Under the pieces are notes generated by a model. That model did no database searches. It saw only the letters and a list, made by a program, of their open reading frames with translations, and was not told the DNA's origin. This document shows, in pieces, positions 1-64,000 of a DNA stretch of 64,000 nt; positions within the stretch are counted from its first letter, which is position 1; each line of letters begins with the position of its first letter. Both the position numbers and the translations under genes were made by a program. This DNA comes from Escherichia coli (GTDB lineage: Bacteria; Pseudomonadota; Gammaproteobacteria; Enterobacterales; Enterobacteriaceae), in the NCBI RefSeq assembly GCF_003790525.1, contig NZ_CP033635.1. The stretch is one strand, 5' to 3'.

Positions 1-403
1 TACCCATCAGTTCGAAAATGGTTTCTGTCAGCACGCGGGTTGGATCTTCGCTAACCCCGTGAACCACCACAGGAAAACCGAGTTTGTGCAGGAGAATCGC
101 CAACAACGGCGTCAGGTTGGCCTGTTTACGCGCGCCGTTGTAACTGGGGATGACAATCGGCATCGGCTTGTCTGCAGGCGGCGTCAGCTTGATGGTGTGA
201 TTTTGCATGGCTTCGTAAAAGCCGAGCATCTCTGCTTCCCCTTCCCCTTTGATACGCAGCGCAATCAATACGCCGCCCAACTCAAGGTCAGGGACTTCAC
301 CATTGAGCATATGGGCATACAGACCGCGCGCAGTATCCCGGTCTAAATCGCGCGCGTGGTTTTTCCCGCGCCCGATCTCTTTAATGATTTTGCGATAGTC
401 CAT
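1..403 (-). CDS. ybiB: YbiB, anthranilate phosphoribosyltransferase-like protein (N-terminal part only; gene continues beyond window start)
   Basis: ATG at 401-403 (reverse); translation MDYRKIIKEIGRGKNHARDLDRD... is open to the window edge; lies directly downstream of dinG as in the E. coli dinG-ybiB operon. Confidence 0.85.
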   Translation of the reverse strand, partial: MDYRKIIKEIGRGKNHARDLDRDTARGLYAHMLNGEVPDLELGGVLIALRIKGEGEAEMLGFYEAMQNHTIKLTPPADKPMPIVIPSYNGARKQANLTPLLAILLHKLGFPVVVHGVSEDPTRVLTETIFELMG

Positions 404-430
404 TTACGACTCCTTACCTGACTCACATCA

Positions 431-2581
431 TTAACGCCGCCGACGGCGTGGGGATTTCGTTTTTTCTTTCTTTTTAACTATACCTTCAGGGACTTCCGGT
501 TGCTCTATCGGAAATACCGGTAATGCATCCAGTAGCCGCTTGCCGTAGTTTTTGGTGAGCAAGCGTTTATCGTAAATCACCACTTCGCCCCAGCAACCGT
601 GGCTTCGAATCAGTCGCCCAACCTGCTGAATCAGGTTAAACGAGGCGCTCGGCAGGCTTTGCACCTCAAACGGATAGCGGTTGAGGCTTTTCAGCCATTC
701 CCCTTCGGTGATCACCACGGGGCTGTCGATGGGCGGAAAAGCGATTTTGTGGATATGCACCTGGCTGAGCAGATCGCCTTTCAGATCAAGCCCTTCGGCA
801 AATGACTGTAAGCCCACCAGCACGCTGCGCTCACCGTTGGCGACGCGTTTGCGGTGCAGTTCAACTAAACGGTAACGCGGCTGATCGCCCTGCACCAGCA
901 ACATCAGACGTAAATCCGTCACATAGTCGAGAAAGCGCTGCATCGCCCGTCCGCTGGCAAACAGTACCAACATACCGAGATGTTTTTTGCTCTCCACCTG
1001 CTTACGGAAAAAGGCCGCCATTTCGGCAATATGCTGCTCTTCGTTGTCGAGGGAAGGCTCAACGCGCATCCGGGGAATAACAATTTTGCCCTGTTCGCAG
1101 TGGTTAAAGGGGGAATCCAGCGCCACAAAACGGTCGCCCGCTTTCTCTTTCAGCCCACTCATCTCCTGCAAACGCGAAAAACTGTTCAGCGAACGCAAGG
1201 TTGCGGAGGTAACAATAATGTGCGGAATACTGCGCCACAGCAGCCTTTCCAGTTGGTCGCTAACACGAATACCCACACAGTGAAACCAGAGATGCAGCTG
1301 CCCTTCGCGCTCTTCCCGCGTCGCCCATTTGGTCACCGGCGCACCGGAAGATTGCGCCAGAGACGCCAGCCGCCAGAGTTTGCTTTGCGCCTCGAACATC
1401 CCCAACGCGCGGTTCATCTGCAAAATCAACCGATGCAGGCGTACAATGTCATGGCTGCCGGTTTTCTCACTTAAATCGTTAAGAAATAACTCCGCCAGGC
1501 CACGCAGCATCTCGGTGAGTTTTGCCAGCCGCTGGCAGATCTCCAGTACTTCATCAGGCAGTTCGCCCATCGCAAAACGGTGCTCTGCCTCCTGCCCGGC
1601 AGGCATGTAGAGGTTGAGAATGTTGTTTAACGAGGCGATAAGCTCATACAACTCTTCACAATGGGCATTCAAACGTTCAGGGATCGCCAGCGGCGGGATG
1701 GTCTTCGGGCGAAACTGCTCCATGCAGGTAGCGACCAGTTTCGTGAACAAGTCCAGCTGTAGCCGATACCACGGTGCGGTGATTTCTGCACTCATCTCCA
1801 GCGCATCCCGCGCCACATCCGGCAGGTGATGACCTTCGTCCAGCACCAGCAGTAAATTTTTCGGGTCAGGCAATACGGCTTCGCTTTCCATCGCCGCCAT
1901 CACCAGCGCATGGTTTGCCACCACCACTTCCGCTTCCTGAATCTCCCGACGAGCGACAAAAAACGGGCATTCGCGATAGTAATAACAGTTGCGGTTAAGG
2001 CAACTGGCCTTGTCGGTGCTCAAACGACGCCAGAGATCGTCATCTATAGCGATATCAGTATGATCACGCAGACCATCCCATTTATAAGTGTCGAGATCGC
2101 CCTTCAGCTTCGCACAACGTTTTTGTTCTTCCTGATTGTTCGGCGTCAGTTCGTCGTCAAGAAACGCCAGCAAATCCTGTTGCGTGGGTTCAGTGCTGGC
2201 GAGCGCCGTCAGATTACGCGGACAAACGTAGCGCCCACGCCCAAAAGCGGCAGTGAATTTAAGATCGGGAATGATCTTTTTCAGCAGCGGTAAATCTTTA
2301 CTGTAGATCTGATCCTGCAATGCCACGTTGGCGGTACTCACCACCAGCGTTTTTTGCTCTTCGCGGGCAATGGCGATGCCAGGGATCAAATAGGAGAGCG
2401 TTTTCCCAACGCCAGTGGGGGCTTCAATCGCCAGATGCCGCCCTTCTTCTCCGGCCAGCGTTTTGGCGACGTCCGCAATCATCTGCCGCTGCGGCGCACG
2501 GGGAATAAAGTCGGGGATCTGTTCCTGAAGCGCCTTATACCAGGCGGCAATTTGCGCTTTAAGCGCGGCGGTTAATGCCAT
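431..2581 (-). CDS. dinG: ATP-dependent DNA helicase DinG (716 aa)
   Basis: ORF track 716 aa, MALTAALKAQIAAWYKALQEQ...; length and sequence match recalled DinG; LexA box upstream. Confidence 0.97.
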   Translation of the reverse strand: MALTAALKAQIAAWYKALQEQIPDFIPRAPQRQMIADVAKTLAGEEGRHLAIEAPTGVGKTLSYLIPGIAIAREEQKTLVVSTANVALQDQIYSKDLPLLKKIIPDLKFTAAFGRGRYVCPRNLTALASTEPTQQDLLAFLDDELTPNNQEEQKRCAKLKGDLDTYKWDGLRDHTDIAIDDDLWRRLSTDKASCLNRNCYYYRECPFFVARREIQEAEVVVANHALVMAAMESEAVLPDPKNLLLVLDEGHHLPDVARDALEMSAEITAPWYRLQLDLFTKLVATCMEQFRPKTIPPLAIPERLNAHCEELYELIASLNNILNLYMPAGQEAEHRFAMGELPDEVLEICQRLAKLTEMLRGLAELFLNDLSEKTGSHDIVRLHRLILQMNRALGMFEAQSKLWRLASLAQSSGAPVTKWATREEREGQLHLWFHCVGIRVSDQLERLLWRSIPHIIVTSATLRSLNSFSRLQEMSGLKEKAGDRFVALDSPFNHCEQGKIVIPRMRVEPSLDNEEQHIAEMAAFFRKQVESKKHLGMLVLFASGRAMQRFLDYVTDLRLMLLVQGDQPRYRLVELHRKRVANGERSVLVGLQSFAEGLDLKGDLLSQVHIHKIAFPPIDSPVVITEGEWLKSLNRYPFEVQSLPSASFNLIQQVGRLIRSHGCWGEVVIYDKRLLTKNYGKRLLDALPVFPIEQPEVPEGIVKKKEKTKSPRRRRR

Positions 2582-2593
2582 GAGAAAACCTGA

Positions 2594-2613
2594 AATACTG
2601 TATAAACAGCCAA
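2594..2613 (-). promoter_or_regulatory. LexA box (CTG-N10-CAG type, CTGTTTATACAG on the coding strand) in the dinG promoter
   Basis: aatactgtataaacagccaa about 15 nt upstream of the dinG ATG; matches SOS-box consensus. Confidence 0.6.
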
Positions 2614-2751
2614 TATTGTGGCATTTTTCGGTTTTCAGGGGTAATGGTTTTTCTGTTTCTGGAAAGCGGCTCGCAATAACGTTTTCTGGCTGTGGGGTTT
2701 TCTCGCAACAGAAGAAACATCATTGCGTAGTAAAAGACAATGCACGCAGGC

Positions 2752-3033
2752 TTATTGCGCTGGTGGCCATTGCAGGGCGGTATGTAAAACACGCAGTACC
2801 GAGAGCGTATCGCCCTCCACTTGGTAGATCAGCACATAATGCGGCCTGACAACGGCTTCATGTGTACCAGCGACTCGTCCGGCCCGGTACATCTCCGGGC
2901 GTTCACAGGCCTGTTCCGCAATGGCTTCAAATTGATTATCAAGGGCTATTGCCGCTAGCGGATTATCTTTACTGATGTATTCCATGATTTGCTCCCTGTC
3001 AGACAGGGACATTGGCTTCCATTCCAGACGCAT
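2752..3033 (-). CDS. Type II toxin, ParE/RelE superfamily (93 aa)
   Basis: MRLEWKPMSLSDREQIMEYISKDNPLAAIA...HYVLIYQVEGDTLSVLRVLHTALQWP has the length and conserved pattern of ParE/RelE toxins; its ATG overlaps the stop of the upstream ORF by 1 nt (TAATG). Confidence 0.8.
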   Translation of the reverse strand: MRLEWKPMSLSDREQIMEYISKDNPLAAIALDNQFEAIAEQACERPEMYRAGRVAGTHEAVVRPHYVLIYQVEGDTLSVLRVLHTALQWPPAQ

Positions 3034-3473
3034 TAATCCCCCTTCAGCAAGGCTTTTTTACGGGCAGCAAATAGACTTTTGGCCTCTTCATGAGAGAGCG
3101 CCGGGCGTGGATCGTCAATGGCGGCCTGTACCTGTTCACGAAACCAGGCGTCATACGCGGCAGCTTCATGAGCTCGTTTTAATGCCTCTGCCCTGTCTGG
3201 TCGGGTCGTTTTCTTCTGACCGTCCGGGTCGTAATGAGAGGCGTCGACTTCAAACCGGGCAATACCAACATCTTTCAGGTAGTTGACAACCGTTTCCAGC
3301 CGTTTAAACAAGCGAATTTGCCGACTGCGTTGTGCTGCAAGAGGCCGTTCAGTGTGGCCGTATTTCACGGTCAACGACCAGCCTCCCTGGGTGCCAATAA
3401 CGTGTGCTGCATCCACTACGCCAGATTCAACCAGTTTATGTAAGGTTGAGTGATCGATCGTTTCTGGTGCCAT
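3033..3473 (-). CDS. Putative cognate antitoxin (146 aa) with a ParD/PaaA2-like C-terminal tail and an unassigned N-terminal domain
   Basis: ATG start with AAGAGG ribosome-binding site 8 nt upstream; C-terminal ...YDAWFREQVQAAIDDPRPALSHEEAKSLFAARKKALLKGD resembles the W-x-R...DPRPA tail of ParD/PaaA2-type antitoxins (from memory); translationally coupled to the toxin. Confidence 0.65.
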   Translation of the reverse strand: MAPETIDHSTLHKLVESGVVDAAHVIGTQGGWSLTVKYGHTERPLAAQRSRQIRLFKRLETVVNYLKDVGIARFEVDASHYDPDGQKKTTRPDRAEALKRAHEAAAYDAWFREQVQAAIDDPRPALSHEEAKSLFAARKKALLKGD

Positions 3474-3501
3474 AATGCGCTAACCTCTTTGTATACGGCA
3501 T

Positions 3502-3563
3502 GCAATTTATAATTAAAGATAGCGCAATTAATAATAAATTGCAGCACCTTAATCGTAAATTGC
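3502..3563 (-). promoter_or_regulatory. Putative promoter/operator of the toxin-antitoxin cassette: repeated GCAATT/AATTGC hexamers and a 13-bp imperfect inverted repeat
   Basis: gcaatttataatt (3502-3514) pairs 12/13 with aataataaattgc (3530-3542); further GCAATT at 3524-3529 and AATTGC at 3558-3563; AT-rich; 30-90 nt upstream of the antitoxin ATG. Confidence 0.45.
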
Positions 3564-3604
3564 CCAGGATAAAATTGCGGTAGAAAGAGATTTGTTGCGA
3601 ATAT

Positions 3605-3621
3605 GCCGGGCATCGCCCGGC
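3605..3621 (-). terminator. Hairpin just downstream of rhlE stop (7-bp GC stem, 3-nt loop); possible terminator
   Basis: gccgggc-atc-gcccggc located 9 nt after the rhlE stop codon; no strong U-tract. Confidence 0.35.
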
Positions 3622-3629
3622 ATAAAAGA

Positions 3630-4994
3630 TTACTGCGCAGCGGCAGGTTTACGCGGACGGCGACGGCGTTGTTGTTCGCCTGCCGGTTTGGCATCACCAA
3701 GACGACGAGATGTTTTTTCTGCGGGCTTCGCGCTAGCTGATTTCGCACCACCTTCTCCACGGCGTGGTTGCTGTTGACCGCGACCACCACCTTGCCCACG
3801 ACCGCCGCCGCCACGTTGCTGGCGACCGTTCTGGATCGGTTCGGCTTTGATTGACGGGTCCGGCTCATAACCCGGAATCGCAATGCGCGGGATCTCTTTT
3901 TTCAGCAGTTTTTCGATATCACGCAGCAGTTTGTGTTCATCAACACACACCAGCGACAACGCTTCACCGGTAGCAGCCGCACGACCGGTACGCCCGATAC
4001 GGTGGACATAATCTTCCGGTACGTTTGGCAGTTCATAGTTGACCACGTGCGGCAGCTCTTCAATATCCAGGCCGCGCGCAGCGATGTCAGTTGCCACCAG
4101 TACACGAATATCGCCCGATTTAAAATCAGCCAGCGCACGGGTACGCGCACCTTGCGATTTATTGCCGTGGATCGCCGCACTGCGGATGCCATCTTTATTA
4201 AGCTGTTCAGCCAGATGGTTAGCGCCATGTTTGGTACGGGTAAACACCAGCACCTGCTGCCAGTTCCCTTTCCCAATCATATGCGACAGCAATTCGCGTT
4301 TGCGTTTCTTATCGACAAAGTGAACGTGCTGGGTCACCTGATCAGACGCAGTATTGCGGCGTGCCACTTCGATTTCCAGCGGGTTGTGCAACAGTTTTTC
4401 CGCCAGGGCTTTAATATCGTCAGAGAAGGTCGCGGAGAACAACAGGTTCTGGCGCTTCGCTGGCAGTTTTGTTAACACGCGACGGATATCGTGGATAAAG
4501 CCCATGTCGAGCATGCGGTCAGCTTCATCAAGGACGAGGATTTCAACCTGATCCAGCTTCACTGCATTTTGATGTTCCAGGTCCAGCAGACGTCCCGGCG
4601 TTGCCACCAGCACATCAACGCCGCCGCGCAACTTCATCATTTGTGGGTTAATGCTGACACCGCCAAACACCACCAGCGAACGAATGTTCAGGTATTTGCT
4701 GTAATCACGGACGTTTTCGCCAATCTGCGCCGCCAGTTCACGGGTCGGGGTAAGAATGAGCGCACGTACCGGACGACGCCCTTTGGCGTGCGGCTGGCGA
4801 GTGATCAGGTGTTGCAACAGCGGCAGCGTAAAGCCCGCTGTTTTGCCGGTGCCGGTCTGGGCGCTGGCCATCAGGTCGCGGCCTTCCAACACCGCAGGGA
4901 TCGCCTGCTGCTGAATAGGGGTGGGTTCACGGTAACCCTGCTCGGCAACGGCGCGCAGGATATCAGGGCTTAAACCCAAAGAATCGAAAGACAT
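3630..4994 (-). CDS. rhlE: ATP-dependent RNA helicase RhlE (DEAD-box, 454 aa)
   Basis: ORF track 454 aa, [33 protein letters not shown]..., Gly/Arg-rich C-terminus. Confidence 0.96.
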
Positions 4995-5187
4995 AACTAC
5001 TCCGAACCGCCCCGACCGTTACCGGTGTAGTTTTCAGGGAGATACTGAAAAGGAAAATGACAAAAACCACAATGTCATGAGGGAGCGGAGTGTAGCAGTT
5101 TTTGTGACGCAGCGCATAAATTATCCCTGCGACTGGCGTAGCTAAAATTCTTAGCCATACTGGACAACTCCCCTATGGAGTCATAAT

Positions 5188-5209
5188 CTTAATCAATCAT
5201 TTGATTAAG
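5188..5209. promoter_or_regulatory. Perfect 9-bp inverted repeat (CTTAATCAA-N4-TTGATTAAG), candidate TetR-type operator for CecR
   Basis: cttaatcaa tcat ttgattaag located 14 nt upstream of the cecR ATG. Confidence 0.45.
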
Positions 5210-5222
5210 AATGGACTGTGCG

Positions 5223-8613
<3,391 letters not shown>

Positions 8614-8621
<8 letters not shown>

Positions 8622-9747
8622 TCCGATCCTGTCCTGGCGTCGCGTGCGGGCACTGTGCGTCAAAGAGACGCGGCAGATCGTTCGCGATCCGAGTAGCTGG
8701 CTGATTGCGGTAGTGATCCCACTGCTACTGCTGTTTATTTTTGGATACGGCATTAACCTCGACTCCAGCAAGCTGCGGGTCGGGATATTGCTGGAACAGC
8801 GTAGCGAAGCGGCGCTGGATTTCACCCACACCATGACCGGTTCGCCCTACATCGACGCCACCATCAGCGATAACCGTCAGGAACTGATCGCCAAAATGCA
8901 GGCGGGGAAAATTCGCGGTCTGGTGGTTATTCCCGTGGATTTCGCCGAACAGATGGAGCGCGCCAGCGCCACCGCACCGATTCAGGTGATCACCGACGGC
9001 AGTGAGCCGAATACCGCTAACTTTGTGCAGGGGTATGTCGAAGGGATCTGGCAGATCTGGCAAATGCAGCGAGCGGAGGATAACGGGCAGACTTTTGAAC
9101 CGCTTATTGATGTACAAACCCGCTACTGGTTTAACCCGGCGGCGATTAGCCAGCACTTTATTATCCCCGGTGCGGTGACCATTATCATGACGGTCATCGG
9201 CGCGATTCTCACCTCGCTGGTGGTGGCGCGAGAATGGGAACGCGGCACCATGGAGGCTCTGCTCTCTACGGAGATTACCCGCACGGAACTGCTACTGTGT
9301 AAGCTGATCCCTTATTATTTTCTCGGGATGCTGGCGATGCTGCTGTGTATGCTGGTGTCAGTGTTTATTCTCGGCGTGCCGTATCGTGGGTCACTGCTGA
9401 TTCTGTTTTTTATCTCCAGCCTGTTTTTACTCAGTACCCTGGGGATGGGGCTGCTGATTTCCACGATTACCCGCAACCAGTTCAATGCCGCTCAGGTCGC
9501 TCTGAACGCGGCTTTTCTGCCGTCGATTATGCTTTCCGGCTTTATATTTCAGATAGACAGTATGCCCGCGGTGATCCGCGCGGTGACGTACATTATTCCC
9601 GCACGTTATTTCGTCAGCACCCTGCAAAGCCTGTTCCTCGCCGGGAATATTCCGGTGGTACTGGTGGTGAACGTGCTGTTTTTGATCGCTTCGGCGGTGA
9701 TGTTTATCGGCCTGACGTGGCTGAAAACCAAACGTCGGCTGGATTAG
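8614..9747 (+). CDS. ybhS: ABC-2 family permease YbhS (377 aa)
   Basis: [22 protein letters not shown]..., multi-TM; overlaps ybhF stop. Confidence 0.93.
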
Positions 9748-9757
9748 GGAGAAGAGC

Positions 9758-10864
9758 ATGTTTCATCGCTTATGGACGTTAATCCGCAAAGAGTTGCAGT
9801 CGCTGCTGCGCGAACCGCAAACCCGCGCAATTCTGATTTTACCCGTGCTGATTCAGGTGATCCTGTTCCCGTTCGCCGCCACGCTGGAAGTGACCAACGC
9901 CACCATCGCCATCTACGATGAAGATAACGGCGAGCATTCGGTGGAACTTACTCAACGTTTTGCCCGCGCCAGCGCCTTTACCCATGTGCTGCTGCTGAAA
10001 AGCCCGCAGGAGATCCGCCCGACCATCGACACACAAAAGGCGTTACTCCTGGTGCGTTTCCCGGCTGACTTCTCGCGCAAACTGGATACCTTCCAGACCG
10101 CGCCGTTACAGTTGATCCTAGACGGGCGTAACTCCAACAGTGCGCAAATTGCCGCCAACTACCTGCAACAGATCGTCAAAAATTATCAGCAGGAGCTGCT
10201 GGAAGGAAAACCGAAACCCAACAACAGCGAGCTGGTGGTACGCAACTGGTATAACCCGAATCTCGACTACAAATGGTTTGTGGTGCCGTCGCTGATCGCC
10301 ATGATCACCACTATCGGCGTAATGATCGTCACGTCACTTTCCGTCGCCCGCGAACGTGAACAAGGTACGCTCGATCAGTTACTGGTTTCGCCGCTCACCA
10401 CCTGGCAGATATTTATCGGCAAAGCCGTACCTGCGTTAATTGTCGCCACGTTTCAGGCCACCATTGTGCTGGCGATTGGTATCTGGGCGTATCAAATCCC
10501 CTTCGCCGGATCGCTGGCGCTGTTCTACTTTACGATGGTGATTTACGGTTTATCGCTGGTGGGATTCGGTCTGTTGATTTCATCACTCTGTTCAACACAA
10601 CAACAGGCGTTTATCGGCGTGTTTGTCTTTATGATGCCCGCCATTCTTCTTTCCGGTTACGTTTCGCCGGTGGAAAACATGCCAGTATGGCTGCAAAACC
10701 TGACGTGGATTAACCCTATTCGCCACTTTACGGACATTACCAAGCAGATTTATTTGAAGGATGCGAGTCTGGATATTGTGTGGAATAGTTTGTGGCCGCT
10801 ACTGGTGATAACGGCCACGACAGGGTCAGCGGCGTACGCGATGTTTAGACGCAAGGTGATGTAA
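9758..10864 (+). CDS. ybhR: ABC-2 family permease YbhR (368 aa)
   Basis: ORF track 368 aa, [23 protein letters not shown]..., paralogous to ybhS. Confidence 0.93.
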
Positions 10865-11236
10865 TTTTTTATCTTTCGCCAGCAAAGACACTACCGCCGG
10901 GCCAGCAAGGATTGCCAGCCCTGCAATTGCCAGCAAAAAGTTGTTTTCCAGTACACGGGACAACAGCCACAGCACAATCAGCGCTGCGCCAAAATACCAG
11001 GTCGTGGTCAGCTCTTCCAGCACGTCTGCCACCTCACGCCAGCGTTGCTCGGGGTGGCGCTGAAACACCAGCATCATCACTACCGTGACACAATACAGTG
11101 CGCATAATCCCACGCCGACGTGAACCAGAGTCTTACTCATCCAGCCCACCACCAGCAGCGCCACTACCAGTAAATGCAACATAATCTGCCAGCAACTTAG
11201 GCCAGTTGCGACACGAACACGTTGTTGCCACTTCAT
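10826..11236 (-). CDS. ybhQ: Inner membrane protein YbhQ (136 aa)
   Basis: ORF track 136 aa, hydrophobic; position between ybhR and ybhP. Confidence 0.88.
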
Positions 11237-11368
11237 GGCTTCTCTCCTGAAGAATTTATCTCTACTTATTCAGAGTACCGAACTTTACGGAAAATTCCGT
11301 AAGACCGCACCTTTTTGTGACGCCGACTACACTATTTCAATGAGATAAGAGGCAAAGACAGGAAAATT

Positions 11369-12130
11369 ATGCCCGATCAAACACAACAATTTTCGTTCAA
11401 GGTGCTCACCATCAATATTCACAAAGGCTTTACCGCGTTTAACCGACGCTTCATTTTGCCGGAACTTCGCGACGCCGTGCGTACCGTCAGTGCCGATATT
11501 GTTTGCCTGCAGGAAGTGATGGGCGCGCACGAAGTTCATCCGCTGCATGTGGAAAACTGGCCCGATACCTCGCACTACGAGTTTCTCGCCGACACCATGT
11601 GGAGCGATTTCGCCTACGGTCGCAATGCCGTATACCCGGAAGGACATCACGGTAATGCGGTTCTTTCACGTTATCCCATTGAACATTATGAGAATCGTGA
11701 TGTTTCGGTCGATGGTGCGGAAAAGCGCGGCGTGCTCTACTGCCGCATTGTGCCGCCGATGACCGGGAAAGCGATTCATGTGATGTGCGTACATCTGGGC
11801 CTGCGTGAGGCGCACCGTCAGGCGCAGCTTGCGATGCTCGCCGAATGGGTGAATGAGCTGCCGGACGGCGAACCGGTATTGGTGGCGGGTGATTTCAACG
11901 ACTGGCGGCAAAAAGCTAATCATCCGTTAAAAGTGCAGGCCGGGCTGGATGAGATATTTACCCGCGCCCACGGACGCCCGGCGCGCACGTTTCCGGTGCA
12001 ATTTCCTCTACTACGACTGGACAGGATCTACGTCAAAAATGCCAGCGCCAGCGCGCCAACCGCGTTGCCGCTGCGGACATGGCGACACCTTTCTGATCAT
12101 GCCCCTTTAAGTGCGGAGATTCATTTATGA
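11369..12130 (+). CDS. ybhP: Endonuclease/exonuclease/phosphatase family protein YbhP (253 aa)
   Basis: ORF track 253 aa; overlaps clsB start. Confidence 0.9.
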
Positions 12131-13368
12131 AATGTAGCTGGCGCGAAGGCAATAAGATCCAGTTGCTGGAAAACGGCGAGCAATATTATCCCGCGGTGTT
12201 TAAGGCGATTGGCGAGGCGCAAGAACGCATCATTCTTGAAACGTTTATCTGGTTTGAGGATGACGTCGGCAAACAGCTGCATGCGGCGCTACTGGCAGCA
12301 GCGCAACGCGGGGTGAAAGCGGAAGTCTTGCTGGATGGCTACGGTTCGCCGGATCTCAGCGATGAGTTTGTCAATGAACTGACGGCAGCTGGCGTGGTAT
12401 TTCGCTACTACGATCCCCGCCCGCGCCTTTTTGGTATGCGCACCAATGTGTTTCGCCGGATGCATCGCAAAATTGTGGTGATCGACGCGCTTATCGCCTT
12501 TATTGGCGGGCTGAATTACTCCGCCGAGCATATGTCCAGCTACGGTCCAGAGGCCAAACAGGATTACGCGGTACGCCTTGAAGGGCCGATTGTTGAAGAT
12601 ATCCTCCAGTTTGAACAGGAAAATCTGCCAGGACAGAGCGCGGCCCGACGCTGGTGGCGACGTCATCACAAAGCGGAAGAAAATCGCCAGCCGGGAGAAG
12701 CGCAGGTATTGCTGGTCTGGCGCGATAACGAAGAACATCGCGATGATATCGAACGTCACTATCTGAAAATGCTCACTCAGGCGCGGCGAGAAGTGATTAT
12801 CGCCAACGCCTACTTCTTCCCCGGCTATCGATTTTTACACGCCTTGCGTAAAGCGGCACGGCGCGGGGTGCGGATCAAACTGATCATTCAGGGCGAACCG
12901 GATATGCCGATTGTCAGAGTCGGTGCGCGTTTGCTGTATAACTATCTGGTTAAAGGCGGCGTTCAGGTGTTTGAGTACCGCCGCCGTCCGCTACATGGCA
13001 AAGTGGCATTGATGGACGATCACTGGGCGACGGTAGGATCCAGTAATCTCGATCCGCTCAGTTTGTCACTGAATCTCGAAGCAAATGTCATCATCCACGA
13101 TCGTCATTTTAACCAGACGCTGCGTGATAATCTGAACGGCATTATCGCCGCAGATTGTCAGCAGGTGGATGAGACCATGCTGCCGAAACGCACCTGGTGG
13201 AATCTGACCAAAAGCGTGCTGGCCTTCCACTTTTTACGCCACTTCCCGGCGCTGGTCGGCTGGCTTCCGGCACACACGCCACGTCTGGCGCAGGTTGATC
13301 CCCCCGCACAACCGACAATGGAAACGCAGGATCGGGTAGAAACTGAAAACACGGGGGTAAAACCCTGA
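12127..13368 (+). CDS. clsB: Cardiolipin synthase B (phospholipase D family, 413 aa)
   Basis: ORF track 413 aa; two HxK...D (HKD) motifs ([17 protein letters not shown]). Confidence 0.93.
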
Positions 13369-14324
13369 TGAGTAAATCACACCCGCGCTGGCGCTTAGCA
13401 AAGAAACTCCTCACCTGGCTGTTTTTTATCGCGGTGATTGTGTTACTGGTGGTCTACGCCAAAAAAGTGGACTGGGAAGAGGTCTGGAAGGTCATCCGCG
13501 ACTACAATCGCGTTGCGCTGCTTAGTGCGGTCGGGCTGGTGGTCGTCAGTTATCTGATTTACGGTTGCTACGACCTGCTCGCCCGTTTCTACTGCGGTCA
13601 CAAACTGGCGAAGCGCCAGGTGATGCTGGTGTCGTTTATCTGCTACGCCTTCAACCTGACACTCAGTACCTGGGTCGGCGGCATTGGTATGCGCTATCGT
13701 TTGTACTCCCGGCTAGGGTTACCGGGCAGCACTATTACGCGGATTTTCTCGCTCAGTATTACCACCAACTGGCTGGGCTATATTTTGCTGGCAGGGATTA
13801 TCTTTACCGCAGGCGTGGTGGAGCTGCCGGACCACTGGTATGTCGATCAAACCACGCTGCGCATTCTCGGCATTGGCTTACTGATGATTATCGCGGTTTA
13901 TTTGTGGTTTTGCGCTTTCGCGAAGCACCGCCATATGACCATCAAAGGACAAAAACTGGTGCTGCCTTCATGGAAATTCGCCCTCGCCCAAATGCTGATT
14001 TCCAGTGTTAACTGGATGGTAATGGGGGCGATTATCTGGCTGTTACTTGGTCAAAGCGTGAACTATTTCTTTGTACTGGGCGTGTTACTGGTTAGTAGTA
14101 TTGCTGGCGTCATCGTGCATATTCCAGCGGGGATTGGTGTGCTGGAAGCGGTGTTTATCGCGCTACTGGCTGGGGAGCATACATCCAAGGGCACAATTAT
14201 CGCCGCCCTACTCGCTTACCGTGTGCTGTATTACTTTATCCCGCTGCTGCTGGCGCTGGTTTGCTATCTGGTACTGGAAAGCCAGGCGAAGAAGCTGCGG
14301 GCGAAAAATGAAGCGGCGATGTGA
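13368..14324 (+). CDS. ybhN: Inner membrane protein YbhN (318 aa)
   Basis: ORF track 318 aa, multi-TM; start overlaps clsB stop. Confidence 0.9.
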   Translation: MSKSHPRWRLAKKLLTWLFFIAVIVLLVVYAKKVDWEEVWKVIRDYNRVALLSAVGLVVVSYLIYGCYDLLARFYCGHKLAKRQVMLVSFICYAFNLTLSTWVGGIGMRYRLYSRLGLPGSTITRIFSLSITTNWLGYILLAGIIFTAGVVELPDHWYVDQTTLRILGIGLLMIIAVYLWFCAFAKHRHMTIKGQKLVLPSWKFALAQMLISSVNWMVMGAIIWLLLGQSVNYFFVLGVLLVSSIAGVIVHIPAGIGVLEAVFIALLAGEHTSKGTIIAALLAYRVLYYFIPLLLALVCYLVLESQAKKLRAKNEAAM

Positions 14325-14359
14325 AGTATAGTTAAGTTCTTTAGTATGTGCATTTACGG

Positions 14360-15073
14360 CTAATGAAAAAACCGCGTATGCCTTTGCCAGACAAGCGTTA
14401 TAGCTATAGCGGCAAGAATCCCAAAGAAGCCGATAAAATAGTAATAGAGTGTTAATGCACCTATAAAAGCACAACGAACCGGACTCCATAATTCTTCACT
14501 ATGGCATTTTCCTGCCAGTTCAAGGAGCTTATTTCGTCCATGCGAGATAATGCCTGACCATAAGACAATCATTAAGCAACTTATTACCCAAATGGGTCGT
14601 TCACTCATTAATGTGGCATTCACGATGATTACCAGGGCCAACCCTGTCAACGTCATCATAATGGTAAAACGGTGAGAGCCAGGATCAACATTGAATAATA
14701 AACCAGCCAGCATACTGATAAAAAACATCGCGCCCGCTGTGCTGAATACGACGATAATGGCAGATACAGGCGCTAAACTCGCAACGACAATCGCCACCAA
14801 AGAGATTAAAAACAAATATATTACGCCCGCGATGGCGGTATTTATCTTGTTGATATCTTTACTTAAGCCATACATAGAAAGTAATAATAATCCTATAGCA
14901 ATATACATTTCCGGTGAATCATATTTTGTTGCCGTAATTTCGAGATACTTAGCGCCCCAGGCCAGCCCTGCGGTTGCCACCAAACCCAAAGCGGTAATGA
15001 GCCATATGCCGTTTAATATCCTGGCTTCGTGCTGAAAATCTAATTTATTGCTATTTTGCGAGTATGATTCCAT
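14360..15073 (-). CDS. ybhM: BAX inhibitor-1 family inner membrane protein YbhM (237 aa)
   Basis: MESYSQNSNKLDFQHEARILNG... multi-TM; start taken at the internal ATG of the 246-aa track ORF. Confidence 0.88.
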   Translation of the reverse strand: MESYSQNSNKLDFQHEARILNGIWLITALGLVATAGLAWGAKYLEITATKYDSPEMYIAIGLLLLSMYGLSKDINKINTAIAGVIYLFLISLVAIVVASLAPVSAIIVVFSTAGAMFFISMLAGLLFNVDPGSHRFTIMMTLTGLALVIIVNATLMSERPIWVISCLMIVLWSGIISHGRNKLLELAGKCHSEELWSPVRCAFIGALTLYYYFIGFFGILAAIAITLVWQRHTRFFH

Positions 15074-15279
15074 TCTTTTAGTTGTCCTCAGAAAAAACAT
15101 TAATATTCACCATCAATAAATTTAAAACCACGCATACAAAATACTTTTGCATTTATGGATACAGAAAACACTTCCGCTCGGCCATAAGGCATATTTTATA
15201 CCTGGTACTTGTTAAGTGTCGTTTTTAGTAAGAAAAAAAATCCCGACACATGGCCGGGATATTGATGGTGAAAAAAGAA

Positions 15280-15984
15280 TTAACGGCGGTTGCCGAAGAT
15301 CCGCAGCAACATCAGGAACAGGTTGATGAAGTCCAGATACAAGGTCAACGCGCCAAGAATGGAATATTTGCGCAGGTTCGACGTGTCGCGGGTATCAATC
15401 TGCTCACCCATATTTTTCAGTTTCTGGGTGTCATACGCCGTCAATCCGACAAAGACAATCACGCCGATGTATGTGACTGCCCACATCAACGCTTCGCTTT
15501 TCAGCCAGAAGTTGACCAGCGATGCCAGCACAATGCCGATCAACGCCATAAACAGCATATTGCCGAAACCACTTAGATCGCGCTTCGTGGTGTAACCGTA
15601 CAGGCTCATTGCGCCGAACATCCCGGCAGTAACGACGAAAGTACTGGCGATAGAAGCAGCGGTATAGACAATGAAAATACTGGAAAGCGTCAGGCCAGTC
15701 AGCGCGGAATAAAGCATAAAGAGCATCGTCGTTACACCTGCGCTCAGCTTTTGAATCATCGCTGATAACACAATAACCAGAGCTAATTGTGCTATTACCA
15801 GACCAATTAAAAAGATGCGGTTGGTGAATAATAGCTCCATAACGGCCGCGGAATTAGCCGCATACCAGGCAACAAACGCAGTAAGCAGCAAGCCTACTGT
15901 CATCCAGCCATAGACCTGTGCCATATAGGTTTGCAGGCCAGTTCGGGTTTGTACGATTGAATCAGAACGTGGGAATCTGTCCAT
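15280..15984 (-). CDS. ybhL: BAX inhibitor-1 family inner membrane protein YbhL (234 aa)
   Basis: MDRFPRSDSIVQTRTGLQTYMAQVYGWMTVGLL...; start at the internal ATG of the 261-aa track ORF. Confidence 0.9.
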   Translation of the reverse strand: MDRFPRSDSIVQTRTGLQTYMAQVYGWMTVGLLLTAFVAWYAANSAAVMELLFTNRIFLIGLVIAQLALVIVLSAMIQKLSAGVTTMLFMLYSALTGLTLSSIFIVYTAASIASTFVVTAGMFGAMSLYGYTTKRDLSGFGNMLFMALIGIVLASLVNFWLKSEALMWAVTYIGVIVFVGLTAYDTQKLKNMGEQIDTRDTSNLRKYSILGALTLYLDFINLFLMLLRIFGNRR

Positions 15985-16120
15985 GACGATCTCCTGAAGA
16001 TATAAGGAATATCTTAAGGATACTGCAAAATGATGAGGCTGTGCATCGACGCAGCGTAAACGCATATACTGAGCGGTGAAATTGCCGGACGCAGCGGTGC
16101 CTTATCCGGCTAACAAAAAA

Positions 16121-16573
16121 CTACCAGCGTTTTGCCGCCTGCTGATCGCTCTCCCGAGCTTCGACCCAGCGGTCGCCTTCCGGCGTGGCTTCGCGCTTCC
16201 AGAACGGTGCGCGGGTTTTGAGATAATCCATAATAAACTGCCCGGCTTCAAACGCACTGCTGCGATGCGCACTGGTGACACCGACAAAAACGATTTCATC
16301 GCCCGGCCATAATTCCCCGATGCGGTGAATCACCGTGACGCGCCCCAGCGGCCAGCGGTTACGCGCTTCATCGACAATTTCTGCCAGTGCTTTTTCAGTC
16401 ATCCCCGGATAGTGTTCGAGGGTTAATGCTTTGACGCTGTCGCCAAGGTTATGGTTGCGCACCTTACCGGTAAAGGTGACTACCGCACCGTCTTCATCAC
16501 GCTCCGCCAGCCACGGATACTCTTCTCCTACGCTGAACGGCTGCGGGCCGATAACAATTTTGGTTTCTGCCAT
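16121..16573 (-). CDS. moaE: Molybdopterin synthase catalytic subunit MoaE (150 aa)
   Basis: ORF track 150 aa, MAETKIVIGPQPFSVGEEYPWL... Confidence 0.96.
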   Translation of the reverse strand: MAETKIVIGPQPFSVGEEYPWLAERDEDGAVVTFTGKVRNHNLGDSVKALTLEHYPGMTEKALAEIVDEARNRWPLGRVTVIHRIGELWPGDEIVFVGVTSAHRSSAFEAGQFIMDYLKTRAPFWKREATPEGDRWVEARESDQQAAKRW

Positions 16574-16574
16574 C

Positions 16575-16820
16575 TTAACCTCCGGTTACCGGCGGGAAGA
16601 AAGCCACTTCGTCGCCGTCAGTCAGCGGATGGTCAAAACTCACCAGCGTCTGGTTGACAGCAGCCAGCAATTTGCCATCTTCCAGCGCCAGCGCCCAGCG
16701 ATCGCTCTGCGCAGCCAGATGTTGGCGTAACGCTTCAACGGTTGGGAAATCCGCAGCTACTTCGGTTGCATCTGTTCCCACCAACTCGCGCACCTGGGCG
16801 AAAAAAAGAACTTTAATCAT
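16575..16820 (-). CDS. moaD: Molybdopterin synthase sulfur-carrier subunit MoaD (81 aa, C-terminal GG)
   Basis: [18 protein letters not shown]...PPVTGG; start at the internal ATG of the track ORF; overlaps moaC stop. Confidence 0.95.
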
Positions 16821-17298
16821 CCGCTTCCACCTTAAAGTCACCCGACTTGCCGCCGCTCTTCGCCAGCAAACGTACCGGACCAATCACCATATCTTTTTGC
16901 ACCGCTTTGCACATGTCATAAATGGTCAGCGCCGCCACGGAGGCCGCGGTTAATGCTTCCATTTCGACACCGGTTTTCCCGGTCAGGCGGCATAAGGTTT
17001 CTATACGTACCCGATTGTGCTCCGGCTCAGCCTGTAAATTGACTTCAACTTTGCTGAGCATCAGCGGGTGACACAGCGGGATCAGATCCCAGGTGCGTTT
17101 TGCCGCCTGAATACCGGCAATACGCGCAGTGGCAAATACGTCGCCTTTGTGGTGGCGACCATCAATAATCATCGCCAGCGTCTCGCTGCGCATGGTGACA
17201 AAGGCTTCGGCGCGCGCTTCACGCACGGTTTCCGCTTTGGCGGAGACATCCACCATGTGCGCTTCGCCAGCGGCGTTGATATGGGTCAGTTGCGACAT
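16813..17298 (-). CDS. moaC: Cyclic pyranopterin monophosphate synthase MoaC (161 aa)
   Basis: ORF track 161 aa, [21 protein letters not shown]... Confidence 0.96.
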
Positions 17299-17300
17299 AC

Positions 17301-17813
17301 TTATTTCTTCAAATGTGGATGGAAATTACACGGACGCGTACGGGCATCCAGCTGCGGCGCAATGATATTTTCCCATGCGGTACGGCACGCTTTGGTCGAA
17401 CCCGGCATGGCGAAAATCAGCGTTTTGTTAGCGACGCCCGCTACCGCACGAGATTGCAACGTGGAAGTGCCAATCTCTTCGAACGACAACATCCGGAACA
17501 CTTCACCAAAACCTTCAACTTCACGGTCGAACAACGGCAGCAGCGCTTCGGGAGCCTGATCTCCTTCCGTCAGGCCAGTACCACCCGTAATCAACACCAC
17601 TTGTACATCGTCGCTGGCGATCCACGCAGATACCTGAGCGCGAATAGCGTAGCGGTTTTCTTTCACAATGGCTTTATCGACAACGTGATGGCCCGCTTCT
17701 TGCGCCGAGTCGCGCAGATAGTGACCGGAGGTATCGTCTTCTTCACCGCGACGATTAGAAACCGTAAGAATAGCAATACGGGTCGGGATAAATTCAGTGC
17801 TTACCTGACTCAT
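17301..17813 (-). CDS. moaB: Molybdenum cofactor biosynthesis protein MoaB (170 aa)
   Basis: ORF track 170 aa, [27 protein letters not shown]... Confidence 0.95.
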
Positions 17814-17834
17814 CTGATCTCTCCTTTTGACGTT

Positions 17835-18824
17835 TTAGCCACCAATGTACGATAAGTTTTGCGTAATACCGGTGTTGTTTTGATGCAGGAAATGGGTCTG
17901 TTTTTTCTCCCGCAGCGCCGCTGAAATACGCGCTTCCAGCGCCTGTTGCTGGGTATCGTCTTCCAGCAGATCGCGCAGGTTAACGCCGCCTTCACCAAAC
18001 AGGCAGAGATGGAGTTTACCAATGGAGGAAACGCGCAGGCGGTTGCAAGTGGCGCAGAAGTCTTTTTCATACGGCATGATAAGGCCAATCTCTCCGGCGT
18101 AATCCGGATGACAAAAGACTTGCGCGGGACCGTCGCTGCGTTGACGTAATTGGTGGATCCAGCCGCGACGCAGTAGCTCGTCACGCAGAACCTGACCAGA
18201 GATGTGATGCTTACGGAAGAGCTCGCTGCCCTCGCCCGTTTCCATCAATTCGATGAAACGCAGCTGGATAGGGCGATGCTGGATCCAGTTCAGAAAGGTG
18301 TCGAGCTGATGATGATTAACATCACGCATCAGCACGGTATTGACTTTGACCTTCTCAAAACCGGCCTCAAATGCAGCATCGATTCCTGCCATGACCTGGT
18401 TGAATTTATCCTGCCCGGTAATGGCATGAAACTGGCGGGCGTCCAGACTATCAACGCTGACGTTGATGCCAGTAAGTCCAGCATCGCGCCAGTTCGCCAC
18501 ATCGCGTTCCAGACGGTAACCATTGGTGGTGACAGCAATCTGGCGGATAGCGTCGTTTTCTCGCACAGCGGCGATGATATCGGTAAAGTCGCGGCGTAAA
18601 GACGGCTCACCGCCCGTCAGACGGACTTTTTCGGTGCCCAGACTGGCGAAGGCGCGCGTAACCCGGCGAATTTCATCGACGGTAAGAAAGCCTTTATTGG
18701 TGACGCCGCTCGGTTTGTAGCCATCCGGCAGGCAGTAGGTGCAACGAAAGTTACACACATCGGTAATCGACAGGCGCAAGTAGTAAAACTTACGCGCAAA
18801 TGCATCAGTCAGTTGTGAAGCCAT
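17835..18824 (-). CDS. moaA: GTP 3',8-cyclase MoaA (radical SAM, 329 aa)
   Basis: [31 protein letters not shown]... (CxxxCxxC motif); track ORF extends 27 codons upstream from a TTG into the leader; coordinate uncertain by +/-1. Confidence 0.94.
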
Positions 18825-18825
18825 G

Positions 18826-18965
18826 TACACCTTTCCAGATACGGGAGGCGAAGTCATTTCTTCCTTCGCCCTGGTGGCAATCTTTACGAGCATTGTCACG
18901 GCCAAAGCACCGTATCAGTTGACCCAGGTGCAGAGGCTAGAGTGTTTAGTGGTTAAGCCGATACT
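18826..18965 (-). ncRNA. Molybdenum-cofactor (Moco) riboswitch in the moaA 5' leader
   Basis: Structured GC-rich leader immediately upstream of the moaA ATG; position matches the known E. coli moaA Moco RNA element; boundaries approximate. Confidence 0.55.
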
Positions 18966-18999
18966 AGCGTGTAAATGAGATTTTTACCATCCACACTTT

Positions 19000-19023
19000 C
19001 GCTATGTAATCATGTATATAGCG
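19000..19023. promoter_or_regulatory. ModE-type palindromic operator (CGCTATGTA-N6-TATATAGCG) upstream of moaA
   Basis: cgctatgtaatcatgtatatagcg; TAYAT half-sites in inverted arrangement as in ModE sites. Confidence 0.5.
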
Positions 19024-19160
19024 TCATGATCGTGCTATTTCGCTACAGAATAAGGGAAAATGGCGGTTTTACTTTGATATACATCATCAGGAAGGCATAG
19101 CGTACATCGTCCTTTAGAGGTAGAAGAAAATAGTTTGTATCCTCAATATTGGCAGGTTAA

Positions 19161-20129
<969 letters not shown>

Positions 20130-20130
20130 C

Positions 20131-20159
20131 ACGAAGCCGGAAGAATATTCCGGCTTCGT
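20131..20159. terminator. Perfect 11-bp-stem hairpin between convergent ybhK and uvrB (candidate bidirectional terminator)
   Basis: acgaagccgga-agaatat-tccggcttcgt. Confidence 0.4.
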
Positions 20160-20166
20160 CATCTTG

Positions 20167-22188
20167 TCACGACGCGGCAATAAACAGCTCACGCAGCTGA
20201 TGCAACTGGTCACGAATTTGCGCCGCTTCTTCGAACTCCAGATTCTGCGCGTGTTGCATCATCAACCCTTCCAGTTCATGGATCTTCTGCTGCAACGCTT
20301 TAGGCGACATATCCATCGGCACATTATCTGGCTCAACAATCGGGCGCGATTTTCCTCTGCCCTTCGCTTTGGTTTTGGCAATGTTCTGCCCCAGCGCCAG
20401 GATATCGACCACTTTCTTGTTCAAGCCTTGCGGCGTAATGCCGTGTTCCTCGTTGTACTTCTGCTGTTTCTCGCGGCGACGTTCGGTTTCGCCAATCGCT
20501 TTCGCCATTGATGGGGTGATCTTATCGCCGTAGAGAATCGCTTTACCGTTAACGTTACGTGCCGCACGACCAATGGTCTGGATCAACGAACGTTCGGAAC
20601 GCAGGAAGCCTTCTTTGTCAGCGTCGAGGATCGCCACCAGCGACACTTCCGGCATATCCAGACCTTCGCGCAGTAAGTTGATCCCTACCAATACGTCGAA
20701 CTCACCCAGACGCAAGTCGCGGATAATCTCCATACGTTCGACGGTGTCGATATCTGAGTGAAGATAACGCACGCGCTCACCGTGTTCTTCGAGATATTCA
20801 GTGAGATCTTCCGCCATCCGCTTGGTCAGAGTTGTAACCAGTACGCGTTCGTTAATTGCCGCTCGCTGACGAATCTCCGATAGAAGATCATCGACCTGTG
20901 TCGCTACCGGACGCACTTCAATAATCGGGTCAAGTAAGCCTGTTGGACGCACCACCTGATCCACCACATCGCCGCCGGATTTTTCCAGCTCGTAATTACC
21001 CGGCGTCGCCGAAACATAGATGGTTTGCGGCGCTAATGCTTCGAACTCTTCAAATTTCAGCGGACGGTTATCCAGCGCTGATGGCAGGCGGAAGCCGTAC
21101 TCCACCAGCGTCTCTTTACGCGCCCGGTCACCGCGATACATGCCGCCAATTTGCGGAATGGTAACGTGAGATTCATCGACGACCAGCAGCCCATCGGCAG
21201 GCAGGTAATCAAACAGCGTCGGCGGTGGCTCACCCGGTCCACGACCGGAGAGGAAGCGCGAGTAGTTTTCAATCCCCGAACAGTAGCCCAGCTCGTTCAT
21301 CATCTCCAGATCAAACTGGGTACGCTGGGTCAGCCGCTGCTCTTCCAGCAGTTTGTTGTTTTCCAACAGCACCTTGCGTCTGGCAGCCAGTTCTTCTTTA
21401 ATTTCTTCCATCGCCTGCACAATGCGCTCGCGCGGTGTGACGTAGTGCGTTTTCGGGTAGATGGTAAAACGTGGAATAGTGGAAACAATCTGCCCGGTGA
21501 GCGGATCAAATAACGACAATCGTTCCACTTCCTCGTCAAACAGTTCCACGCGAAGTGCAATGTCATCCGATTCTGCCGGGAAGATGTCAATCACCTCCCC
21601 ACGAACGCGGAAAGTACCGCGCTGGAAGGCTTGATCATTACGAGCGTATTGCAGCTCCGCCAGTCGACGCAGGATCGCGCGCTGATCGATAATCATACCG
21701 ACCGTAAGATGGAGCATCATCTTGAGATATAAATCAGGATCGCCCAGACCATAAATCGCGGAAACCGATGCCACCACAACCACATCACGCCGCTCCAGCA
21801 TCGCTTTGGTGGCGGACAAACGCATCTGCTCGATATGTTCGTTTACCGAGGCATCTTTCTCAATGAAGGTGTCGGAACTCGGTACATAGGCTTCCGGCTG
21901 ATAATAGTCGTAGTAGGAGACGAAATACTCCACCGCGTTTTCCGGGAAGAATTCTTTCATTTCGCCATACAACTGGGCCGCCAGCGTTTTGTTGGGCGCA
22001 AGTACCATGGTAGGGCGCTGAAGGTCAGCAATGACATTGGCAATGGTGAAGGTTTTCCCGGAGCCAGTCACGCCAAGTAACGTCTGGTGCGCCAGGCCAT
22101 CTTCCAGCCCCTCTTCGAGACGTCGAATCGCCTCTGGCTGATCGCCAGAAGGTTTAAAAGCGGAATTCAGTTTGAACGGTTTACTCAT
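20167..22188 (-). CDS. uvrB: Excinuclease ABC subunit B UvrB (673 aa)
   Basis: ORF track 673 aa, [28 protein letters not shown]..., Walker A GVTGSGKT. Confidence 0.97.
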
Positions 22189-22264
22189 GAGTCGCTACCT
22201 GAAGGAGTTGGGCGGGCAGGTATGTAATTTTACTCGTCGTACTTAATTATGCCAACAAATTATA

Positions 22265-22280
22265 CTGGATAAAAAAACAG
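22265..22280 (-). promoter_or_regulatory. LexA box of the uvrB promoter (CTGTTTTTTTATCCAG)
   Basis: ctggataaaaaaacag on the top strand, about 80 nt upstream of uvrB ATG, next to TATAAT-like sequence. Confidence 0.65.
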
Positions 22281-22584
22281 TTTCTCACCATAATATTTCT
22301 GTTACAGCGTAAACTCCGCTGTCAATCATGAGCAAAATTTACTCTGTGGCGAGATAAAACTCCGGCCTTACCGGGTTATCCCCAAAGCAACGGCTTTTTT
22401 AACATTTGTCAAGATGATTGATGACAGTTTTATGGCAAGAGATGCCTGTTCAGTGACTGCCATTGCAATTATCTAACCTGTTAAAAAATAAAAAATATTT
22501 CTTTGAGCCGTCTTTAACGCCAATTCGCGTGCAAGCCGCGTATTCTCTCGCTTGCCTCGTGTTTTCTAACTCTAATACACATGG

Positions 22585-22608
22585 TTATCCACAGGAATAG
22601 TGGATAAC
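22585..22608. promoter_or_regulatory. Pair of inverted DnaA-box-like 9-mers (TTATCCACA / GTGGATAAC) in the distal uvrB promoter region
   Basis: ttatccaca ggaata gtggataac. Confidence 0.45.
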
Positions 22609-22766
22609 TGTCTGCAGCCCCTATCCCCCGCCGCCTGGGCAATTCCCACATTCACCGCATGATGCGGAGGTAAAATTTTTTTCGTGATTTTTTTAGAATT
22701 TAATTGGTTAAATTGCAGTCAATCGAAGACGCGATCTCGCTCGCAATTTAACCAAGTACAGGATGA

Positions 22767-23444
22767 CTACATTAAGGCAAGATTGATGTACTTTCCGGTT
22801 GCCGCATTTTCTGGATTTTCTGCAAGCCAGGGAATTTCGCCCAGCAGCGGAGCGGGAATCATGCGGGTGAGCGTGGTCATATATTCAGCGTGACGTTTTC
22901 CCGGAGGCGTGACATCATTCGCCACCCAACCCGCCAGAGTCAGTCCGGCGTGTTGTATTGCCTGTGCCGTCAACATCGCGTGATTAATACAGCCGAGTTT
23001 CACACCAACTACCAGTATCACCGGCAGTTGTTCCTGTGTTACCCAATCCGCAAAAGTGAAAGTGTCAGAAAGCGGCGTAAACCAGCCGCCAGCACCTTCC
23101 ACTAACACCCAGTCAGCCTGTTGTTCAAGCGCGCGTAATCCGGCGCTCATTACCAATGATTCTATCGGCCTGCCCTCTTGTGCGCTGATGATGTGCGGCG
23201 AAGTGGGTTCTGCGAAGGTGTAAGGATTTACCGTTGCGTAATCCAGCTGCAGGCTGCTGTTGCGCTGTAACGCCAGCGCGTCGCTATTACGTAAGCCTTC
23301 CGGGATCTTTTCGCTGCCAGAGGCGACCGGTTTATAACCTGCCGTCCGGTAGCCTACTGCCTTTGCGGCTTGTAAAAGTGCACAACTGGCGACGGTTTTC
23401 CCCACTTCGGTATCCGTTCCGGTGACAAAATAACGTTTACTCAC
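22767..23444 (-). CDS. bioD: Dethiobiotin synthetase BioD (225 aa, GTG start)
   Basis: (M)[27 protein letters not shown]...; GTG start overlapping bioC end. Confidence 0.94.
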
Positions 23445-24192
23445 GAGCAATCACTCCCAAAAAAAGATGATACGTCAGAGGATATCGCCCCTGTTTTTGT
23501 GGCCAGGCCAGTTGCAATCGCTGCAACTGCGAACGCGTTAATATCCGCGGGTCGCGCCCTTCATGAAGATGCGTGGCACCGATGCCTTTCAGCGAACGCA
23601 TGGCACTGAGCGCATCATCAAACCACAGCGTGATGGGCTGAATATGATGTTGATAATGCAGGCCGTTCAGCGACTGTTCGATTTCATCTGGCGGTAAAAA
23701 GCGATTAGCATGCGGGCGCTCGTCCACCGCCTGCCACGCCTGATGTAATTCAGGGAGCGATCCCTGCACCAGCGTGGTAAACGCGACCACGCCTCCGGGG
23801 CGCACCACCCTGTATAGCTCGCGGAGTGCCGTGGATAAATTACCGCACCACTGTACCGCGAGATTGCTCCATGCAAGATCGAAGGTTGCAGTCGCTAACG
23901 GCAGGGATTCGATATCTCCCGCCAGATAATGGTCTGCGGCATCCTTCTGGCGTGCCTGAACAAGCATTGGCGGAGAGAGATCTAACGCCGTCACCTGCGC
24001 GTGACGTTCCCGCCAGTGGCGGCTCATCCAGCCAGGTCCACAACCCGCATCCAGTACGTGGGTGTATTTACGCTGTGGGAGCATTGCCAGTAAGACGTCA
24101 GCACTCTGGCGCTGTAGATCCGCATGTTGCTCATAGTGCGCGGCTGCCCGACCAAATGCCGCTGCAATGGCTTGTTTATTAACCGTTGTCAT
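23437..24192 (-). CDS. bioC: Malonyl-ACP O-methyltransferase BioC (251 aa)
   Basis: [29 protein letters not shown]..., SAM-binding LDAGCGPG; start at the internal ATG of the track ORF. Confidence 0.94.
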
Positions 24193-25333
24193 GCAGCACC
24201 TCCAGCAGACGGTCGATATCCTGCATTTCATGCGCGGCGGTTAGTGTTAAGCGCAGTCGCGCAGTACCAGCAGGTACGGTTGGCGGGCGAATCGCCGTGA
24301 CCCAGCAACCTTGCTGGCGCAGTTTTTCTGCCAGTTGTAACGCACGGCTGTTATCACCGACGATCAATGGCTGGATGGCGCTCCATGAATCAGCAAGCGT
24401 AAACGGCAAATCCTGCACTCCGGCACGAAAACGCGTAATGAGTGCCGCCAGTTTTTCGCGCCGTGCATCACCCTCATCACTGCGAATGACCGCCAGCGAC
24501 GCACGTAATGCCTGCGCCTGAGCGGGCGGCATACTGGTGCTGTAGATAAGATGGCGGGCGAATTGCAGCAGATAATCCGCCACCGTATTGGAGCAAAGCA
24601 CCGCTGCCCCGCTGACGCCAAATCCTTTGCCAAAAGTCACCACCAGCAATTCTGGTTTTACCTTTTGCAGCCAGCAGCTGCCACGCCCCTGCTCCCCGAT
24701 AACGCCCGTGCCGTGGGCGTCATCGACCATCAACCAGCCATCGTGCTGTTGCGTTACCTGCTGGATTTCCTCCAGTGGCGCACTATCGCCGTCCATGCTG
24801 AACACGCCTTCTGTCACTACCAGTTGCTGCCCCGGACAGGGGGAAGCAAGCAGTCGCGCCAGATGAGTGACATCGTTATGAGCAAAACGGCGAAGCGGCG
24901 ACGGGCTTAAACTTGCAGCCTCCAGCAATGAGGCATGGCTAAGCCGGTCGGCAACAATACGGTCCTCTTTCGCCATCATCGCGGTAATAACTGCCTGGTT
25001 AGCGGCAAAACCAGAGATAAACAGCAGTGCCCGCGAATAGCCCAGCCACTCGGCCAGTTCTTCTTCCAGCGCCTGATGCGCCACGCTATAACCGCTGACG
25101 TGACCGGAGCCGCCGCTACCGACGCCAAATTGCTCCGCACTCAGCTTCCAGGCACGGATAATTTGCGGATGATGGCTTAAACCTAAATAATCGTTACTGG
25201 AAAAGTTCAGATAATGGCGATCGTCCGCCACCAGCCAGCGTCCGGCTCCTTGCGCCACTGGATAACGGCGACGCAGGGCATCGGCAGCACGCCGCGCATC
25301 GAGCGCCGCGTTGATTTTCTCCTGCCAGCTCAT
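24179..25333 (-). CDS. bioF: 8-amino-7-oxononanoate synthase BioF (384 aa)
   Basis: ORF track 384 aa, [23 protein letters not shown]... Confidence 0.95.
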
Positions 25334-26370
25334 AGTGCTGCCGCGTTGTAATATTCGTCAGTGTCCGGGGTCATCAGCGCCTGCTCCAGACGCTGCTGTT
25401 GTTCGTTATCGCCCGCCAGCACGGCAGTTTGCTGCGGATTTAGCCCCAGTTTGCGGAACAGTTGCAGGTCTTTATCTTCTTCCGGATTCGGCGTGGTCAG
25501 CAGTTTGCAACCGTAGAAAATCGAGTTTGCGCCAGCCATAAAGCACATCGCCTGAGTCTGTTCGTTCATCTGCTCGCGTCCGGCAGAAAGGCGTACGTAA
25601 GAGGTCGGCATCATGATCCGCGCAACTGCAATGGTGCGAATAAAATCAAAGGCATCGACATCATCGTTATCAGCAAGCGGCGTGCCTTTCACCTTCACCA
25701 GCATGTTGATTGGTACGCTTTCCGGCGGCGTTGGCAGGTTTGCCAGTTGCAGCAATAATCCGGCGCGATCTTTTACTGTTTCGCCTAAGCCCACAATGCC
25801 GCCCGAGCAGACTTTGATCCCGGCGTCGCGCACTTTTTCCAGCGTATCGAGGCGTTCCTGATAGGTACGCGTGGTGATGATATTGCCGTAAAACTCCGGC
25901 GAGGTGTCGAGGTTGTGGTTGTAGTAATCCAGCCCGGCGTTCGCAAGGCGCTGCGCCTGAGATTCACTCAACGTACCCAGCGTCATACACGCCTCCAGCC
26001 CCATCGCTTTTACTCCCTGCACCATTTGTTCCAGGTAGGGCATATCGCGTTCGTGGGGATTCTTCCACGCCGCGCCCATGCAGAAGCGCGTCGATCCTGC
26101 CGCTTTCGCTTTGCGCGCCGACTCCAGCACCTGTTCAACTTCCATCAACCGCTCGGCTTCCAGCCCGGTTTTGTAGCGCGAGCTTTGCGGGCAGTATTTG
26201 CAATCTTCCGGACAAGCTCCGGTCTTAATCGACAGCAAAGTGCTGACCTGCACCTGACGTGGATCGAAATGCTGACGATGCACCTGCTGCGCTTCAAACA
26301 GCAGATCCAGCAACGGTTTTTCAAATAATTCTGTGACTTGCGACAATGTCCAGCGTGGGCGGTGAGCCAT
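25330..26370 (-). CDS. bioB: Biotin synthase BioB (radical SAM, 346 aa)
   Basis: ORF track 346 aa, [33 protein letters not shown]..., CPEDCKYC motif. Confidence 0.96.
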
Positions 26371-26410
26371 AGGGCTTCTCCAAAACGTGTTTTTTGTTGT
26401 TAATTCGGTG

Positions 26411-26450
26411 TAGACTCGTAAACCTAAATCTTTTCAATTTGGTTTACAAG
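26411..26450. promoter_or_regulatory. bio operator (BirA binding site), imperfect palindrome in the divergent bioA/bioBFCD promoter region
   Basis: tagactcgtaaacctaaatcttttcaatttggtttacaag with GTAAACC / GGTTTAC half-sites. Confidence 0.7.
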
Positions 26451-26456
26451 TCGATT

Positions 26457-27746
26457 ATGACAACGGACGATCTTGCCTTTGACCAACGCCATATCTGGCA
26501 CCCATACACATCCATGACCTCCCCGCTACCGGTTTATCCGGTGGCGAGCGCCGAGGGTTGCGAGCTAATTTTGTCTGACGGCAGACGCCTTGTTGACGGT
26601 ATGTCGTCCTGGTGGGCGGCGATCCACGGTTACAATCACCCGCAGCTTAATGCGGCGATGAAATCGCAAATTGATGCTATGTCGCATGTGATGTTTGGCG
26701 GTATCACCCATGCGCCCGCCATTGAGCTGTGCCGCAAATTGGTGGCAATGACGCCGCAACCGCTGGAGTGCGTTTTTCTCGCGGACTCCGGCTCCGTAGC
26801 GGTAGAAGTGGCGATGAAAATGGCGTTGCAGTACTGGCAGGCCAAAGGCGAAGCGCGCCAGCGTTTTCTGACCTTCCGCAATGGTTATCATGGCGATACC
26901 TTTGGCGCGATGTCGGTGTGCGATCCGGACAACTCAATGCACAGCCTGTGGAAAGGCTATCTGCCAGAAAACTTGTTTGCTCCCGCCCCGCAAAGCCGCC
27001 TGGATGGTGAATGGGATGAACGCGATATGGTGGGCTTTGCCCGCCTGATGGCGGCGCATCGTCATGAAATCGCCGCAGTGATCATTGAACCGATTGTCCA
27101 GGGCGCAGGCGGGATGCGCATCTACCATCCGGAATGGTTAAAACGAATCCGCAAAATGTGCGATCGCGAAGGTATCTTGCTGATTGCCGACGAGATCGCC
27201 ACCGGATTTGGTCGTACCGGCAAACTGTTTGCCTGTGAACATGCAGAAATCGCGCCGGATATTTTGTGTCTCGGTAAAGCCTTAACCGGCGGCACAATGA
27301 CCCTTTCCGCCACGCTCACCACGCGCGAGGTTGCGGAAACCATCAGTAACGGCGAAGCCGGCTGCTTTATGCATGGGCCAACTTTTATGGGCAATCCGCT
27401 GGCCTGCGCAGCAGCAAACGCCAGCCTGGCGATTCTCGAATCTGGCGACTGGCAGCATCAGGTGGCGGCTATTGAAGGGCAGCTACGCGAGCAACTTGCC
27501 CCCACCTGTGACGCCGAAATGGTTGCCGATGTGCGCGTACTGGGGGCAATCGGCGTGGTCGAAACCACTCGTCCGGTGAATATGGCAGCGCTGCAAAAAT
27601 TCTTTGTCGAACAGGGTGTCTGGATCCGGCCTTTTGGCAAACTGATTTACCTGATGCCGCCCTATATTATTCTCCCGCAACAGTTGCAGCGTCTGACCGC
27701 AGCGGTTAATCGTGCGGTGCAGGATGAAACATTTTTTTGCCAATAA
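26457..27746 (+). CDS. bioA: Adenosylmethionine-8-amino-7-oxononanoate aminotransferase BioA (429 aa)
   Basis: [29 protein letters not shown]...; start at the internal ATG of the 450-aa track ORF. Confidence 0.95.
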
Positions 27747-27804
27747 CGGGAAGTTAGCGTGAGGGTTTCTGGCTACACTTTCTGCAAACAAGAAAGGAGG
27801 GCTC

Positions 27805-28281
27805 ATGAAACTCATCAGTAATGATTTACGCGATGGCGATAAGTTGCCACATCGTCATGTCTTTAACGGCATGGGTTACGATGGCGATAATATTTCACCG
27901 CATCTGGCGTGGGATGATGTTCCTGTGGGAACGAAAAGTTTTGTTGTCACCTGCTACGACCCGGATGCGCCAACCGGCTCCGGCTGGTGGCACTGGGTAG
28001 TTGTTAATTTACCCGCTGATACCCGTGTATTACCGCAAGGGTTTGGCTCTGGTCTGGTAGCAATGCCAGACGGCGTTTTGCAGACGCGTACCGACTTTGG
28101 TAAAACCGGGTACGATGGTGCAGCGCCGCCGAAAGGCGAAACCCATCGCTACATTTTTACCGTTCACGCGCTGGATGTAGAACGTATTGATGTCGATGAA
28201 GGTGCCAGCGGCGCGATGGTCGGGTTTAACGTTCATTTCCACTCTCTGGCGAGTGCCTCGATTACTGCGATGTTTAGTTAA
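27805..28281 (+). CDS. ybhB: PEBP/kinase-inhibitor-like protein YbhB (158 aa)
   Basis: ORF track 158 aa, MKLISNDLRDGDKLPHRHVFNGMGYDGDNISPHLAW... Confidence 0.92.
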   Translation: MKLISNDLRDGDKLPHRHVFNGMGYDGDNISPHLAWDDVPVGTKSFVVTCYDPDAPTGSGWWHWVVVNLPADTRVLPQGFGSGLVAMPDGVLQTRTDFGKTGYDGAAPPKGETHRYIFTVHALDVERIDVDEGASGAMVGFNVHFHSLASASITAMFS

Positions 28282-28432
28282 TCACTCTGCCAGATGGCGC
28301 AATGCCATCTGGTATCACTTAAAGGTATTAAAAACAACTTTTTGTCTTTTTACCTTCCCGTTTCGCTCAAGTTAGTATAAAAAAGCAGGCTTCAACGGAT
28401 TCATTTTTCTATTTCATAGCCCGGAGCAACCT

Positions 28433-29716
28433 GTGAACACATTTTCAGTTTCCCGTCTGGCGCTGGCATTGGCTTTTGGCGTGACGCTGACCGCCTGTAG
28501 CTCAACACCGCCCGATCAACGTCCTTCTGATCAAACCGCGCCAGGTACCTCTTCTCGCCCGATTCTGTCGGCAAAAGAAGCGCAGAATTTCGATGCTCAA
28601 CACTATTTTGCATCCCTGACACCAGGTGCTGCAGCGTGGAATCCTTCCCCGATTACCCTGCCTGCACAACCTGACTTTGTTGTCGGCCCGGCGGGTACTC
28701 AAGGTGTAACGCATACCACGATTCAGGCGGCGGTAGATGCGGCAATTATCAAGCGTACCAACAAGCGCCAGTATATTGCCGTGATGCCTGGTGAGTATCA
28801 GGGAACGGTGTATGTCCCTGCCGCTCCGGGTGGAATTACTCTGTACGGTACAGGTGAAAAACCGATTGATGTGAAGATTGGGCTTTCCCTTGATGGTGGC
28901 ATGAGCCCTGCCGACTGGCGTCACGACGTCAACCCGCGCGGCAAATATATGCCAGGTAAACCGGCGTGGTATATGTACGATAGCTGCCAGAGTAAACGCA
29001 GCGACAGTATCGGTGTTCTCTGCTCTGCGGTCTTCTGGTCACAAAACAATGGCCTGCAACTGCAAAACCTGACCATCGAAAACACGCTGGGCGATAGCGT
29101 AGATGCGGGTAACCATCCGGCGGTGGCACTGCGTACTGATGGCGACAAAGTGCAGATCAATAACGTCAACATTCTCGGTCGTCAGAACACCTTCTTTGTC
29201 ACCAACAGCGGTGTGCAGAACCGTCTGGAAACCAACCGTCAGCCGCGTACGCTGGTGACCAACAGCTATATTGAAGGGGATGTGGATATCGTTTCTGGTC
29301 GCGGCGCAGTGGTGTTCGATAACACCGAATTCCGCGTGGTGAACTCCCGTACCCAGCAAGAAGCGTATGTGTTTGCACCGGCTACGCTGTCCAACATTTA
29401 CTACGGTTTCCTCGCCGTAAACAGCCGTTTCAATGCTTCCGGTGATGGCGTGGCGCAACTGGGCCGCTCGCTGGATGTTGATGCCAATACCAACGGTCAG
29501 GTAGTGATCCGTGATAGCGCCATCAACGAAGGTTTTAACACGGCGAAACCGTGGGCCGATGCGGTGATTTCCAATCGTCCGTTTGCGGGTAATACTGGCA
29601 ACGTTGATGATAACGACGAAGTACAGCGCAATCTGAATGACACTAACTACAACCGCATGTGGGAATACAATAACCGCGGCGTGGGTAGCAAAGTGGTTGC
29701 AGAGGCGAAGAAGTAA
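28433..29716 (+). CDS. ybhC: Pectinesterase-family outer-membrane lipoprotein YbhC (427 aa)
   Basis: ORF track 427 aa; lipoprotein signal ...LTACSS. Confidence 0.92.
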   Translation: MNTFSVSRLALALAFGVTLTACSSTPPDQRPSDQTAPGTSSRPILSAKEAQNFDAQHYFASLTPGAAAWNPSPITLPAQPDFVVGPAGTQGVTHTTIQAAVDAAIIKRTNKRQYIAVMPGEYQGTVYVPAAPGGITLYGTGEKPIDVKIGLSLDGGMSPADWRHDVNPRGKYMPGKPAWYMYDSCQSKRSDSIGVLCSAVFWSQNNGLQLQNLTIENTLGDSVDAGNHPAVALRTDGDKVQINNVNILGRQNTFFVTNSGVQNRLETNRQPRTLVTNSYIEGDVDIVSGRGAVVFDNTEFRVVNSRTQQEAYVFAPATLSNIYYGFLAVNSRFNASGDGVAQLGRSLDVDANTNGQVVIRDSAINEGFNTAKPWADAVISNRPFAGNTGNVDDNDEVQRNLNDTNYNRMWEYNNRGVGSKVVAEAKK

Positions 29717-29760
29717 AAAAAGAAAACCCGATAGTCTGAACCATCGGGTTAATGAAACTG

Positions 29761-29788
29761 GGCGCTATATTTCATAGCGCCTTTTTTT
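29761..29788 (+). terminator. Rho-independent terminator after ybhC (stem GGCGCTAT/ATAGCGCC followed by a T7 tract)
   Basis: ggcgctatatttcatagcgcctttttttac. Confidence 0.6.
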
Positions 29789-32048
29789 ACATCTGACGGT
29801 TTTTATTGAAGTTAATCAAACTACCCGCCTTGATAATCTCGCGCTCTTCGGCCGTCAGGCTTTCCATGTAAAGCGTAATTTCCGTTACCGGCGCATCTTC
29901 ATGGATCACATAACCTTTAAACGTCGTACCCGGATTATCCAGTGCCGCTTTAATGCCAGGGATGTAAATGTAATCCCCCACTTCAAAGGTTGGCGCTTCC
30001 GCCATCTGCAGCGGTAACATCCCCCAGTTGATGACGTTAGAACGATAGCGTTTAGTCGCGTACTCCTCGGCAATATTCGCCAGACCGCCAATCACACGCT
30101 GACAACTCGCCGCCTGTTCACGCGCAGAACCATCGCCTGGTTTCACCGCATAGACCATACTGCCAATTTCAGTTTGCAGCGGATCAATATGCTCCTGACC
30201 AGCAATCTGCTTAATGCGCGCAAACACCTCTGTCAGCTCGCTGACATTTCCCGCCAGACGCTGATTTTCCAGCTCGGCAGTCGCTTTACTTCTGCCAACA
30301 TAACCTGGATCGCGGCGTGACAGAGTAAACTCCGCCAGACCAATCGGATTTGAACGATATGAAGAGGTTTCACCGGAAGGAATCAGTTCGTCGGTGGTGG
30401 TCACTTCGTCGAGGATCTTCGAGCACACTTTGAGGACGATATTGTCAGTCAGCGCACCCAATTCTGGCCAGTCTTTAATGTTCGGTCCGTAAATCAGCGG
30501 TTGCTGGGTCGCCCCTTTCACAAAGCCCTGATAAACACGGTTTTTATACGGCGTTACATCGAAGGCGTACTCCGGCACGTTGTCCCAGCAATCCAGCTCG
30601 CTGGCAGAGGTTAAATAGCCACCGTTTGCCGCAGTCGCAGCGATAGAACGAGCGTCCATCAACGCCACCGCTGACATCTGCCCATTAGCTGGCTTAGAGC
30701 CTTCGCGGTTCGGGAAGTTACGCGTGGTGTGGCGAATACTCAAACCGTTATTGATTGGTGTATCGCCCGCGCCAAAGCATGGGCCGCAGAACGCGGTTCT
30801 GATGATTGCGCCTGCGCCAATCAAATCTGCTACCACACCTTTTTTGGCGAGATCCATAAACACGGGCTGTGATGACGGGTAAACCGCTAACGAGAAGGTG
30901 TCATTGCCACAGGATTGACCGCGCAGTGCATTCGCCGCCGCGATGACGTTTTCGTAGTTACCGCCAGAACAGCCCGCGATAATCCCCTGCTGCACTTTCA
31001 GGCGACCGTTTTCGACTTTATCCAGCAGCGAGAGTTTGGCTTTACCGTGCGCCACGCGCTCGGACTCAATTTCAATCTCACGCAGAATGTCGGTCAGGTT
31101 CTGGTTCAGCGTGTCGATTTCATACACGTTGCTCGGGTGAAACGGCAGCGCAATCATTGGTTTGATGGCGCTTAAATCAACGCTGATGCAGCCATCGTAG
31201 TACGCCATCGGTTGAGGGTTAAGCTGGCAGTAATCCTGGCCGCGACCGTGCAGCGCCAGCCAGTTATGGACTTCTTCATCGGTTTGCCAGACAGAACTTA
31301 AACAGGTCGTTTCAGTGGTCATCACGTCAACGCTGTTACGGAAATCGGTAGAGAGCGCAGCAACACCGGGACCTACGAATTCCATCACTTTGTTTTTGAC
31401 GTAGCCGTTTTTGAACACGGCACCGATGATAGCCAGCGCAACATCCTGTGGCCCCACATACGGCGCAGGTTTTCCGGTCAAATGCACCGCAACAACTCCC
31501 GGATAGTCGATATCCCAGGTGTCATTAAGCAGCTGTTTTACCAACTCACCGCCACCCTCACCGACTGCCATTGTCCCTAATGCACCGTAACGGGTATGGC
31601 TGTCTGACCCGAGAATCATTTTGCCGCCGCCCGCCATCATTTCACGCATATATTGATGGATGACCGCAATATGCGGTGGCACAAAAATACCGCCATAACG
31701 TTGCGCTGCCGATAAGCCAAAAATATGGTCATCGCCATTAATAGTACCGCCGACGGCGCAGAGTGAGTTATGGCAGTTGGTCAGCACATACGGCAGCGGG
31801 AAACGTTCCATACCGGACGCTTTAGCGGTCTGTACAATACCAACAAAGGTAATATCGTGAGAGGCTAATGAATCAAACTTAATTTTAAGTTTATCCATAT
31901 TACCAGACGTATTATGAGAAGAGAGAATAGACCAGGCAATAGTGCCTTTTTTGGCTTCTTCTTTTTTAATTTCACCGGTGAAATGTTCTTCGGCAATTAT
32001 TTCGTTATTACTGGCGAGAAACACGCCTTTTTCAGATAACTTGATCAT
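29787..32048 (-). CDS. ybhJ: Aconitase-family protein YbhJ (753 aa)
   Basis: [25 protein letters not shown]...; start at the internal ATG of the 761-aa track ORF. Confidence 0.9.
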
Positions 32049-32230
32049 CAAATGCTCCAGATATCTGCGCACCGTGAAGTGCGCAGAAAGATAATAAATG
32101 GATATACTCTAAATAATTCGAGTTGCAGGAAGGCGACAAGCGAGTGAATCCCCAGGAGCTTACATAAGTAAGTGACTGGGGTGAGCGAACGCAGACGCAG
32201 CACATGCAACTTGAAGTATGACGAGTATAT

Positions 32231-33664
32231 TTACAGCATGTTCCAGCCGATCAGCATATTCCACCACCACACGCCGAGGGTGATATGCACCAGGAAGGTT
32301 AATATCGTCAGTACCGCACCGACCAACCACCAGGATTTAATATCGTTGTAACCCACGCCAAAGATGACCGGACCTGCCGCGCCGCCATAGTGAGTAACCA
32401 TGCCGCCATAGGAGTTAGAGAACAACAGTGCCAGCGCGGTTAACATTAACGGCGCGCCGGAGACGTTCGCCAGCATGGCAAATACCGGTAACATGGCAAC
32501 GATATAGGCACTACCGGAAGCGAAGAAATAACGCACGATGATGCTGAGGAAAATAATAACGAAGAAAGCAACGTTACCGTGACCATCAAATGCCAGGTTA
32601 TTTTTAAAGACTTCAGCTAACCATTCGAAGAATTTAACTTTCGATAATAAGGAGCTTAAGCCGATAATACCGCCGTACCAGATTAAGGTATTCCAGCCGC
32701 CTTTATTTTTAACCACGTCTTCCCAGGTAACGATACCCAGCAGCAGCATAGTCGCCATAACAACGATTGCCACGGTGGATTCATCAACCCCCAGTGACTT
32801 ACTGAAAATCCAGCCCAGCAGCGCCAGCACGAAGACACCGAGCAGCATTTTTTCGCGGATTTTCATCGGTCCCAGTTCGGCAAGGCCCGCTTTGGCGATG
32901 GTTTTGTTATCCACCTTCTTAATTTCTGGCGGATACATGGTGTAAATCACCAGCGGGGTGACCAGCAGCATAATGATGCCAGGCAATCCGGCGGCTAGCG
33001 CCCATCCACCCCAGCTAATTTGCAGGTGCAGAATGTCGTTGATCATTTTCAGCGCCAGAATGTTCCCCGCCATTGCGGTAAAGAACATATAGCTGGTGGT
33101 TTTGGTGACCATGTAAATGGACATCATCAGGTAATGTCCAACACGACGCGGACTTTTTTCCGGTTCTGATCCCAAAGCCACTGCCACGCTGTTGATGATC
33201 GGTAACACGATGCCGCCCGCACGCGCGGTGTTAGACGGTGTTGCCGGAGCCAGTACCAGATCGAGAAATACCGTAACGTAACCCAGACCCAGGGTAGTGC
33301 TACCAATTTTACCAATCAGCAGATAGGCAATACGTTTACCTAAGCCTGTGGTTACAAACGCGGCGCTTAAAGTAAACGCAGAAAACACCAGCCAGGTGGT
33401 ACCGGAAGAGTAACCGCTTAATACAGCGGTGGTTTTAAATTCCCCACCTGATAAGTTACCCACCACTACCATCGATGCGGCGACGGCAATTAACAGTACG
33501 ACAGGTTCCGGGAAAGGCTTGATAACCAGCCCCACAATGGCCGCCAGGTAAATACCAAAAAGCACCCACGCCAGTTCGCTTAATCCTGCTGGAGCTGGCA
33601 TAAAGCCAATAATACATGGGATTGCTAATATCAGAATTAGCTTCCATAACGATTTCTTATTCAT
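32231..33664 (-). CDS. ybhI: DASS-family anion transporter YbhI (477 aa)
   Basis: ORF track 477 aa, multi-TM, MNKKSLWKLILILAIPCIIGF... Confidence 0.92.
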   Translation of the reverse strand: MNKKSLWKLILILAIPCIIGFMPAPAGLSELAWVLFGIYLAAIVGLVIKPFPEPVVLLIAVAASMVVVGNLSGGEFKTTAVLSGYSSGTTWLVFSAFTLSAAFVTTGLGKRIAYLLIGKIGSTTLGLGYVTVFLDLVLAPATPSNTARAGGIVLPIINSVAVALGSEPEKSPRRVGHYLMMSIYMVTKTTSYMFFTAMAGNILALKMINDILHLQISWGGWALAAGLPGIIMLLVTPLVIYTMYPPEIKKVDNKTIAKAGLAELGPMKIREKMLLGVFVLALLGWIFSKSLGVDESTVAIVVMATMLLLGIVTWEDVVKNKGGWNTLIWYGGIIGLSSLLSKVKFFEWLAEVFKNNLAFDGHGNVAFFVIIFLSIIVRYFFASGSAYIVAMLPVFAMLANVSGAPLMLTALALLFSNSYGGMVTHYGGAAGPVIFGVGYNDIKSWWLVGAVLTILTFLVHITLGVWWWNMLIGWNML

Positions 33665-33739
33665 TTAATATCCTGTTCTTTCTGTATGACTCATACAGAA
33701 TTCCTTTATTGATTGTCATTATCACGACAACAAAATTTT

Positions 33740-34792
33740 TCAGGGAAGATAAACTTCACCGGAAAATATTTTTCTGGTCGTCCGAATAACAGATGCGCGT
33801 AACGTCGTGGCATCCTGACCTTCATTACTTAAATGAACGTCGAGCGCACCACTGGGGTGTTCAATATTGATATTGCCGTATCCTACAGAAGGGACGATTT
33901 GTCGGGTGACGGTGCCTTCCAATGCACAACTACTGGAAATAGCAATAGCACCGGTTATCGCCAAAGCGCGATGGCAAGAATGCGGCATAAAATAACGCAC
34001 ATTAATTGCCCCGCCTTTCTGCGCTGGAGAAATAAGTACAGGTTTAGGGATAACCATATTACTGACATCGCCTAAGCCCATTGCTTTACCCGCTTGTAGA
34101 CGGATAGATTCAATGCGGGCTAATAATGCTTTGTCGGCATCCAGCTCTGCCGGTAATTCATAGCCTGTTTTTCCCAGATATTCAGCAGGAATAATGACAA
34201 TTGGCATCGCCATATCGATACAGGTCACCGGGACATCGTCAAAATAATCAATCTGATTATCTGTCGGGAAGACTTTTCCGGTTTTCGTTCCGGCGGCATT
34301 CAGGAAAGTGAGCGCAACCGGTGCGGCAGTACCCGGTACGCCGTCAATTCTGGCGCTACCCTCGTACTCGACAACACCATTTGGCGTTTGCACATCAGCT
34401 TCGATGAACGTACCCGTATTGACGTTGCGGATACGTACGCGGGTAACTGGCGAAGTCGCTGCAATCAAACCATTTTCAATGGCGAATGCCCCAACGCCAG
34501 ACAGCATATTGCCGCAGTTAGGCGTGGTATCGACACGTTGCTCATGGACGATAACTTGAGCAAACAGATAATCGACATCTGCATGCGGATCGCTGGAGCG
34601 GCTAATAATGGCGACTTTACTGGTCAGCGGATTACCGCCGCCAATACCGTCAATTTCCAGATCGTTACCGGAACCCATAATTGCCATCAATATTTTATCG
34701 CGCTGCGTTTGATCTTCGGGTAGATGTTCCGCTAACAGGAACGCGCCCCTCGAGGTTCCACCTCGCATCATCACGCAGGGTATTTTTTTCAT
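33740..34792 (-). CDS. ybhH: PrpF/AcnD-accessory-like isomerase YbhH (350 aa)
   Basis: ORF track 350 aa, MKKIPCVMMRGGTSRGAFLLAEHLPED... Confidence 0.92.
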   Translation of the reverse strand: MKKIPCVMMRGGTSRGAFLLAEHLPEDQTQRDKILMAIMGSGNDLEIDGIGGGNPLTSKVAIISRSSDPHADVDYLFAQVIVHEQRVDTTPNCGNMLSGVGAFAIENGLIAATSPVTRVRIRNVNTGTFIEADVQTPNGVVEYEGSARIDGVPGTAAPVALTFLNAAGTKTGKVFPTDNQIDYFDDVPVTCIDMAMPIVIIPAEYLGKTGYELPAELDADKALLARIESIRLQAGKAMGLGDVSNMVIPKPVLISPAQKGGAINVRYFMPHSCHRALAITGAIAISSSCALEGTVTRQIVPSVGYGNINIEHPSGALDVHLSNEGQDATTLRASVIRTTRKIFSGEVYLP

Positions 34793-34975
34793 AATAATGC
34801 CCTCAATTTAAAAACATAACTTATTGCGATATGGTTACATTAAGGGCAAAGCATCTCTAATGACTTTAGCTCAACGATTAATAACATTTTTTCATTAATT
34901 TAAGTTGGTTAAATGCAGTTAAAATTTTTAACGGTCAGCCACCCAAAATCGACGCTTCCATTTTCCGGAGTAATA

Positions 34976-35929
34976 ATGAAGCATGAATTATCAAGTATGA
35001 AGGCATTTGTCATACTGGCAGAGTCCAGTTCATTTAACAATGCCGCTAAATTACTCAATATTACGCAACCTGCATTAACGCGAAGAATAAAAAAGATGGA
35101 GGAAGATTTACATATCCAACTATTTGAGCGTACAACTCGCAAGGTTACGTTAACAAAAGCAGGAAAAAGATTGCTCCCGGAGGCGCGGGAATTAATAAAG
35201 AAATTCGATGAAACGATTTTTAATATTCGTGATATGAATGCTTATCATCGTGGTATGGTGACATTAGCGTGTATTCCGACCGCAGTATTTTATTTTTTAC
35301 CGCTGGCAATCGGTAAATTTAATGAGCTGTATCCCAATATTAAAGTGCGGATTCTGGAACAAGGCACGAATAATTGCATGGAATCGGTGCTGTGTAACGA
35401 ATCAGACTTTGGCATAAACATGAACAACGTCACAAATTCATCCATCGATTTTACCCCACTGGTCAACGAGCCGTTCGTGCTGGCCTGTCGGCGTGACCAT
35501 CCATTGGCCAAAAAGCAGCTTGTAGAATGGCAGGAGTTAGTGGGTTACAAAATGATTGGCGTACGCTCCTCCAGCGGCAACCGACTGTTGATAGAACAAC
35601 AGCTAGCCGACAAGCCCTGGAAGCTGGACTGGTTTTACGAAGTGCGTCATCTTTCGACGTCATTAGGACTGGTGGAGGCAGGACTGGGGATTTCGGCGCT
35701 TCCAGGCCTGGCAATGCCCCATGCGCCCTATTCTTCGATTATTGGTATCCCACTGGTGGAACCCGTTATACGTCGGACATTGGGGATTATTCGCCGCAAA
35801 GATGCCGTGCTTTCTCCGGCAGCTGAACGCTTTTTTGCCTTGCTGATTAATTTGTGGACTGACGATAAAGACAATTTGTGGACCAATATCGTCGAACGCC
35901 AGAGACATGCGTTACAGGAGATAGGTTAA
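34976..35929 (+). CDS. ybhD: LysR-family transcriptional regulator YbhD (317 aa)
   Basis: MKHELSSMKAFVILAESSSFNNAAKLLNITQPALTRRIKKMEEDL... (HTH); divergent from ybhH; start at the internal ATG of the track ORF. Confidence 0.9.
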   Translation: MKHELSSMKAFVILAESSSFNNAAKLLNITQPALTRRIKKMEEDLHIQLFERTTRKVTLTKAGKRLLPEARELIKKFDETIFNIRDMNAYHRGMVTLACIPTAVFYFLPLAIGKFNELYPNIKVRILEQGTNNCMESVLCNESDFGINMNNVTNSSIDFTPLVNEPFVLACRRDHPLAKKQLVEWQELVGYKMIGVRSSSGNRLLIEQQLADKPWKLDWFYEVRHLSTSLGLVEAGLGISALPGLAMPHAPYSSIIGIPLVEPVIRRTLGIIRRKDAVLSPAAERFFALLINLWTDDKDNLWTNIVERQRHALQEIG

Positions 35930-35969
35930 TACACCGGCGCAGGAGAGACTGCGCCGGGTAAATCAGCGG

Positions 35970-37001
<1,032 letters not shown>

Positions 37002-37119
37002 CTAAAATTAGTCGCTTTTGGCGGTGAATGCTGAATTAAAACGCAGAATTTTGTCCGATAGTGGTATCGGTGTACCATTCGCGCAGACGAAAATTCTTAA
37101 CCTTAATCTGGAATACGCC

Positions 37120-37938
37120 ATGACCACACGCGTGATTGCTCTCGACTTAGACGGCACCTTATTGACCCCGAAAAAGACCCTGCTTCCTTCATCGATAGAA
37201 GCCCTGGCCCGTGCTCGCGAAGCAGGCTATCGATTAATCATCGTCACAGGTCGCCATCACGTCGCTATTCATCCTTTTTATCAGGCGCTGGCGCTGGATA
37301 CACCTGCTATTTGCTGTAATGGCACCTATTTGTATGATTATCATGCAAAAACCGTGCTGGAAGCGGACCCAATGCCCGTTAATAAAGCCCTGCAACTCAT
37401 TGAGATGCTGAATGAACACCACATTCACGGTCTGATGTATGTCGATGATGCAATGGTCTATGAGCACCCGACCGGGCATGTCATTCGCACGTCTAACTGG
37501 GCGCAAACCCTGCCGCCGGAACAGCGTCCGACTTTCACACAAGTCGCTTCTCTGGCTGAAACGGCGCAACAAGTTAACGCCGTATGGAAGTTCGCCCTGA
37601 CGCACGACGACCTGCCGCAATTGCAGCATTTTGGTAAGCATGTCGAACATGAACTGGGACTGGAGTGTGAATGGTCCTGGCACGATCAGGTTGATATTGC
37701 ACGCGGCGGCAACAGCAAAGGTAAACGTTTGACGAAATGGGTTGAGGCGCAAGGCTGGTCGATGGAAAACGTCGTGGCGTTCGGCGATAACTTCAATGAT
37801 ATTAGTATGCTGGAAGCCGCTGGTACAGGCGTGGCGATGGGCAACGCCGATGACGCAGTAAAAGCGCGCGCCAACATTGTGATTGGTGAGAACACCACCG
37901 ACAGCATTGCCCAGTTCATTTATAGCCACCTGATTTAA
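37120..37938 (+). CDS. ybhA: HAD-family phosphatase YbhA (pyridoxal phosphate phosphatase, 272 aa)
   Basis: MTTRVIALDLDGTLLTPKK... (DxDGT motif); start at the internal ATG of the track ORF. Confidence 0.93.
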   Translation: MTTRVIALDLDGTLLTPKKTLLPSSIEALARAREAGYRLIIVTGRHHVAIHPFYQALALDTPAICCNGTYLYDYHAKTVLEADPMPVNKALQLIEMLNEHHIHGLMYVDDAMVYEHPTGHVIRTSNWAQTLPPEQRPTFTQVASLAETAQQVNAVWKFALTHDDLPQLQHFGKHVEHELGLECEWSWHDQVDIARGGNSKGKRLTKWVEAQGWSMENVVAFGDNFNDISMLEAAGTGVAMGNADDAVKARANIVIGENTTDSIAQFIYSHLI

Positions 37939-38997
37939 TCAGGCGGTTATCGACACACTTTTAATTTGCGCGTACAGCCACAGGCCTGGTTTGATCGCCA
38001 GTTCATCCCTGGCCCACGGGCTGATACGCGCCCACAGCGTTTTACCGCCGACTTCCAGCTCCACTTCCACCTGGCCGTTGTCGTCATAACTATTAACAAC
38101 TTTTGCCCGCAATACGTTACGAATGCTGGTTTGCTGCGGCGGTTGTAAAACCAGAGAAACATCGGAAGCCTGAATGCGGATACGTAGCGCAGCTTGCAGC
38201 GGTTCGTCCAGCTTATTGACCCACAAATGCTGATCGCCCAGCGCCAGCGCGGTCATCGCGTAATGCGGATGATGCTCAAGCACCGTCACTTTCAGAATGC
38301 TACTTTGTTGCTCTTTCGGCAGCCACGGATTCATCACGCTACTGCCCCACACTTCTTCCAGCGCGCCAAAGGCTTTCACCTGACCGTTTTCCAGTACCAT
38401 CACTCTGTCTGCCAGATGGAGGATCTCATCCAGCGAATGGCTGACATACAACATCGGAATGTTGATTTCCCGCGTCAGACGTTGCAGATAAGGCAACAGT
38501 TCGCGTTTACGCGGAATATCCAGTGACGCCAGCGGTTCATCCAGCAACAGCAATTCCGGTGCTGTCAGCAAAGCCCGACCAATCGCCACGCGCTGTTTTT
38601 CGCCTCCGGACAGGCTGCCTGGTAAACGATCAAGCAACGGTTCAATGCCTAAAAGCGCCACCAGCTTATCGAACTGATCGACCATGCTTTTCGCCATGCC
38701 GTAGCGCAGATTGCCACGCACTTTGTAATGCGGGAACAGCCGCGCATCCTGAAACACATAGCCTACGCGACGCTTTTCTGGCGTCAGGCAGATACCTTTA
38801 TCGGCGTCATTTAGTACCCGACCATTGAGGACAATCCGCCCTTTTTGCGGGCGCGTCAGCCCACTGATGGCGTTAATCAGCGAGGTTTTTCCGGCACCAG
38901 AGACACCAAAAATAGCGGTGATGCCATTGGCGGGCAGCGTTTCATTAATCGTCAGGCAATGGTTGCCCAACGTCTGGGAAAAATTCAGTTCCAGCAT
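37939..38997 (-). CDS. modC: Molybdate ABC transporter ATP-binding protein ModC (352 aa)
   Basis: ORF track 352 aa, Walker [18 protein letters not shown]. Confidence 0.96.
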
Positions 38998-38999
38998 GA

Positions 39000-39689
39000 T
39001 TAGCGCCCCGCCCGTTCACGGCTGATTCTGGCCAGCCATTCTGAAATCAACAGGGAGATCATCGCCAGCGCAATAGAAATAATACACAGTCTCGCCGCGC
39101 CACTTTCCCCACCTGGGGTCTGGATCAGGGTATACATAGCAGAAGGAATGGTTCGCGTTTCACCAGGAATGTTCGACACAAAGGTGATGGTTGCGCCAAA
39201 TTCACCGAGCGAACGAGCGAATGCCAGTACCGTACCAACAATAATTCCCGGCAACGTCAGCGGTAAGGTAATAGTGAAGAAGACACGCCAGCGCCCGGCA
39301 CCCAACGTTCTTGCGGCCTGCTCCAGTTTGATATCAACACCTTCCAGCGCCAGACGAATCGCCCGCACCATCAGCGGAAAAGACATGACAGCGGCAGCGA
39401 GAACCGCACCACGCCAGCTAAACGCGAAAGAAAGACCAAACCAGTCATACAGACGTTCACCGATAAATCCGCGCCGTCCCATCGAAACTAATAATAGGTA
39501 ACCGACGACCACGGGCGGTAACACCAGCGGTAGATGCAGTACGCTGTCGAGCAGAGCTTTGCCCGGAAACGTGCAACGCACCAGTAACCAGGCAAAAAAG
39601 ATCCCAAACGGCAGGCTAAACAGCACAGCCAGGGAAGAAACTTTCAGGCTTAGTAAAACCGCCTGCCATTCTGGATCGGTCAGTATCAT
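39000..39689 (-). CDS. modB: Molybdate ABC transporter permease ModB (229 aa)
   Basis: ORF track 229 aa, multi-TM. Confidence 0.96.
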
Positions 39690-40462
39690 TACTTGGTTGT
39701 AAATCCGTAACGTTTAAAGATTTCCGCTGCCTGCGGTCCCTTCAGATAATCATAAAATGCTTTCACTGTCGCATTGTTATGCCCTTCCACAACAGCAACC
39801 GGATATTCCACTTTTTTATGTGAATCTTCCGGGAAGGTGGCAACCACTTTTACCCCTTTGCTGGCAACTGCGTCAGAACCGTAAACAATACCCAGCGGCG
39901 CTTCATTGCGTTCGACCAACGCCAGCGCGCCACGAACATCTTCCGCCGGAGCCAGTTTCGGGGAGAGCGTATCCCATGCGCCCAGTTTTTGCAGTGCTTC
40001 TTTCGCATAAATGCCAGCAGGGACATGTTCCGGATCACCAACCGCGAGGCGACCGCCATTCAGCAGCGAAGTCCAGTTGGTTTTGCTGTCGATGGTGAAA
40101 TCTTTCTGCTCGCTGGCTTTCGGTGCTACAACGACCAGGCTATTGCCGAGCAGTGTCTGGCGCGAAGCCGTATCGATCGCTTTTTTATCAACCGCATAAT
40201 CCATCCATTTCTGATCGGCAGAAATAAACAGATCCGCAGGCGCACCCGCTTCAATCTGACGGGCCAAAGTAGATGACGAAGCGAAAGAAGAAACCACATC
40301 CACGCCTTTCTCTTTTTTATACTGCGTAGCAATGTCCTGCATTGCGTTAGTCAGTGATGCGGCGGCGAACACCGTGATTTTCCCTTCATCTGCCAGTGCA
40401 TTGCCAGCAACAGCGAAAGAGAGCGCCGCCCCGGTAAACAAGTTCAACCATTTACGAGCCAT
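39689..40462 (-). CDS. modA: Molybdate-binding periplasmic protein ModA (257 aa)
   Basis: ORF track 257 aa with signal peptide MARKWLNLFTGAALSFAVAGNALA. Confidence 0.96.
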   Translation of the reverse strand: MARKWLNLFTGAALSFAVAGNALADEGKITVFAAASLTNAMQDIATQYKKEKGVDVVSSFASSSTLARQIEAGAPADLFISADQKWMDYAVDKKAIDTASRQTLLGNSLVVVAPKASEQKDFTIDSKTNWTSLLNGGRLAVGDPEHVPAGIYAKEALQKLGAWDTLSPKLAPAEDVRGALALVERNEAPLGIVYGSDAVASKGVKVVATFPEDSHKKVEYPVAVVEGHNNATVKAFYDYLKGPQAAEIFKRYGFTTK

Positions 40463-40481
40463 TGGTAACCCCTTAATCTAA

Positions 40482-40505
40482 CGTTATGTAGGCGTCAATA
40501 TAACG
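40482..40505. promoter_or_regulatory. ModE operator at the modA promoter (CGTTATATTG-N5-TACATAACG palindrome)
   Basis: cgttatgtaggcgtcaatataacg, 20 nt upstream of modA ATG. Confidence 0.65.
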
Positions 40506-40628
40506 GCAAGTTCGGAATTTTCCCAGCAGTTATTGCTAACCTTTGTGAGGTAGATGAGAAAAAATATCGGCAGGAAAAGCAGGAAGTTGAGAAAAAGAAA
40601 ATGCCCGACTAAGCGGGCATTCAGGGAA

Positions 40629-40796
<168 letters not shown>

Positions 40797-40906
40797 TCAT
40801 GAGACTATTCTAACCGCTAAGCACAGAAAAGCACTCCCCTTTTGTGCGGTCAGCTTTGCGTGGCGTTCGTTTTCCGTCACAATAAGACTTTTGCCAGGAT
40901 ATTGTT

Positions 40907-41695
40907 ATGCAGGCCGAAATCCTTCTCACCCTTAAGCTCCAAGAAAAATTATTCGCCGACCCGCGCCGCATTTCGCTACTAAAACACATTGCGCTTTCCG
41001 GTTCCATTAGCCAGGGAGCGAAAGATGCCGGTATCAGCTATAAAAGCGCCTGGGATGCCATTAACGAAATGAATCAGTTAAGTGAGCATATTCTGGTCGA
41101 GCGCGCAACAGGCGGTAAAGGTGGCGGCGGCGCAGTACTGACCCGCTATGGTCAGCGACTGATTCAGCTCTATGACTTACTGGCGCAAATCCAGCAAAAA
41201 GCCTTTGATGTGTTAAGTGACGATGACGCCCTGCCGCTGAACAGCCTGCTGGCCGCGATCTCACGTTTTTCACTGCAAACCAGCGCCCGTAACCAGTGGT
41301 TCGGTACCATCACCGCCCGCGATCATGATGACGTTCAACAGCATGTTGATGTCTTACTGGCTGATGGAAAAACACGCCTGAAAGTCGCAATTACCGCACA
41401 AAGCGGCGCACGTCTGGGGCTGGATGAAGGCAAAGAAGTGTTGATATTGCTAAAAGCGCCGTGGGTAGGGATTACTCAGGACGAGGCGGTCGCGCAAAAC
41501 GCTGACAACCAATTACCGGGTATTATTAGTCATATTGAGCGCGGCGCAGAGCAGTGCGAAGTATTAATGGCGCTACCCGACGGGCAAACACTGTGCGCCA
41601 CAGTGCCGGTAAATGAAGCGACTTCTCTTCAGCAAGGACAGAATGTCACGGCCTACTTTAATGCCGACAGCGTGATTATCGCCACGCTGTGCTAA
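40907..41695 (+). CDS. modE: Molybdate-responsive transcriptional regulator ModE (262 aa)
   Basis: ORF track 262 aa, MQAEILLTLKLQEKLFADPRRISLLKHIALSGSISQGAKDAGISYKSAW... Confidence 0.96.
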   Translation: MQAEILLTLKLQEKLFADPRRISLLKHIALSGSISQGAKDAGISYKSAWDAINEMNQLSEHILVERATGGKGGGGAVLTRYGQRLIQLYDLLAQIQQKAFDVLSDDDALPLNSLLAAISRFSLQTSARNQWFGTITARDHDDVQQHVDVLLADGKTRLKVAITAQSGARLGLDEGKEVLILLKAPWVGITQDEAVAQNADNQLPGIISHIERGAEQCEVLMALPDGQTLCATVPVNEATSLQQGQNVTAYFNADSVIIATLC

Positions 41696-41762
41696 GCGTG
41701 TTGACAATTTGTTATGAAACACGTATCCCTGTCAGTAATCGCTGCACAAAATGGGATATAAA

Positions 41763-43235
41763 ATGTCATCGTTGCAAATTTTGCAAGGCACGTTTCGTCT
41801 TGGCGACACAAAAACGCTGCAATTGCCTCGGCTAACGTTAAACGCGGGTGATAGTTGGGCGTTTGTCGGTTCGAATGGAAGCGGGAAATCGGCGCTGGCC
41901 CGCGCGCTGTCGGGGGAACTTCCGCTTTTGAAAGGTGAACGGCAAAGCCAGTTTTCCCACATCACTCGTCTCTCCTTCGAGCAATTGCAAAAGCTCGTCA
42001 GCGACGAATGGCAGCGGAATAACACCGATATGCTTAGTCCTGGCGAAGATGACACCGGGCGTACCACGGCTGAGATCATTCAGGATGAAGTAAAGGATAC
42101 TCCGCGTTGCATGCAACTGGCGCAGCAGTTCGGTATTACCGCCCTCCTCGACCGACGCTTTAAATACCTTTCCACTGGCGAGACGCGAAAAACCCTGCTG
42201 TGTCAGGCGCTGATGTCGGAGCCTGACTTGTTGATTCTTGATGAGCCGTTCGATGGCCTGGATGTTGCCTCACGTCAGCAGCTGGCTGAGCTACTCGCCT
42301 CGTTACATCAGTCCGGTATTACTCTGGTACTGGTGCTCAATCGCTTCGATGAGATCCCAGAATTTGTCCAGTTTGCTGGCGTGCTGGCGGATTGTACGTT
42401 AGCGGAAACTGGCGCTAAAGAGGAACTGCTCCAGCAAGCACTCGTCGCGCAACTGGCACATAGCGAACAGCTTGAAGGTGTGCAAATGCCGGAGCCGGAT
42501 GAACCTTCAGCACGTCACGCCTTACCCGCCAACGAACCGCGCATTGTGCTGAACAATGGAGTGGTTTCTTATAACGAACGCCCCATTCTTAATAACCTTA
42601 GCTGGCAGGTGAATCCAGGCGAACACTGGCAAATTGTCGGGCCAAATGGCGCGGGAAAATCGACGTTATTAAGCCTGATTACTGGCGATCATCCGCAAGG
42701 TTACAGCAACGATTTGACGCTTTTCGGACGACGTCGCGGCAGCGGCGAAACCATCTGGGATATCAAAAAGCATATCGGTTACGTCAGCAGTAGTTTGCAT
42801 CTGGATTACCGGGTCAGCACTACTGTGCGTAATGTGATCCTTTCTGGCTATTTTGATTCGATTGGCATTTATCAGGCCGTATCGGATCGCCAGCAAAAAC
42901 TGGTGCAGCAGTGGCTGGATATTCTCGGCATTGATAAACGCACGGCTGACGCTCCTTTCCATAGTCTTTCCTGGGGACAGCAGCGTCTGGCGCTGATCGT
43001 CCGTGCGCTAGTGAAACATCCGACATTGCTTATTCTCGATGAACCACTACAGGGGCTTGATCCGCTCAATCGCCAGCTTATCCGCCGTTTTGTTGATGTG
43101 CTGATTAGCGAAGGTGAAACGCAATTGTTGTTTGTTTCGCACCACGCTGAAGATGCGCCTGCCTGTATTACCCATCGTCTGGAGTTCGTGCCGGACGGTG
43201 ACTTTTATCGCTATGCGCTGACAAAAATAAACTGA
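41763..43235 (+). CDS. modF: ABC-type ATPase ModF (two ATP-binding domains, 490 aa)
   Basis: MSSLQILQGTFRLGDTK...; Walker A GSNGSGKS and GPNGAGKST; start at the internal ATG of the track ORF. Confidence 0.94.
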   Translation: MSSLQILQGTFRLGDTKTLQLPRLTLNAGDSWAFVGSNGSGKSALARALSGELPLLKGERQSQFSHITRLSFEQLQKLVSDEWQRNNTDMLSPGEDDTGRTTAEIIQDEVKDTPRCMQLAQQFGITALLDRRFKYLSTGETRKTLLCQALMSEPDLLILDEPFDGLDVASRQQLAELLASLHQSGITLVLVLNRFDEIPEFVQFAGVLADCTLAETGAKEELLQQALVAQLAHSEQLEGVQMPEPDEPSARHALPANEPRIVLNNGVVSYNERPILNNLSWQVNPGEHWQIVGPNGAGKSTLLSLITGDHPQGYSNDLTLFGRRRGSGETIWDIKKHIGYVSSSLHLDYRVSTTVRNVILSGYFDSIGIYQAVSDRQQKLVQQWLDILGIDKRTADAPFHSLSWGQQRLALIVRALVKHPTLLILDEPLQGLDPLNRQLIRRFVDVLISEGETQLLFVSHHAEDAPACITHRLEFVPDGDFYRYALTKIN

Positions 43236-43402
43236 GTCGGTAGTGCTGACCGTGCCGGAGGCGGCGTAAACGTGTTATCCGGCCAACGGTTTGACGCATG
43301 CAGGCATGAAACCGCGTCTTTTTTTCAGATAAAAAGTGCAATCATTCATAAACCCTCTGTTTTATAATCACTTAATCGCGCATAAAAAACGGCTAAATTC
43401 TT

Positions 43403-43418
43403 GTGTAAACGATTCCAC
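43403..43418. promoter_or_regulatory. gal operator OE (GTGTAAACGATTCCAC), GalR/GalS site
   Basis: Exact 16-mer upstream of gal -10 region (tatgctatggttatttcatacc). Confidence 0.75.
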
Positions 43419-43496
43419 TAATTTATTCCATGTCACACTTTTCGCATCTTTGTTATGCTATGGTTATTTCATACCATAAGCCTAATGGAGCGAATT

Positions 43497-44513
43497 ATGA
43501 GAGTTCTGGTTACCGGTGGTAGCGGTTACATTGGAAGTCATACCTGTGTGCAATTACTGCAAAACGGTCATGATGTCATCATTCTTGATAACCTCTGTAA
43601 CAGTAAGCGCAGCGTACTGCCTGTTATCGAGCGTTTAGGCGGCAAACATCCAACGTTTGTTGAAGGCGATATCCGTAACGAAGCGTTGATGACCGAGATC
43701 CTGCACGATCACGCTATCGACACCGTGATCCACTTCGCCGGGCTGAAAGCCGTTGGCGAATCGGTACAAAAACCGCTTGAATATTACGACAACAATGTCA
43801 ACGGTACTCTGCGCCTGATTAGCGCCATGCGCGCCGCTAACGTCAAAAACTTTATCTTTAGCTCCTCCGCCACCGTTTATGGCGATCAGCCCAAAATTCC
43901 ATATGTTGAAAGCTTCCCGACCGGCACACCGCAAAGCCCTTACGGCAAAAGCAAGCTGATGGTGGAACAGATCCTCACCGATCTGCAAAAAGCCCAGCCG
44001 GACTGGAGCATTGCCCTGCTGCGCTACTTCAACCCAGTTGGCGCGCATCCGTCGGGCGATATGGGCGAAGATCCGCAAGGCATTCCGAATAACCTGATGC
44101 CATACATCGCCCAGGTTGCTGTAGGCCGTCGCGACTCGCTGGCGATTTTTGGTAACGATTATCCGACCGAAGACGGTACTGGCGTGCGCGATTACATCCA
44201 CGTAATGGATCTGGCGGACGGTCACGTCGTAGCGATGGAAAAACTGGCGAACAAGCCAGGCGTACACATCTACAACCTCGGCGCTGGCGTGGGCAGCAGC
44301 GTGCTGGACGTGGTTAATGCCTTCAGCAAAGCCTGCGGCAAACCGGTTAATTATCATTTTGCACCGCGTCGCGAGGGCGACCTTCCGGCCTACTGGGCGG
44401 ACGCCAGCAAAGCCGACCGTGAACTGAACTGGCGCGTAACGCGCACACTCGATGAAATGGCGCAGGACACCTGGCACTGGCAGTCACGCCATCCACAGGG
44501 ATATCCCGATTAA
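43497..44513 (+). CDS. galE: UDP-glucose 4-epimerase GalE (338 aa)
   Basis: MRVLVTGGSGYIGSHTCVQLL...; start at the internal ATG of the track ORF. Confidence 0.97.
   Translation: MRVLVTGGSGYIGSHTCVQLLQNGHDVIILDNLCNSKRSVLPVIERLGGKHPTFVEGDIRNEALMTEILHDHAIDTVIHFAGLKAVGESVQKPLEYYDNNVNGTLRLISAMRAANVKNFIFSSSATVYGDQPKIPYVESFPTGTPQSPYGKSKLMVEQILTDLQKAQPDWSIALLRYFNPVGAHPSGDMGEDPQGIPNNLMPYIAQVAVGRRDSLAIFGNDYPTEDGTGVRDYIHVMDLADGHVVAMEKLANKPGVHIYNLGAGVGSSVLDVVNAFSKACGKPVNYHFAPRREGDLPAYWADASKADRELNWRVTRTLDEMAQDTWHWQSRHPQGYPD
43516..43531. promoter_or_regulatory. gal operator OI (GTGGTAGCGGTTACAT) inside the 5' end of galE
   Basis: 16-mer within galE codons 7-12. Confidence 0.7.
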
Positions 44514-44522
44514 GGAACGACC

Positions 44523-45569
44523 ATGACGCAATTTAATCCCGTTGATCATCCACATCGCCGCTACAACCCGCTCACCGGGCAATGGATTCTGGTTTCACCG
44601 CACCGCGCTAAGCGCCCCTGGCAGGGGGCGCAGGAAACGCCAGCCAAACAGGTGTTACCTGCGCACGATCCAGATTGCTTCCTCTGCGCAGGTAATGTGC
44701 GGGTGACAGGCGATAAAAACCCCGATTACACCGGGACTTACGTTTTCACTAATGACTTTGCGGCCTTGATGTCTGACACGCCAGATGCGCCAGAAAGCAA
44801 CGATCCGCTAATGCGTTGCCAGAGCGCGCGCGGTACCAGCCGGGTGATCTGCTTTTCACCGGATCACAGTAAAACGTTGCCAGAACTGAGCGTTGCGGCA
44901 TTGACGGAAATCGTCAAAACCTGGCAGGAGCAAACCGCAGAGCTGGGAAAAACGTACCCGTGGGTACAGGTCTTTGAAAACAAAGGCGCGGCGATGGGCT
45001 GCTCTAACCCGCATCCGCACGGACAGATTTGGGCAAATAGCTTCCTGCCTAACGAAGCTGAGCGCGAAGACCGCCTGCAAAAAGAATATTTCGCCGGGCA
45101 GAAATCACCAATGCTGGTGGATTATGTTCAGCGCGAGCTGGCAGACGGTAGCCGTACCGTTGTCGAAACCGAACACTGGTTAGCCGTTGTACCTTACTGG
45201 GCTGCCTGGCCGTTCGAAACGCTACTGCTGCCCAAAGCCCACGTTTTGTGGATCACCGATTTGACCGACGCCCAGCGCAGCGATTTGGCACTGGCGTTGA
45301 AAAAGCTGACCAGTCGTTATGACAACCTCTTCCAGTGCTCCTTCCCCTACTCTATGGGCTGGCACGGCGCGCCATTTAATGGCGAAGAGAATCAACACTG
45401 GCAGCTGCACGCGCACTTTTATCCGCCTCTGTTGCGCTCCGCCACCGTACGTAAATTTATGGTTGGTTATGAAATGCTGGCAGAAACCCAGCGAGACCTG
45501 ACCGCAGAACAGGCAGCAGAGCGTTTGCGCGCAGTCAGCGATATCCATTTTCGCGAATCCGGAGTGTAA
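44523..45569 (+). CDS. galT: Galactose-1-phosphate uridylyltransferase GalT (348 aa)
   Basis: ORF track 348 aa, [35 protein letters not shown]... Confidence 0.97.
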
Positions 45570-45572
45570 GAA

Positions 45573-46721
45573 ATGAGTCTGAAAGAAAAAACACAATCTC
45601 TGTTTGCCAACGCATTTGGCTACCCTGCCACTCACACCATTCAGGCGCCTGGCCGCGTGAATTTGATTGGTGAACACACCGACTACAACGACGGTTTCGT
45701 TCTGCCCTGCGCGATTGATTATCAAACCGTGATCAGTTGTGCACCACGCGATGACCGTAAAGTTCGCGTGATGGCAGCCGATTATGAAAATCAGCTCGAT
45801 GAGTTTTCCCTCGATGCGCCCATTGTCGCACATGAAAGCTATCAATGGGCTAACTACGTTCGTGGCGTGGTGAAACATCTGCAACTGCGTAACAACAACT
45901 TCGGCGGTGTGGACATGGTGATCAGCGGCAATGTGCCGCAGGGTGCCGGGTTAAGTTCTTCCGCTTCACTGGAAGTCGCGGTCGGAACCGTATTGCAGCA
46001 GCTTTATCATCTGCCGCTGGACGGCGCACAAATCGCGCTTAATGGTCAGGAAGCAGAAAACCAGTTTGTAGGCTGTAACTGTGGAATCATGGATCAACTG
46101 ATTTCCGCGCTCGGCAAGAAAGATCATGCCTTGCTGATCGATTGCCGCTCACTGGGGACCAAAGCTGTTTCCATGCCGAAAGGCGTGGCTGTCGTCATCA
46201 TCAACAGTAACTTCAAACGTACCCTGGTTGGCAGCGAATACAACACCCGTCGTGAACAGTGCGAAACCGGTGCGCGTTTCTTCCAGCAGCCAGCGCTGCG
46301 CGATGTCACCATTGAAGAGTTCAACGCTGTTGCGCATGAACTGGACCCAATCGTGGCGAAACGCGTGCGTCATATCCTGACTGAAAACGCCCGCACCGTT
46401 GAAGCTGCCAGCGCGCTGGAGCAAGGCGACCTGAAACGTATGGGCGAGTTGATGGCGGAGTCTCATGCCTCTATGCGCGATGATTTCGAAATCACCGTGC
46501 CGCAAATTGACACTCTGGTAGAAATCGTCAAAGCTGTGATTGGCGACAAAGGTGGCGTACGCATGACCGGCGGCGGATTTGGCGGCTGCATCGTCGCGCT
46601 GATCCCGGAAGAGCTGGTGCCTGCAGTACAGCAAGCTGTCGCTGAACAATATGAAGCAAAAACAGGTATTAAAGAGACTTTTTACGTTTGTAAACCATCA
46701 CAAGGAGCAGGACAGTGCTGA
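45573..46721 (+). CDS. galK: Galactokinase GalK (382 aa)
   Basis: ORF track 382 aa, [45 protein letters not shown]... Confidence 0.97.
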
Positions 46722-47755
46722 ACGAAACTCCCGCACTGGCACCCGATGGTCAGCCGTACCGACTGTTAACTTTGCGTAACAACGCAGGGATGGTAGTCAC
46801 GCTGATGGACTGGGGTGCGACTTTACTTTCCGCCCGTATTCCGCTTTCCGATGGCAGCGTCCGCGAGGCGCTGCTTGGCTGCGCCAGCCCGGAATGCTAT
46901 CAGGATCAGGCCGCATTTCTGGGGGCCTCTATTGGTCGTTATGCCAACCGCATCGCCAATAGCCGTTATACCTTTGACGGTGAAACCGTGACGCTTTCGC
47001 CAAGTCAGGGCGTTAACCAGCTGCACGGCGGCCCGGAAGGGTTCGACAAACGTCGCTGGCAGATTGTGAACCAGAATGATCGTCAGGTGCTATTTGCCCT
47101 GAGTTCAGATGATGGCGATCAGGGCTTCCCGGGTAATCTCGGCGCGACGGTGCAATATCGTCTGACCGACGATAACCGTATCTCCATTACTTATCGCGCC
47201 ACAGTTGATAAACCTTGCCCGGTGAATATGACTAATCACGTCTATTTCAACCTCGACGGCGAGCAGTCTGACGTGCGCAATCACAAGTTGCAGATTCTGG
47301 CGGACGAATATCTGCCGGTTGATGAAGGCGGCATTCCGCACGACGGTCTGAAATCTGTCGCCGGAACATCTTTTGATTTCCGCAGCGCCAAAATCATCGC
47401 CAGTGAGTTTCTTGCCGACGACGATCAGCGCAAAGTGAAAGGTTACGATCACGCGTTCTTGTTACAGGCCAAAGGCGATGGCAAGAAAGTGGCGGCGCAT
47501 GTCTGGTCAGCAGATGAAAAATTGCAGCTGAAGGTCTACACCACCGCTCCGGCTCTGCAATTCTACTCCGGCAACTTCCTCGGCGGCACACCGTCGCGGG
47601 GAACCGAACCTTACGCCGACTGGCAAGGGCTGGCTCTGGAAAGCGAATTTCTGCCGGACAGTCCGAACCACCCTGAATGGCCGCAACCGGACTGCTTCCT
47701 GCGTCCTGGCGAAGAGTATTCCAGCCTGACGGAATATCAGTTTATTGCTGAGTAA
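46715..47755 (+). CDS. galM: Aldose 1-epimerase (galactose mutarotase) GalM (346 aa)
   Basis: ORF track 346 aa; overlaps galK stop. Confidence 0.96.
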
Positions 47756-47759
47756 TGTT

Positions 47760-47785
47760 AAGCCCTCGTCATGAGGGCTTTATCT
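47760..47785 (+). terminator. Hairpin after galM (7-bp stem AGCCCTC/GAGGGCT) followed by T-rich tract
   Basis: agccctcgtcatgagggctttatcttcat. Confidence 0.5.
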
Positions 47786-47910
47786 TCATATTGTTCAAAT
47801 CACCAGCAAACACCGACATATTTGCAACTCAATATTCACAACAACCTTACACTGCGACACTATTTTCGCTATGGTTATGCGTAAGCATTGCTGTTGCTTC
47901 GTCACGGCAA

Positions 47911-47929
47911 TATAATGAGAATTATTATC
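47911..47929. promoter_or_regulatory. Fur-box-like 19-mer overlapping the gpmA -10 region
   Basis: tataatgagaattattatc, 16/19 match to GATAATGATAATCATTATC. Confidence 0.5.
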
Positions 47930-47957
47930 ATTAAAAGATGATTTGAGGAGTAAGTAT

Positions 47958-48710
47958 ATGGCTGTAACTAAGCTGGTTCTGGTTCGTCATGGCGAAAGTC
48001 AGTGGAACAAAGAAAACCGTTTCACCGGTTGGTACGACGTGGATCTGTCTGAGAAAGGCGTAAGCGAAGCAAAAGCAGCAGGTAAGCTGCTGAAAGAGGA
48101 AGGTTACAGCTTTGACTTTGCTTACACCTCTGTGCTGAAACGCGCTATTCATACCCTGTGGAATGTGCTGGACGAACTGGATCAGGCATGGCTGCCCGTT
48201 GAGAAATCCTGGAAACTGAACGAACGTCACTACGGTGCATTGCAGGGTCTGAACAAAGCGGAAACCGCTGAAAAGTATGGCGACGAGCAGGTGAAACAGT
48301 GGCGTCGTGGTTTTGCGGTGACTCCGCCGGAACTGACTAAAGATGATGAGCGTTATCCGGGTCACGATCCGCGTTACGCGAAACTGAGCGAGAAAGAGCT
48401 GCCACTGACGGAAAGCCTGGCGCTGACCATTGACCGCGTGATCCCTTACTGGAATGAAACCATTCTGCCGCGTATGAAGAGCGGTGAGCGCGTCATCATC
48501 GCTGCACACGGTAACTCGTTACGTGCGCTGGTGAAATATCTCGATAACATGAGCGAAGAAGAGATTCTTGAGCTGAATATCCCGACCGGCGTGCCGCTGG
48601 TTTATGAGTTTGACGAGAACTTCAAACCGCTGAAACGCTATTATCTGGGTAATGCTGATGAGATCGCGGCGAAAGCAGCAGCCGTTGCGAACCAGGGTAA
48701 AGCGAAGTAA
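47958..48710 (+). CDS. gpmA: 2,3-bisphosphoglycerate-dependent phosphoglycerate mutase GpmA (250 aa)
   Basis: [25 protein letters not shown]...; start at the internal ATG of the track ORF. Confidence 0.97.
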
Positions 48711-48734
48711 ACGTCATTCGTTTAAAAATGAGAA

Positions 48735-48762
48735 AGCCGACTGCAAGTGAGTCGGCTTTTTG
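48735..48762 (+). terminator. Rho-independent terminator after gpmA
   Basis: agccgact-gcaagtg-agtcggct followed by tttttgttt. Confidence 0.65.
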
Positions 48763-48790
48763 TTTGTCGTTGCTAACAATGGAGCACATT

Positions 48791-48821
48791 GCCTGATGCG
48801 ACGCTGCGCGTCTTATCAGGG
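48791..48821. repeat. REP (repetitive extragenic palindromic) element between gpmA and aroG
   Basis: gcctgatgcgacgctgcgcgtcttatcaggg matches the GCCTGATGCGACGCT...CTTATCAGGC REP pattern. Confidence 0.6.
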
Positions 48822-48856
48822 CTGCAAACGTACAGTCATAGCGATTCGACTATAAA

Positions 48857-49909
48857 TTACCCGCGACGCGCTTTTACTGCATTCGCCAGTTGACGTAACA
48901 GAGCATCGGTATCATCCCAGCCAATGCAGGCATCGGTGATGCTCTTGCCATAAGCCAGCGGTTCCCCGCTCTCCAGGCTCTGATTGCCTTCCACCAGATG
49001 GCTTTCCACCATCACGCCAATAATAGCCTTTTCGCCACCGGCAATCTGCTGGCAAACGTCAGCACAAACATCCATCTGCTTTTTGAATTGTTTTGACGAG
49101 TTAGCATGGCTGAAATCGATCATCACCTGTGCTGGCAGGCCTGCTTTGTTCAGCCCTTCTTTCACTTCAGCAACGTGCTTCGCGCTGTAGTTAGGCTCTT
49201 TACCGCCGCGCAGAATGATATGGCAATCGCCGTTACCGCTGGTATTCACAATCGCCGAATGCCCCCATTTCGTTACGGACAGGAAGCAGTGCGGCGCACC
49301 GGCGGCATTAATAGCATCGATAGCCACTTTAATCGTACCATCAGTGCCATTTTTGAAGCCTACCGGGCAAGAAAGACCAGACGCCAGTTCGCGGTGCACC
49401 TGCGATTCCGTAGTACGTGCGCCAATTGCGCCCCAGCTCATCAGGTCAGCGAGATATTGTGGGGTGATCATATCCAGGAATTCACCCGCCGCTGGCAGAC
49501 CGCTGTCGTTAATATCGAGCAGCAATTTGCGGGCAATACGCAGACCGTCGTTGATCTGGAAGCTGTTATCCATATGCGGATCGTTAATCAGCCCTTTCCA
49601 GCCCACCGTTGTACGCGGCTTTTCAAAATAGACGCGCATTACGATTTCCAGCTCATCTTTCAGCTCTTCACGCAGCGCCAGCAAGCGAGTGGCATACTCT
49701 TTTGCTGCGACAGGATCATGGATTGAGCATGGGCCAATCACCACCAACAGGCGATCATCATTACCTTTCAGGATCTTATGGATCGCTTTTCGGGCATGGG
49801 CGACCGTATTCGCGGCATTTTCAGTAGCGGGGAATTTTTCCAGCAATGCGACAGGAGGAAGTAACTCTTTGATTTCTTTGATGCGTAAATCGTCGTTCTG
49901 ATAATTCAT
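48857..49909 (-). CDS. aroG: Phe-sensitive 3-deoxy-D-arabino-heptulosonate-7-phosphate synthase AroG (350 aa)
   Basis: ORF track 350 aa, MNYQNDDLRIKEIKELLPPVALLEKFPATENAANTVAHARKAIHKIL... Confidence 0.97.
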   Translation of the reverse strand: MNYQNDDLRIKEIKELLPPVALLEKFPATENAANTVAHARKAIHKILKGNDDRLLVVIGPCSIHDPVAAKEYATRLLALREELKDELEIVMRVYFEKPRTTVGWKGLINDPHMDNSFQINDGLRIARKLLLDINDSGLPAAGEFLDMITPQYLADLMSWGAIGARTTESQVHRELASGLSCPVGFKNGTDGTIKVAIDAINAAGAPHCFLSVTKWGHSAIVNTSGNGDCHIILRGGKEPNYSAKHVAEVKEGLNKAGLPAQVMIDFSHANSSKQFKKQMDVCADVCQQIAGGEKAIIGVMVESHLVEGNQSLESGEPLAYGKSITDACIGWDDTDALLRQLANAVKARRG

Positions 49910-49979
49910 GTCTGTTCCAGTGTTGCCATACTTATCTTAGTGAATGCAATACTTCCAATCTATATCTTCCGTCAGAATG

Positions 49980-61842: not shown

Positions 61843-63411
61843 TTAGCGTGCCGGCTGAGTAGTCGTGGAAGACTGCTCAAAGTGATAGCGACCGGTTTTC
61901 AGGCTGCTTGGGCCGAGGCGTGCAAACTTGAACATTAAGAACAATTCTGCCACCAGGAACAGGGTATACAGGCCGCAAATCAGCACCATTGAGAAGATGA
62001 GATCGCCTGCGGTCAGTGACGAGTTCGCCACAGCTGTCGGTAGCACTTCACCGATAGCCCACGGTTGGCGGCCATATTCAGCCACAAACCAGCCCGCTTC
62101 TACAGCAATCCACGGCAGCGGAATACCGTACAGCGCGGCGCGCAGCAGCCATTTTTTCTCGCCAATGCGGTTGCGGATGACACTCCAGAAAGAGAGCGCG
62201 ATGATTGCCAGCAGCAGGAAGCCACACGCCACCATGATACGGAACGCGAAGTACAGCGGCGCTACACGCGGAATGGAGTCTTTGGTTGCCTGTTGAATCT
62301 GCGCTTCAGTCGCATCAGCCACGTTTGGCGTATAGCGTTTCAGCAGCAGACCGTAACCGAGGTCTTTCTTCATGCTATTGAACTGGTCACGAACCGCCTG
62401 GTCGGTAGAACCAGAACGCAGTTGCTCGAGCAGAGAGTACGCCTTCATCCCGTTACGAATGCGTTCTTCATGCTGCACCATCAGTTCTTTCAGGCCGATA
62501 ACTGGAGTATCCACGGAACGCGTTGCAATGATGCCCAGCGCGTAAGGGATCTGGATCGCAAATTTGTTCGTCTCCTCTTCCTGATCAGGAATGCCGAACA
62601 GAGTAAAGGCAGCAGGCGCAGGTTGCGTTTCCCACTCGGCTTCAATAGCAGCCAGTTTGGTTTTCTGCACGTCGCCCATTTCGTAACCAGATTCATCACC
62701 CAGAACAATAACAGACAGAACGGCAGCCATACCGAAGCTGGCAGCGATAGCAAAGGAGCGTTTAGCGAAGGCGAAGTCACGACCTTTCAGCATATACCAT
62801 GCGCTGATACCGAGGATGAACATCGCGCCAGTCACATAACCAGACGCTACAGTGTGAACGAATTTCACCTGAGCAACCGGGTTAAGCACCAGCTCGGAGA
62901 AGCTCACCATCTCCATACGCATAGTTTCAAAGTTGAAATCGGACGCGATTGGGTTTTGCATCCAGCCGTTCGCAACCAGAATCCACAGTGCGGACAGGTT
63001 TGAACCGAGCGCCACCAGCCAGGTGACACACATATGCTGAACTTTACCCAAACGATCCCAACCGAAGAAGAACAGACCTACAAAGGTGGATTCGAGGAAG
63101 AAGGCCATTAGACCTTCGATTGCCAGCGGCGCACCGAAGATATCCCCTACATAGTGGGAATAGTAAGACCAGTTAGTCCCGAACTGGAACTCCATGGTCA
63201 GACCGGTAGCCACACCCAGAGCGAAGTTGATACCAAACAACTTGCCCCAGAACTTGGTCATATCTTTATAAATCTGTTTGCCGGAAAGGACGTAGACCGT
63301 TTCCATAATGGCCAGCAGGAACGCCATACCGAGCGTCAGTGGCACAAAAAGGAAGTGGTACATCGCGGTCAAGGCAAACTGTAAGCGCGACAGTTCGACT
63401 ATATCTAACAT
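61843..63411 (-). CDS. cydA: Cytochrome bd-I ubiquinol oxidase subunit I CydA (522 aa)
   Basis: [31 protein letters not shown]...; track ORF begins one ATG earlier at 63414. Confidence 0.97.
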
Positions 63412-63554
63412 CATGACTCCTTGCTCATCGCATGAAGACTCCGAGAGTGAACCCCGTTAGAAAGGGTCACACGCATGCCCCAATACAAAATTATTTGCTC
63501 GCCTCTATCGTTGCCATTTCATCAAAAGAGGAAAAGACAATGATAAAAAAGTTA

Positions 63555-63794
63555 CAAATATGTTAATGAATAAACCAAATTGATCCCGTAATTATATTAC
63601 GCCGCAAAATCCTTACAATAAACAGGTTTTTATTGAGCAAATTTGCATTTTTCGACAGTGATCAATTTATAGCGAAATTGTCACGATCTCACCAATTTGA
63701 TCTACGACAATTTATCGTGTTTTGCAGATTTTTTTCAAGAATTAAAAATTGATTTATATCAAAACCAACCAAATATGTTAATTATGTATAAACC
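63555..63794. promoter_or_regulatory. AT-rich cydAB control region with two copies of an AAATATGTTAAT(G/T)...ATAAACC direct repeat (ArcA-box-like TGTTAATTA cores)
   Basis: acaaatatgttaatgaataaacc (about 63555-63577) and ccaaatatgttaattatgtataaacc (about 63769-63794). Confidence 0.4.
63749..63762. promoter_or_regulatory. FNR-type site (TTGAT-N4-ATCAA) in the cydA upstream region
   Basis: ttgatttatatcaa, about 340 nt upstream of cydA ATG in an AT-rich region. Confidence 0.5.
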
Positions 63795-64000
63795 ATAGAT
63801 CATTGGTGATTTTATTGTTAATTTATTGTGAAATATTTATGCAACACAATTATTACAATGAAAAGGTATAGATAAAAAACCAGTGTTTTATTTAACAGAA
63901 CCGCCTTATCCACTTTTTATAATACCAATTGATTAGATTAGCCAATTTGTTGCTATTTTACATAACATATTTTTATCAAAGTTAATTGATTGTTGCCTTT

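Follow-up and report, generated by a model that had tools for sequence, protein, structure and literature searches.

In leaky intrinsic terminators with an imperfect U-tract, a stable hairpin of the sense strand stands within a few nucleotides of the operon's last stop codon and is followed by an A/U stretch, which forms a weak RNA:DNA hybrid 3΄ of the stem. Strong stem-loops past the coding region are also known as 3΄-UTR stabilisers, for instance the REP stem-loops, which block 3΄-to-5΄ exonucleases and could set a stable 3΄ end without being a site of termination; stem-loops have likewise been described where Rho-dependent transcripts end after trimming (Dar and Sorek 2018, PMC6061677). At the DNA level, IHF- and Fis-binding regions lie by the DnaA-box core of DARS2. 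The DARS1 core is a 70-bp fragment with DnaA boxes I–III that is active alone in ADP-dissociation assays (PMC6868365), and its DnaA boxes overlap the uvrB promoter P3 (PMC6015884, PMC6868365, PMC5835720).

In this work, we have used computational approaches to analyse a perfect inverted repeat that lies between bioD and uvrB in a 64-kb stretch of Escherichia coli DNA, hereafter the window (Table 1). The hairpin exists and folds strongly, and within Escherichia its arms are conserved while its loop drifts. We tentatively propose that the repeat is the 3΄-end hairpin of the bio mRNA, which may act as a leaky terminator, as an exonuclease barrier or as both, partly insulating DARS1 and uvrB, and which would have originated in the ancestor of Escherichia. 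As in the leaky terminators, a stable sense-strand hairpin stands here shortly after the last stop codon of the operon with an A/U stretch behind it; the differences are the A/U-rich stem, the loop of 26 nt instead of 3–8, the two leading U of the tail, the lack of a mapped 3΄ end in the one usable dataset and the signs of read-through into uvrB. With the 3΄-UTR stabilisers the element shares a strong stem-loop past the coding region, and it could equally set a stable 3΄ end without being a termination site, but it is single-copy, lineage-specific and outside the REP/BIME family, and no processed 3΄ end has been observed. The flank of DARS1 resembles that of DARS2 in being a conserved non-coding segment beside a DARS core, and in many genera it holds a CRP-like motif at fixed spacing. 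The differences are that ADP dissociation in vitro needs no more than the DARS1 core (PMC6868365), that the motif has degenerated in Escherichia, that DARS2 has nothing corresponding to the inverted repeat and that no factor is known to bind the DARS1 flank.

Table 1. Coordinates of the features discussed (window positions, unless a locus handle precedes them)
Feature	Position	Strand	Sequence and remarks
uvrB	20167–22188	minus	same strand as bioD; ATG at 22188
Head-to-head DnaA boxes	22584–22608	.	GTTATCCAC...GTGGATAAC; DARS1 / uvrB promoter P3
Tail directly 3΄ of the stem	22695–22703	minus	UUAAAUUCU; 5 U in 9
3΄ arm	22704–22716	minus	GCAAUUUAACCAA; sequence read and repeat finder
Spacer/loop	22717–22742	minus	GAGCGAGAUCGCGUCUUCGAUUGACU; 26 nt; 5΄ half conserved, 3΄ half variable
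Degenerate CRP-like 16-mer	22730–22745	minus	TGCGAGCGAGATCGCG; last 3 nt of the 5΄ arm and first 13 nt of the loop
5΄ arm	22743–22755	minus	UUGGUUAAAUUGC; begins 12 nt after the bioD stop codon
bioD	22767–23444	minus	stop codon TAG at 22767–22769, 11 nt upstream of the hairpin
bioO	~26416–26450		half-site TTGTAAACC / GGTTTACAA; read in the window
ABC-ATPase gene	L069 3665–4387	minus	likewise L019 3665–4528; equivalent places in most of L012–L083
GCACTTT(T/C)CCGGTGCC motif	L069 4500–4540	that of the ABC gene	equivalent positions in L045, L020 and L012
CRP-like site	L019 4582–4597		example of the site 138 ± 1 bp before DnaA box I

The inverted repeat and its distribution

Read along the window, the arms are TTGGTTAAATTGC (22704–22716) and GCAATTTAACCAA (22743–22755), and a repeat finder returned them as 13/13 complementary around a 26-nt spacer, which confirms both the position and the perfect pairing claimed in an earlier, sequence-only reading of this DNA. 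When one mismatch is allowed, the arms lengthen to 16 nt at 94% (22701–22716 / 22743–22758). They occupy nucleotides 12–24 and 51–63 past the bioD stop codon, with a gap of 11 nt between stop and stem, and both are contained in the A+T-rich bioD–uvrB intergenic spacer of 578 bp; the stem is itself A/U-rich, four of its 13 bp being G·C pairs (31% G+C). In the whole window, perfect inverted repeats of at least 13 bp with a loop of 3–40 nt occur at two loci. Any such repeat was found in 5.5% of 200 dinucleotide-shuffled windows and in 3 of 5000 shuffles of the bioD–uvrB intergenic region, and the repeat downstream of bioD exceeds chance expectation. The other locus (60215–60252) lies between ORFs and has a 16-bp stem, TAAAAATTTATGGGCC / GGCCCATAAATTTTTA, with a 6-nt loop; the outer ends of the stem are A/T runs (TAAAAA... 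on the left, ...TTTTTA on the right), and it looks like a classical bidirectional terminator. A shorter perfect repeat of 12 bp with a 5-nt loop (ACGAAGCCGGAA, 20131–20159) comes directly after the stop codon of uvrB (20167) and probably serves as the terminator of this gene.

The 13-mer has no second copy in the 64-kb window, and with up to two mismatches none was found beyond chance. The resemblance of its core GCAATT to a hexamer in a toxin-antitoxin promoter, which had been noticed before and suspected to be fortuitous, is a coincidence, since GCAATT/AATTGC occurs 55 times in the window, and a link to that promoter was rejected on this count. A copy of the BirA operator was rejected as well: compared by eye, the arm GGTTAAATT agrees with the bioO half-site GGTTTACAA at 5 of 9 positions.

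From 22150 to 22800 the window is 100% identical to E. coli SMS-3-5, and K-12 MG1655 carries an identical element, with arms at 812,959–812,971 and 812,998–813,010. The RefSeq annotation of SMS-3-5 and K-12 MG1655 holds nothing at this place, Rfam gave no match, and the literature search found no published description of the element, which is unmarked in public annotation. An 81-nt query matched 5419 of 5426 complete E. coli genomes, and at BLAST sensitivity the median number of places in a genome was one. Among the matches to the bioD–uvrB spacer in this collection, two are on plasmids and a few genomes have two copies. A dispersed repeat (REP/BIME, ERIC, MITEs) or a mobile element was discarded, the element being single-copy, without a second copy in the window and without a match in Rfam.

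The exact 52-nt allele with perfect arms is present in 4239 complete E. coli genomes, while a second allele (Nissle 1917 type), exact in 376 genomes, has the last base of the 5΄ arm changed from C to U; this C13→U substitution turns the pair into a U·G wobble when read in the bio-sense RNA. In about 600 further genomes the allele present was matched by neither of the 52-nt queries, and six of these were sampled. Most differences in the remaining sampled alleles concern the loop and the 11 nt that separate stop codon and stem. In one allele (L086, L088) an A before the arm produces a perfect stem of 16 bp, and a rare one (L085) contains one A·C mismatch. No cryptic-clade alleles were present in the E. 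coli genome collection.

For the comparison across species, 80 orthologous loci were fetched by the BioD protein, one per species, E. fergusonii not being among them. The sequence-only reading had taken conservation in related genomes as one touchstone of the repeat, and the answer was divided: the hairpin is conserved genus-wide in Escherichia, in all six other species or lineages of the set (L004–L009), and it is absent from every other genus sampled. Three of the substitutions in these sequences disrupt the arms, in L004, L006 and L008.

Gene loss and the origin of the arms

Most Enterobacteriaceae have an orphan ABC-ATPase gene of 240 aa between bioD and DARS1/uvrB. This gene is convergent with bioD and overlaps its 3΄ end; its best match is UrtE/LivF, with scores under the curated family cut-offs. 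It is kept in Enterobacter, Klebsiella, Kosakonia, Lelliottia, Leclercia, Siccibacter and the Citrobacter freundii group, is partially deleted in Citrobacter L017, and is absent from Escherichia, Salmonella, Intestinirhabdus and the C. amalonaticus/koseri/sedlakii group. In local alignments, the 5΄ arm of E. coli and the first half of the loop correspond to the far side of the ABC-ATPase gene, about 200 bp upstream of its ATG, and this homology puts the repeat on the scar of the deletion, with the 5΄ arm adjoining the junction. The ancestry of both arms could be followed: a few substitutions that created complementarity converted GGCGAAATTGC into GGTTAAATTGC, and the same holds for the passage from TTAGCCAAT / TTAGCTGAT to TTAACCAAT.

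Every other lineage without the ABC-ATPase gene has its own, different hairpin soon after bioD. That of Salmonella, GCAGGAUC-AGAC-GAUCCUGC, is G/C-rich and is followed by UGUUCUCUC. In C. amalonaticus (L010, 3700–3785) we observed a different, long-range inverted repeat after bioD, GTCTGCCAGAcGCGC ... GCGCTCTGGCAGgC, whose arms are about 50 nt apart and surround a T9 element, not the CRP-like site. A separate observation concerns the region of ~150–200 nt upstream of the ABC-ATPase gene in L069, L045, L020 and L012, which contains a conserved motif, GCACTTT(T/C)CCGGTGCC / GGTGCA; it resembles a sigma-54 promoter, but its GG–GC spacing is 14 nt, not 12. Outside Escherichia, the leader region of this gene matched no known RNA family in Rfam.

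Folding, pairing and transcript ends

RNA folding, which the sequence-only reading had proposed as a check, gave a clear result: the sense RNA of 64 nt has a folding energy of −20.8 kcal/mol, compared with −9.9 ± 2.4 in shuffled sequences (z = −4.5), and none of 200 shuffles was as good. The RNA of the plus strand also folds well (−21 kcal/mol, z = −4.95). In the other Escherichia, the sense folds of five of the six sequences (L005–L009) reach z values from −2.8 to −5.3, while that of L004 is weak (z = −1.65). In L005–L009 an inner 4-bp helix (GCGA/UCGC, GCAA/UUGC or GCGA/UUGC) prolongs the stem after a 1-nt bulge and shortens the effective loop; this inner helix is weakened in E. coli proper.

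The mean pairwise diversity of eight Escherichia sequences is 0.099 in the 5΄ arm and 0.052 in the 3΄ arm, and rises to 0.188 in the loop, 0.174 in the next 93 nt and 0.425 in the 11-nt spacer; the values for the whole intergenic region and for the DARS1 core are 0.132 and 0.043, respectively. Three recurrent changes in the arms (A7→G, C2΄→U and C13→U) form G·U pairs in the bio-sense RNA only, whereas in the antisense RNA they are A·C mismatches, and they break the DNA palindrome. Paired cells amount to 93.1% in the sense and 83.8% in the antisense RNA, and 14 of 14 distinct Escherichia sequences pair better in the sense orientation (18–19 of 20 pairs, versus 15–18 in the antisense and 14–17 by strict Watson-Crick rules), a comparison that is biased toward the sense strand because the structure scored was taken from the sense fold and contains two ancestral G·U pairs. 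Roughly four of the substitution events in the arms are sense-compatible, two are antisense-compatible and two are disruptive. Covariation was not significant: the arms contain zero double compensatory changes, and column shuffles score equally. Arm conservation, the sense-only G·U variants and the strong fold are the three results that favour an RNA hairpin on the bio transcript.

Does this hairpin terminate transcription? A canonical intrinsic terminator has a G+C-rich stem of ~5–14 bp with a loop of 3–8 nt and a run of at least 5 U in 8 that starts 0–2 nt after the stem, and it sits on the transcribed strand shortly after a stop codon. The bioD hairpin agrees with this description in position and departs from it in stem, loop and U-run. 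Its tail is A/U throughout bar one C, opens with two U and continues into A-runs; by its composition it appears to be a weak, non-canonical U-tract, its d'Aubenton-Carafa-type score is low (~2.1, hand calculation), and among Escherichia it varies (UUAAAUUUU, UUAAAUUCC, CCAAAUGCU). A terminator scan of the window that required a loop of 3–8 nt did not flag the hairpin. Taken together, the A/U-rich stem, the 26-nt loop, the tail and the lack of a scan match show that it is not a canonical intrinsic terminator. The earlier suggestion of an unusual long-loop terminator, as opposed to a classic one, is thus upheld as regards a non-classic RNA hairpin on the bio-sense transcript, while termination itself is what we infer.

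In the Term-seq 3΄-end files of Adams et al. 2021, which cover three conditions, bioD and the coordinate prefixes 8129 and 8130 gave nothing; bioA, bioB, bioC and bioD are all absent from these tables, so bio expression may simply be too low there. The supplements of TERMITe, SMRT-Cappable-seq, TRS and the RNase targetome contain no bioD entry. A published transcription-unit analysis puts bioBFCD and uvrB in one group, which implies that at least some transcripts read through the hairpin.

The DARS1 neighbourhood and the competing explanations

A CRP-like sequence, TGTGA-N6-TCACA with at most two mismatches, is found 138 ± 1 bp from DnaA box I of DARS1 in at least 34 of 77 loci; 20 loci have it with one mismatch, compared with ~0.5% of shuffled controls. 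Enterobacter, Kosakonia and others carry the orthologous site with one mismatch and keep the form TGTGA-N6-TCNCA. The site of these other genera may serve the ABC-ATPase promoter or DARS1/uvrB P3. The E. coli ortholog at the same position, TGCGAGCGAGATCGCG (TGCGA-N6-TCGCG), has three mismatches, a level common in shuffled sequence, and in Escherichia it is a decayed relic. The CRP SELEX paper on E. coli (PMC3105977) names neither uvrB nor bioD in its text; this absence and the three mismatches make a working CRP site in E. coli unlikely. Nor is the repeat simply an extended CRP palindrome, because its axis is 8 bp off that of the CRP-like sequence.

The hairpin is separated from the DnaA boxes by 95 bp in the direction of bio transcription, the nearest arm ending at 22704, and at this distance it was rejected as a part of the 70-bp DARS1 core. 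The ΄uvrBp3΄ fragment (−567 to −280) of an earlier study includes the repeat (PMC6015884). The sequence of the DARS1 core/uvrB P3 itself (GTTATCCACTATTCCTGTGGATAAC plus ATTAGAGTTAGAAAAC...AAGCGAGAGAATACGCGGC, window 22540–22610), already known as DARS1, hardly changes across the genera sampled, out to Pantoea and Pectobacterium, and always lies ~420 bp upstream of the uvrB start codon. In all genera we also observed a conserved A/T-rich element ~75 bp before DnaA box I (window 22672–22695; L010 ~3730–3765); Citrobacter and Salmonella have GCGATAA and then T9 at this place, and E. coli has TCACGAAAAAAATTTT. The Citrobacter sequence AATCAAAATTTAG, which precedes this element, is one mismatch away from the IHF consensus.

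What else could the repeat be? The main rival to an mRNA 3΄-end hairpin is a functionless by-product, a quasi-palindrome made at the scar of the deletion, perhaps in a single step, as when template switching within one strand writes the complement of one arm into its partner; it would have persisted only owing to the youth of the genus and to its linkage with the constrained DARS1/uvrB control region. We consider this rival serious, if on balance rather unlikely. The repeat is placed exactly where the ABC-ATPase gene was lost, with its 5΄ arm at the junction, and both arms derive from older sequence in which several clustered changes made the complementarity; clustered changes of this kind are the signature of templated mutation. 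The covariation result, the lack of a mapped 3΄ end, the evidence of read-through and the tolerance of three arm-disrupting substitutions point the same way. Against this rival stand the diversity of the arms, which is two to three times lower than that of the loop and flanks beside them, the fixation of the perfect allele in most E. coli, with a wobble-compatible change as its commonest variant, and the hairpins that the other lineages without the ABC-ATPase gene also have after bioD. The argument from conservation is not decisive, because it concerns few sites (26 columns).

A cis element acting at the DNA level, whether a dimeric or looping protein site, a residual CRP site or an accessory region of DARS1/uvrB P3 modelled on the IHF and Fis sites that modulate DARS2, seems improbable to us. 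The perfection of the repeat as DNA, the well conserved 5΄ half of the spacer, the ortholog of the widespread CRP-like site that this spacer carries and the closeness of the element to the DARS1 boxes, within the ΄uvrBp3΄ fragment, would all suit such a role. The half-sites of dimeric operators, however, are separated by a short and constant distance on one helix face, while the arm centres of this repeat are 39 bp (~3.7 helical turns) apart and so do not share a face, unlike those of known dimer operators. The window contains the motif once, and in other lineages strict Watson-Crick symmetry falls to 14–17 of 20 while RNA pairing stays at 18–19 of 20, the palindrome being broken where G·U pairs stay. 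The dimeric protein-binding site that the sequence-only reading had put forward is, on these grounds, not supported. The mismatches of the E. coli CRP-like sequence, which fall in both key halves, the silence of the CRP SELEX text on uvrB and bioD, the offset between the two axes and the activity of the 70-bp DARS1 core on its own also argue against a DNA-level element. More ambitiously, the hairpin and the CRP-like site enclosed in it may form part of an unrecognised control layer of DARS1, in which the new hairpin of Escherichia, where the CRP-type site decayed following the loss of a gene, would insulate the DnaA-reactivating complex from biotin-regulated transcription. If true, this would link replication-initiation control to carbon or biotin status, but we hold it to be quite improbable. 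Very improbable indeed is a role of the plus strand, as the leftover leader or promoter of the lost ABC-ATPase gene, which would fold in, or stop, an antisense transcript entering bioD from the DARS1 side. The segment does lie on the strand of that gene, ~200 bp upstream of its ATG, in the genera that keep it, its plus-strand RNA folds well, and U-rich sequence follows the stem in some Escherichia (U7 in L005, AUAUAUUG in L006–L008). In E. coli, by contrast, the tail on that side is GUACAGGAUG, without a U-tract; no promoter-like site was found nearby on the plus strand, the variants favour pairing in the sense strand, and the gene to be served is gone.

We return, therefore, to the 3΄-end hairpin of the bio mRNA as the reading that we tentatively prefer. 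The inverted repeat would be the DNA image of a long RNA hairpin ending the bioBFCD mRNA, with an A/U-rich stem of 13–16 bp around a small G/C-rich sub-helix, followed by UUAAAUUCU. The ancestor of Escherichia would have lost the orphan ABC-ATPase gene convergent to bioD, a loss that put bioD directly beside DARS1 and the uvrB promoters, and the hairpin would have arisen afterwards. As RNA polymerase leaves bioD, the hairpin may form beside the weak A/U RNA:DNA hybrid. A fraction of the transcripts could then be released, as at a leaky intrinsic terminator, or transcripts that read through or are terminated by Rho could gain a barrier against 3΄-to-5΄ exonucleases. Under either option the 3΄ end of the bio mRNA would be set, and less transcription would enter DARS1 and uvrB.

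In kind, the feature is an ordinary operon-end hairpin, and whichever explanation holds, the understanding of bio, uvrB and DARS1 is unchanged. Were the repeat only a scar palindrome, it would illustrate templated mutation neatly, and no more than that. Should the hairpin work in the proposed way, it would mark a previously unannotated 3΄ boundary of the classic bio operon of E. coli, bio read-through could confound work on DARS1 and uvrB P3 in low-biotin media, and the locus would offer a dated case of an operon-end hairpin evolving within one genus after the loss of a gene.

Follow-up and report, generated by a model that had tools for sequence, protein, structure and literature searches.

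FNR and ArcA sites upstream of cydA in a divergent promoter allele of Escherichia coli

Introduction

Cytochrome bd-I serves Escherichia coli in respiration at low oxygen, and its control by ArcA, FNR and H-NS is textbook microaerobic regulation. The cydAB genes are activated by ArcA under microaerobic conditions and repressed by FNR (Park 2013, PMC3798270; Myers 2013, PMC3688515), with ArcA working by disruption of H-NS (Park 2013, PMC3798270, citing Govantes 2000). In K-12 there are five promoters, of which P1-P4 respond to oxygen, ArcA and FNR (through Park 2013, Myers 2013 and two secondary sources). The window analysed here, a stretch of 64,000 nucleotides of E. coli DNA, ends in A/T-rich sequence upstream of cydA, in which an earlier note, made from the letters alone, had pointed out a direct repeat and a palindrome. 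The question raised by this locus is whether these are the regulator sites of cydAB, a repeat unit with a role of its own, or matches that any A/T-rich DNA might contain.

We conclude, with a probability of about 0.88, that the cytochrome bd-I operon cydABX has its oxygen-responsive control region at positions 63415-64000, seen on the strand opposite to the gene, that the palindrome is the Fnr-1 operator, and that the two repeat copies are two separate elements for phosphorylated ArcA (ArcA-P). This rests on how well the motifs score, on their orthology to sites that are bound in K-12 and on their conservation between genera. These are the already known, well-studied ArcA/FNR switches of cydAB, and the finding is correct but ordinary.

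Results and Discussion

The locus

The final 586 nt of the window (63415-64000) are non-coding DNA upstream of E. coli cydA. The genes tolA, tolR, tolQ, ybgC, ybgE, cydB and cydA lie on the minus strand in the last 6 kb of the window (ORF list), and GC content drops from ~50% to 22-32% on entering the non-coding DNA, which as a whole has 30% GC. A 701-nt query (63300-64000) finds many complete E. coli chromosomes at 100% identity, and the gene annotated beneath the match is cydA.

61843-63414, minus strand: cydA coding sequence (ORF list; annotation of the identical strain CP033850)

The open reading frame is counted from the first ATG at 63414; the RefSeq annotation uses the second, at 63411. 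The remark that the region is cut short at 64000 is borne out, as the intergenic DNA extends for 216 bp more in an identical strain. This extra stretch contains no FNR match above 9 bits and no ArcA match above 11 bits.

The palindrome and a second FNR site surround a promoter-like sequence

FNR sites were scored with a matrix built from 61 ChIP-bound sites (Myers 2013 Table S6, PMC3688515), with cydA's own sites excluded. The two top scores in the whole window both fall upstream of cydA, and a promoter-like TTGAAA-18-TAAATT sits between them.

63749-63762, unstranded: Fnr-1 site TTGATTTATATCAA, 20.2 bits; centre at -53.5 from P1; K-12 orthologue TTGATATTTATCAA; half-sites invariant
63697-63710, unstranded: Fnr-2 site, TTGATCTACGACAA on the plus strand and TTGTCGTAGATCAA in the orientation of cydA, 14.4 bits; centre at -1.5 from P1
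63709-63738, minus strand: promoter P1, with -35 hexamer TTGAAA (63738-63733), -10 hexamer TAAATT (63714-63709) and an 18-nt spacer (promoter scan)

The earlier note had read the palindrome as fitting TTGAT-N4-ATCAA, and it does so perfectly. It is the sole occurrence of this pattern in 64 kb (expected 0.08; at least one occurrence in 8 of 100 shuffles). The FNR training sites range from 11.9 to 21.4 bits (n=61, median 15.2), so that Fnr-1 lies within the range of bound sites, and a score of at least 20.2 bits is reached in 0.1% of 1000 shuffles of the region. Judging from the promoter-like hexamers, transcription from P1 would start at ~63702. A start at this position places the two FNR centres exactly at -53.5 and -1.5, and thus the sites correspond to Fnr-1 and Fnr-2 of P1. 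Fnr-1 aligns column for column with TTGATATTTATCAA of K-12 and Fnr-2 with TTGTTCTCGATCAA, both of which are at the cydA FNR ChIP-seq peak (Myers 2013, PMC3688515). The top-scoring K-12 cydA FNR site is given at -53.5, with earlier binding evidence credited to Cotter 1997 (Myers 2013, PMC3688515).

The CRP/FNR family has dyad-symmetric sites of similar length, and the palindrome might on this ground be taken as the operator of another member, such as CRP. This is exceedingly improbable: the FNR consensus is TTGAT-N4-ATCAA, a matrix made from FNR ChIP-bound sites only places the site close to the top of its range, and its K-12 orthologue is located beneath an FNR ChIP-seq peak.

ArcA boxes are concentrated upstream of cydA

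The ArcA-box matrix was built from 112 boxes of Park 2013 Table S3 (PMC3798270), again without cydA's own sites. Seven boxes of at least 14 bits are found in 63549-63996, versus one in the other 63.4 kb of the window. They fall into three regions, designated sites III and II and distal region I, apart from one box that stands on its own and another that belongs to the second repeat copy discussed below.

63540-63570, plus strand: ArcA site III, three direct repeats ATGATAAAAA / AAGTTACAAAT / ATGTTAATGA; orthologue of K-12 'cydA3'
63549-63566, plus strand: best 18-nt box of site III, AAGTTACAAATATGTTAA, 20.6 bits
63775-63792, plus strand: ArcA box of repeat copy 2, ATGTTAATTATGTATAAA, 16.5 bits
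63784-63836, plus strand: ArcA site II, positional orthologue of the five-repeat 'cydA2' of K-12
63804-63821, plus strand: ArcA box of site II, 14.9 bits
63815-63832, plus strand: ArcA box of site II and strongest of the region, TTGTTAATTTATTGTGAA, 21.0 bits
63841-63858, minus strand: extra ArcA-box match TTGTAATAATTGTGTTGC, 14.3 bits, with no K-12 site assigned
63962-63996, both strands: distal ArcA region I, made up of TTGATAAAAATATGTTAT (minus strand, 63962-63979, 17.7 bits) and AAGTTAATTGATTGTTGC (plus strand, 63979-63996, 14.3 bits)

In site III, 11 bp separate GTTAC at 63551 from GTTAA at 63562, a weak third element is found upstream of them, and the site aligns with GCGTAAAGAAAGGTTGCAAACATGTTAATAA of K-12. 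It holds repeat copy 1 and spans about +17 to +47 relative to the proximal promoter described below. An ArcA site in such a position more usually suggests repression than activation. Site II has repeats starting near 63784, 63795, 63804, 63815 and 63826, with spacings of 11, 9, 11 and 11 as in K-12 cydA2, and elements GTGA (63806), GTTA (63817) and GTGA (63828). Region I is the positional analogue of K-12 'cydA1', in a part where homology to K-12 is undetectable (~50% identity). The strongest cluster (63804-63836, in site II) and Fnr-2 (63697-63710) had both been missed in the earlier note.

That note had also described ArcA-box-like cores in both repeat copies. This stands insofar as both copies score well on the matrix, at 20.6 and 16.5 bits within a training range of 9.8-21.8 bits (Park's boxes, 128 in all); the exact string that was quoted, however, occurs in copy 2 only. 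Exact matches to the older 10-nt consensus WGTTAATTAW are limited to TGTTAATTAT in copy 2 and 50094-50103 in the whole window, and if one mismatch is tolerated there are 16 matches, five of them in the last 440 bp.

The K-12 mngB-cydA spacer can be aligned with the window between ~63787 and the ATG. An end of homology at 63787 was suggested by a first pairwise local alignment and was dropped, since the multiple alignment and the repeat spacing carry the positional homology of the ArcA cores to ~63836. Copy 1 aligns with TTATTAACATGTTTGCAACCTTTCTTTACGC of K-12, which is the reverse complement of Park's three-repeat cydA3 (770526-770556, U00096.2 coordinates). Copy 2 aligns with GATTAACATAATTTG, which adjoins cydA2 (770260-770311) and is not inside it: the K-12 counterpart, ATGTTAATC, is outside Park's predicted cydA2, which begins at the neighbouring ATGTTTCAAT. 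Three ArcA ChIP-seq regions are reported upstream of cydA, in line with earlier footprints (Park 2013, PMC3798270); our comparison with footprints was made through the ChIP-seq site tables of Park 2013 and Myers 2013. The ArcA/FNR control of cydAB that the earlier note had invoked is supported by sites orthologous to those found by ChIP-seq in K-12. Both of the checks that it had proposed gave positive results: the weight-matrix scan returned 20.2 bits for FNR and the two ArcA scores above, and the alignment with the characterised cydA promoter placed the palindrome on K-12 Fnr-1, copy 1 on cydA3 and copy 2 next to cydA2.

Conservation across Enterobacteriaceae

A scan for the CydA N-terminus in species-representative genomes yielded 80 loci, and the upstream regions of 30 of these were scanned with the weight matrices. 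Most Enterobacteriaceae among these 30 share one layout, in which a near-perfect FNR dyad is found at ~-350 with a second 52 bp downstream, an ArcA box is on the non-coding strand at ~-153, further boxes are at ~-420 and ~-407, and a coding-strand box is at ~-590; the last is present in K-12 too. At the level of single positions, conservation was assessed in an alignment of 14 sequences (four E. coli alleles plus ten other Enterobacteriaceae, 10 genera-level lineages). In this alignment both halves of Fnr-1 and the TTG...GATCAAA of Fnr-2 are invariant, with variable flanks around them. In the box of copy 1, GTTAA (63562-66) and GTT (63551-53) are invariant, TGT(T)AA of copy 2 (63776-81) is invariant or nearly so, and the GT cores of site II at 63806, 63817 and 63828 are kept at their 11-bp intervals.

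These data bear on a further alternative, in which the motifs arose by chance in A/T-rich DNA bound by H-NS and have no function that depends on their sequence. At 22-32% GC such DNA does inflate the number of ArcA-like matches. The high-affinity H-NS motif tCGATAAATT (Lang 2007, PMC2094087) is matched at 9 of 10 positions by ACGATAAATT (63709-18), overlapping the -10 hexamer of P1, and this match does not exceed chance, since matches with at most one mismatch number 4 in the window against 4.5 expected; for K-12 cydAB, H-NS binding is described in the literature. Shuffles of the region contain a mean of 0.23 ArcA boxes of at least 14 bits, as opposed to the 7 observed, and none of 1000 reaches seven; the FNR score is matched or exceeded in 0.1% of them. 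Moreover, the cores are invariant across genera while their A/T-rich surroundings diverge, and ChIP-seq shows occupancy of the orthologous sites in K-12. A chance origin of the motifs is therefore hardly credible.

The repeat pair is best read as two ArcA elements

The motif ending in ATAAACC, which was said to occur twice about 215 bp apart, is present exactly as claimed: CAAATATGTTAAT is found at 63555-63567 and 63770-63782, 215 bp from start to start. It is trailed by ATAAACCA at 63570-63577 (after a gap of 2 nt, GA) and at 63788-63795 (after a gap of 5 nt, TATGT), a difference that amounts to a 3-nt indel.

63555-63577, plus strand: repeat copy 1, CAAATATGTTAAT-GA-ATAAACCA, overlapping repeats two and three of ArcA site III
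63770-63795, plus strand: repeat copy 2, CAAATATGTTAAT-TATGT-ATAAACCA, at -68 to -93 from P1, with the 16.5-bit ArcA box listed above

The core is TGTTAATGA in copy 1 and TGTTAATTA in copy 2, with ATGTTAAT common to both. The first ArcA element of copy 2, ATGTTAATTA, is perfect; the second half-site is weak, as 11 bp on from the first is TATAAA, and the nearest TGTAT is at 9 bp. Chance controls were carried out on 2000 dinucleotide-preserving shuffles of the 586-nt, 30% GC region for repeats, and on the first 1000 of these for the weight matrices. An exact repeat of at least 13 nt appears in 2.0% of the shuffles, the composite of 13-mer plus 8-mer in 0.4%, and two occurrences of ATGTTAAT in 0.75%. 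The bare repeat is thus mildly to moderately unusual; the same motifs taken as regulator sites are far beyond chance.

With its 13 nt + 8 nt in two copies 215 bp apart, the extended repeat could be a functional unit in itself, for example a pair of identical operators that loop the DNA. Its rarity in shuffles speaks for this, as does the arrangement, in which the two copies flank P1, both FNR sites and the proximal promoter. The 13-mer identity is, however, absent from the other E. coli alleles and from the other genera of the 14-sequence alignment. Even the closest E. coli variants differ in the repeat flanks, MSHS133 with one substitution in each copy and S12 with TGTTAACC at copy 2, so that the extended identity is conserved in neither, while other genera hold the TGTTAA core only. 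The K-12 positions equivalent to copies 1 and 2 have ATTAACAT alone in common. In addition, the place of TGTTAA within the best box changes, from second repeat in copy 1 to first in copy 2, and 215 bp is ~20.5 helical turns, so that the copies would face opposite sides of the DNA. A role for the extended repeat as a unit is therefore very unlikely.

Alternatively, a promoter module of ~230 bp, consisting of an ArcA site and a promoter, might have been duplicated in tandem long ago and have left the repeat as a relic; such an event would also account for the multiple promoters of cydAB. Collinear weak repeats are in fact present between 63555-63640 and 63770-63900, at offsets of 215, 218, 240 and 258. 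Similarity past the regulator core does not significantly exceed that of shuffled sequence: a local alignment of 63530-63680 with 63745-63920 scores 20.5, against 15.7 +/- 2.8 in shuffles (z = 1.7; 6.5% equal it), and the aligned part consists of the repeat itself and A/T-rich flanks. A duplication of this kind is highly improbable.

As the longer 13-mer identity is unconserved, the "direct repeat" comprises two independent ArcA elements and is not a repeat unit. To take it as a unit was an over-reading, the TGTTAA cores alone being conserved, and the identity beyond the core (13 nt + 8 nt) is best taken as a coincidence between two A/T-rich ArcA elements.

Proximal promoter and leader RNA

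A second promoter was found by the promoter scan between P1 and cydA.

63591-63618, minus strand: proximal sigma-70 promoter TTGTAA-16-TATAAT, 10/12 matches
63446-63469, minus strand: leader hairpin (GUGACCC...GGGGUUCAC)

This promoter predicts a start at ~63585-63587 and a leader of ~172 nt. In K-12, mapping places the orthologous start at 770509 and gives a leader of 172 nt (Kim 2012 supplement), and the same coordinate is that of an anaerobic sigma-70 peak (Myers 2013 Table S2, PMC3688515). The promoter block AAAAACCTGTTTATTGTAAG is near-wholly invariant in the 14-sequence alignment, with one G-to-A change in Mangrovibacter.

The leader hairpin varies in sequence between genera with its pairing kept, and 7 pairs are changed on both sides according to RNAalifold. 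It is followed by 35 invariant nucleotides (~63412-63445) that hold the Shine-Dalgarno sequence, with whose GGAG a CUUC can pair. Folded as a single sequence, the final 99 nt of the leader do not exceed shuffles in stability (z = 0.18). Rfam has nothing relevant at the leader, either in the region (E-value threshold) or in the whole window (gathering threshold); the sole match, to a plant miRNA (E = 0.6), is spurious.

A divergent promoter allele

Among complete E. coli genomes, 5,425 of 5,426 match the promoter of the window, and by identity they fall into three groups. Identity of at least 95% is found in ~1,139 genomes, O157:H7 included, and identity of 90-95% in ~1,103. The K-12 type accounts for ~3,131 genomes, in which the proximal 373 nt alone align, at ~80%.

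From -375 to -130, the cydA promoter alleles of the window and of K-12 are 79.1% identical, as are the window and Citrobacter (79.1%). Over the final ~90 nt of the leader, the window and K-12 alleles do not differ. The coding DNA of cydA and cydB is 96-100% identical per 100 columns between window and K-12, mostly at least 98%, and one and the same CydA protein accession is found in all alleles. The genes in the sucD-cydA interval vary as well: K-12 has mngR-mngAB, MSHS133 has a single TPR gene, and the strain of the window has hut genes, a methylaspartate-pathway cluster and two hypothetical genes, transcribed divergently from cydA.

The sequence dimorphism of the promoter haplotypes is directly observed. 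Tentatively, the cydAB control region may exist as ancient haplotypes within E. coli, each tied to a gene island of its own in the sucD-cydA interval. The window-type haplotype retains the arrangement of FNR and ArcA sites with markedly stronger ArcA boxes in sites II and III than K-12, and might set a different oxygen-response curve of cytochrome bd-I in different lineages; a functional difference between the haplotypes is speculation. A literature search for an earlier description of cydA promoter alleles retrieved nothing specific, and PMC5302844 contains no promoter map.

The sites themselves add nothing new, and the motif reading of the earlier note was sound. The analysis does provide a base-level map for a non-K-12 allele that roughly one complete E. 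coli genome in five carries, O157:H7 among them. Experimental work has all been on the K-12 allele, in which about one base in five is different, and predictions about cydAB for strains of the window type rest on the conservation of the sites.

Proposed mechanism

ArcA and FNR binding, the direction of regulation and anti-silencing against H-NS are transferred to the allele of the window by analogy with K-12 studies. On this analogy, phosphorylated ArcA would bind the multi-repeat sites II and III and the distal site I (63962-63996) under microaerobic conditions, and would raise transcription mainly through displacing H-NS from the 22-32% GC DNA, as described in the K-12 literature. Copy 2 would then form the promoter-proximal edge of site II, here taken as 63775-63836 (about -73 to -134 from P1), and copy 1 would act as the third direct repeat of site III, which falls within the leader, shortly after the proximal promoter. 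Under full anaerobiosis, the oxygen-labile FNR dimer would partly repress through Fnr-1 and Fnr-2, the latter overlapping the P1 start. The anatomy, with FNR dyads at -53.5 and at the P1 start, ArcA sites upstream, in the leader and distally, and an A/T-rich setting, agrees with the K-12 account.

Comparison with K-12 and other known systems

The closest known system is the cydAB region of K-12, which has the same operon and order of elements, with Fnr-1 and Fnr-2 52 bp apart around a TTGAAA/TAAATT promoter, three ArcA regions at ~-150, -370 to -420 and -550 to -600 from the ATG, and the proximal promoter block. The K-12 allele differs in having ~79% identity to the window from about -375 to -130, and ~50% further upstream, without detectable homology. 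ArcA sites II and III are stronger in the window (21.0 and 20.6 bits versus 12.5-14.9 in K-12), whereas site I is weaker (17.7 versus 20.4 bits). The upstream neighbour also differs, being a divergent hypothetical gene with the methylaspartate-pathway cluster in the window type and mngB in K-12.

The ArcA operators of Park 2013 (PMC3798270) likewise consist of (T)GTTA direct repeats spaced 11 bp from centre to centre, with 3 to 5 repeats per site, and Park's cydA operators resemble those of the window in that sites II and III are on the strand opposite to cydA. In contrast to these operators, the core ATGTTAAT of copy 2 is 9 bp from the next element, compared with 10-11 bp. Other promoters with two FNR sites, such as ndh and yfiD (Myers 2013, PMC3688515), similarly combine one dyad over the start and one upstream with co-regulation by ArcA; however, the 52-bp spacing and the positions -53.5/-1.5 are peculiar to cydAB.

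Allelic variation upstream of cydA

Within E. coli, sequence polymorphism runs deep in the control region of cydA. Positions 63500-64000 of the window were compared with the K-12 loci L001 and L088, and with the loci L003 and L004. Across -375 to -130 relative to the cydA ATG, window-type and K-12-type sequences share ~79% identity, which equals that of E. coli with Citrobacter, and farther upstream than -375 the two types are unalignable. The final ~90 nt of the cydA leader are identical in the two types, and identity in the cydA and cydB coding DNA is 96-100% per 100 columns. The K-12 type was counted in ~3,131 genomes, the window type in ~1,139, and a variant with 90-95% identity in ~1,103.

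The sucD-cydA interval, which continues beyond the end of the window, is a hotspot of variable gene content. Its genes were compared in the window-identical strain (L002), K-12 (L001) and the loci L086 and L087, and include the following:

K-12: mngR-mngAB
Strain MSHS133: one TPR-repeat gene
Window-identical strain: hut genes, a methylaspartate mutase/ammonia-lyase cluster and two hypothetical genes

In the window-identical strain, the gene nearest to cydA runs divergently from it. Thus, the distal ArcA boxes (63962-63996) lie within a shared divergent control region.

Conserved elements of the cydA leader

In the alignment of 14 Enterobacteriaceae sequences, blocks of the leader (63574-63680) are near-fully invariant, with conservation exceeding that of the FNR sites. 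These blocks, and a hairpin closer to the cydA start codon, are:

about 63652-63675: block TATAAATTGATCAC.GTCGAAAAA
about 63612-63631: block AAAAACCTGTTTATTGTAAG, at the proximal promoter
63691-702 and 63574-85: two occurrences of the block GATCAAWTTGG
63446-63469, minus strand: cydA leader hairpin, with pairing kept and sequence varying between genera

The hairpin is followed by 35 invariant nucleotides, in which a CUUC is able to pair with the Shine-Dalgarno GGAG. No Rfam family matches this region as a whole (63412-63475, minus strand). Together, the hairpin and the invariant stretch may constitute a translational or RNA-stability element.

Other features of the window

Further features were found with Rfam, with the FNR and ArcA-box matrices, and among the open reading frames:

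18812-18956, minus strand: Moco riboswitch
19074-19087: FNR-matrix match TTGATATACATCAT (16.2 bits)
41698-41715, plus strand: ArcA-box match GTGTTGACAATTTGTTAT (15.1 bits)
53709-54300 and 55227-55365: six clustered tRNA genes (minus strand; Rfam) and the CpoB/ybgF intercistronic RNA thermometer (Rfam, 140 bits), reported under these coordinates
57247-58527: TolA ORF, with a long repetitive central domain rich in alanine, lysine and glutamate

This TolA domain also gives rise to extended open reading frames on the complementary strand, which are spurious. In the scan of the 64-kb window, GTGTTGACAATTTGTTAT is the sole ArcA box of at least 14 bits outside the cydA region. The FNR-matrix match sits directly upstream of the Moco riboswitch, and is the reverse complement of ATGATGTATATCAA, the ybhK/moaA FNR site in the list of Myers et al. 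(PMC3688515).
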